The notes under the pieces: generated by a model | The model's database searches: none | Seen by the model: only the letters and a program-made list of their open reading frames with translations | What the model was told of the DNA's origin: nothing | Position numbers and translations under genes: made by a program | DNA from: Gracilinanus agilis | Taxonomy: Eukaryota | Direction: 5' to 3' | Length of the DNA: 64,000 nucleotides | Assembly (NCBI RefSeq): GCF_016433145.1 | Contig: NC_058135.1 | Span: 288,185,810-288,249,809, forward strand | Shown here: positions 1 through 64,000 of the stretch, in pieces | Layout of the letters: each line of letters begins with the position of its first letter | Position numbering within the stretch: position 1 is the first letter of the stretch

Positions 1-152
1 GCTTCTCAAGAGGGCGGCCGGGCTGGAGGAGCCTCTTTGCACCTGCGCAACTGGAACCATCGTCACGGGCGTCTGCGGCGGGGGGGTACCTTTTTCCGGA
101 CGGACCGAGCTCCACCGGGGGACCCGCTTCGGGCAGGACCGCTTCCCTTCAG

Positions 153-160
153 CCGGAAGT
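153..160 (+). promoter_or_regulatory. ETS/GABP motif in the VPS51 CpG-island promoter
   Basis: CCGGAAGT 45 nt upstream of the VPS51 ATG, in GC/CpG-rich sequence. Confidence 0.6.
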
Positions 161-204
161 GACCTGCTGTGCTCAGCTGGGGCTCCCTAGCTGGCCAGGC
201 GGTG

Positions 205-3200
205 ATGGAGGCGTCGGCTGGGCCGGGGCCGGGGGCGTCTCCAGAGGGGCCCGAAGCCCCGGAGAGGCGGCGCAAGGCACACGGGATGCTGAAGCTGTAC
301 TATGGTCTCCCAGAGGCCGAGCCCGGAGCCTCGGGGGCCGCCCCCGACCCGCGGGACCCCACGGACCTCAACGGCGCGCACTTCGACCCAGAAGTGTTCC
401 TGGACAAGGTGTGGCCGCGGGACCCCCCAGACCCTTCCCCCCCACCCCCCAGCTTCCTTCCCCCAGACCCTCCCTCTGCACCCCGGGGTCTTGGCCGCCC
501 CTTCCCCCGCCCCAGGGGCTGACGCGGCCCCTCTCGGCCCTCCTAGCTACGGAAGGAGTGCCCGCTGGCCCAGCTGATGGACAGCGAGACGGACATGGTC
601 CGGCAGATCCGGGCTCTGGACAGCGACATGCAGACTCTCGTCTACGAGAACTACAACAAGTTCATCTGTGCCACAGGTGGGGACGGCCGGGGCGGAGCTG
701 CTGGGCCTTCTGCGGAGCTTCAGGGGAGCAGGAAGGCCCACAGTGAGCGGGTGGCTGCGGGGCCCCTGGGGGTCCTGACTGCAGGGACAGCGGGCTCTCC
801 TCCGGGCTCTCCAGCCTCCTCCGGGAGCAGCTGAGAGGGCGGCAGCTGCCCCTCCTGCAGGCTCCCGGCTCTGGGGCCCCTGGCCCTGCCAGCCCCCTAC
901 CCCCACCCCCTGAGGCTCAGGGCAGGCCTGGAGGCTGTTGGGGACTGAGAGGGGTTGGGCCTCCGCAGACACCATCCGCAAGATGAAGAATGATTTCCGG
1001 AAAATGGAGGACGAGATGGACCGCCTGGCGACCACCATGGCTGTCATCACGGACTTCAGTGCCCGCATCAGCGCCACCCTCCAGGACCGCCACGAGCGCA
1101 TCACCAAACTGGCTGGTATGGCCACTGCCTGGCCTGGGGAGGTGGTGGGGAGCAGCAAGAGCAGCTGTGGGTCAGGGGAGGTCATGTTCAGCCTCCTCTC
1201 CCTCCCTCTCTCCGTCCTCCCACAGGTGTCCACGCTCTGCTGAGGAAGCTGCAGTTCCTCTTTGAGCTGCCCTCTCGGCTCACCAAGTGTGTAGAGCTGG
1301 GGGCCTATGGGCAGGCCGTGCGGTACCAGGGCCGGGCTCAGGCGGTGCTGCAGCAGTACCAGCACCTGCCCTCCTTCAGGGCCATCCAGGACGACTGCCA
1401 GGTCATCACTGCCCGTCTGGCCCAGCAGCTACGCCATAAGTTCAGGTACCACGTCCTGCCCCACGGCACTGCCCCTTTACCTCCTCTACCCTGTGCCCTC
1501 CTCTGCCCCAGGCTCTCAACTCTGCCCTCTCTCCCCTACCAGGTTGTCTACATGAGGAGCCTTGTCCCTTCTGGCCCCCTCCCTGTCCTCTGGTCCTGCC
1601 ACCATGTGCGCCCCTTCTACTCCCAGCCTCTGTCTCCTCCCTGCAGGGATGGCGGGGCAGGAGCCCCAGAGCTGGCAGAGTGCGTGGAGCTGCTTCTGGC
1701 TCTGGGGGAGCCGGCGGAGGAGCTGTGTGATGAGTTCCTGGCCCATGCCCGGGGGCGGCTGGAGGCTGAGCTGGGCAGCCTGGAGGCTGAGCTGGGCCCC
1801 TCGCCGCCAGCCCCTGACGTGCTGGAGTTCACTGACCACGGCGGCAGTGGCTTTGTGAGTGGGCTTTGCCAGGTGGTAGCGTCCTACCAAGAGCTCTTCT
1901 CTGCCCAGGGCCCGGCAGGCATGGAGAAGCTGGTGGCTTTTGCCCGGGAGTTGGGTAGCCGCTACTTTACTCTCATAGAGAGGCGACTGGCGCAAGAACA
2001 AGGGAGTGGAGACAATTCACTCCTGGTGCGGGCCCTGGATCGTTTCCACCGGCGCCTTCGGGCCCCAGGCACCATGCTGCCTGCAGCAGGGCTGACCGAG
2101 GCGGCCACTGAAATCGTGGAGCGGGCAGCCCAAGAGCGGCTGGGCCAGCACCTGCAAGGGCTGTGTGCTGCCTTCCTAGGCTGCCTGACCGACGTGCGCC
2201 AGGCCCTGGCTGCTCCTCGACTGGCTGGCAAGGAGGGCCCGGGCCTGGGCGAGCTCCTGGCCTCTGTGGCTGGAGCCATCCTGGGCCACATCAAGGCCTC
2301 GTTGGCTGCTGTGCATCTCTTTACTGCCAAGGACGTCTCCTTCTCCAACAAGGCTTACTTCAGGGTGAGGGGCTGCTCCTTCTCCCTATTCCCCTGGGGT
2401 CCTGCTCACACCCCAGGCCCAGCCCTGGGCCTCCCCAGCTTTCTATGGGAGGGACGGGTCCCCTGGGAACCCCCCATGAGGTGAGCCTGGGTTGTCACTA
2501 GAGCTGTCCATGGAGCTGAGAGCTCACAGCCTAGGGTAGCGGGTCCTGGGTTTGAGTCCTGCCTTTTTCAGGACAGGTCACTGCTACGGGCCACACATTC
2601 TCCCTCTGTAAGAGGAAGGGCCAGCTCTTTGGGTCGCAGGCTGCCTGTTCCAGGTGTGTCGCGGCAGGTCAGAGCCTCCGTGTCTCGGACTCTGGCTCCT
2701 GCCGCTCGGCTCCCCCAGGCGTCTGCCCTGACCGGCTCCCTGCCTCCTCGCAGGGCGAGTTCTGCAGCCAGGGCGTCCGTGAGGGCCTCATCGTGGGCTT
2801 CATCCGGTCCATGTGCCAGACGGCGCGAGGTTTCTGCGACAGCCCCGGTGAGAAGGGTGGGGCCACGCCGCCAGCCCTGCTCCTGCTGCTGTCCCGGCTC
2901 TGCCTGGACTACGAGACGTCCACCATCTCCTACGTCCTCACCCTCACCGACGAGCAGTTTCTTGGGCAGGTGATGGGCGGGGTGGCCACCTCCAACGTGT
3001 CCTCTGGGAAGGATTTGGGCCAAGGGTTATCAGCCCCATTTGATAGGTGAGGAAACTGAGGCAGACGTGAAGGCACTTACTGAAGTTGGAGCCAGAGTTT
3101 GCCTTAGTCTTTGGGGCCAGTTCAAACCTGTCCACTGCCCTGTGCCTTCCCCCAGGGAGGTGAGCTGCCAGGCATGCCCGCCAGTCCACTGAATGGACCT

Positions 3201-4615
3201 CGGGTCAGCCTCCGTAAGGGGTTCTCGAGGTCTTCATTTCAGGACAGGACGCTTGAGGCCTGGCCAGGTCAGGCTACTTCTCACACTAAGGCAGAATTTG
3301 AATCCAGGGTTTCTGATTGTAAACCTCATGCTCTTGCCTGGCCCCGGCCCCCTTGGGTTCTGCCCTTCTCCTCGCTGGTGCTCCACCCTCGGGGGATTCT
3401 GAAGGGCCCCCCTCTGCTCTTGGCCATCCCCAGGACCATTCCCCTGTGACCCCGGTGAGCACCCTCTGTGCGGAGGCCAGGGAGACGGCGCGGAGGCTGC
3501 TGACTCACTACGTGAAGGTCCAGGGGCTGGTTGTGTCCCAGATGCTCCGCAAGAGCGTGGAGACCCGCGACTGGCTCACGACCCTGGAGCCCCGCAACGT
3601 GCGGGCCGTCATGAAGCGGGTGGTGGAAGACACGACCGCCATCGACGTGCAGGTGCTTTCGGGGGAGGGGCGCACCTGCTGGAGTGGGGGACCCACAGAG
3701 TGTCAGCCGTGGGGTTCCCAGAGGAGGGCGCTGTGGCCCGGGGCTTTGGGGGTGCACATCAGGCACCGCCTGTCATTTCCAAGAGACGCGATGCAGCCCC
3801 CATCACAGCCTTGGTGCCCCCCAGCACTGGGTCTGGCCTGGTGCAATCTCTGGTTTAAAGGAAGAACCACTCTGCCTGGGGGAGGGGAGCCCTCCAGGAA
3901 TGGAGGGATGGGGGGGCAGCCCTCACCAGCCTGCTCTCTCCTCCCAGGTGGGGCTCCTGTACGAGGAGGGCGTCCGCAAGGCTCAGAGCAGCGACTCCAG
4001 TAAGAGGACCTTCTCTGTGTACAGCAGCTCCCGGCAGCAGGGCCGATACGCCCCCAGCTACACCCCCAGGTGAGGCTGCAGGAGGAGGGTTAGGGGGGCC
4101 CCACGTCCCTGGGGGGGGCCCCTGCTCACCCAGACTTCTTCCCCAGTGCTCCGATGGACACAAATCTTCTGAGCAACATCCAGAAGCTGTTCTCAGAGCG
4201 CATCGATGTCTTCAGTCCTGTGGAGTTCAACAAGGTCTGTCCTCGTCTGGCATTGTGTCTGTCTGCCTTCCTCCCCCCACAGAGCCCTGGGGGTCCTCCC
4301 CTGCTTACAGACGTCCACACTGACCCTGTCTGCCCCATCCCCACCTCCCCACAGGTGTCAGTCCTCACTGGCATCATCAAGATCAGCCTGAAGACCCTGC
4401 TGGAGTGCGTGCGGCTGCGCACCTTCGGCCGCTACGGCCTGCAGCAGGTCCAGGTGGACTGCCACTTCCTCCAGCTTTACCTGTGGCGCTTCGTGGCTGA
4501 CGAGGAGCTCGTCCACCTGCTGCTGGACGAGGTGGTGGCCTCTGCTGCCCTGCGCTGCCTTGACCCCGTGCCCATGGAGCCCAGTGTGGTGGAGGTCATC
4601 TGCGAGCGGGGCTAG
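205..4615 (+). CDS. VPS51: Vacuolar protein sorting-associated protein 51 homolog (GARP/EARP subunit), 774 aa
   Basis: Exons 205-408, 547-676, 969-1115, 1226-1445, 1647-2364, 2754-2969, 3434-3652, 3948-4069, 4147-4234, 4355-4615. All GT-AG with consistent phases, 2325 nt. Peptides [36 protein letters not shown] and VEVICERG match mammalian VPS51. Confidence 0.98.
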
Positions 4616-4719
4616 CGCCCGGCTCCCCTGACGCTCTCCCCGGGTCCTGGGTGTTCCTTCTCTCCACAGTGACGCGGCCGTTCAAACTCCCCATCTCAGA
4701 GGGGTTCCCCTCTCTCCCT

Positions 4720-4725
4720 AATAAA
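4720..4725 (+). terminator. VPS51 polyadenylation signal
   Basis: AATAAA 105 nt after the stop codon, followed by T-rich sequence. Confidence 0.7.
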
Positions 4726-5787
4726 AAAAAGTTTTCTTCTCCAGTCTGTCCCCTTGGAATTCCTTCTCTGAGGCAGCAGGACAGAAGCAGAGGGTGGCTA
4801 ACCTTCACCCCAGGGCACATGGGCATGCCTCCCTGGGCTGCCCTGAGGGTCTGGGAACTTCTGCCTTCCATCCTCTGGTCCCCCTCCAAGGCCAGCGCCA
4901 GCTCCTCTCTGTCAGGCCCTCTAGCTCACTCCCACTTCTGGCTCCTTCCAGGATGAACATTGCTGTCCCCCAAGATCAAGGGGGGAGGCTCTTAATGAGC
5001 TTTTGTTTCAGGAAGAAGTTTACATTGTGGAAATCACTTCAGACTTCCTCAAAGGCAACCCAGCCTGGCCGCTTTGTGTCCCCCAGTTCGGGGCCCAGTT
5101 GGACAGACTCGGAGGTCTAGTCAGCTATCACTTATTAAATGTTTCCTGCATGCCAAGCACTGGGCTAAACGCTGGCCAAACAAAGGGTGGAGGTTGGGGG
5201 AATGGGGGTGTCCCTGCCTTCCCAGGGCATACTGTCTGATGGAAGAGAATACACAAACAGCTAGGTGCAAATGATCTGTACAGGATAGATTGTGGATGTC
5301 TCTGAGAGAAGACAACAGCATTAGGGAAGCCCAGTATTTCAACCTCTGCCTTCTATCTCAGTGATAACTCCAGGATGGAAGGATGGGCTAGACAAATGAA
5401 GTTAAGTGACATGTCCAGGGTCACCCAGCTAAGGAGTGTCCAAAGCCAGGACCTCCCATCTCCATAGGTGCCCCCATGGAAGTTAATCATGAAGTGTTCT
5501 TGGCATGGTCCCATGACAAACTTTCTGCTCTTCACCACTCTCTGCTGTTGATGAGGCTTTGTTGCTGCTAACCTCTTGCTACTTGGAAAGGAGATCAAGC
5601 ACTTTCTGGGCCGTTTGTGCCTCCTCCTTGTGGTGATTGCATCTCTTCAGCTTGAGGATAGAAGTCAGGATCAGTTGTGGCAATATTGGCCTTTCCCTTG
5701 ATCCATTTCGAGTAGTTTGCCCATTACCTCAACTGAATAGGTCAGTTGGGGCCCCATCATAATGCCATGCCATGTTCTATGGAGAGC

Positions 5788-6448
5788 TGTAAAAATCAGA
5801 TCAAGTCTACACTTCCCATCTTTAGATTTAATCACCAAAGGTGAGAACATCTCCAATTTTGGGAGGTCCGTAACACACGTGTGCTAGAGTGGGTGACAAA
5901 TCAGAGTGACTACCCCCGAGGCAGTCCTAAGAGAAGGTCTGTTATGATTGGACACAAACTAGGAGGGAGGCACAGGAAGTGACCCCTTTAAAAAGAGTTG
6001 AGTGAGTCAAAAGGCCTGGTGCATGGAGGAGTGTTGGCTGGGATCCTGGTGAGACTGTTCTTAATATCTTCTTTGGAATTCCACGAGGTGAGTTTAAAGA
6101 CGGAATCTTCCTGAATATCTCTTAAGGAAATTCCCTTTAATAGAGACTCTGTGACTGAAGCCTTTGCTTCATTCACCTCTGGGCCCTGGACCCTCTGGTT
6201 CTCTGGCCTTCTGGCCCTCTGACTCTCGGCTTGGGTTAATTAGATCTACCTGCATTAACTGGGGAATCATAGTAATTTACCTGCTGCGTTAGATTCTTAA
6301 TTCCTTATTTCTTCTACCTCTTCTCAATTGTAAATAAATTCCCACAAAAGTCCATTTTGACCTGAGGTTATTCCTTAATTGGGGAAATTTCCCCTGGCGA
6401 CCAACCTTTACTATATTCAAACCAAAAACCCCCTTTTTCCCCCTTACA
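5788..6448 (+). mobile_element. Solo ERV LTR (661 bp)
   Basis: TGTAA...TTACA termini, 4-bp target-site duplication GAGC (5784-5787 / 6449-6452), internal AATAAA at 6333. Confidence 0.8.
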
Positions 6449-7808
6449 GAGCCTACTCTCCATTGGTCCAAGGGCTCAAGAGGTGTGACAGCGTAGGCTG
6501 ATAAGATGAAAGAATACAGTCTGCATTTCAATCATGTATCCCAAAGACTGTTTCTGGCAGCCTCAGGCTGGCTTTATTTTTTATACTCTTCTCTTAAGAT
6601 TACATACATGTTGGCATGATTTTCATTCTCACCATACATCTTTTCTTAGAGATAATGGATTAAGTCATACATTAACTTCTACTGAATTACAAAATCATTT
6701 GATTGACATTTCTTAATCTATTTTCTTTGATTATACAAAGGATGCAAAAGTTTGGCAAGAAATGTTCATCATGGAGTAACTGGGCTGGAAATTGTACTTT
6801 CTGGCCATCCATGAGGTACAATTCATGAATTACAGTTTAACACAATAATTGATTACATTTTGACCAATCAAGTCAGGGATGATTTTTTGCTCTATTTAGC
6901 TACATAATTTAATCAAGTGATTTGCTATACTGATTCGTTACACAATTTAGAGAATAATTCAGGTTTCAAAGAAACAATAATCATAACCCGGGCCAAATAT
7001 TATTTCAATAATAGCCTTTCATTATTCAATGCTTTTCAAAGATGACTTGAAGTTTCGGCTAGCCTGCAGGGTTATCAAAACACTCCAGTAGGGAAAGGTG
7101 TACTTGCTTTCCCATATTTCCATTGTCCTTTTCTGTGTTAACATTCTGGATCAGAGATCAGGGAGGGAGGAAAACTTGGAGACTCTTCTGGCCTGTTTTT
7201 GCAGGCACCTGTGTATGGGAGTGAGAGATCTAAGATAGGGTTTTAAAATCTTTAATATTAACTCATTAATTGCTGGTTTGTTATGGAGTGATCTGATCTG
7301 TAGGGGAATTTTTTTTTTAAAGAAACAGACTTTATTCATTTATTTGTTTATTTTTTTAAACTCTTACCTTCCATCTTACAGACAATACTGACAAGGCAAA
7401 AGAGTGGTCAGGGATAGACAATGGGGGTTAAGTGACTTGCCCACGGTCACACAGTTGGGAAGTGTCTGAGGTCAGATTTGAACCTAGGATCTTCCATCTC
7501 TAGGCCTGGCTCTCAATCCACTGAGCTACCCAGCTGCCCCTTGGGAATTTCTGTAAATAATACATGTAGATGGGGATTTCCTAAGGAGTCTGTAGGGGGT
7601 CTGTAAGGGCTCTAGTAACAGCCTTTAGTATTCTTTTATATTTCCCTGGGGCTGAGTAGGGATATTGATCACAATAATTCCAGTTATAAGGAGTGTTAAT
7701 AAGAGAAGAGTCACGCAGGGGAATCCTGAATGGGGGTGACCATCCTCCCTAAAATCCGCTCTGCAGTTCTAGGCTTCAGTCTGAGACCTTGTCATCCAGG
7801 ATGCAGCA
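6449..7808. mobile_element. LTR-like element, copy 1; inverted homolog of 48272-49934, interrupted by a SINE
   Basis: 6481-6610 is the reverse complement of ~49770-49900, and 7590-7808 is the reverse complement of ~48290-48540. Confidence 0.7.
7350..7540 (-). mobile_element. SINE1_Mdo-like tRNA-derived SINE
   Basis: Reverse complement of GGGGCAGCTGGGTAGCTCAGTGGATTGAGAGCCAGG...TGTGACC.TGGGCAAGTCAC with an A-tail. Confidence 0.85.
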
Positions 7809-8169
7809 ATACTTGTCCAATCTTAATCTAGCTGCAACCCTAACTGCAGGCCTCCTTTGTTCTGACAAATCCACAGCCTGACCCCAAAGGCCATTCCACT
7901 TGTGTGGGAGCCTGATGGCCTGTGAGAATGGGGGCTGAGCAAAGCCCTGGCCATAAGAAGGCAACAGAGAAATACTTCTGCCCTCCAGCTTGAAGGCTAA
8001 GCTGGTAGGAAAGTAGAGATAGGATAACAAGGTAACTGGAGGGCATCAGGTAAGACTTCAGGTGGGAAGCACTTCCTGAGCTGGGGTGGACAGAGACCAA
8101 ACTGGAAATTCTGTCTTTGTCAAATTTCTGCAAAGGAAAGGCATATTTAGGGGAGAAAAAGAAAGAACA

Positions 8170-8670
8170 AGGGGCAACGAGGTGACTCGCGAGTTAGGCT
8201 TTGAGGCAGTAGGTCCTGGGTTCAAATGTGGCCTCCAGACACTTTCCGGCTGTGTGACCCTGGGCAAGTCATGTAACCACCAGTGCCTAGCCCTTTATTG
8301 CTCTTATGTCTTGGAACTAATACCTAGTATCCGTTCTAAGAAGGTAAGGAGAAGGAAAAGAGAACCAACTCTTGGACTCTGCAGCTACCAGCTCTATTAG
8401 GGTGACTGGCCAGTTGTTGTATTAGAAGTTTTTCAGTCCTGCCCCAACTTGATGACGCAACTAGAGGGTTTTCTTGGCCGAGACACTGGAGGGTTTGCCA
8501 TTTTCTTCTCCGGCTCATTTGACAGATAAGGAAACTGAGGCAAACAGGGTGAAGTGACTTGCCCAGGGTCCTGCCTCTTGGAAGAATCTAAGACCAGATT
8601 TAAACTCAGAAAGATGAGTCTCCCTGACTCTAGCCTCAGCACTCTATCCACTGTACCATCTGGCTGCACT
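8170..8670. mobile_element. Older CORE-SINE fragments (SINE1-like +, MAR1/MIR-like -)
   Basis: CORE motif GGTTCAAAT.TGGCCTC...TGTGACCCTGGGCAAGTCA on +, and GGAAACTGAGGCAAACAGGGTGAAGTGACTTGCCCAGGGTC. Confidence 0.7.
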
Positions 8671-9558
8671 GGAACACAAAGTGGGGCAGAGGAATAGAAA
8701 GGGTTCAAATGAATGTTGGCAATGGTGCTTCTTGCAAGGTTGGTGGCAACCTCATCTTCAAGTAACCCCAAGATTGACCTTGTGCCAGGCTGAGTTTCAA
8801 GCAGACAATAAAACTTTAAGCACCTGCAATCAACCTTCTGCCCTTGTCCAATGACCCTACCCTTAAGCCATTGTTTATCAGGTTGGGGGGGGGGCAGGGC
8901 TTTGTTCCCTAATGAGCAGGTGTTGGTTCTTCTGCCTCCTAAAATCTATATAAGCACCCCACCCCTCCCCGCAGCTCTGTCTTCCCAGACTGATCTCTAT
9001 GCCTTGGTCAAAGTCCCTTATTATAGCTGGGTTGGCAGTTTTTGTTTTCTTTCATGGGAACATCCGGAAGGCGGACTTTGAAGTCAACCTATCCAGGCAC
9101 CAAGGCAACAAGCACTGACTGAGCCAATCAGGCACGTTCTTCTCCAGCCAAATAAAAGGGAGCCCAGGAGTGTCCTCTGAGACTCAGCCAGGGTCCTGGC
9201 ATGGGGAAGTACCAATCCTGGGTGTCTGAAGATCATATGGCCAGAATCCCTGCTCAGCTCAGGGAGGCCCCTCCAGGCCCTCCCCAAGGGCAGGGATAGA
9301 GGCCACAACCAAACACTTCCTGCTCTGGAAATGAGAAAACTGAAGCTTGGACAGGGCATGTGACTCATCCAGGATCACCCAATGGGTTCCTAGGTCTTTT
9401 CTCTCTGGATTTCAGTAATGGCAATAGTAAGCGTTCCCAGAGCACTTTTAGCTCACAATCCATGTGAGGGAAACTCTCGGCAAACCTTAAATCACTATGA
9501 AAAAAGCTAGCTTTATTTGTAATATGACTTTGGGATGTTGATATTGTTACGCCCATTC

Positions 9559-9559
<1 letters not shown>

Positions 9560-9625
<66 letters not shown>
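9560..9625 (+). repeat. (AAGC)n microsatellite, ~16 copies
   Basis: Perfect tetranucleotide run at the tail of an L2/MIR-like AATAAACATTTATTAAGCACCTAC segment. Confidence 0.95.
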
Positions 9626-9678
9626 TAAACATTTATTAAGCACCTACCATATGCCAGACACTATGCAAAGCAATAGAT

Positions 9679-9870
9679 CAGGGGTCGGCAACGTATGGCT
9701 CTAGAGACATATCTGGCTCCACGTTCTGACCTGCCAGTCTGGGCTGAGCCCCAGGATGTCTCCCAGGGGGTCCTTCAGCCCCTGCCCCATATTCCTATGC
9801 CTTCCGCCTCCATCCACCTCCTTCCGCCGGCGTTTATGGCTCTCACGGCCAAAAAGGTTGCCGACCGTTG
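9679..9870. mobile_element. Non-autonomous hAT (Charlie-like) MITE, 192 bp
   Basis: TIRs CAGGGGTCGGCAAC / GTTGCCGACCGTTG (12/14 match); 8-bp TSD CAATAGAT / CAATAGAG (7/8). Confidence 0.85.
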
Positions 9871-10487
9871 CAATAGAGGATCCAAAAGCCAGTCTCTAAC
9901 TTCAGTAAGCTCACAAGAGAATGGGGGAGACAATATCTAAACAAATATACACCAAGCGAACTCTATAGAGGATAAGTAGGGAAATAATTAACAAAGGAAA
10001 GGCATCAGAATGAAGAGGAGTTGGCAGGACAAGGGGTTTTAGTTGGGACTTAAAAACGAAGCCAGGGAGTGAAGGAGAGAGGAGGCACTTGTCCCAGGCA
10101 GGAGAACCAAGAGAGAATGAACAGAACCAAGAGAGTCTTTGTTCAAGGAACAGCCAGAAGGCAAGTGTTGAAGAGGAGGTGAAGGGAAGTGGGATAAAGA
10201 AGACTGGAAAGGTAGAAGGGGGCAGTTTTTGTATTTGATCCTGGAGGCAAAAAGGAGCCCCAGGAGTTTACCGAGTAGGGGTGACCTGCACTTCAGGAAC
10301 ATCCTTTTGGTAGCTGGAAAGAGGACAGACAGGAATGGGGAGAGATTGGAGGCAGACAGACCCTGGCCCACTGGCCTGTGATTGCAATAATCCCAAAGTC
10401 AGAGGAGGGGGCCTATTGGAGAGGTGCTGCAAATCAACAAGAGAGGGAAAGAGACAAGAAATGGGGAAGTGAAAATGACAAACTATA

Positions 10488-10605
10488 TTACAGAGGTGAA
10501 ATTGACAAAATGCCACAGAGGTGAAATTTGATAAGATATGTTACAGAGGTAAAATGTTGCAGAGCTGAAATTGACAAGATGTTTCAGAGGTGAAATTGCT
10601 AGACC
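10488..10605 (+). repeat. Degenerate ~26-bp tandem repeat (CAGAGGTGAAATTGACAAGATG..), ~5 copies
   Basis: Repeated CAGAGGTGAAATTG units visible directly. Confidence 0.8.
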
Positions 10606-11221
10606 TCTTCTCCATATTGGATGTGGGAGTAGAGAGAGAAGGAAGAGCCCAGTGTTCTAGCCTCAGGCGTTCGGAGGATAGTGTAGCTCTTTAGGGTAAC
10701 AGGGAAGAGGGAGCTGATACACTTATCACTTCCTATGTGTGAAGTGCCGAGCTAAGAGCTTTACAAGGATGCCATTCAATCTTCCCAACAACCCTGGAAA
10801 AGAGGTGCTATTAGTGACCCCATTTTTACAGACAGGAAGCTGAGACAGGTGAAGTGTCTTGCCCAGAGATATAGAGCAAGTAACTGAAGTCCCAATTTAA
10901 GCTGCAGACTTCCTGACTCCAGACTCGAGGCTCTATCAACCAGGCCACCGCTGTGCAGCTGAGGCACTTGAGCCTGGGAGAGGCGAGAGGAGTTGCTGGA
11001 AGTCCAGGGCCCAGTGTCAGTGTCAAATGTCAATGGTGGAGTACGAATTCGGCTCCTATCTCCGGCCCAGGCCACTCTGCCAGGACGCCATCGTCTTTCC
11101 AGCTCAGGGAGCTCGAGTCAGGATGGACGGGGCTGCACAGCCAGCCTAGGTGGCCCAGAGGGGGCAAACAGGTAGTGGGGAACAGGGAAGAGAAGGGCGG
11201 GAGGATCGGCAGGAGCAGGTG

Positions 11222-11345
11222 TGGGGCGGACCTGGGGGCGGGGGCACTGTCCCATCTCTGCTAATCCCAGTCGAACTGCAAGACCTGCAGGACGGGAACC
11301 CAGCCCTGCCTCCGCCCCTCTAGACTGGGATTGGCTGATGGGGAG
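11222..11345 (+). promoter_or_regulatory. Probable TM7SF2 promoter: GC boxes and inverted CCAAT
   Basis: GGGGCGG at ~11223 and ~11236, TCCGCCCC at ~11311, GATTGG at 11329-11334. A GC-box plus NF-Y layout is typical of sterol-regulated promoters; no exact SRE identified. Confidence 0.5.
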
Positions 11346-11629
11346 CCTGGGGCCCCAAGGATTGGAGCTGGGGATGTGGGAGGAGGATGGCGAGGCAGCG
11401 GACGAGCTGAGCCAGGGGCGGAGAGATCAGGAGGTTCGGAGAACCCCTATCCCACCTATCCTTGCCCCTTCCCCTGCCCCTGCCCCTGCCTCTGCCCTGC
11501 ACCCTGCCTGCGGGATAGCAGGGAAGCGGGGCGGCCTGCCCTCTGTTTTTGGCCTGTTCTCTCAGCGCCCCCTGGCTCCTCAGCCTTCTTCCCTTTGTCT
11601 TTCTTTCCCTCGGCCTCAGATCCGGGACC

Positions 11630-14600
11630 ATGGCTCAAAAGCAGACTGCCCCGAGCCCGGCCGAACTTGAGTTTGGGGGGCCCCTGGGTGAGCACTGGAC
11701 TAGCTTGGGGAGCAGGACAGGGCTCTGCGGGTGCAGTTTGGTGTGTGTGTGGAGGATCCCGGGCTAGGAGGGGGACCAGCTAATAGGGGTGGGTGATCAC
11801 CTGGGGAGGGCAAGATTTCGGCAGTTGGAGTTTGGGGGGCACCCAGGTACCAGCGGGGTCCTGCAGCTGGAATTTGGGAGGGGGCAGGAGGGTCTCCGGG
11901 GAAGGTCAGCTGACAGGGGCGGGCGGAGCTCTTGGGCAGGCCAAGATTTCTTCAGCTGGAGTTTAGGGGGTCCTGGGTAAGGCCTGCCTGGCCAAATGTC
12001 TAAAGCTGCTTTTAAAGCCTATTTCCTATCACGAGCAGGAGGGGGACCTCTGAGCCCCAGGCAAGGCTTCCAGAACTCTTGCCTTCTTCCCCCAGGGACC
12101 GCTGCCCTGATGCTGCTGCTTCCTCTCACCCTCTTCCACCTGCTCCTCACCTGCCACTCGGGGCCCTGTAGCCTGCTGAGTCTGCCCTCTGAGCTGCCCC
12201 CGATCTCTGCCTTCTGGAGTTCCGGGGCTCTGCTGCTGCTGCTGTTCTGGCTGGGGTTCCAGGCCACGCTGTACCTGCTGCCCATGGGCAAGGTGAGGGG
12301 CAGAACTCGGGAGGGACGGGCTCAGGCCAGATGGGAAGCGGGGAGCCAGGGGCCTCAGAGCCACTTTCTGTCATCTGCAGGTGACCGAGGGCAGGATGCT
12401 GAGAGACAAGAGCCACCTGCAGTATCCACTTAATGGTGCCAGCCCTTCTCCTGACTCTGTGCTAGGGAAAGGGGGTTGGGGGGATGGCAGGCCCCTGTAA
12501 GGTGGGCTTCTACTAGACCAGGAGGGGAAACTGATCCTTGGGAAGTGGCCCGAACCCCAGCGAGTCTCAGACCCCGCATCTCACCTCTCATTCAGCCTTA
12601 GGTACCCGAGGGCAGTGGAGAGGCAGGTCTTGGGGACTCCAGCAGGGCCCTGGCTTTTGGTGGGTGGGGAGCTGGATCCAAGCTTGCTGAGCAGCCAGAC
12701 TTTCTCTTCTAGGGTTCCGGTGCCTGGGGCTGACAGCCCTGCTGGTGGGACTGGGGCTGGCTGGGGGCCTGCCCTTTGGGAACCTCTCAGAGATGCTCCT
12801 GCCACTGGCTTCAGCAGCCACAGTTATAGCCTTCTTCCTCAGCCTCTTCCTCTACCTCAAGTCCTTTACGGTGCCCCCCTCGGCCCTGGCCCCTGGGGGA
12901 AATTCAGGTGAGCCCGAAGTTGTTTCCAGGGAGACAAGGTGCACCCCCCCACATATGCATGTTTGTACAGCAGCCTTCCACCTCATCTGCTTGATCCCAC
13001 TTCTCTTTCCATTCCAGGGAACCCCATTTATGACTTCTTCCTTGGCCGAGAACTCAACCCTCGATTTGGATCCTTTGACCTCAAATATTTCTGTGAGCTG
13101 CGGCCAGGATTGATCGGTTGGGTAAGGGACAGCTCTGGGTCGGGAGGGCTGAGGAATTTTCGTTGGGGCAGCTAGTTGGTATAACAGATAAGAGTGCCAG
13201 GCCCCGAGTCAGGAAGACTCATCTTCCCGCATTCAAATCTGGCCTCAGACACTTCGTAGCTATGTGACCCTGGGTAAGTCACTTCACCCTGTTTGTCTCA
13301 GTTTCCTCATCTATAAAATGGGCTGGAGAAGGAAATGGCCAACCACTTTAGCATTTCTGCCAAGAAAACCCCAAATGGGGTCATGAATAGTCGGACACCC
13401 AGAAATGACTGAACAGGACAAATCTTCATTACCTGTTGTTCTCAGTGATCGTAAAGCTAATGACAAAATTGTGACAGGAACCACTGCCACATAGCCTTTG
13501 CTCTGACTTGGGTAAAGTTCCTTTATACAAAGGCCCAAGATTTGATTTGTGGGGGAGGAAAGTAAAGAGAAGTTAAGAGAGGAAGAAGTGGAGGTGGGGA
13601 ATGGAAGCGAGATACTGGCCAGAGAAAAGGAGATAAAGAAGCTGGTAAAAAGCAGTTCAGCATGGGACCAGCGGTCCTGTTCCCTTTAAAAAAAAAAAAA
13701 GGCAAATATTTACCTAGATCTATTCTGGGCCAGGCACTGTTTCAAGAGCTTTACACATATTCTCTCATTTGATTCTCACAACCACCCTGGGAGGTAGATG
13801 CTGTTATCATCCTTACTTCTTTTACAATTGAGGGAACTGAGGCAGATGAAAGTTGGTTGATTTGCCCAGGATCACACAGCTAATGTCTGAGGCCAGATCT
13901 GAACTCAGGCCTCCCCGACTCGGGGTCTTGGCTGCTAGATTCTTTCCTGATGCCCTCGGATCCTGCCCAGGTTGTCCGTTCCTAGCAGGTCTCCGGGGTC
14001 CACAGAAGTGTGGGCTGACTAGGACGGGGACGGCTCCAGCCCAAGCCGAGCCTGCCTTTTCTCTGTTCAGGCCTTGATCAACCTGGCTCTGCTGTTGCGG
14101 GAGGCTGAACGCCAGAGGGGTTGGCCTTCCTTGGCCATGGGGCTGGTCAGTGCTTTCCAGTTCATCTACGTGGCTGATGCTCTCTGGTATGAGGTGAGGA
14201 CAGTGGACACAAGGGCAGGTGGCATTCTGGGCCCTACGGGTAGGGAGTTAAGGGCAGAAAGAATCCAATAATAATATCAGTCAGCATTTATTAGGCACCT
14301 ACGCTGTGCAAGGCACCGTGCTTGGAGCTTTACACATTGTATCTCAATCTGTTCTCACAACTATGGGAGGTAGATGGGAGAGGAGTCTTGGGGAAGGGGA
14401 TGGGGGACGATGGGTTGTGAAGAGGGGTAGAGGGAGATGAGGCAATCGTCTTCTCAGGCTCTGATTACCACTCCTAACAGGAGGCAGTTCTTACCACTAT
14501 AGACATCATCCATGATGGCTTTGGGTTCATGTTGGCTTTTGGGGACCTGGTCTGGGTCCCCTTCATCTATAGTCTGCAAGCCCAGTTCCTTCTCAATCAT

Positions 14601-15534
14601 CCCCAGTCCTTGGAGTTGCCTGTGGCCGGGGCCATCTGTCTGCTAAAAGGTTAGTTCATGGGGAAGGGGCTGGAGGGATTGGAAGATCTGCTTCTAGTCC
14701 CAATTCTACTAACTGTGGGGCCTTGATTCAATGAACATTTGCAGAACTTTTCCCAACTCTGCCGTCCTGTAGTGGAGTTGGGGTTGGGGGAGGAGGCACG
14801 GAACAGGTGACAGGATGGTGGCGAGCTGGACCCGGAGCCAGGAAGATTCCTTTTCTTGCATTCAAATCTGGCCTTTCTTGCCTTGTCCTGTTTTCTTTCT
14901 CAATAGCGATCGGCTACTTCATCTTTCGTGGGGCCAACTCACAGAAAAATACCTTCCGGAGGAACCCTTCTGACCCCAGTGTGGCTGGTGAGCAGGGGGC
15001 TGGGGACACGAGGAGCGTGCCAGGGCAGCATGGGCTTTCTGCTGGTTTCACTGTGGGTTGCCATCCTCTCCAGGGCTTGAGACCATCCCCACAGCAACTG
15101 GGCGGCACTTGCTGGTATCAGGGTGGTGGGGCATGGTCCGTCATCCAAACTATCTTGGAGATCTCATCATGGCTCTGGCCTGGTCCCTGCCCTGTGGTGA
15201 GTTGGCTGTGATGGGAAGAAAGGTTGGGGGGCCTGGGATAAGGGTAAGATGGGCAAACAGGGTGGAGCCAATCTACTCCCTGGGGAAGGGAGCTGGACAG
15301 GGTTTGACAAGGACAGGAGAGTTCGACGGTGACCTCTGAGGGTGGGGTTGACTTGGACCCTCTTCTCTGGCAGGGGTGACACACCTCCTTCCCTACTTCT
15401 ACTTTTTCTACTTTGTCATCTTACTGGTGCACCGAGAGTACCGGGATGAGCGCCAGTGCCTCCAGAAGTATGGCCTGGCTTGGCGGGAATACTGCAGGAG
15501 AGTGCCTTACCGCATAGTGCCCTACATCTACTGA
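11630..15534 (+). CDS. TM7SF2: Delta(14)-sterol reductase TM7SF2 (DHCR14), 421 aa
   Basis: Exons 11630-11687, 12096-12292, 12381-12435, 12713-12907, 13018-13121, 14071-14193, 14481-14649, 14907-14987, 15074-15196, 15374-15534; 1266 nt, phases consistent. Motifs [64 protein letters not shown] (ERG4/ERG24 family). Confidence 0.97.
13165..13435 (+). mobile_element. MAR1/MIR-like CORE-SINE in TM7SF2 intron 5
   Basis: TCAAATCTGGCCTCAGACAC...CAGTTTCCTCATCTATAAAATGGGCTGGAGAAGGAAATGGC..ACCACT...GCCAAGAAAACCCCAAATGGGGTCA. Confidence 0.8.
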
Positions 15535-15825
15535 GCCAGCCTGGCTGGCCATGACCAACGGATGAGCAGGGCTGGGGGGGCCCTGCGCTCAGCTCCCCAT
15601 TGTTGGAGCTTTCCTCCCTAGACTGATCAAGTGGTTCCAGCTCCAAGTTTAGGTGCAGATGGCACCTTCTCTTTCACTTCAGGCCCCTTGGGTGGCTGGA
15701 CATACTCTCCTATGACTATGAGGAGGGAAGGTGGCATGCAGGTGGGCACTCTGAATAGAGCTCTGATGGTTGAACCTGTCCTCAGCTTGGTGGTCATTCC
15801 GTCATACAGACCCTCCCCGCTCCCT

Positions 15826-15849
15826 CACACACACACACACACACACACA
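15826..15849 (+). repeat. (CA)n microsatellite between the TM7SF2 and ZNHIT2 3' ends
   Basis: ~12 perfect CA units. Confidence 0.95.
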
Positions 15850-15881
15850 ACCCGGGAGGCCAGGGTCAGTCTCAAGCTGGC

Positions 15882-15887
15882 TTTATT
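15882..15887 (-). terminator. ZNHIT2 polyadenylation signal
   Basis: TTTATT on + (AATAAA on -), 25 nt after the ZNHIT2 stop. Confidence 0.75.
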
Positions 15888-15911
15888 GGGGCAAGGCCTG
15901 GTGGGTTTCCT

Positions 15912-17048
15912 TCAGGCCAGCTCCTGTATCAGGGTCCTCGGGGCTGGGGGGCGCGGCCCTCCCCACAAACGCTCCAGCTCCCCACTCAGGGCTTCCACCT
16001 GGCCAGCTTCCTCCTCCTCAGCCCGGTACTCCTGGGCACAGTCCAGGGCCAGAGACATAAGCTCTTCCTCGTGCTCGTTGGTCCAGGACAGCAAGTACTG
16101 GCACTTCTTGCGGGCACGGTAGAGACGTTCCCGAAGCTGGCCCGCAGGCATGAGGTGGCGCGCATGCCCAAACGCACGCGCCAGGTGCCCCAGAGCAGCC
16201 AATGTGTAGCCCTTCTGCAGGCCAACCTGTGGACCTTCACCCAGCAGGATACGGGCAGCCTCTCGCATGGAGCCCCGAGTGCCCAGGGGCCCAGGTGGGT
16301 GCGCGCCCGCCCTCAGCGCATGGGCAGCTGCATGCAGAGCCTCACGTGTGGAGCGGAAGTTGTGGTGGGCGCCGAGCGCGCCGGCCACGCCCAGCACTGT
16401 GGAGCACAGGTCCAGCAGCATCTCCGGGTCATCGTCCAGACCACCGTGATAGAGGGCCTGCGCATGCGCGTAGGCAAAGAGCACGTTAGGCAGCTGAAAG
16501 CGCAGCAGGGGTGAAGGCGCGCGGCCGCCGCTTAGACGCGCCAGGGCGGGGATGGTGGCAGGCACGGGCGGCGGCGCGGCCACAGGCTCTGGCTCACCCT
16601 GGGTAGGCTCAGGTACAGACGCGGGCTCCGAAGCGCCGTCCTCGTGCAGCTCCTCCAGCAGCGGCGCCCGCGTCCCGCTGCGCCACCACCACGGCCGCCA
16701 GGGCGGGAGCAACTTTCCGGCCTCTCCTCGGCTCAAGAGTCGCTCAAAGGCTGCTTTTTCGGCGGGCTGCAACCGCTCCCACAGGCCGTCCAGGCCCTGG
16801 TGCTCCTCCGACGCTTCGGCCTCGCGCTGCTCTCGAAGGCGGCGCAGGGCGCCCGCCAAGCGGCTGGGCGAGGCCTTGCGGCCGCGGAGTTCGCCCAACA
16901 CCTGGTCTCGGTAGAAGGCCTCGGCACACGCCCCGTGAGCCCGGTAGCAGGCCAGCGAGCAGTAGGGCACATTGCAGCGAGGGCAGGTGTAGCGCGCCGG
17001 CTTCGCCTCGCCTGGGGGACACTGACCACACGGCCCCGCAGGCTCCAT
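15912..17048 (-). CDS. ZNHIT2: Zinc finger HIT domain-containing protein 2, 378 aa, intronless
   Basis: Single ORF MEPAGPCGQCP...RYTCPRCNVPYCSLACYRAHGACAEAFYRDQVL (zf-HIT); also RFQLPNVLFAYAH and ARKKCQYLLSWTNE. Position between TM7SF2 and FAU is syntenic. Confidence 0.97.
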   Translation of the reverse strand: MEPAGPCGQCPPGEAKPARYTCPRCNVPYCSLACYRAHGACAEAFYRDQVLGELRGRKASPSRLAGALRRLREQREAEASEEHQGLDGLWERLQPAEKAAFERLLSRGEAGKLLPPWRPWWWRSGTRAPLLEELHEDGASEPASVPEPTQGEPEPVAAPPPVPATIPALARLSGGRAPSPLLRFQLPNVLFAYAHAQALYHGGLDDDPEMLLDLCSTVLGVAGALGAHHNFRSTREALHAAAHALRAGAHPPGPLGTRGSMREAARILLGEGPQVGLQKGYTLAALGHLARAFGHARHLMPAGQLRERLYRARKKCQYLLSWTNEHEEELMSLALDCAQEYRAEEEEAGQVEALSGELERLWGGPRPPAPRTLIQELA

Positions 17049-17068
17049 GGCAACGGCCCTGGACGAGC

Positions 17069-17215
17069 CCGGAAGTGCTTCCCGCTGCTTTACACTCGAC
17101 CTCCGCGGAACTTCCGCCGGAGCCAGCGCCTAGTTCTGGTCGTGGGAGGCCCCGCCCCAGGGCTTCCGCTGCGCTCTGATTGGTTCTCGAAGCTTAGTGG
17201 GTGGGGGCGGGCCGG
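17069..17215 (-). promoter_or_regulatory. ZNHIT2 CpG-island promoter (ETS, CCAAT, GC boxes)
   Basis: CCGGAAGT 17069-17076, ACTTCCG ~17110, GATTGG 17178-17183, CCCGCCCC ~17151, GGGGGCGGG ~17203. Confidence 0.65.
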
Positions 17216-18292
17216 ATCGCTGGGTACTTGGAGAAGTGGATAGCTGCAGGGTCTAATCTTAGCCAAACCTCCACCAGAATACTCTCCAAGAATTCCCCGG
17301 CCCCGGGGCGGGACACGACTTTAGGAAAGAAGCCCCTCCGCTTTTGGGAGGCCCAGACTGTTCAAACTCTCCAACCTCTCGGGACCACCCCGGGCAATTC
17401 CAATCCCCCTCCCTTGTTCTCCCTCTTTTCCCCTCCCCCAAGGGGCTTTCCCGACTTCAAGTCTAGGATCTGAGAACGCAGCCGAAGCTCCTTCACTCCG
17501 GAGAGGAACTTGGTCAGGGTTGAGGTAGACCTGCAAATCCATTCTCCACTTTCCTGGCTTCACTCAGCTCTCGTTCAGCTAAGACTTAAGTTTGCGAATG
17601 CCCCGTTTCTTAGGGTTCTATTAGGTTCCTGTTGGAACTTACTGAGCGGCTGCCTGGCGTAGGGACACTCAAATGTTTCCAGGTCTTTGCCACCAAAAAA
17701 TATTTCTGCCCTTCTTGAAGTCCCGTGGATCCAGAGCTGAAGGACTCCAGGCGTGCTTTGGCTAAGGGAGAGGACAGTGGGACTTGCTGACTGCTCGTTG
17801 TGCTTCTACTAATAACAAGCTTTCTGGTGGCCATCCAGGTTTTATTGTGTGTGGAGCTCGTAGCCCATCCACTTTCAGTGTTAACAGCTCCCTTGCCCTA
17901 TTGCCCTTGCCAGTTTTTCTAAACCTGCATTAAGGGTTCCCTAAGGTCGCTTCTCCAAGGGACCTCCGTCTTTCTGTCCTGGCATTAGATTTGGATCCTT
18001 ATATACATAGGAAACCGTAGGATACTGGGCTGGCCTTTAGGTGCCATTTAACTCAACAAGATAAGCATTAGAAACTCAAATAACTCGGATTTGGGAGTCC
18101 AGCCCTCCTTCTACCAAGTATGGTTTAAATGGCGATGGCTCCCACTTTAACCAATGATTTACACTCTTTTCCATGGAAATGAAGGAACCCAACCAGTCCC
18201 AGCACAACTCTATACTACCGATGCTCCCATTTCCTTCTTGCTTTTAAGATCTTGTTTATGGTTTCAACTAATCTGTCAAAAATGAGTGTAGA

Positions 18293-18468
18293 GGGGCAGC
18301 TGGGTAGCTCAGTGGAATGAGAGCCAGGCCTAGAGACAGGAGGTCCTAGGTTCAAATCTGGCCTCAGACACTTCCCAGCTGTGTGACCCTAGGCAAGTCA
18401 CTTGACCCCCATTGCCCACCCTTGCCAATCTCCCACCTATAAGTCAATACACAGAAGTTAAGGGTTTA

Positions 18469-18500
<32 letters not shown>
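18293..18500 (+). mobile_element. Young SINE1_Mdo-like SINE
   Basis: Full-length with long poly(A); TSD GAGTGTAGA on both sides. Confidence 0.92.
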
Positions 18501-18502
<2 letters not shown>

Positions 18503-18727
18503 GTGTAGAATCAAAGGCATCAGGAAATAACTCCTCTGTAAGGATTTCATTGATTGGGAAATAGCAAAGAGAGGGAAGCTTCCTCCTAGCAAATACCTCA
18601 CCAGGGTAGATCTGCCCATTTATTCCATTATTATTATTAGCCAATTCCCTGGCTTTTCTACCCTCCTCCCAATGTCCCCCAGGGGGAAAAAAAACCAGCA
18701 AGAGTGTCTCAGTATAGTCGTAGGGGC

Positions 18728-18733
18728 TTTATT
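18728..18733 (-). terminator. FAU polyadenylation signal
   Basis: TTTATT on +, 19 nt after the FAU stop codon. Confidence 0.85.
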
Positions 18734-18751
18734 GTGGAAACTACCAGGGGA

Positions 18752-21122
<2,371 letters not shown>

Positions 21123-21364
21123 GGTGGCGACTGCAGGGAGACACAAGCGGCGGCTGAGAGCCGAGCCCCGGGACAGGCAGGGGCCAGCGGGGAGGCCCGG
21201 GGCCGGGGCGACAAAGAGGGGAGCGAGGCTTGGAGGAGGACTGGCCCAGGGGAAGCGAGAGGTCGGGCCGGAGGCCTGAAGCTGGCCCAGATGATGGCCC
21301 GGGAACCCAGGGCTGCCTCGTGCCTCGGCCTCCCCGCCGCCCCGATCCCGGGCCGCGCACTTAC

Positions 21365-21420
21365 CTCGGACACGCTCGTCCTGCTTCCGCCGCGGCGAAG
21401 ATGGAGACGAGAAAGAGAGG
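21365..21420 (-). other. FAU: FAU non-coding exon 1 with 5'TOP motif
   Basis: Minus strand begins CCTCTCTTTCTC (pyrimidine tract typical of ribosomal-protein mRNAs) and ends at a GAG|GTAAG donor at 21364. Confidence 0.8.
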
Positions 21421-21688
21421 CAGGGGCCGAGGGCGCGCACGTTCGTCCCAACACGCCGGGTGCGTGGTTACGCACACGGACGTCTACGTCCTCTTCAACC
21501 AATCGGAGCGGCGCACAGCCCAGCGGGAGGAAGTCGCTCGTTCGAGCTGGAGCTGACCCTAGGGAAGGGGAAGAGAGCAGAGGCGGGGTCGGCCTTCTCG
21601 TGTATCGGCGACTGCGCGAGGTGGGCAGGGGGCGGGGCTAGGGGAGAGGCGGAAGTTCCACCCCCTGCCCTGGAAGGGTAGTTGCGCT
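21421..21688. promoter_or_regulatory. FAU/MRPL49 bidirectional CpG-island promoter
   Basis: ~270 bp between head-to-head genes; CCAAT 21499-21503, GC boxes ~21582 and ~21630, CGGAAGT 21650-21656. Confidence 0.8.
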
Positions 21689-25581
<3,893 letters not shown>

Positions 25582-25954
25582 GGCTCTTCTGATGGCTCGC
25601 CACCATCCCCACAAGGGCCCCTGAGACAGACGGCCCCAGGGAATGCATTTCAGTGCCTGATGACTCCAAGGCCAGTGGGGCCCCTTTGTTTCAGCACCAG
25701 CAGCACCCCTGCTGCTCCCCGCTTGTGGCTGAACCCTATTAGTTCCCTCACTTCTCAGCTGGGAATCTTTGGGGATGGCAAAAGACAGCAGAGGCCTTGG
25801 CTGGGGGATGGACAGCCGCTTGGCCTCTGGCCTAGGAACAGTGATCAGATTGACCTGATCCGAGTGCCTTTGGCAAAGGGCAAAGATGACAGAACAGTAA
25901 GGGCCAGGGGGAGGGGCACCACGGCACGCCCTGGCACCAACTTTAATGCAAGTT

Positions 25955-25960
25955 TTTATT
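25955..25960 (-). terminator. SYVN1 polyadenylation signal
   Basis: TTTATT on + (AATAAA on -), with an additional ATTAAA on - at 25942-25947; ~1.1 kb after the SYVN1 stop. Confidence 0.7.
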
Positions 25961-25984
25961 TTGGCCGTATATACAATTGAAGCT

Positions 25985-26015
25985 ATTAAAATTTGTACAA
26001 TATTTACAAATTAAA
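25985..26015 (+). terminator. MRPL49 polyadenylation signals (ATTAAA x2)
   Basis: ATTAAA at 25985-25990 and 26010-26015; the first such signals I found after the MRPL49 stop. Confidence 0.55.
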
Positions 26016-27083
26016 TAATCTGAAACTGTCTCCAGCAACTTGTGTAACACACAAAACAAAGGGAACAAAGAAAAGGGGGAGCAGGGGGGAGGCAAGGCCT
26101 GCTCCTGGCTTGAGCCCCCCCTCCCTGCCGGGTGGCTGCTGCTGCTGCTTATATCTGAAACAAGCTGGGCTGGGGCTGAGCCCAAAGCCAGCAACAAGAA
26201 ATTCCCCTCCCCCCCAAGAAGTTTCAGAAAGCTGAGCTGCTTCCCCTCATGGGACTGTTTGGTTTAGAGACAGGCCTTGTCCTGGCCCAGCTTGGGGCTA
26301 AGAAAAGAGAGCTTTTGGCCATGGACGGACAATGGAGGCTCAGTCTTAAATACGCCAGAGGACCAGGGGCTTCCAGCATCTCAAGGAGCAGCATGGAGGG
26401 CCCCCCAGAGGTGCCCCCAGCCTTGCCCGGCCATGCCGAGCAGGCTGCCCCAGCCTAGCTGAGGCACTCAACTTTCCTGAGATGGGGTCACCTACAAGAC
26501 ACGGATGGGAGTGCGAAGGGACAAGGAGGTGCTACTGGTACTAGAAAGGGACCGCTGGAGGTAGGGGCCAATGAAGCCCAGCTCGCCTGGAGCCCCTCCT
26601 GGGAGCTAGAGCTAATACTGTTGGGAACAGGGGACGCTCCCTCTGCCCTGAGAGCTGGCCCTCTGCCAGCTCCTGAGGGAGTGTCTTCAGTGTCCACCCT
26701 CTTCCTGGGCCCCTGAATGGAGGACAGGAAACTGGCTTCTCAAAGACCTCACAGCCCCAACTCTGCCTGGAGTTAAGGGAGGCTGTGAGAGTTGGGTGAT
26801 GGGCCAGCAAAAAGACTGACCCACCAGGCCTCTAGTCCAGTCTAGGGGATGAGGAATCAGCCCAAGCCACATGATTTGGATTCGAGGGCTCCCAAGTGGT
26901 GTGAGTGGGGCTCAGGCCTTCCTTCCTTCCAGGAGAGGCCGCAGGAACTTCAAATTCTTTTCCAAAGCCTGGTGAGAGGGGAGACGGCACTTGGCAGTGG
27001 GAGGTGGGATCCACTTCTCACCCGAGCACGAGGGCACCACAGTCAAAACACAAGGTTGGGGAATGGGATGAGGCTGGGCAGTG

Positions 27084-30000
27084 TCAGTGAGAGGCAGGGG
27101 ACTCCAGCTTCTGCAGGCGGCGGCGGCGGAGCTCCACCGTGTTGGGCTCCCCATCTTCGCTCAGCTCCTCTGCCCCAATAGACTCTACAATTGGAAGACA
27201 GGAGAGATCCAGGCCATGCTGGAGCCAGGTGCTCCCCACCCACCCCGTCCAGGAGATTCCTTACCTGGATCTGGCTGCAGCTGTGTTGTGTCAGGGGGGA
27301 GTGGGGACTCTCCCGGTGAGGGGGGTGTCGCCTCAGAGCTGGGGATGCTGCTGGAAGAGGATGCTGCTGCTGCAGCAGCCATTGTAGATGCCTCAGGAGG
27401 ACTGGCAGGAGCAGGAGGTCGGGGAGGGCTGAGGAAGGAGCCAGAGAAAGGTGATCATTGGGCCGGCAAGCCAGGTCCTGGCCCCCAGCAGCCCCGCCCT
27501 GCCCTGCTCTGCCCAGGGGCCTTACCCCAGAGAGGCCAGCACAGTGAGGTACTGGTTAATCTGCAGCATGGCAGCGTCTAGCAGGGTGTGGATGTTTCGA
27601 AGGCTTTGGAGTCGAGCTTCCAGATGCTGCCGCTCATGGCCCTCCAGGGCCTGTAGCTCCTCAGGAGTCAGGCCTGCAAAGCCTGCTGGGGGTACTGGCA
27701 TAGGGGGGAACCCTGTAGAGTAAGAAGAGGATGTACCAAAGATACTCAACGCAGGCCCCAAAGAGGGAACCAAAGGATCCCCAACCCAAAAAACTTAGTC
27801 TAGGAGGGCTTTCACTTACCAAACGGTGGAGGCAGGGGCATGCCCATCCAGGGAGGAGGGAAGGGAAAGCCAGGAGCCGGAGCGGCCTCAGAGACAGACC
27901 CACTGGGCCGAGGGGCATTGGCTAGGAAAAGCAGGCACACAAACTATCAGAGATACATTCAAGATTCTACCAGGCTCTCCTCCCCAACCCCCCCCACACC
28001 AGGGAAAACAGGAGCAGTTCCCATTTGCCCTTCCAGGTCCAGGGCTCAGGAACCCAGGCTCCCTTCTCCCCCAAAGAATAAGCCCAGATCAACACCCATC
28101 AAGACCAACCTCAATCTAGGAGACAAAACTGCTTTCTGACTCAACCCAACTCACTTGAGGCGGAAGGTGAGGAAGGAGGGACATCTGCATTGCTGGGGGG
28201 AGGCATAGGAGGAAAGGGGCCCATGGGGGGCCACAAGGGGAACATCCCAGGAGGAAATGGAGGCAGGAGGCCTTGGGGAACTGCAATGAGAAGGAGACAG
28301 TATGAAGTCAAAAAGGATTGGGGCCTAGAAAAGCTAACCCCCCAAGGTGAAAAGTTTGAGAGGCAACACTGGGAATGCATGGATGGCCTCTCCCTGAAAT
28401 AGGTGGAAGTTCAGGGTCTGTGGAGACCTGAGATACTTACAGTTGGGGGGTGGGGGGATGATGGGGGGCTGGTGTGGAGCAGGGGGAGGGCCCTGCTCAG
28501 GAGGCTCTGGGGCTGGTGGGGACTGGACAGGAAGCGAAGCTCGCAGGACATCCATTCGGCAGGTGGGGCAGGTTTGCTGCCGCTGGAACCAGGATCGCAG
28601 GCAGCTGCAGAGGTAGAATCCAAGGCAGAAGGAACACTGAGGCCTGGCCTCTGCCTCTTCCCTTGGCTCAGGAAGCCAGTGCCAGCCCTGTCACCTTACC
28701 TGGTATGGAAGATATGGTTGCAGGGAAGCCTCTTGGCACCAGTCACCATTTCTTCTCTGCAGATGATGCAGACATTGTCCATAGCCTGGAGCTCCTCAGG
28801 GGTGGCATCTGGGTACCTGAAGAAGGAGCAGCCCAGGTAAGCCAGAGCCTTTGGGGCCAGGGTCTAGAAGGGAGGAGCCTGCAAGCGCACAGGGGAGGAC
28901 TCACAGTGTGTTCATGTTTCGGATGGCCCGGCGAGACATGATAGCATCTGTCACTGCCTTCTTAAACTGCCTGAAATGACAGGGTGGGTCTGTCAGCTCC
29001 CCAGCAGCAACCTCCTTTGGTCAAGGGCACTCCCCCAGGGCACAAGCATCCTCAGAGCCTTACTCTCTGACCCGTGGCCAAGTTTTATGGATCATCTTCC
29101 CCAACCCTCTTGCACCTGTCCCCTTCTCTTCACTTGCCTTGTTTAGGCCCACATCCCTTCATCCTCAGCTGATCTCTTGGCCTTCCAAGGGGTCTCCCTG
29201 TTACCCTCTACACAGAGCTTCCTTAAGAATAGGTCTGACCAGGTGCTATTTTACTGTTCCTGAGTCCTCTGGGACTCCCTACTACAAAAGTCTTTGCCCT
29301 CACAGAGCTCCCGGGATGAGAGCAGAAGGCCTAGGAAAGCCTACCTCATGGCCAGGTACATGGGCCGGATGGCAAAAAGTGGGAAGGTGTGCACCTTGAT
29401 CATGATGGTCATGAAGGCCATGTAGAGAAGGACTTTGATGAAGCCTGAAGAAGGAAAGGCACATGGAGAGGCCCCAAGGTTGTTGTAAAGCCTTATCCCA
29501 CAGCCACCAGAGAAGGGATCAAGGACCTCACCTGTGAACAACTCCGTGTAGAGCATGTAGACAGCCTTGTTGTCCCAGGGGTTCTCGTTCTGGAGATCGA
29601 TTGAATGCAGAACATATTTGATGAAGATTGTAAGAACCATCGTCATCAGGATGGCGTACTGAGATGGGAAAGAGGATAGACGGCATCAGAGAAGGTCCAC
29701 TTGTACCCTTTGGGCCACCCCTCCTGCCACTTCAGCCTCATCAATACCTCAAAGCCAAAGACCAGCTGCACGGAGGCCCCCCGGGTCAGGATGCTGTGAT
29801 AGGCATGATTGACAAAGAGGAAGTCCAGAGCACCCAAGAGGAGCATGAGGGCTATAGGGGATCAAGAGAAGTCATAAGGTGGGGGAAAGCACAGGTCATT
29901 TGGGGCTGGTTTCCTTTTCTAAGATGTTTCGGCACTGGCACTAATTTTAGAGGAACTAGGAGCCCCAGGTGCCCTTTGGGAACCCCCAGCCTACCCTGGA

Positions 30001-31067
30001 GAGGAACAGCAACAGCCCAGAGTTCTGGGTAAGGAGGCAGAACATGAGGAAGTCTCTTGGGACTTATGACAGTTGACATGCCCTGGAGCAGAACAGGGCA
30101 AGGAGAGAGAATGCAAATGAACTTCTCAAATTATCTTTCTGGTTCAGCTGCATGTTCTAAGAGGCAGCAGAAATTGAGCCCTGTCCTTGGTACCATTCAC
30201 AGGGATGATAGATGGGGATGTTGAACCTTCCCTTCTCAACTTCTAGAGGGCAACAAATCCACCAATCCCTCCTTTTCCCCCTTTCTGGCTTAGTGTCACC
30301 CCATTCCTCTATCAAGAAGCCACTCACAGACAATCCGGCAGTGAAAGAGCCAGGAGATGTTTGGGCTGCGCTCCATCTGGGCAAGAAGAGCAGAGGACTA
30401 TTAGAAAATTCCCCTTTTCTCTTCCCTAGCAGCTGTGCCCCAAACTCGCAACAGTTGTGATTCCCATCTTGTGTCTTCAGCTCCCCCTCCCTACTAGGTT
30501 GGCATCCCCCACCCCCACTCACAAAATCGACCCGATCCTCAGCCAGCCAGTGGAAACACTTGAGGAAGAGGAGGAGGGTGAAGAGCGCCACGAACCGGGG
30601 GCTGAAGTCATCCCGAAAGACGGTGAAGGCCAGGCAGGTTTCTGTGACAGCGTACCAGGAGCGCTCCAGGAGGTGCTGGGAGGGAGAGGTTCTGCTGGTA
30701 TTGTGCTGCCCCCGTCCCCCTGCGCGCTCCCCTTCCCCTTGTCCCCTCTCTCCTCACCTCCATCTCGGCCGCTCGCAGCTGCCCGAAAAACACTTTGCCC
30801 ATCACCTTGCCCAGGAGGAAGACAAGTACGAAGGCCTGGATGTATAGGACCTGGGGAGTGGAGGTGCGGGCCTCAGTAGCCGCCCGTCCCCGCCGCCCCA
30901 CTCCCCCTGCCCCTTCCCCACTCGCAGTCACTCACGGCCATGCTCGGGCTGGACTTGGTCAGGTAGACCACGGTGGGGTAGAACTGGTGCTTGAGGTAGT
31001 AGGCGTGGGCCACCACCGCCCCGGTCAGCGCCAGGCTGGCCGCCATCATCACGGCCGTGCGGAACAT
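27084..31067 (-). CDS. SYVN1: E3 ubiquitin-protein ligase synoviolin (HRD1), 594 aa
   Basis: Coding exons 31067-30936, 30850-30758, 30675-30523, 30376-30328, 29851-29748, 29658-29532, 29444-29345, 28970-28905, 28816-28700, 28604-28441, 28280-28155, 27921-27820, 27712-27526, 27428-27265, 27184-27084; 1785 nt. Starts MFRTAVMMAASLALTG; RING-H2 [33 protein letters not shown]; ends ELRRRRLQKLESPASH. Confidence 0.98.
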
Positions 31068-31245
31068 GGCCCCGGCCGGGACACCTGCGGGAGGACAGGG
31101 GTGTGAGTGGCCTCGCGAGGCGCACGTGTCCGGCCCGGTGGGGGGGGCGGCGGAGCGGCGGGGAGCGTCCCGGTTGGGACGGACCCCAGCCCCTCCTTGG
31201 CGTTCCGGGCCCCGCGCTCCGCTCCCAGCCCCGGCCAGCACTCAC

Positions 31246-31433
31246 CGGGACGGAGCTCAGGGCTCCCGAGCCCGCTGGTCCCGCGGCGGCGAAGGAAGCG
31301 GCTGCGATAACCCAGGGAACAGCGGGAAAGCGCTGACGGGGACCGTGACGGGGGCGGCGGCGGATCCACCAGTTAACAACACTCCCCACCCCCTCCGGGC
31401 CGGAAGTGAGAGCCGCAGACACCTCACTTCCGG
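31246..31433 (-). other. SYVN1: SYVN1 non-coding exon 1 / proximal promoter with paired ETS sites
   Basis: CCG|GTGAGT donor at 31245; CCGGAAGT 31400-31407 and ACTTCCGG 31426-31433. Exact TSS unknown. Confidence 0.7.
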
Positions 31434-31931
31434 CCGCTCGGAGCGGCAGGGTGGGACATACCAAATGCACCAGCCCCCGTTACCCGCCGACACCGAGGAA
31501 CCCTTTTTGGATCTGAGCTTAATGGGGACTTGGGGCGCCGCGGATAGGGGATAGGGGAGTGGAGGGGCACCTCGGGGACCGGACGTAGGTTCTGGGGGCG
31601 TCGGGCGTCCCCCGTCTCCTAGGTCACACATGGTATCATCCGGATGGCCAGGAGGAGGATTCTACACCAAGATGACCAGCGGGGGGGCCCCCCTCCCGGT
31701 GCGCTGTACGCGGACTGAACCATTCCGAGGGGTGTACGGCCAAGGGGATTGAGATGGGACAATTCAGGGGAGGGAAGGAAGAAGGGAGAATGAGGCTTAC
31801 AAGACCAAGAAAAACACGTAAAAGGTTTCAGCGAGCGCGTTCCCCTTGGGGGACGAAACAGCGTTCTTCTCGCCAGGAGAATATCAGTATCGCCAGCTCC
31901 CCACTTAGGTCTGTGGAGTGAGATGGGTCGC

Positions 31932-31950
31932 CGTGGCTGTCTTTGATTGG
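31932..31950 (-). promoter_or_regulatory. ER stress response element (ERSE-I)
   Basis: Minus strand reads CCAAT-caaagacag-CCACG, an exact CCAAT-N9-CCACG consensus. Confidence 0.85.
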
Positions 31951-31962
31951 GGAGGTTGGGGC

Positions 31963-31974
31963 ACGCGGACCAAT
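31963..31974 (-). promoter_or_regulatory. UPRE-II element
   Basis: Minus strand reads ATTGGTCCGCGT, matching the UPRE-II sequence I recall being described for the human HRD1 promoter. Confidence 0.75.
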
Positions 31975-33297
31975 AAAAAAAGGTTAAACCCACAAACCAA
32001 TAGGAAAAGCGGGCTTCGCTCAGCTGTTGCTAAGAGGAACGACTCTGGAAGCCAAGCCAACTGTCAACACGGGAGAAAGACGCACAGGGCGGGGGCGTGG
32101 CCGCCGCGGTGGTGATGGTAGTGGGGAAAGATAGAGGATCTGCAAACCTGGGCTGCGCAGGACTGCTGGTCCTTACCGTGGGCAGCGCCTCCTGACTACG
32201 TGACCTTAAGCCTGAAAGGCTCCCCTCCGCCCCGTTTGCCCCCAGGCAACAAAGCCTCAGTGCCCAGCTCCTCCAGGTCTTGCACTTCTCTAGTCACTGC
32301 CCCTTCGGTTGGGAGGGGCAGGAGGAGGGGGAGTGGCTGGGCGTCTATTCCCTACATTAGGGAATGGGATCCCCTGCCGCCCCGCAAAGAGGCTACTGGG
32401 AAACAAAGTATTCTCGGAGGAAAAGGTCTTGGTTGTTACTTATAGCGCCCCTGGGGGTCCGTGCAGTCCAGCTCTTAACCTGGGCCCACAGGCTCCCCAG
32501 CATCAGCAGGGACTGCCCAGGCGGACTGGATCCCTACTGGAGTCGATATTCGAACCCAGCAAGAATAACTTTCTTTGCCTGGACTCCGCTGTTTGTCCCT
32601 GGGCTCTACAGGGGGTCTCACTGGGTGCTCCTACTGCCTTTGCTGGAACTGTCTGCCTCCCCACCACTGTTCTATCTACCCAATGCGATTTTAGCTAAAA
32701 CAGGGTGAAAGGGGAGGGTGGGTATCTCTCTAGAATAGATATTGAGTCAGGGACCAGAGGCAGAATGACTGGCTTGAGTTCTGTCAGTAGGAGCCTGGCT
32801 ATAACCATGAGGCTACTGTCAAATGTGGGAGGGGGCATTAAAGGGATTGGGGGAGATGTGAGGTCATTGCCACCAGGGGCAAAGGGAGATGCCCTATCCA
32901 GATGGTATCTGGTGAGCTGGCAGAAACAGTTTGTCTTTCCAAAGTTCCTGGTGACATCAGATTTGGGAAGAGGCTACCTGGCTCCTTCTCCTGAAGAGGA
33001 GGAAAAGAGCAAGCACTTAGAACCCGGAATGAATGCTCAGAGAACAAAGTGAAAGATTTGCTTAGGGGGAAAGGAACAACTGTGTACTCTTAAGTAGTAC
33101 TGGGCCTACGCCTTCCCTCAGGTGTGGGGCAAGGCCCTGACTTGGGGATCTTCTCAGGACAGGACCCAGGGCCCCCTGGGAAGGGCGTGAAATGTAGACT
33201 GAGTGTGTCTTGAAGCCCAGTAGTTAGAGCAAGCATCTTATCTTGCTTCTGAATGGAGGGGGCTTAGAGGAAACCTTGGAGCAGGGGGTCTTAACCA

Positions 33298-33298
<1 letters not shown>

Positions 33299-33326
<28 letters not shown>
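33299..33326 (+). repeat. (TG)n microsatellite
   Basis: ~14 perfect units. Confidence 0.95.
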
Positions 33327-33328
<2 letters not shown>

Positions 33329-33379
33329 ACGTAATGAAGCCTTCTCAGAATAATAAGGATAATTATTATAGGAAAATAA

Positions 33380-35385
33380 TGGAACACTTCACAGAATGTT
33401 TTAAAATGCACAAAGTAAAAGCCTAGATAACATATTTCAAGAAATTATCCTTGAGAACTGCCCTGATTTCCTTGAATAAGAGGACAAAATAGAGATTGAA
33501 AGAATCCACAGATCACCTCCTGCAATAAATCCCCAAATGACAACTCCCAGGAATGTTAGAGCCAAGTTGAAGAGCTCCCAGGACAAGGAGAAAATAGTGC
33601 AAGCAGCCAGAAAAAACCCAATTCAGCTATCATGGAGCCCCAGGCAGGATTATACAGGATCTGGCAGCTTCCATATTGAAGGACCAGAAGACTTGGAATA
33701 TGATATTTCAGAAGGCAAAGGAACAGGCTACAACCAAGAATAACATATCCATCAAAACTGACTATATTTTTTTCAGAGGAAAGTATGGTCATTTAATAAA
33801 ATAGAAGGGGCAGCTAGGTGGCTCAGTGGATTGAGAGCCAGGTCCTAGGTTCGAATCTGATCTCAGATACTTCTTAGATGTGTGACCCTGAGCAAGTCAC
33901 TTAACCCTCATTGCCTAGCCCTTACCACTCTTCTGCCTTAGAACCAATACAGAGTATTGATTCTAAGGTGGAAAGTAAGGGTCATATTAAAAAAATAAAA
34001 TAGATTTCCAAGCATTCCTGAAGAAAAGATAAGGCATAAAATGTATAAAGGAAAATATATAAAATTACAAAGGAAACCAACTATATCTTTTAAAACAACC
34101 TTTAGAAGTTTTTTCACTTGTAGAAACACTGAAAGGAATATTCCTGAAGTCTTGTGTTTGCAAAAACTCAAGAGTTTCTTTGGGTAGGGTAGGGATGTGC
34201 TGTGCATATATATATAACTTAACATTCAACACAAAGATGAGCTTTTCTGGGTAGAGAGGCCCATAGCCAATAAAGCATTTGGAGCAAGATGTAAGATGGA
34301 TAATTTTGATTACATCAAATTAAAAAGTTTTTGTACAAACCAAAGAAGGCAAGCAAGATTAGAAGGAAAGCAGGAAAGGGGAGTGAGTATTACAGCAAAT
34401 TTTGCTGACAAAGGCCTCATTTCTCAAATATAGAGAAAACTGAATGAAATTTATATAATCGTTCATTCTCCAGTTGATAAATGGTCAAAGAGGCAGTTTT
34501 CAGATGAAATCAAAGCTATCTCTACATGAAAAAAATGCTCTAAATCACACTTGATTAGAGAAATGCAAATTAAAACATCTCTGAAATACCTCCTCCCACC
34601 TATCAGATTAGTGGATATGACAGAAAAGAAAAATGACAAATGTTGGAGGGGCTATGAAAAAATTTGGACACTAATGCACTGTTTGTGGAGTTGTGAACTG
34701 TTCAACCATTCTGGAGAATGATTTGGAACTATTGCCAAAGAGCTATAAAACTGTTCAAACCTTTTCACCCAGAAGTATCATTACTTGGTCTATATCCCAA
34801 AAAGTAAAGGACCTCTTTGTACAGAAATATTTATAGTAGCTCTTTTTGTGGGGTCCAAGAATTAGACATTGAGGAGATGCCCCTGACTTGAGGAATGGCT
34901 GAACAAGTTGTGGTATATGATTGTGATGGAATATTACTGTGTTATAGGAAATGATGAGCAAGAGGCTTTTGGAAAAATCTGGGAAAACTTACATGAATTG
35001 ATGCAAAGTAAAATGAGTAGAACCAGGAGAACATTGTATACAACAACAATATGGTGTGATGATTGATTGTGCATGACTTGGCTATTCTCAGCAATAGTGA
35101 TCCAAGTCAATTCCAAAGACTTTGTGATGAAAAATGCTATACAACTCCAGAGAAAGAACTAATGGAGTCTTAAGTGCATAATGAAGCTTATTTTTCTTTT
35201 ACTTTTTCTTTTAGTCTCTGTTTTCCTTTGCAAAATGGTTAATATGTAAATATTTTGCATGACTGCATATGTATAATTTATATTAAATTGTTTGCCTTCT
35301 CTACAAAGTGGGAGGGAGGGAGAGAATTTGGCACTCAAAATTAAAAACAAATGTTTACAATTCTTGTTTACATGTAATTGAGAAT
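33380..35385 (+). mobile_element. Fragmented L1 (ORF1 part, ORF2 3' end and 3' UTR) with a nested SINE at ~33807-33992
   Basis: ORF1-like MTTPRNVRAKLKSSQDKEKIVQAARK; ORF2-like GACAAAGGCCTCATTTCTCAAATATAGAG and GAAATGCAAATTAAAAC; A-rich 3' end. Confidence 0.85.
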
Positions 35386-35854
35386 AAAAAAATGAAACGA
35401 CAGTGAAATATTTGAAAAATTCAAGGAAGGGAAGAAGTGGCCCAGGTCATACTAACACAAATAGACAAAGAGAAGGAGTGAACCCAAAGCACTTGAGATG
35501 ACATCTGGTAAAGCTTTTACAGGAGGCAAGAAGACTGTTAGCAGAGCATGTTTTTGTTGCTTATCACTAGCATTACATGAGTGAGGCTAGTACCACCTGT
35601 GCTGACAGGTTATTAAGGAGGCAAAGGGTTAAAAAGAGCAATAAAACTAGAGGAAGAGGACAGGTCAGATGATGTGTCAATCCCCTATCTCCCCTGGCTG
35701 ACCAGTTACTCAAGAGGCTGAGAAAGAGAAGAGCAATAAAACCAGAGGAAGAGGACAGGTGGAACACATTTGAGCCCTTTAGAGCCTGCAGACAACTACA
35801 CATTCATATCACACAACGTGTTCTTGGATACAGTGACATCAGCATTCTTCCTTC

Positions 35855-36010
35855 TTTCCTTGTATCTTAGTATCAATTCTAAGACAGAAAAGCAGCAAGG
35901 ATTAGACAATTGGGGTTAAGTGAATTGCCCAGGGATACAATGGAAATGTTTGAGGTCACATTTGAACCTAGGTTCTCCTGATTTCCAGGTCTGGAACTTT
36001 ATCCATCATA
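35855..36010 (-). mobile_element. SINE1-like SINE (older)
   Basis: TTCTAAGACAGAA..GGGGTTAAGTGA.TTGCCCAGG..TTTGAACCTAGG antisense signature. Confidence 0.7.
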
Positions 36011-36479
36011 CTACCTACTTACTCCCAAAGATTTCTAAAACAGGATATCCCCACAGAATTTTCATTCTTCAAGCAGAGGAATTAATAAATTTGTGTCAGA
36101 TTTTTTTGGACAAAATGGAGAGTACTGATCATTTTTTCTGCATGATCATTAGCCTAATGAAAGGTTATGAAGGGTCTAAAAACTGGAATTTTTAGCACTG
36201 TCTGCTTCTTGTTCACACCATTCTGTCATTGTCCCTGAAGAAATAACTTGCCTCCTCTAAACCATCCCCTTTGTGGAAGGGGCATTGGCTGTCACCTGAG
36301 TTCACTCCTATCTTCCTAATCCTTTGTCCCCTATAGCCTGAGTTCTGAGTAAGCCTACTTATGCAAAAACTCCCTATATCTCAAACTTATGTTCTAGTGG
36401 AGTACAAGTAGAATGTATAAGTATCTCAATGTTTATCATATCAAGGAATCAGAGATGGAAAGCTTCTCAGTGATTATCT

Positions 36480-38370
36480 AAATACTTCAAAAAAGGAACC
36501 AAAAAGGTGGTTGTCCAGTCTTAGCCTGGAGACCCCCGAGGAGGGGGACCTATCAGCTTCTGAGGAGACCCCTCCACTCTGCTACACCTCTGATTGTTAG
36601 CAAATTGTTCTTGACATAGAACTGCCTCTTTGCAAATCTCCTACCCCCACTACTGTTGGTTCTGACTTCTAAGACCAAATGAAGTTGAGACTTTCTTCCA
36701 CAATAGCCCTTCAAATACTTTAAGAGAGCTCTCATGTTCCCCTTGAATCTTCTCCAGGCTACACATGCCCACTTCACAGGAAATGGACTTGAGGCTCTCT
36801 GCCATCTTGATTTTCCTCCTCTGTTCTCTAACATATGAATGTGTTTCCTAAAGAATGGTGACCAGATTGAACACAATAATCCAGATGAGGGCTGAAGAGA
36901 GTTGAAGTCAGTGGTATTCTCACCTCCCCTACACCTGGAAGCTGTGCTCCCGTTATAGTAATGATTAAGATGCTCCTAACTTTTTTGGCTGCCACATCAC
37001 TCAGTGCATTGAAACCTCCAGACATTTCCTTAACTGCTGTTTGTCTGTGCTTGCCTTCCTCATAGTATTCTTGGGAAGCAGATGTTGTTTGTACCCAAGG
37101 GCAAGATTTTATATTCAGCTCTACTGAATTCCATCTTATTAGCTTTATCCCAGTGCTCATGCCTGTCAATATCTTTTTGGATCCTGATTCTGTCATCCTC
37201 TGTGTTAGCTACCCCTTCCAGCTGTGTCAAACTGCAAAATGATGGATATATCATCTGTGCCCTCATGGAAGTCCTTAATAAAAATAAGAAAAAAAACCAG
37301 GACCAAATGCAGATCCCCAGGGCCCTGAGACATCCAGCCATGCTGACAAAGAACCAATAGCAAGTCCTCTCAGAACAAGCATGGGCAGGGGGCAGCTGGG
37401 TAGCTCAGTGGATTGAGAGCCAGGCCTAGAGACGGGAGGTCCTAGGTTCAAATCTGGCCTCAGATAACTTCCCAGCTGTGTGACCCTGGGCAAGTCACTT
37501 GACCCCCCCATTGTCTACCCTGACCACTCTTCTGCCTTGGAGCCAATACACAGTATTGACTCCAAGATGGAAGGTGAGTGTTTAAAAAAAAAAAAAAGAA
37601 CAAGCATGGGCCCCAAAGACTCCAAAGTGAGAGGGAGAAGATTCACAAGGGTGGAACACTACGTATGATACAATGTATTAATTGGTTTCACTAATTTTTC
37701 TCTTTAAGAAAAAATTGTTGTATGTGATGGTTCTCTAGAAGGAAGAAGAGGGATTCAGGGACAAATTTAGGCAATGTAAAAACCAAGCAAGTCAACAAAA
37801 ACTTTTTTTAAAAACAGGAGCCGTCGCTCTCTCAGTCTAGTCATCCAACCAGTCCTGAACCCATGATTATGGTATCATTTAATCCTTCGCTCTCCATTTT
37901 CTCCACAAGAATACTATGAAATGACTTATCAAAAGCTTTGCTCAAGTCTAGGTAAACTGTATTGATAGTATCTCTCATCAATCCTGTCAAAAAAGGAGCT
38001 GAAGTTAGCCCGATAGGACCTGTTCTTGAGGAAGACATGCTGGCCCTTGGTGAACAGTCCTTTCCCCTAAAAAACAACAAACAACCAAAAACAAAACTAA
38101 CACAAAAAACCACTTTACATTCTATCTTAGAATCAATACTAAATTTCGGTTCCAGGGCAGAAGAGCAGTAAGGGCTAGGCAATTGGGGTTAAATGATTTT
38201 CCCAGGGTTATACAGCTAGGATGTATTCGAGATCACATTTGAACCCAGGACCTCTCATCTCCAGAAGCATCTCTTTGGTGACCCAATCTAAGATGTTTCC
38301 AGGAATGAAATTAAAATTCACTGGTCAGAGTTTGCAGATTCCATTCTGTACCTGTTCTTAAAAACATCTT
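36480..38370 (-). mobile_element. L3/CR1 LINE fragments interrupted by SINEs
   Basis: Antisense peptides PHLDYCVQ, LKYLKG and RT-like VYLDLSKAFDK.FHSILVEKM, typical of CR1/L3 ORF2. Confidence 0.8.
37388..37597 (+). mobile_element. Young SINE1_Mdo-like SINE
   Basis: Full-length with poly(A); TSD AGAACAAGCATGGGC. Confidence 0.92.
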
Positions 38371-40569
38371 GTGGACATTTTCTTCTTATTCTTTCGACTC
38401 ATAAAGGTCTTTCATTTTCTACTTGAGGTAATACCTTCCCCTCCCCATTGAAACCCTGCTTGTATTTCTTTTAGGAATACTTCATCCTCCATAGAAACCT
38501 GGAGGGTGGAGAGGCTTTTGCCATCTCCTCTAGGAGGGAAATCAGCCTACACAGGGGACATAGCAAGAACTACACTGAGTGACAAACATTGTCACTCACT
38601 GCACAATCTTCCCTACTCTCCATGATGGCTGAGATTTGGGGTAGTATTTCTTGGAATTAACTTGTGGTATTTACACCACAACAATAGGCACCTGGTTAGA
38701 ACTATATATGGCTAATTATTAATTTTAAGTCAAAACATTACCACCAAGTTGCCCTACCCACCAACCCATTCATCCATTTCCTTATCTTCTCTTGGTTCTT
38801 CTCCTTTTCCAGTTAAGCTCTAAAGGTTGGACTCCCGATTCCCATTTATTGTTCTTAATCCTTTGTGTAGCTTCTTGAATTGTCCTTATTCTTGCTTCTC
38901 TCATAAACTAGACATGTATTCTGGAGCAGTAACTGGGTCTAAAGTTTGTTCTCCTTCAAAAGGTCCTTAATTTTGAACACATTTTGCCAAATCTCACCTC
39001 TACTCAGTCCAAATCACATACATGATGACCTTCTCCATCACAATCAGCAGCAACCCTCTTCTGCTCCTCCCATCATTAGCTTGGCCTGTTCACCACCTTC
39101 AGGCACTCTAATGCTCAGCAGATGATGGAGGTGGAGTGAAGGAGATGGGGTGAAAAGGAATGGAAAATTGAAAGAAAAACTGGGACAAAGGGAGGTTACC
39201 TCAAGGTTGTGTATGTCTGTATGTGGTACTGTATTTCTCATCCTGAGTCCTGGAACCAGCTCCTGAACAGGAGGTGGAGGCCCTCCACCTCATAGGAGGT
39301 GGAGGCCCAGCCTGATTGTCCAGAGAAGGAAAAGACCCCAGGAGGGATAAATGAAGATTCATCTCCCCATCCTCTCCAACAGAGTTCATGCTAGTACCTG
39401 GCAGGTTGCCCAGGGCCAAAGGTCACCCCAGAGGTGAGGGTGAACATACCTCTGCCCCTATAGCTCCCAGGGACTCAACCAACATTTGGTAAGAAGCAAT
39501 TGGTAATTCTGTGACTTTCCTTCAAAGCTCTCTTCACATGGAGGGTATGAGGAAGGTATAAGCTGGCTGCCTGCAGGACATCTCCATCTGGGTGAACCCA
39601 CAAATGCCTCACACTCACCCTGTCCCCCATTGAGCTCCTTACTTTTGATCAGTGGATCTCTTATCTGACTCCAGTCTTTGTGATGCACCATGTCCCAAGT
39701 CTGAAACCTGGGGAGTCCAAGTCTTAAAGCTGATAGGGCTTGAGAGACCATCATGTCTAACCTTCCTTATAGGGAACTGAGGCAGGAGGTTCATCCAAGA
39801 TCAGAGCTAGCAAGGCACAGAGCTGGTATGTGGACCCAGGTCCTCTGATCCCAAAGCTAGGGTCTTTCTCACTGGACCACAGTGTGCCTTGACTCTTCCT
39901 GCTCCTGGTTCACCTCTCCCATCCTACTAAATCCCAAAGAGGATTTTTTTATATCATCTCTCATATCCACCCCTCTTCCCTTTCTCCATGGCCATAGATA
40001 TATCATTACTGATCGACTAGATGACTCCAGCAGTAGCTCCGCTGGAGCTTCCTTTCCTTAGAGGTCTGTTCTCCATTCTCTACTTCATTGATCCTTCCTA
40101 TACCTGCCAGAAGAATCAGGCCATGCACTGTTGAAAGAGCCTTCAGGGTCTTCCTTTTGCCTCCAAGTACAGTTCTGACTGTCCTTCCTCTCCAGTATGT
40201 CTTGGCTTCCCTCTCCTGTTCTCTTCCATGTACTCCTTGATTCAAGGTAAACCACAGCACTCTCCCCTCCATCACAGTTGGTGATCTCCATTTTACTCCT
40301 GCGCCTTCTTTTAACTGTGTTTGTTTCAAGTGGCAGGTAGGTGGTGATGTGAATAGAGTGGTAGGCTTGGAGTTGGGAAGACAGGAGCTCAAATTCAGGA
40401 TCAGATACTAACCTTGGGGAAGTCACTTATCCTACCTTGGTTTCATCTGTAAAACGGGGATAATAGCATCTACCTTCTAATGTCGAAGATTAAAAAAGAT
40501 ATTTTTAAAGTACTTAGCACAGTGCCTGGCACATAGGAGGCAATACATTAGCCATTATTAAGAGTTGCT

Positions 40570-42150
40570 TGTAAACAACACATGTTAAATTCTACTTTAT
40601 TTTTATTTATTCATTTGTGGATTCTACTTTCTAATTCATTTTGCTGCCCCTTCCATTTTGTGGGTGGGTTTATCCCACTCATATTCACAGTTGTGATTGT
40701 TAGGTAAGTATAACTACCCCTGTATTATTCTTTTAAATTCTTTTAAATTCTTTGTTTTCTAAACTTTTTTTTATAAAGAGGGTGCTGAGATAAGGAATTC
40801 AGCGTTAGCCCTCTTTAGGTTGCCTGAAATCTGCTTTTATTCCTGTCCCTCCTCTCACCCAGAGCCCAATAGTAGGTTCTTATGGTTTCTTTTTTTTTCA
40901 GTCTCTTTGAAATCCAACCATCTTAGTTTTATATGACTAATTCTCTCAACTGCCTTCCCTATTATTCCCCACTTTCTCTTTTCCCCTTTCCCTCTTATTT
41001 TTCTGTCAAGTGAAATGTATTTTTGTACCCAATTGTGTGCATATTCTTCCCTTCTTTGAATAGTTCAGAGATTCAAGTGTTGCCCATTCCCCACTCCTTT
41101 TTTCTTGCTCATATAGACCTCTATTCATACACTCCAATTATGTGAGATAATTGTCCATCTTTCCTCTTCACCCCTTTCTCTCCTGGTATATTTCTATTTC
41201 CCTTCCCTTTCCGTTTTTTAAGATCATCAAGACAAAGCAGAACCACTCCCAGGCCCTCTAATTAGACTCCCTCAAATTCTCTAATTATGATAGGATTATG
41301 AGAGGATATTCCCCATATGAGAATGTAAACTTTTATCCTTTTAGTCTCATATGATTGCTCACCCATACTGAAATTTTTGTTTCTCTTGACTCTTCTGCTT
41401 ATATTTTAAAGTTTCTGCATGGCTCTGATGTTTTCATCAGTAATGCATGGAAATATTCTATGGTATTAAAGATCTTCTCCCCTCCACTTAATATTATACT
41501 CCATTTCACTGGATAAGTTATTCTTGATGTTAAGTCTATAAGACGATTTTGCTTTTTAGAATATAATTTTCCAAGCTCTCTGTGGTGGTTGTCAAATCTT
41601 ATGTGACCCTAATTGTTTCCTTGATACTTTAAACCCTATTTTCTGTCCACTTGCAGTATTTTTTTCTTTGCCCCAGAAGCTCTGGATTTTGGCTATAATA
41701 TTCCTGGTGTGTAATTAGAATTTTATCCCCAGGACTCTGTCTCCTAGAATCCCATTTGTGTATTTATGTTAATGTACTAACATAGGGAAGATATAAGTTT
41801 TGTGTCACTCCACCCTCTCTCTTTGCTCCTGGGAACACAGCTGTGGGGGTTGAATGAGGGCCAAGCAGGAGAAGTTTACTCTCGTGGTCATACTTAAGTT
41901 TTGTATTTTGTTCTTTTATTTCTTCTACTTCAAGTGATTATTAATAAATCTTATAAAATATAATACTTGGAGTTACTGGATATTAATTTAAAATTTACAC
42001 TGGGAATTTTCAATTTGGGGTTCCTTATAGGAAGTACCCTATAGATTCTTTCTATGATACGTTGCCTTCTGGTTCTGAGATTTGGGAAGTTTTCTTTCAT
42101 AATGGTTTGAAATGAGATATCTATCTTCAAATTTTTGGTCATGGCTTTAA
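40570..42150 (-). mobile_element. Antisense L1 fragments (includes ORF1-like IMKENFPNL..IERIYR)
   Basis: Minus ORF 41951-42142 resembles L1 ORF1; T-rich flanking sequence. Confidence 0.7.
41708..41999 (+). mobile_element. Solo LTR (292 bp) nested in L1
   Basis: TG...TTACA termini, 4-bp TSD CTGG (41704-41707 / 42000-42003), AATAAA at 41943. Confidence 0.8.
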
Positions 42151-42404
42151 ATGATCTCTTGTCAATCTGTTTTCCAGATCAAATTAGTAATGCAAAAAGG
42201 AAAATTTCCCAGGGGGTAAATATAATCTATTGTCCAGAATATACTCTTATTGATAAAGAAAGCAAGCTGAAGTTCAATAGTTTTGCTTTTTCTCTGTGGT
42301 CACTTTTAATCATCCCATCCATCCTTAGTAGCCAACACTTGACTTTTCATTCTCCTATGTTTCCTAATGCAGCTGAAAAAGAACCTTTTTAAAAAATTAT
42401 CCTA

Positions 42405-42587
42405 GGGCAGCTGGGTAGCTCAGTGGAGTGAGAGTCAGGCCTAGAGACAGGAGGTCCTAGGTTCAAACCCGGCCTCAGCCACTTCCAGCTGTGTGACCCT
42501 GGGCAAGTCACTTGACCCCCATTGCCTACCCTTACCACTCTTCCACCTATGAGAAAAATACACCAAAGTACAAGGGTTTAAAAAAAA
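42405..42587 (+). mobile_element. Young SINE1_Mdo-like SINE
   Basis: Full-length; TSD AAAAATTATCCT. Confidence 0.92.
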
Positions 42588-43194
42588 TTATCCTTACTTT
42601 TCTTTGTGGGTTCTACTCTTAATACTTCTGATACTATTTGTACAATAATATGCCAGACCTTTTCTCTCTTCCTCTAATACCTACCACAACTCCCATCTTT
42701 TGTGAAAGTGTTTTTAAAATTTAATGTGGCTGATGAGTTGACTTTATAATTTCAGTTGTGAGACCTTCTTATCCCTTTTGCCTACATCTCCCCTATGGAA
42801 TATTTGACAGAACCCTTTCTCACACTTTGGAAAACAGGATTTGAGGTGAAGCCAACCTGCTCCTTGACAAAAAGTCCATTTTATTTATTTCTTAACCTCA
42901 GGATTCTTTTCATTCACTCCCTAACCCTTTCCATTCTTTTCATGACAGTGCTACTGTGAATCATGACACTCCATAATCTCTAAGGAAGCAGAAAGGGAGG
43001 TGACTAAAGGGAAAAGGGCAGACCCATGGTAGCTAGAAGGTGGCTACGTGTTTACTAGGGCATTACTAGAGTACAGTATGATTGGAAAAGGGAGAAGACT
43101 GGTTATATTCTTCTTGCTCCATGGACACCTTGGAAGGATCAGATGGAAACAAATGGTATAGATGATGCTGAGACAAAAAGTCAACATTAAGTGG

Positions 43195-44129
43195 TGTGAA
43201 AGGAAATTCTTGGTTCTCTTTGTCTATTCTGAGTTTACACTTGTGAAAAGGAAATCCTTTATTTTCCTTGCCTAGTTGGAGTTAAAATTTTGGTTAACAA
43301 TAACTTTAATACCCCTACTTAGTACCTCACTAGATTGTGAGAACAGGATTAACTCTCCTTTGTCTACTTTTGAATTAATCAACAAAAGCAAATACACCCA
43401 TACTTAACCCTAAAGTAAGGGAAACTCTTACTACAGTTTATACCTCTAAAAGGAAGATACCAATACTTAACATTAAGTAGGTGGAAGTCTGCAAGCCCCC
43501 TGCTACACTGGGTGATAACTTGGAAGTGTGAATCCAAACTGGGTGACAACTCAGAAGTGTGAATCCAAACTGAGTGACAACTCAGAAACGTGAGAATCCT
43601 AGGAGAGTTAACACCTTTAGAGCTGACAAGTCAATCCCACAGACACTGCCCCTGGGCAGAGTTGGACAAGTTGGAAATTGTGACTGGCCCCTGTGAAGAA
43701 GGGCAGGAATAGGAAACCACCATAAAAGCCACAAAATCCTTGGGCCGAGTCGGTTTCATGAGTTGAGTCCAGTGAAGAGTGTCTCCTGGAGATAGTCTTC
43801 AAGGGCACTTCACTGGACACTGCAGCTTGCATCATGGCTTCAACTTAGATTCTGACTCCTGAACTACTTTGTTGGGTGAGTGAAAAGGGCTGACTCCTTT
43901 CCTAGTTTCCTAAGAGATTAGCTTCCATATTGGAGGAGGCCTTGTAGTTACTCACTCCTGACCCTCTTGACTGAGGACTAGTATAGGTTTTTCTCTAACC
44001 TCTCACATTTCTCTACTTTATTGTTTCCTCTCTAATTTGGTAAATAAACTTTTGACTTGAGATATAATAACTTTGATGACCACATTATTTCATATAATTT
44101 AAGTCCAACCACTAAATTTAACCTTTACA
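43195..44129 (+). mobile_element. ERV LTR-like element containing a 31-bp x3 tandem repeat (43507-43600)
   Basis: TGTGAAAGG...TTTACA; AATAAA ~44043; unit ACTGGGTGACAACTCAGAAGTGTGAATCCAA. TSD not recognised. Confidence 0.65.
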
Positions 44130-45514
44130 ATAGATATAGGAAGACAGGCAAATTAATGCCCTGCCATTGGAGTTCTGCCATGGCCCAGCTACTCTGGGTG
44201 TCTCAATATGGAATTATGCTTTTAAAAGTCACGAAATGGGCATATATCTTAAGACTCAAAGTCCAAAGTCAGAGTGAAAGGTCTCATGTATATAGAAAGA
44301 TATTTATAGTAGCACTTTTCGTAAGAGCAAAAATCTGGAAGGCAAGTGGGTGACCAATGAATAGAGAATAGCTGAAGAGTGTGAATGTAATAGAAACACT
44401 CCTGATGAATATGAAAAGTTTTAATGCACTTAGGAAGGCTTGTTTCAACTGATACAGAGCAGTTAGGAGAACAATTTATACAATGACCACAGTACTCTGG
44501 GAGTGCAAAGATGAGCTTTCATCTGCAACCATGGACCCCGTGGAATCATAGAAATATAGTGAGTCTTCTAAATATAGTAGGCTCTTAAACAGTGGTCACA
44601 GTATTGTGAATCAGAAAACTGGGTTGGATCTCTAACAAATTTCAGCGATCCAACTTCTCTGTGCCTTAGCAAAAACCCAACTCTTTTAACACTCATATTC
44701 TTGAGAAGGATGCAAGTGATGGGAACCCAAGAACTCATAAGACTCATGATGACAAATGTTCCAATGGGAAAAGGGGCCTCCAAACTGGCTTTCTTTTGTT
44801 GTTCATAAAGGACATTCTATCTTCCATCTTTATGTCTTTGTACTGGCTGTACTATTGCCTGGAATTCTCTCTCTTATCTCTGCCTATTAGAACCTCTAGC
44901 TTTCCTTCAAATCTTAGCCTCCTACATGAGCTCTTTCCTCATGGCCTTAGCTACCAGTACCCTTCCCTGAAAAATTATATTTACTTACCTATTTTCACCC
45001 TGTCTCTCCCCAACAACCTCCAAGAATATAGGGAATTTTTTATTTTGTTTTTATAGTCAACCAACCAACATTTATGAACTAAGATAAAAGTGCCTGCCTC
45101 AGAGAAGCTTCCATTCTAATGGAGAACCAACATCCATATTAGTATATACAGAATATCTACAGAAGGAACATGGAGGAGTTTGGAAAGGAGGGTGCTAGTA
45201 GATGGGAGATCAGGAAAGGTTCTGTCTACAAGGGACAGCTCCATCTTTAACTGCAGGAAAACTAAGGGTTCTAAGAAATGCTTCAACACAGGGCCTGGCA
45301 AATGGTAAGTCCTTAAGAGATGCTTGTTGAACTGATCCCCTTTCCCAGCCCATGGGCTCTTCCCTCTTTTGTAACAAGGAAGGCAGTTCAGCAAACCCAG
45401 GGACCATCATTCTGTCCCTACAGTCCCTCACACCTCTCCTGAGAGGAGTGACTTGGGCTTCCTCATCTGTTCAGGACCAAGGTTGATCATGAAATTAGTC
45501 TCAGGCTGGCACTT

Positions 45515-46000
45515 TCTGTGGTGGCTTCCTTTACAACAACCTGGTCACTGTGTAGGGTTCTCCTTCCTGAGAGGAAATCAGAATGTTCTACCAAGGGGAT
45601 CTGATGGTGACTCTGAGGTGAGGGCAGTGAGGTATAGGGTTTTCTCCTCAGGTCCAATGGAGGCCACTGAAGAGCAGGGAGAGCAAAGACTCTGCCCCAA
45701 GCTCCCGGGGTTAGTTATAGGGTCAGAGTGGACTAGAGCCCAGAGTTCTTTCTGGCCTCCTTGTCCAAGGCTCTTCTTCTCATTCTTTTTGTACTTTTTG
45801 GTGTTCCCAAGGCTCTAGCATAACACACTTGCTAAGTGGAACTGAACTAAAGAGGAAGAAGAGAAAGGCCCTAGAAATTTCATCTACGTAGGGAATCCTT
45901 TAAGTCTATGTCTTGTGAGAAGGCAATGAAAAAGGCACATCCTAAAGGAATACATCTCACATCAGGAGAGGTCTCCTGTGAGTGAATTTTGGGAGGGTAG
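45515..46000. repeat. Duplicated block X, copy A (direct repeat of 58970-59480)
   Basis: Shared GGCTTCCTTTA.AACAACCTGGTCACTGTGTAG, TTTTCTCCTCAGGTCCA, GGGGTTAGTTATAGGG, ACTTGCTAAGTGGAAC and GTGAGTGAAT..GGGAG. Confidence 0.85.
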
Positions 46001-46588
46001 AAAGAAGTCGAGCATTATTCACAAATCTAGACTAAACAGAATTCCCCATGGCCCATTCTTTCAGGAAGCTTAGCCTTAGACCAGAAGGGAAATTTTTTTT
46101 TTTTTTACCATTCAATAGGATCCAAATAAATTAAGGCAGGGAGCAAGAACTATATAAGAGAGAACATTTCCTGATCTTAGCAGAATGAACAGTCTTTACA
46201 TCCTACTGATGTACCAATCACCCTCAAACCCACTGTAGAAATCCCCAAAGATTTGAGAGGTGGAAGGGACTGCAGAAATCATCCGGTCCAACCCCATAAT
46301 TCTGGGGGTGGGGGTGGCAAAATTTATTTTTATTGATATATTTTGTTTTTACATCATCTTCCATTTCTGAACATATCTCTCCCCTCTCCTCCACTCAATG
46401 AATCATCCATCATAATGAAAATTTCAAGGAAAGGTAAAAGGCCAGTCTAGTGAACAAACTACCACACCAACATTGCATGCAATATTTCAGACCCATTTTC
46501 CTGAACCTTTTCAAATAAGGGAGGGAGTTGTATTTTTTCAACTCTCCTATAGGGCCAAGTATGGACATTGCATTTTCACATCATCCAG

Positions 46589-46759
46589 NNNNNNNNNNNN
46601 NNNNNNNNNNNNNNNNNNNNNNNNNNNNNNNNNNNNNNNNNNNNNNNNNNNNNNNNNNNNNNNNNNNNNNNNNNNNNNNNNNNNNNNNNNNNNNNNNNNN
46701 NNNNNNNNNNNNNNNNNNNNNNNNNNNNNNNNNNNNNNNNNNNNNNNNNNNNNNNNNNN
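46589..46759. other. Assembly gap (171 N)
   Basis: Run of N. Confidence 1.
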
Positions 46760-47617
46760 GTGGGTAAATACACACAAATACACACACAGGGGTTCTTCTG
46801 GGGAGAAAGGGATGAAGGAAGAATGAAGGATGTAGATGTAGTACTATCTTAACCAAATACAAAAGGGCTGTGACAATGAGAGTGAATGACAGTTGGGATC
46901 CAACTGCCATGTAGACTAAGATATCCAGGGAAAAATACAATAGGAATAAAAAAAACACTTTTTAATAGTTAACTTAAGATTAAAAGAGGTGGGAGAGGTC
47001 ACAATACTCTAAAATACTATGGGATCAATTCAGGGTTAAAGATTAAAGGTCTGGGAAATCCCTACTCTACTCTATGCAGGCTGCCAGGACACAAGGGACT
47101 AATGGGATCTCACATAGATGGTTTGATGGTCTTGATCAGTAGCTCAAAATGTATCAGTCCAAGTATATTCCAAGAGCACAGGTTCCAGCCAACTAACTCT
47201 TCAGAGAAGTCAGGGAGACTGATTTTGCTTGTCCACTAAACAAGACAGTATTCTCAACCTTCTCTCCTTGATCCTGCTAATTGAGATGTTCCAGATGTTG
47301 CTCAGAGATACCCAAAATCACAGGCTCTCAGGTCAGTGGTTTCCCAACTCCTTCAAAACCCCCAACTGCCTTTAGAGAGAGTCCACTGTGTTCAGCCCCT
47401 TGCTGTGTTCCAGGTTGGAACCTCAGCTCTTGCCTGCCTATCTAAACTTCCAAATCTGCCTTTATAAGTTTGCCTACAACACACCTTAGAATCAATACTA
47501 TGTATTGGTTCCAAGGCAGAAGAGTGGTAAGCTAGGCAATGGGGGTTAAGTGACTTGCCCAAGGTCACACAGCTAGGAAGTATCTAATTTGAACCCAGGA
47601 CTTCCCATCTCTAGGCC

Positions 47618-48082
47618 TTTTCAGGACTGACCCAGGGCCCCCTGGAAAGAAAGGTCTGAATGTGGACTGAGGGTGTCACTGAAGCCCTGTTGTTCTGGAA
47701 GCATCTGATCTCACTTCTGAAAGGAGGAAGCTTAAAAGAAGCATTAGAGGGCCAACTGTTTTATTTGTGCTGGTCTTAAAGATAGGAAATCCTTGATGCC
47801 CAGGATGAGACTGGCACAGAGTAGAGCCTGTCTTTGGGCCAGACTGTAGTTCAGGGATACTGAACATTCTGAGGCCGTTGGATAGCCAGGTGATATCACC
47901 AGGGGGGATGGTCCAGCTGTAGAAGTGCAGGAAACCTGGAGGAAGTGAGCAAATCCAGGCCAGACTGCATCAAGGGAGCAAGGGGATATCTGCTGTGGGA
48001 CAGGGTGAGGCTTTTGGTAGGGGCAACAAGAAGGTGAAAGAGCCTCTGGCTGACAGGCTACTAAGGAGGCTGAAGAAGAAAG
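47618..48082 (+). repeat. Partial copy A of the SYVN1-upstream cassette
   Basis: Near-identical to 63135-63620 (e.g. GTGGACTGAGGGTGTCACTGAAGCCCTGTTGTTCTGGAAGCATCTGATCTCACTTCTGAAAGGAG); more diverged from 33160-33290 and 35430-35630. Confidence 0.9.
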
Positions 48083-48083
48083 A

Positions 48084-48271
48084 TACAGGGACAGCTAGAA
48101 GCTCAGGGGATAGAGTGAGTCCTGGAGATGGGAGATCCTTGGTTCAAATCTGGCCTTAGACATTTCCTAGCTGTGTGACCCTGAGCAAGTCACTTAATCC
48201 TCATTGCCTAGCCCTTACCACCCTTCTATCTTGGAATCATACTCAATATCAACTCTAAAACAGAAGGTAAG
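48084..48271 (+). mobile_element. SINE1-like SINE whose tail is split by a 1.66-kb insertion (tail resumes 49935-49962)
   Basis: The SINE 3' motif CAGAAGGTAAG|GTTTAAAAAA is interrupted. Confidence 0.8.
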
Positions 48272-49934
48272 TGCTGGGGGCCATCGAACCCATCCTGTCT
48301 GACATGGTCACAGAGAGGACCTCGAGGGTGCATGGCATCTTCAGGAAGGATGGAAAACCCCCACTCAGATACCCCTGTGTGACTCTTCTCTTACTAACAC
48401 TCCTTATTATTGGAATCATTGTGATCAATATCCCCACTCAGCCCCAGGGAAATACAGAAGAACATTATAGGTTATTATTAGGCCCACAGGTCCCCTACAA
48501 ACCTTTACCTGTAATAATATAGAAATTCCCCTAAAGTCTCCCTATAACAAACCAGCAAATGGTGAGTTAATGTAAAGACTTTAAACTTCCCAGCAAGGCT
48601 TCGCCTAAATTTCACAATCCCCACACACAGATGCCTGGAACTGCTTTCAAGCTGCCCTGATTCTTTCACAGGGAAGACAGGAGATGAAAAATTAGAGCAA
48701 GTTACCTCTGGACCGTTCTTGTTAAACCCCAGAGCCCAAAGAACAGAACAAACTTATCCTTGAAGAATAATGAAAAATGAAAGGCTGTTATTGAAACAAT
48801 ATTTGGACCAAATTGGGATTATTGTATCTTTTGAATCTTGATTAATTATGTAATCAACTAGCATAACAAATCTTCATTGATTAATTAGACTACTGAAAAG
48901 AGTAAGGAATAATCATGCTTAATCTGATTGGCTAAAATGTAATTGACCATTCCCTTAGCCAAAATGCACACCCTTGTACCTTGTGAATGGGTGGGAATGG
49001 TAATTTCCAACCCAGTTATTTCATGATGAATTATTCTTGATAAGCTTTGCATCTTTTGTTAATCATAAAGAACAAGATAATCACAGAATATTAATCAAAT
49101 GATTTTGTAATTCAATAAAAGTTAATAATTGACTTAATCCATTATCTACAAGAAAAAATGTATGGTATATGGGAAGCCAATAAGAGAATAGATAAAAATC
49201 TGAGACCCCTCTTTTGAGCCCTTTTATGATCCATACTTTTTCTTACTGGAAAAACATTATAGACTTATTGAAAAGCTTTAAGTTCCTAGCAAACCAGAAG
49301 GTACAGAGTTAACAATTTCTCTCCTTGATAATTAAGAAGCCTGAACTCTAAAAAATATGTTACTTAGACAATCAAGGCCGGAAACAGACAAAGCTAGACA
49401 AGACTTTATCTGACCAGGTGCAATCCTGTAAATCAAGAGTACAGGACTCAATTTGTTTAGGATCTCTATGAAATATATTTCTGCTCCCAGAATTAACCTC
49501 CTACTAATTGGTGGTTGGAATTTGGCCTTTGACCCTGGACCTATCTCTCTAATTTTTAGACTTTAATGGGTTTTTGTATAATTTGTAACCCCTTCACAGC
49601 TGTGATTCTTTCTCTGTGCTCTTTGTGTGAAACCAGTATATATTAAACTCAAGACTCCATGGAGTTGGAGCAGTTATGAGCTAAGCATTTAGTCTGACTG
49701 TTCTCATTCCATCTGATGCCACTAAATGCCACTTAGAACCCCCAGAAAAATAGAGCTGGTTCTCTATAATGGTATGTAATCCTAAGAAAAGGGTATAAAA
49801 AATAAAGCCAGCCCAAGGCTGACAGAACAGTTTTTGGGATACATGACTGAAAGCTTACTGTATCCATTTGTTTTAATCTGCTGACGCTGTCACACCCCCT
49901 CCGAGCCCCTGGACCAGCAGAGAGCAGGCTCTTT
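48272..49934. mobile_element. 1.66-kb LTR-like element, copy 2
   Basis: Homologous to 6449-7808 (inverted); flanked by the 9-bp direct repeat GAAGGTAAG; TATAAA at 49794 and AATAAA at 49801 on +. Orientation uncertain. Confidence 0.7.
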
Positions 49935-49995
49935 GAAGGTAAGGTTTAAAAAAAAAAAAAAAAAGGAGCATTAAAACTAGAGGAAGAGGACCAGG

Positions 49996-50322
49996 TGTAA
50001 AAGTGAAATTTGGGAAAATGCCATCTAAAAGTGTATATATTTCTATGGACAGGGGAAATGGTCCAACTGGTTTCCGTTTCCGGGTCTTTGGGGCATGGGG
50101 AGGCCTATGTCGACGCAGAGAGGGTTTAAAATCTCCTGGGTTAGGAGGGAGTGGGCTCTTTGCCAGTAGGCTCTTGGCGAGCGGACTCAAGACAGTAATG
50201 GAGGAGGCAGTTTTGAATGCTTACAAGCGCGTGGTCTAATGATTTTATCTATCAGCATGGCTTTAATTAAAATACTAATTTATATATTTATACAAGCCTT
50301 TATCATTTTTAATATTAATACA
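49996..50322 (+). mobile_element. Young solo LTR (~327 bp)
   Basis: TGTAAAAG...AATACA, CpG retained; CAGG repeated at both junctions (overlaps the terminal CA). Confidence 0.7.
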
Positions 50323-51643
50323 GGGCAGAGTAGACCACATGATTAAGGGTGTTTGATATATGACAAGGTTGTGAGGATTTCCCTATTCATCTTATATTCG
50401 AAAAGAAATGTGTGGTTTAAATTACTTTCTAGCCACAGCGATAAACCTGGATTCTCCTATATGAAATGAGGAGAGCTCCCATTTAATGCAATATAGTACC
50501 CAGGAGTACAGAGTACATCTTTCTATTTAGTGCCACCATCCTTTTCTGATTTGGTTTTATTTGAGGCAAGAATGTCATGAGTGATGTGGTTCAACTCCTC
50601 CAGCAATATGTCCACTCACTGGTCAATGGAAACAGAGCACCCAATTAAAAACCCCCAGTGGGTGTAAAAACTGCCTCTTTTTATATCTTCCTCTGATCAC
50701 CCAAGACTCCACTGTCAGTCAGCAGGGTCATGCATTTGCATGTTATTCTCATGAAGCCAAAGCTCATGACCAAAAATTGTCCCTCTTTCTTGGAGTGACC
50801 ATTCTCCAGTCACCTGCAGCTCGGTGGCACAGGGGATAGAGCGCCAGATAGCTGGGTGCTGTAGGACCCTGGACAGAGCACTTAATCTCTGCTCGCCTCA
50901 CTTTTCTCATCTGTAGACTAGGGATAAAAATGGCACTTTACCTGCCAGGGTGGTTGTAAGGATGGAATTGGGTATTTGTAAAATACAGGGCAAGCCCTGA
51001 AGATGCCAGCTGTTATAGGTAATTTATAAGATAGATCATAAAATAGCAATAGAAAGTTAAGACGATGATGATAAAGGCGACAATGACCTTATGGCCCTGC
51101 TCCATCTTTTTCTAGACACTTTCAGCTTGTCAATCTCATTTTTTTAAAGTGTTTTATTGATGCTCTTTTTTACAAAAAGCTGTCACTCCCCAAAGATTCT
51201 CCTTCCTCCTCTTTCACACCTAGCCAAGGCTTTCTCTCTCCCTTGTTAACAACCAGGCAAAATGAACACGTCTGAACAGTCTGGTGATGCTTCATTCTGC
51301 TACTGTGGAAGCATGTTTCCTTGTTACTCCTCTCCAATAACAAATGGTCCGAACCCAACAAGCAGTACTGCCAGACCCAGCCCTCCCAATAGGGTCTGAC
51401 CAAGGCACAGGAGTAGGGCTGCCATCTCTCTGGCCCTGGATGTCACCTCTTAAGGACCGTCTCCTAGGATTATATTTGTAATCCTTGCTATGGTCCATCA
51501 TGCTGTTGTCTGCTATTTGGCTTGCAGCCCACTGAACTCCTCAGTTTTTTTTCCAGAAGAAACACTGTCCCCAGATGCCTGATAATTGTGGGGTGGGTCT
51601 GCTACCTGTCCCAGCTCTGCAGATCCACTGGACAGTGCTTTAT

Positions 51644-51712
51644 CTGGAAAATATCAGTGTTGCACCTACTATGTGTCCAGAGTCATGTAGGTGCAACACT
51701 GATATTTTCCAG
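51644..51712. repeat. Perfect 26-bp inverted repeat (69-nt hairpin); candidate pre-miRNA or MITE remnant
   Basis: CTGGAAAATATCAGTGTTGCACCTAC-N17-GTAGGTGCAACACTGATATTTTCCAG. Confidence 0.9.
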
Positions 51713-51875
51713 GGTCCTTAAGAAGCAGCTACATGGTATAGCGACAAAGAATGGCAGCAGGGAGATACCTTGGGACAAAGAATGTCAGAATTTGGAGGCT
51801 CTTGGGATGGTTAGGTTTGAAGAACTTGGAATTCTGAGTTCCAACCCAGGATCAGGCACTTAAAAGCTGAGTGAG

Positions 51876-52350
51876 GGGCAGCTGGGTGGCTCAGTGGATT
51901 GAGAGCAGGCCCAGAGATGGGAGGTTCTAAGTTCAAATCTGGCCTCAGATATTTCCTGGTTATATGATCCTGGACAAGTCACTTAACCCCTGGTGCCTAG
52001 CCCTTTCAGCTCTTCTGCCTTGGAACCAATATACAGTATTGATTCTAAGACAGAAAGTAAGGGGTTAAAAAAAGAAAGATGGGTGATTCTGGGTGAGTCA
52101 TTTAACTTCTCTATGCATCAGTTTATGGGCATTGAGGTGGTAAAGTGGATAGAGTACTGGACCTGGAGTTAGGAAGACCCAAGTTCAAATCTGATCTTAA
52201 ATACTTATTTGCTATGTGACCCTGGGCAAGTCATTGAACCCTGCTGGCCTCAGTTTCCTCATTTGTAAAATGAGCTAGAGAAAGAAATGGCAAATCCCTC
52301 CAGTATCTTTGGTAAGAAAACCCCAAATAGTGTCAGGAAGAGTTGTATAC
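51876..52350 (+). mobile_element. SINE1-like (51876-52072) and MAR1-like (52135-52350) SINEs
   Basis: CORE-SINE motifs; MAR1-type CAGTTTCCTCATTTGTAAAATGAGCTAGAGAAAGAAATGGCAAA. Confidence 0.8.
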
Positions 52351-52678
52351 AACTGAAACAATAAAATGCCTATTTCTTTATCTATAAAAAGGGGATTAAA
52401 AAAGAAGCAATCATTTCCTAGTGTTGTGAGGACAAAAGGATGTAACATTTTTGAAGTGCTTTGCAAACTTTAGAATTACATAAATATTAGACACTGTTAT
52501 CGTCATCATCATTACAGTCATTATACAAGCTTGATTTTTCCTGTCAAGGAACTCAAGTCTTGCTGTGCAGACCAAATGTCTATAAATGTTACTAGGAATC
52601 AGTTTTAACTTAAACCAATGTTTCAAAGGAGCCGCAGAGAGCCACGTGGGCAGGCAGCCACAATACTGACACACATAG

Positions 52679-52862
52679 GGGGCAGCTGGGTAGCTCAGTG
52701 GATTGAGAGTCAGGCCTAGAGATGGGAGGTCCTGGGTTCAGATCTGGCCTCAGACACTTCCCATCTGTGTGACCCTGGGCAAGTCACTTGACCCCCATGG
52801 CCAACCCTTACCACTCTTCTGCCTGGAAGCCAATACACAGAAGTTAAGGGTTAAAAAAAAAA
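52679..52862 (+). mobile_element. Young SINE1_Mdo-like SINE
   Basis: Full-length; TSD AATACTGACACACATA. Confidence 0.92.
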
Positions 52863-53689
52863 ATACTGACACACATAACCAAGTAGCTAGCTAGCACGAT
52901 CCTTTTGGGGATTTCAAGGCACAAACACAATCTCACACTGACTTGCTCTAGCTGTCAGATTTACTCCTCCCACACAATATCTCTTGGGGGGTCTGAACCT
53001 ATAGGATTTCTTTGATGTCGGGAGCTGCCCCACAAGTAAAATTCTTCTGCCAAAGTAGCCTGGAAACTATTCTGCACCTTGTTGTTAGGGGAACTCCCTG
53101 GGGTCCACTTAAGTTCCCCAAGCCAGCATGTCTTGGGGCAAGTCTTCAAACCTGTTCTTCCTCAGGCTGAGGCAGGCACTCGACTTAGAGAGGAAGTCAC
53201 TCAACAGAAAGCACACCTCAGGCCTGGGTGCCCATCCCGGCTTGGGACTTTGCTTAGGCCTGGTTCACCAGGGAAGTGTGGCTGAATCACAGGTAACCAG
53301 GGCCATCCAGGCCACAAGGGTTTCACGATGGCTTGATATACTGGGGCGCAGGGGGTTTTATTCTGAAGCAGACAAGGGGAGTTGCATGCTCTAGTACAGA
53401 GTAAATCCCAGGCACCCATGAATATTCCCTTGGAGTAAGTCATGTAAAGTTGAGATCAGGGAGAGGTTGGTAGAATTCTTTTGGACTCAAGATCTGCATT
53501 AATGGCAATCTTGAGGCCCTTGAGTTGGCTCTATCTAGGTGTCCTCCTTCCTCTAAATGGGCAGAGCCAACTGGCTTCTGCCACTGACTTCTTGTGGGGA
53601 ACTTGGGCAAATCACTCTGTAGGCCTGAGTTTTCTCTAATGTAATACAAATGAGATGATCTCTAAAGACCCTCTTAGGCCTGCCATTCC

Positions 53690-53873
53690 CTTACCTTCTG
53701 TCTGAGAATCAGTACCATGTATTGGTTCTAAGGCAGAAGAGTGGTAAGGGCTGGGCAATGGAGGTTGAGTGACTTGCCCAGGGTCACACATCTAGGAAGT
53801 GTCTGAGGTCAGATTTGAACCCAGGACCTCCCGTCTCTAGGCCTGATTCTCAATCCCCTGAGCCACCCTGCTG
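53690..53873 (-). mobile_element. SINE1-like SINE
   Basis: Antisense TTCTAAGGCAGAAGAGTGGTAAGGG..AAGTGTCTGAGGTCAGATTTGAACCCAGG signature. Confidence 0.85.
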
Positions 53874-55318
53874 TCCCCTCATTCCCTGTTCTAAGGCTCC
53901 TCCTAGCCTTGTTCTCCTGTGTTCTAAGGTCCCTCTCAGCCCTGCCATTCTGTGTTCAAAGGTCCCCCCCGCTCAGTCTTCACATCTTGATTTCCAAGGT
54001 CTTTCCTTGCACTCACACATCTCTCTGAGCTCCGTCGTGCTAGAATTTGAGCTGTAGTCCTGCAGCAGACCAGGGGAGAGTCATCTCCTCCTCCTCTCAG
54101 ATGGGGCTTCTTTCCTGATGACCACAGGACAACAAATGTCAACTGTTTCAAGGCTCTGCATAATCTGTTTCTTATAGTTCTCTCCCTGCTGATACTGTAT
54201 AACAGGAAACGTTTGCTTGTGAGAATCTGTGATACGGCATGGGCTTTCCTGCCATACTCCAAGGAAAAGAAACAAATCAATATTGCTTGCTGGAGAATAG
54301 AATATTGTTAAGGACGGATTACAAGTTGAACCACTCAACTCTGTTTTGTTCTAGGAGCCCAGCAGGTACTAACTTATCTAAGCCTGCAGGGTCAGTCTAG
54401 GGCAGCTGGTTTCCTTGAGCATCTTCTTCCCTCCAGGACTGCTCTCAGGACCTTTTCTTTATCTCAAGTCAACAAACTTAATGTGAAACCCCTGTGACAA
54501 CCGGATTACAGGGCTCTTCTGCTGCACCAGCTCCTCCCCCTCTCCTTTGGACTACTACAATAACAACAACAATCACACCACCTAGGTTAAACTGTGACAA
54601 CATGACCTAATCTGATCCTCACACCCACCTTGGGAGTAAGGGAGAAAAGACTTTTGCTCAGGAACCCACCCAGAGCTCCTAAGCGTCTGAGGCTGCCTTC
54701 CACTCAGGACCTCCTGACTCTGGGCTTGGGCCGCAGCACCGCCCAGTGCCTCTGGCTGTCATGGCCTCCTAGTTCCTGCCTCAGGCCTCACAGGACTCCA
54801 GCCCATCCTCTAATTACAGGATAAAATAATTTTACTGATGCTCAGGTCCGACTTGAGTACAAGCTCCACTATCTGGCATTTACGGTTCTAACCAACCTGG
54901 CCCCTTCCTTGCTAGGCTTTTTACACCCACCGTCTTCCCTGAACTCCATGGCGGGTCATACTGGCCTCGGGGTTTCTCCCATACCTTACTCCATCTCTCC
55001 CTTCCCCGTCTTTGCTCAGTTCCATGCCTGGAAGGCTCTCTTCAGGTCTTAGATCAAAAGCTACCTTGTTGGATGGAGAGGGGGTGAGGCCCCTGCTAGT
55101 CCTTCTGGCTACTAGTTCTTTCTCCTCTAAAGATACTAAAATACGTCGAGGTCTCTGCATTGCAATGTAGACTGTGCTGCCTTTCCCCTAAGCTTCAGGA
55201 AAGATGACCAGACACTAAATCAGTGCAGGGGATTAGGGCTCTGGCCACTGTCACAGCTTCCCGATCACCAAGGGTAGCTTTCTGGGCTCAGAACCCTTTA
55301 GACTTAATTACTGAGGTG

Positions 55319-55502
55319 AGGGCAGCTAGTGGACTGAAAGCTAAGTGCAGAGACAGAAATCCTGGATTCAAATCTGGCCTCAGACACTTCCTAACAATGT
55401 GACCCTGGGCGAGTCACTTAACCCCCAATACCTAGTCCTTACCACTCTTCTGTCTAGGAACTAATGCACAGTATTGATTCTAAGACAGAAGATAAGGGTT
55501 TT
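55319..55502 (+). mobile_element. SINE1-like SINE
   Basis: GGGCAGCTAG..TTCAAATCTGGCCTCAGACAC..TATTGATTCTAAGACAGAAG. Confidence 0.8.
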
Positions 55503-56894
55503 ATTAAAATAAAAGTATTGAGGCTCCCCAAAAGCTTTCGTTCTTGTGGATCACATCTATTGATATTTACCATATTAGAAATTAAAACATTACTTAATAT
55601 TATGAAAATAATTTTGACCCTGTGGCCCCCTTGATTTTCAGGGACCCCCAAGACCATATTTTGATCCTCATTGGACACCAAAAAGACAGACTACGAGGAA
55701 TCAATGCCAGAGACTTGAAATGCCAGGGCTATGGGAGTCCCCTGCCCTCCTGCCCAAAGAAGTTTCCCAATGGAAAGAGCAGGGAGCAGAGCAGAGCTCT
55801 CACATTTGACCCAGAGCTATATTCTTTTCAAGTTACTAGTGTTGAACATTGGATAGACTACACGCATCTCATTTCATTTCAGTAATAGCAACTAGAATTT
55901 CTCCAACATCTTCTCCCACATGGAGTTGTTCCTGGGGCATGTCAGCCTCTATTTGAGATATCAGATGCCCTGGATTGTACTGAACAGCCAGGCCGATGCC
56001 CTTAAGAGGATGGTAAAAGTCATAATGTGTGTCCACTGCCAAAATGGAAGCGGAAGCCATGACGCTATGTTGTGGCAGACATGAGACCATCTGATCCCCC
56101 TAATGAAAGGTGAGACAGCCACTTCTGCCCAATGGGTTCCTCACGCCAATGACAAAGACCAACATATCACAATCTTGAAAAAAGAACTTCCTCATTGTGC
56201 CCTAACTACCAAGGTCAGGCGTCCCACCTAGAAGCCACATCCGTGATCAATCAGTGTCTCTTTCACACGAAAGATCCCCAGGCTTATCCAGCAGCTTCAT
56301 GTACTTCACCTCTAGGAGACTTATCTGAGGTGGACAGGCTGCTTTTGGATAGTGGTAGGCTCTCTCCAACCCTTCCTTATTGCATCGCCCGCTTAGCTGC
56401 CCAGGCCTCAAAATCCTGCTCCCCTCAGAGGGCCCTATACTCTGGGAAACTGCCACAGAGCCCCCTCAATCAGCAGGTCTCCCTTTCCACAGGGCAGTTC
56501 AGACAACTCCTTTCCAGAAAGGGCCTGGGGGAGCATGGAACTGAGATGATGGGAAAGCATAATTATAGGGAATATGAATTTACCTGCACAAAAGAGGATC
56601 CCTTAGACGACTTGGTGGCAATCCCAGGTCCCTGGATGAAGATAAGGAAGTAGCCCCTGGAGAAGAAGGTTCCTTAGCAGAGGTCTCTAAAGGAGCAAAT
56701 ATTTGGTGTCATCCTTCAATAGGGCTCCTAGAGAGAAAGAGGTCCTGGGTAGTGGGTAGGAGCACACAAGTGGGTAGTAATATAAAGCAAGTCTCAGTAC
56801 TGACCCTGACATGAGGACAGGCTCCCTCACAGTGTATAATGACCTCTCGGGCGACTTCCTGAACCATGAGGAGGAACAGTGCCCCCTGGAAACA

Positions 56895-58100
56895 TTTTTT
56901 ATGGCAACTGTTTCTGACAAAGGCCTCCTTTCTCAAATATACAGAAAGCAAAGTCAAGTTTACAAGAATACAAGTCATTCCCCATTTGATAAATGATCAA
57001 AGGATATGTACAGGCAGTTCTCACAAGAAGAAATTAAAACTATTTGTAATCATTAAAAAAAGCTCCAAATCAGGGCAGCTGGGTAGCTCAGTGGATGGAG
57101 AGTCAGGCCTAGAGATGGGAGGTCCGAGGTTCAAATCTGGCCTCAGACACTTCCCAGCTGTGTGACCCTGGGCAAGTCACTTAACCCCCATTGCCCACTC
57201 TTACCACTCTTCCACCTAGGAGCCAATACACAGAAGTTAAGGGTTTAAAAAAAAAAAAAAAGCTCCAAATCACTATTGATTAGAGAAATGTAAATTAAAA
57301 TAACTCTGAGATACTACTACTTTACACCTATCAAATTGATTAATATGACCAAAAAAGGAAAAAGATAAATGTTGGAAGGGATACAGGAAAACTGGGATAT
57401 TAATACACTGTTGGTGGGACTGTGAACTGATATAACCATTCTGGAGAGCAATATGGAACCATGCCCAAAGGACCATAAAATTACACATATCTTTTGACCA
57501 GCAATACTACTACTGGGTCTGTATTCCAAAGAGATCAGCAATAGGGAAAAGGACCGATTTATACCAAAATATTTTTAGCAGCTCTTTTTGTAGTAGATGC
57601 ACTTCAACTGGGGAATAGCTGAACAAGTTGTGGCATATGGTTGTAGAATACTATTGCACTATAAGAAATTATAAACAGGATGAGTTCAGAAAAACATATA
57701 AATTGCTGCAAAGTGAAGTGAGCAGAACCTGTGTACACAGACACAGAAATATCATATAATGATCAACTGTAAAGTACAATTGATTTCCAGTAAGTTTCCA
57801 AAGAACTCATGATGAAAAATGTTAACCATAGCCAAAGAAGGAACTGTTGGGAGTCTGAATGTAGATCAAAGCATGCCATTTTTTCAACTTCTTTCCTTCA
57901 TGAGTTTTTTATTGTATATGTGATATGTGTCTCTTTCATGGCATGAGCGGTATGGAAATATATATTGGATGAAACCATTGGTATAAACTCTTTTGAGGGA
58001 TATATTGGGGAAAGGAGAGGAGGGAATCTGAATACAAAATGTCAACAAACAATTGTCAAAAATTGTATCTACGTGTAATTGAAAAAAATTTTAAAAAAAT
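56895..58100 (+). mobile_element. L1 ORF2 3' end/3' UTR with nested young SINE (57072-57261, TSD AAAAAAGCTCCAAATCA)
   Basis: CTGACAAAGGCCTC.TTTCTCAAATATAC, GAAATGTAAATTAAAA and CAAAGAGATCA L1 motifs. Confidence 0.85.
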
Positions 58101-58969
58101 GGTCAATGTTGGAGGGGATGGGGGGAAACAGTACATTGCAGGTGGAGCAGTGACTTGACCCAACTTATATAACTCATTAGAATTATATTCTAAAAGTCAC
58201 TGATAACTAAAAGATTATTGAATCAAAGATTTTGAATTGGAAGGGTTTTTAGAGGGTAACAAGTTCAATACCCTCATTCTACAGATGAGGAAAATGAGGC
58301 TAAGATAACACACAACTCATCTGTGTCTATGATAGAATTTGAATTCAGGCATTCCTGACCCTAAGCCCTGTGTTCTACTCAATGCACTGTCTAGTTGCCT
58401 ATCGGAACTGGGCATGCATCCCCAAGAAATCTGAAGACAAAGAGAAAGGTCCCATGTGTACAAGAATATTTTAGCAGCATTTATATAGCAGAGTTAGGCA
58501 GGAAAGTGGGTGCCCACTGATTGAGGAAATGGCTGAATTGTGGCATATGAATGGAATGAGATATGATAGTATGTAAGAAATGAATTGGGAACATTCAGAG
58601 AACTTTGTGAAGAGTTGCTTGAACTAACACAGAACAAAGTCAGCAGAACCAGGAAAACATTCACATAATGACCATGATAAATAGAGGTAAAGGAAAATAA
58701 CACTCCTAAGAGTTTAGAATTCTAATCCAGGCAATGACCACCTAATGGTGGCAAAGGACTGATGCATGCCTTCCGCCCCCTGAGTAAGAGATGGTTTAGG
58801 ACAGGAGTTGAAGGAGGGACTTTTCAGATTCGGCCAATATGTTGTCTTTTATTTGTCTGTGTTTATTTGTTACAAAGGAGGGCTTTGGGGAAATATTTCT
58901 AGGTGTGGGCACCACTGACCTTTTAAAATATTATTAAAAAATGAAAAAAAAATTGAAGGATAATAGATG

Positions 58970-59480
58970 GCTGGCTTCCTTTATAACAACCTGGTCACTG
59001 TGTAGTCTTCTCTTTTTCAAGAGGAAACTAGAATGTTCTACCAAGGAGATCAGATGGTGACTCTGGGGATCATAGCATCTCCTGGAGAGCAATGAGGCAT
59101 AGTTTTCTCCTCAGGTCCAGAGAAGAGCACTACGGAGCAGGGAGGGCAAAGGCTAAGTTCCTGGGGTTAGTTATAGGGTTTGAGTGAACTAGAGCCCAGA
59201 ACTCTTTCTGGCTTCCTTGTCCAAGACTCTTCTTTTCATTCTTTTGAACCTCTTGGTGTTCCCAGGGCTTTAGCACAGCAGACTTGCTAAGTGGAACAAA
59301 ACTGAAGAGGAGGAGTAAGGCCCTAGGAATTTTGTCCAAGAAGAGGATCCTCTTTCTTAAGTGCTAACACCTGTGTAGCTAGAACTTTGGGGAAGAGTGT
59401 GTACTGGCTCAGGTGCAGAAACGAGTGTGGCTTCAAGATGAATCTTCTGAGGAAAGTGAGTGAATATCGGGAGGTAGGAA
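58970..59480. repeat. Duplicated block X, copy B
   Basis: Direct-repeat homolog of 45515-46000. Confidence 0.85.
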
Positions 59481-61020
59481 CTCATTGGAACCCAGAAAAC
59501 CAGACTCTTCTAGAAGAAAAATTGAATTCGGCACCCCCCCTCGAGCTAAAAGGGAAAATTTTCACACATTCAATTAAGAAAATTCATCTTCCTTTTTGGG
59601 TCCTTCTACTAATGTCTTTGTAGCCAAATCAATAAATCAGCAAGCATTTATTACGAGCTTATTATGTACCAGGAACTATAGAAAACAAAGAAAAATATAG
59701 AAATAATTCACAATTTAAAGATGCTTATATTCTATTGCTTACTATCCAACCTTATCATTAGACAGATGAGAAAAATTTGGTCCAGAACAGAAATAATTTG
59801 CCTAGGATCCCAGAGGGATTAAATGTCAGAGGTAGAATTTGAACCCAAGTGTTCAAATCCAAGCTTTTGGGATTCCAAGATCAGTGCTCTGCCCATTATG
59901 TAGTGTTTAGACAATGGGAAAACAAAGGCAAAAAGCTCTTGATGCTGCCCTCAAGAAACTTACATTCTATTGGGAAGGTTTCCTCTAAGTCAGTGATGGT
60001 GAACCTATCTGCCAAAGATGGCATGAAGAGCATTCTCTGTGAGCACCCTCATGATGCCTTCCCCTACCCCTAGTTTGATATTAGAAAGGCAAAGGAACTT
60101 GGGTGGAGCTGTTCTCCTCCCCCTCACCACTGTACCTGACATTTTTTTCACATCACCCACCCCTGTCCAGCAGTGCAATGGGAACACTTTCTATCTCCCC
60201 TGTGTATGGAGTAAAGGGGGGAGGGGGATCTAAAAGGTTCACCATCACTGCTCTAGGACTAGATAGTAGATACAACATATATAGGAAGTCATTCAAAAGG
60301 TAAATCCTATTATTAGCTGGAGAATCAGGAAAGGCCTGAGACTTAGAGGAAGCTAGGGATTAAAAAAAACTCCAATTGCACCATTCCAAATTGCATTTAC
60401 CTGCCTTCTGGCCTCCAGGGAGGAAAAATCCATGATTTGTCAAGGTAGCCCAAAAAAGGGGCTAGCTCTAAACGTGAAGAAGGCTTTCTAGACCTTAAGT
60501 CTAAAACTCTTGTCACTGCTCCTGATTCTCTCCTCTGAGGCAAACAGAACCAGGGTGATTTGGATAATGGTTCTTTAGACATCTGCATTCAGCAACAATA
60601 ACCTCTTTCTCAGAGATCCTCTCTAGTCTAACAAATTGGTTAACTTTGGGGAAATCCCTCTCTGAAGCTCAGTAAAATAGGGGGGAATTAAGGTACTTCA
60701 CATATCTAAGATTCTTGTCCTCAGTCCTTGCTTGGGCTGACACTAGATATCTACTCTCTAATGCCTCCAGCCTATATTATGAAGACTTCATTAGAGGGCA
60801 GGGCCCCATTTCTCCTTTAGCAGGACTTTTGTCAGATGGCTAGGCATCATCACCTCTCTAGTTAGAAGGGAATTGGCAGCTTTCATCCTTCCCTTTTGGT
60901 CTAGATTTGAACACCTGTCCAGTGGCTTTCAAAACTCATGAGAGAATACAACCTCTTGTGTGTGTGTGTGTGTCTGTACACACTTGTTCATCTGAATTCT
61001 AATGCTCTATGATACATCTG

Positions 61021-61775
61021 AGGTGGCAGCTGGGGACAGGGAGGAAGAAAGGAGGAGGAAAGGGGGGGGAGATGGAAGAAAAGAGGGAATAAAGAAGAAG
61101 AAAGCAAAGATCAAGGAGGGAAGAGGGGGATGGAAGGGAGGAGAGAGGAAGAAAAGTATCTGCCAAAGAGAAGTCAGATCAACAGCTATGATGGCAATGT
61201 TTAAGACGACAACTTCATAAAAAAAAACCAAAAGATGCACATTTTCAAACATTTTTAATGATTTTAATGAGATGGATGGAGGAGGCAAAAGGATGGAGAG
61301 GAGGAAAGGAAAAAAGGAGTAAGAGAATGTAAAGAGAAAAAGGGAGAGAAGAGGAAAGGAATAGAGAAAGGGAAAGAGGAGAAAAAGAAGAAGGAAGGAG
61401 AGAGCCAAAAGGGAGGGAGAGGGGAAGTGGACAGAAAGAGAAAGGAAAGAGAAGGAAATGGGAAGAGAAGGGAAGAAAAGGGAAAGGGGAAAGGAGGAGG
61501 AAGGGAAGGAGAAGAGAAAGAGGAAGAGGAAAGAAGAGAGAAAAGGAGGACAATGGAAGAGGATAGAGAGGAAAAGAGGAGGGAGAAGGGTGAAAGAGAA
61601 GGGGGAGAGACAAAAGGGAAGGAGGGAGGGGGAAGAGGAAGGAGGAAGAGCGAGAGAAAGGAAAAAGGAGGAAAGGGGAAGAGGAGGAGGAAAGAGAAGA
61701 GAGAGTGAGAAAAAAAGAGAGGAAGAGAAGAGGGTAAAAGGAAGGGGAGAAGAGGAAGGAGGGAGAAGAGCAAGG
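61021..61775 (+). repeat. Polypurine (GA-rich) low-complexity tract
   Basis: Almost pure A/G at 61021-61160 and 61271-61775. Confidence 0.95.
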
Positions 61776-61789
61776 AACTCCCGAAGCCA

Positions 61790-63650
61790 TTCCCTCCCCA
61801 AAGGTCTGGCCCCCTCCCCCCAGGAGCTTGGCATCCGGCCCCGGCAGGGCTGAGCGCCCACGACCGGACCACGGCAGCTTACCCCGGTGACGGCCCGCGG
61901 AAGGACCCGGCCCGGGATACACTCAGCCCTAGGAGCCCAGAGAGACTGCAGGTGAAGAAGCAGACGCTGGCCGCCTAGTAACCAGCCTCCCCGCCCCTTC
62001 CCAGCCGGAAGTTCGAGCTGGAGAACATTAACTTCCGGCCCTGGATGGAGGGGGGGGAACGGAGAGCTCTGGATGTACCAAATGCACCTCCGAACGTGGC
62101 CATATCCGCACAGATCATTCGTGAATCCTTTAGAAAATTACCAAGAGCTGTTGTCATGCGGAACCTAGGAAATCAGAAGTGTTTTTGGCAAGAAACTCCT
62201 TGCTCTGGAAGCACTGATTTCCCCCGTTTTTTGGGTAAAACATGGTATTATCTTCACGCCCACTACCGCCCAGAGGGCTCCAGCCCCGCCCGCGGCCCGT
62301 ACTTAGGCCTGTACCATTGGTGGGGGTGGGCGGTCAGAGAGATTGATTTTGGAGGGCCAAAGGGCCGAAATCCGGAAGAAATGAGGCGAGGAGCCACACC
62401 TATAGCAACAGATACCCAAACTTTGATGGCCGCACGATTCTCAAGGGGAACGTTGGTCCCTGACGCTGAGAATTAAGTTCTTCTAAATTAGAAGCACCAC
62501 GGTCATAGTCCATGCCCAGAGATAGATCCTCGTGGCTCCTTTTGATTCGTCAAGTGGAAGGCTCGCCGACCAATAGGAAAAGCGTGTTGATGCCAGGCGG
62601 ACAGGACTCTGTCGACCAACCAGGATCCGAAGGGCGGGGAGGAGGCGTGGTCCCAGCTGAGGCTCCAAGGGGCAGAGCCTCCCTGGGGCGTGGCAGGGGT
62701 TCTGGAAAGTGACAAAGGCGCCGTAGGCTATTAATCCTGGACTGAGGAAAGTGGCGGGTCCAGAAGTTTACCTGAGCTGTTCCCAGGACCACCCAGCAGG
62801 GGAAAGAGTTTAAGGCTGGGTACTGGAAGCTTCCGTGCTGTTCGTGTATCCCGCCTCCCCTGTCTTGTGACTTTGGACTTCGCCTGTCGCCCCGGGCCGC
62901 AGGCCTCTCTGCCCACCGTAGGCATCTGTGCCCAACTCCTCCCGGCCCTTTGTCTTCCCTTGTCTCTGCCTCTTCTGTTGGGATGGGGATGGGGAAGGGG
63001 AGAGAGGCTAGAGCGTTTCTGACCCTAAGAGTTACCTACTTGCCGGTAGCTTAGGTTTGCTCAGGGCAAAAGAACAACAGTGTCGCCTCAAATATCCTTC
63101 CCCCAGGTGTGGGGCAGGGCCCTGACTGGAGGATCTTTTCAGGACTGGCCCAGGAAAGAAAGGTTTGAATGTGGACTGAGGGTGTCACTGAAGCCCTGTT
63201 GTTCTGGAAGCATCTGATCTCACTTCTGAAAGGAGGGAGCTTAGAAGAAACCTTAGAGGGCCAACTGTTTTATTTGTGCTGGTCTTAAAGATAGGAAATC
63301 CTTGGTGCCCAGGATGAGACTGGCATAGAGTAGAGCCTGTCTTTGGGCCAGACTGTAGTTCAGGAACACTGAACATCCTGAGGCCTTTGGATAGCCAGGG
63401 GATATGTAATATAGGATTTTAGCATTGCCATTTTGGCATATTACAGATATCACCAGGGCGATGGTCCAGCTGCAGAAGTGCAGGAAACCCAGAGGAAGTG
63501 ATGCAGGTCAGACTATCAAGGGAGCCAAGGGGTGTCTGAAGTGGTACAGGGTGAGGCTTGTAGTGGAGGTAGGCTGATTTTTACCCTTGAAACAAGAAGG
63601 TGAAAGAGCCTCTGGCTCTGTCCCTTGGACTGACAAGCCACTATTTCTAG
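61790..63650 (-). promoter_or_regulatory. Duplicated SYVN1 promoter + exon 1 + start of intron 1 (cassette copy B)
   Basis: Paired ETS sites 62005-62012 and 62031-62038 (same 26-bp offset as 31400/31426); shared TACCAAATGCACC (62076 / 31460) and ACCAATAGGAAAAGCG (62569 / 31996); minus-strand GGG|GTAAGC donor at 61882; colinear with 31150-33290 plus 35410-35630. Confidence 0.85.
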
Positions 63651-63684
63651 TGCCTTTCATCTCTCAGTTATTTCCAGCTTATCC

Positions 63685-64000
63685 TGTGTTAGGGACCAAG
63701 ACTTTAAGAAAAGATAGTCACTCTTCTAAGAATAGATATCATTCACTCTTCTAAGATAAGATATTGATCATAGGCCCAGCCTTGCTTGGAGATAGTAAGA
63801 CGCCACCAGAGATTTTCTATGCTCCCTTTCCGCATTCCTTTCCCCCTTAGTATCTGCCCACCCCCTTCTGTCCTCAGCGTATATATTCTTGTCATAGATC
63901 TCCAATAAACGAGCCTCGTATCCATCAAAACGACTCTGTGTCTTGCACGCGAGGTTTCCCCTCTTCTTCCCCTATGGGTAATTAGGTTGCCGTTTCCCTG
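63685..64000 (+). mobile_element. Young LTR, truncated by the window end
   Basis: Starts TGTGTTAGGG; TATA-like GTATATAT ~63879; AATAAA 63904-63909; CpG retained. Confidence 0.6.

What the first reader, a model, noticed from the sequence alone, without database searches (positions are those of the whole stretch)
61790..63650. Orphan duplicate of the SYVN1 promoter and exon 1 that may drive a new, unannotated transcript
Seen: a colinear, same-orientation copy of the SYVN1 5' region lies 30 kb upstream of the gene. It keeps the inverted ETS pair with identical spacing, a GC box, a CCAAT box, high CpG density, an exon-1 homolog (61883-~62030) with a strong GTAAG donor, and ~100 bp of intron 1 (GGGGCCGGATGCCAAG vs GGGGCCCGGAACGCCAAG). 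It breaks before the first coding exon. The copy is clearly diverged, yet its motifs and CpGs survive. Inference: it is an unmethylated, possibly active promoter whose exon 1 splices leftward into 33-61 kb, i.e. lineage-specific gene or lncRNA birth by promoter capture.
Basis: partly seen in the sequence, partly recalled or inferred. Interest (0 to 1): 0.8.

Follow-up and report, generated by a model that had tools for sequence, protein, structure and literature searches.

The report
Old partial copy of SYVN1 promoter
About 30 kb upstream of the opossum SYVN1 gene lies an old, badly diverged copy of that gene's promoter that is still a CpG island, but the available RNA data show no use of its SYVN1-like first exon, only faint unspliced RNA on the opposite flank.

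Summary
The duplicate is real. A colinear, same-strand chain of matches links 61979-63258 to the SYVN1 5' region at 31374-33281, at 72-80% identity and z = 6-43 against shuffles. The inverted ETS pair has identical spacing. A GC box and a CCAAT block also survive.

The left end is weaker than claimed. The "exon-1 homolog" is only marginally significant (z = 4.2). The "100 bp of intron 1" is not significant (z = 0.7). No SYVN1 coding or gene-body remnant lies to the left.

The copy is a true CpG island: GC 0.58 and CpG o/e 0.66, against 0.11 in the surrounding intergenic DNA, with no TG/CA decay relative to the parent. That argues for long-term germline hypomethylation. The parent's ER-stress element has lost its CCAAT half in the copy.

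A third, younger partial copy sits at 47617-48051.

Three runs of the same animal read as RNA-seq because they hold about the exonic share of SYVN1. None shows the exon-1 homolog or any splice joint. One run has low-depth unspliced contigs on the opposite flank (62781-63092, 63498-63654).

Verdict: this is an orphan CpG island made by partial gene duplication, probably weakly active toward the + strand. Leftward splicing from exon 1 is unsupported. It is an ordinary kind of feature of modest interest.

The parts
61790..62720 (.). CpG island of the copy (GC 0.58, CpG o/e 0.66, 52 CpG)
   Evidence: The strict island scan gives 61826-62150 and 62201-62725. The intergenic background has o/e 0.11.
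61883..62004 (-). Putative exon-1 homolog of SYVN1, ending in a GGTAAG donor (intron starts at 61882). Homology is only marginal.
   Evidence: z = 4.2, 69% over 113 columns; donor. X2 has no RNA contig here.
62005..62038 (.). Inverted ETS pair CCGGAAGT-N18-ACTTCCGG, with the same spacing as the parent pair at 31400-31433. The motifs match 16/16 and the spacer 9/18.
   Evidence: segment z = 12.5
61989..61996 (.). GC box CCCCGCCC (the parent has CCCCACCC at 31384)
62076..62088 (.). Exact 13-base block TACCAAATGCACC shared with parent 31459-31471
62531..62549 (-). Degenerate ER-stress element CGTGG-N9-ATTCG. The parent, at 31932-31950, has the intact form CGTGG-N9-ATTGG (= CCAAT-N9-CCACG).
   Evidence: and sequence
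62569..62584 (+). CCAAT block, a 16/16 exact match to parent 31996-32011
62632..62653 (.). GC box GGGCGGGG plus GGCGTGG, matching parent 32087-32105
62781..63092 (.). Stretch held by RNA run X2 as two overlapping unspliced contigs (depth 2.5-5.6). Direction is unknown.
   Evidence: records 9, 10. X2 is read as RNA because it holds 0.44 of the SYVN1 gene words.
63498..63654 (.). Second stretch held by RNA run X2 (depth 2.4, 0 mismatches, so it is specific to this copy)
   Evidence: record 12
62922..63258 (+). Non-island upstream flank homologous to SYVN1 upstream 32254-32354 and 33054-33281 (73-80% identity)
   Evidence: z = 20 and 43
63135..63617 (+). Part shared with the third, younger copy B at 47617-48051
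   Evidence: K2P 0.07-0.10
47617..48051 (+). Copy B, a partial third copy of the upstream flank. It starts directly after a SINE and has no promoter part.
61285..61775 (+). Polypurine tract (at least 92% A/G) abutting the left end of the copy, where homology to SYVN1 ends
31245..32130 (-). Parent: SYVN1 promoter CpG island with inferred exon 1 (31245-31399), the ETS pair, the ERSE and the CCAAT/GC boxes

Best explanation
The stretch is the relic of an old local duplication of the 5' end of SYVN1. The duplication took the promoter CpG island, possibly the non-coding exon 1, and about 1.5 kb of upstream flank, but no coding exon. The flank was later duplicated again, giving copy B at 47.6 kb.

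The island has stayed CpG-rich. This is most likely because its retained factor sites keep it unmethylated in the germ line: the paired ETS/GABP-type sites, GC boxes and a CCAAT box. It therefore behaves as an orphan CpG island.

It has lost the NF-Y half of the parent's ER-stress element, so it should no longer respond to ER stress as SYVN1 does.

The only transcription seen is weak and unspliced. It lies on the + strand side, downstream of the CCAAT/GC-box module, from about 62.78 kb toward an LTR poly(A) signal at 63904. It does not come from the SYVN1-like exon 1.

Shown: homology, island status, motif states, and the presence and position of RNA contigs. Inferred: hypomethylation, factor binding, direction and start of the RNA, and its termination in the LTR.
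For: - Colinear significant homology.
- Copies group as ((B,C),A), with K2P 0.07-0.10 for B-C against 0.23-0.27 for A-C.
- CpG o/e is 0.66, against 0.11 in the background and 0.04-0.24 in the duplicated non-island flanks.
- CpG fate is symmetric between copy and parent: 5 against 7 TG/CA changes.
- The ETS pair is kept 16/16 while its spacer is 9/18. The ERSE is broken at its CCAAT half.
- X1 is a whole-genome DNA run with uniform depth of about 24 across 61791-63714, and one contig spans 61621-63195.
- X2, X3 and X4 hold 0.33-0.44 of the SYVN1 gene words, about its exonic share, so they read as RNA runs.
- X2 contigs lie only at 62781-63092 and 63498-63654. Nothing covers 61791-62780, and there are no joints.
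- X2's contigs total 91 Mb, about 3% of the 3.2 Gb that the whole-genome run X1 assembles to. Random DNA contamination is therefore an unlikely source of 25% coverage here.
- There is no poly(A) signal on the + strand between 62700 and the LTR AATAAA at 63904.
Against: - The RNA evidence is one sample at depth 2-6, held as contigs without direction.
- No start site, methylation or chromatin data exist.
- The run-length distribution of exact matches is about what a uniform 65% identity would give. Extra conservation of motifs rests mainly on the ETS pair and is not rigorously shown (own calculation).
- The window ends at 64000, so a gene to the right that owns this promoter cannot be excluded.
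- Presence in other marsupials could not be tested.
Confidence: 0.55

Rival explanations
1. One reading: the SYVN1-like exon 1 (61883-62030, minus strand) is transcribed from the retained ETS-pair core promoter. It splices from its GTAAG donor into new exons in 33-61 kb, giving a lineage-specific lncRNA or gene.
For: The ETS pair, the GC box and a GGTAAG donor at 61883 are present. The first minus-strand poly(A) signals lie about 770 nt downstream. The stretch is a CpG island.
Against: X2 has no RNA contig, joint or loose end at 61883, and X3 and X4 fell below the listing threshold, although all three hold the SYVN1 exons. Homology of the exon part is marginal and that of the intron part is absent. 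The donor is followed within 100 nt by about 500 nt of polypyrimidine on that strand. No ORF or domain lies downstream. The only differences between X1 and the window within 61791-63195 cluster in this part (61845, 61913, 61932).
Confidence: 0.1
2. The island is not orphan. It is the promoter, or an alternative upstream promoter, of a + strand gene that lies beyond the right end of the window. The RNA at 62781-63654 would be its first exon or intron.
For: RNA contigs lie only on the right side of the island. CCAAT and GC boxes sit 130-210 bp left of the first contig. Distal CpG islands acting as alternative promoters are documented (PMC5378174, title and abstract seen).
Against: No splice joint leaves the stretch. 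A high-copy LTR with a poly(A) signal follows at 63687-63904. Nothing beyond 64000 can be seen.
Confidence: 0.2
3. It is an inert relic. The island is kept CpG-rich for reasons other than promoter use, for example Polycomb-type or factor-bound unmethylated DNA without productive initiation, or GC-biased gene conversion. The X2 contigs are transcriptional noise.
For: Two of the three RNA runs show nothing, and the third only depth 2-6. The island is weaker than the parent, with 52 against 92 CpG and an AT-richer middle at 62110-62250. The ERSE is broken.
Against: Unmethylated CpG islands usually show some initiation (PMC2944787 abstract). RNA coverage of 25% of the stretch is far above the 3% of the genome that X2 holds.
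Confidence: 0.15

Closest known systems
Orphan CpG islands (Illingworth et al. 2010, PMC2944787)
   Same: A CpG island remote from any recognisable gene start. It has promoter-type motifs and faint local transcription.
   Different: Its origin is traceable here: it is a diverged paralog of a named housekeeping promoter, SYVN1. Methylation state and initiation are not measured.
Partial (5'-end-only) gene duplicates and duplicated regulatory elements in segmental duplications; pseudogene- or duplicate-derived lncRNAs (PMC4316772; bioRxiv 10.64898/2025.12.03.692127, titles and abstracts seen)
   Same: A local duplication copied the promoter and upstream flank without the coding body, and part of it was copied again (copy B).
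   Different: It is much older and more diverged (65-80% identity) than typical annotated segmental duplications. No stable transcript has been shown.
SYVN1/HRD1 promoter, an ER-stress-responsive (ERSE/UPRE) CpG-island promoter (Yamamoto et al. 2008, cited in PMC8301375; the paper itself is not held)
   Same: It shares the ETS pair, the GC/CACCC box, the CCAAT block, GGCGTGG and the CGTGG half of the ERSE, in the same order.
   Different: The CCAAT half of the ERSE is mutated (ATTGG to ATTCG). No coding exons follow. Sequence between the motifs is largely unalignable.

Membership tests
CpG island (Gardiner-Garden and Frommer criteria) | Length of at least 200 bp, GC of at least 0.5, CpG o/e of at least 0.6 | tested here: met
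   61790-62720 is 931 bp with GC 0.58 and o/e 0.66
Orphan CpG-island promoter | Unmethylated in vivo | not testable with these tools
   Only inferred from CpG retention and the lack of TG/CA decay
Orphan CpG-island promoter | Transcription initiates in the island | tested here: inconclusive
   X2 RNA contigs start at 62781 at the island's right edge. They have no direction and no cap data, and only 1 of 3 RNA runs shows them.
Orphan CpG-island promoter | Not the start of an annotated gene | tested here: inconclusive
   No coding remnant or domain lies within 33-64 kb. The window ends at 64000 and no annotation is available.
Paralog (partial duplicate) of the SYVN1 5' region | Colinear, same-strand similarity above chance | tested here: met
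   Six colinear HSPs with E down to 6e-34; segment z = 6-43
Paralog (partial duplicate) of the SYVN1 5' region | Includes exon 1 and the start of intron 1 | tested here: inconclusive
   Exon part z = 4.2; intron part z = 0.7
ERSE-driven unfolded-protein-response promoter | Intact CCAAT-N9-CCACG | tested here: not met
   The copy reads CGTGG-N9-ATTCG at 62531-62549. The parent is intact at 31932-31950.
Paired-ETS (GABP-type) housekeeping core promoter | Two CCGGAAGT sites close together | tested here: met
   62005 (+) and 62031 (-), 26 bp apart as in the parent. Factor binding itself was not tested.

The most novel reading that the evidence does not exclude
The duplicated SYVN1 island is a living bidirectional promoter. 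In opossums it has given birth to a new, mostly unspliced non-coding RNA on the + strand, starting near 62.75 kb and ending at the poly(A) signal of an inserted LTR at 63.9 kb. It has been uncoupled from ER-stress control by loss of the NF-Y half of the ERSE. This would be a dated example of lncRNA birth by promoter duplication plus a transposon-supplied terminator.
Probability: 0.25. Interest if true: 0.45.

Novelty: new member of a known kind. Interest (0 to 1): 0.3.

Why it matters
If the island is active, the locus is a clean, datable case of how a housekeeping promoter copied without its gene stays unmethylated for tens of millions of years. It would also show how such a copy sheds one regulatory input (ER stress) and seeds a new transcript.

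As it stands, it is an example of a common class: an orphan CpG island derived from a partial duplication. It is useful mainly for annotation. The island at 62 kb should not be mistaken for a SYVN1 alternative promoter or for a gene.

Tried and rejected
- Default blastn found only two of the homologous blocks. A relaxed scoring scheme was needed.
- MAFFT mis-registered the 13-base TACCAAATGCACC block.
- tblastx and sensitive blastn of the SYVN1 gene body against 33-64 kb found nothing, so there is no hidden pseudogene body.
- An exact look-up of five ORFs from the copy in the 15-billion-protein collection found none. It was meant as a route to orthologous contigs of other marsupials.
- A degenerate 28-base pattern of the ETS-pair region gave 0 matches in metagenome contigs.
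- Rfam at gathering threshold gave no hits on the whole window.
- Pfam found nothing on the 143-aa ORF at 62045-62473, so it is a spurious ORF.
- X1 was offered by the 'rna' search but proved to be whole-genome DNA: uniform depth of about 24 and 3.2 Gb of contigs. It gives no expression evidence.
- A test of motif conservation by exact-run lengths was not significant against a uniform 65% identity (own calculation).
- Yamamoto et al. 2008 on the human HRD1 promoter is not held.
- A literature search for a SYVN1 bidirectional promoter gave nothing relevant.

Full report
**Context.** The window carries SYVN1 on the minus strand. The first coding exon, 30937-31067, translates to MFRTAVMMAASLALTG... 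and matches PDB chains named E3 ubiquitin-protein ligase synoviolin at E = 4e-22. A zf-HIT ORF at 15915-17048 on the minus strand, ZNHIT2-like, fits the usual mammalian gene order. The SYVN1 promoter is a CpG island at about 30876-32225. Its exon 1 (about 31245-31399) and intron 1 (31091-31244) are inferred from splice consensus only.

**Is the duplicate there?** Yes, but it is old.
- Default blastn finds only two blocks.
- Relaxed scoring finds six colinear, same-strand blocks linking 61979-63258 to 31374-33281, with E from 7e-4 to 6e-34. One is an exact 16-mer, 62569-62584 = 31996-32011.
- Segment-wise semi-global alignment against 300 dinucleotide shuffles gives these z-scores: ETS part 12.5, ERSE/CCAAT part 6.4, right shoulder 20, distal flank 43.
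- The exon-1 part (61883-62006) reaches only z = 4.2.
- The intron-1 part (61790-61882) reaches z = 0.7, which is not distinguishable from chance in GC-rich DNA.
- A global alignment of the island gives 65% identity in aligned columns and 20% gap columns.
- Nothing of the SYVN1 coding or intronic body lies to the left.
- Homology ends where a polypurine tract of about 490 bp begins (61285-61775).
- A whole-genome DNA run holds the stretch in one contig, 61621-63195, at single-copy depth. The arrangement is therefore real.

**More copies.** A third partial copy, B at 47617-48051, matches 63135-63617. In the three-way alignment B and C share derived states. K2P distance is 0.07-0.10 for B-C against 0.23-0.27 for A-C and A-B. 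There were therefore two rounds of duplication: an old one from SYVN1's 5' region and a younger one of the flank. B starts right after a SINE and has no promoter part.

**CpG island status.** The stretch 61790-62720 has GC 0.58 and CpG o/e 0.66 with 52 CpG. The comparison values are:

| Stretch | CpG o/e |
|---|---|
| Copy island, 61790-62720 | 0.66 |
| Parent island | 0.82 |
| Intergenic, 36-61 kb | 0.11 |
| Copy's own non-island flank | 0.24 |
| Copy B | 0.04 |

Of 66 parent CpGs in the alignment, 19 are kept and only 5 read TG/CA in the copy. The reverse count is 7. There is thus no methylation-decay asymmetry.

At the observed divergence, a methylated sequence should have lost most of its CpGs, as the flanks did. 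This rests on the established higher transition rate of methylated CpG. The inference is long-term germ-line hypomethylation.

**Motifs.**
- The two ETS octamers are 16/16 identical, while the 18-base spacer is 9/18.
- A 13-base block (62076-62088), the CCAAT block and GGGCGGGG/GGCGTGG are also kept.
- The parent's ERSE (CGTGG-N9-ATTGG, 31932-31950) reads CGTGG-N9-ATTCG in the copy (62531-62549). This agrees with the scan's other note, s1-176276.
- By my own calculation, the lengths of exact runs are about what a uniform 65% identity predicts. Selective retention of motifs is therefore suggestive, not proven.

**Transcription.**
- The run search returned X1 and X2.
- X1 is DNA: uniform word depth of about 24 and 3.2 Gb of contigs.
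- A control search with the SYVN1 gene body showed that X2, X3 and X4, from the same organism and study, hold 0.44, 0.33 and 0.33 of its words. That is about the exonic share, so I read them as RNA-seq. X1 holds 0.98.
- On the copy, X2 has contigs only at 62781-63092 (depth 2.5-5.6) and 63498-63654 (depth 2.4, no mismatch, hence specific to this copy), plus repeat-derived pieces.
- Nothing covers 61791-62780. There are no joints and no loose end at 61883.
- X3 and X4 did not reach the listing threshold of 5% of words.
- X2's contigs total 91 Mb, about 3% of the 3.2 Gb that the whole-genome run X1 assembles to. Coverage of 25% of this stretch is therefore unlikely to be DNA carry-over.
- The covered stretch begins 130-210 bp to the right of the GC and CCAAT boxes.
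- The + strand has no poly(A) signal until the AATAAA at 63904. That signal lies inside a high-copy LTR-like repeat starting at 63687.
- This fits a weak + strand transcript leaving the island away from the SYVN1-like exon. Direction, start and end are inferred, because contigs carry no strand.

**Conclusion.** This is an orphan CpG island created by an old partial duplication of the SYVN1 5' end. It is probably kept unmethylated by its retained ETS, GC and CCAAT sites. It has been stripped of the intact ERSE. The leftward-splicing exon-1 model is not supported but is not excluded for untested tissues.

Three other readings remain open: the island serves a gene beyond the window, it makes a new lncRNA, or it is silent. 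Cross-species presence could not be tested with the available collections. The kind of feature is known: orphan CpG islands (PMC2944787) and duplicated regulatory elements and duplicate-derived lncRNAs.

Noticed in passing
window 47617-48051 (and 63135-63617): A third, younger partial copy of the SYVN1 upstream flank (K2P 0.07-0.10 to the 63 kb copy). It begins right after a SINE at 47480-47616 and lacks the promoter part.
   Followed up: partly
window 45522-45899 and 58972-59351: Another low-copy pair at 78% identity, roughly colinear with the B-C pair. It is either an old repeat or part of the same duplicated block.
   Followed up: no
window 61040-61150 and 61285-61775: A long polypurine tract (at least 92% A/G) directly abutting the point where homology to SYVN1 stops. 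It may mark the breakpoint or be a later expansion.
   Followed up: partly
window 63687-64000: A high-copy LTR-like repeat starting TGTTAGGG, with AATAAA at 63904. Word depth in the whole-genome run reaches about 53,000 against 24 for single-copy DNA. It runs off the window end.
   Followed up: no
window 31932-31950 vs 62531-62549: The ERSE (CCAAT-N9-CCACG, on the minus strand) is intact in the SYVN1 promoter. In the copy one change, ATTGG to ATTCG, breaks its CCAAT half.
   Followed up: yes
window 31962-32011 vs 62560-62584: The parent has two CCAAT boxes 27 bp apart where the copy has one. Either the parent gained a small internal duplication or the copy lost one by deletion.
   Followed up: no
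window 61845, 61913, 61932: Within 61791-63195, these are the only three differences between the whole-genome run X1 and the window. All fall within the weakly homologous exon-1/intron-1 part.
   Followed up: no
window 46589-46759: A run of 171 N between the two B-side homology pieces. It was left as is.
   Followed up: no
window 32355-33054: About 700 bp present in the SYVN1 upstream flank has no counterpart in the copy. This is an insertion in the parent or a deletion in the copy.
   Followed up: no
window 15915-17048 (-): A single-exon 378-aa ORF with a HIT zinc finger (ZNHIT2-like), consistent with conserved synteny to the left of SYVN1.
   Followed up: partly
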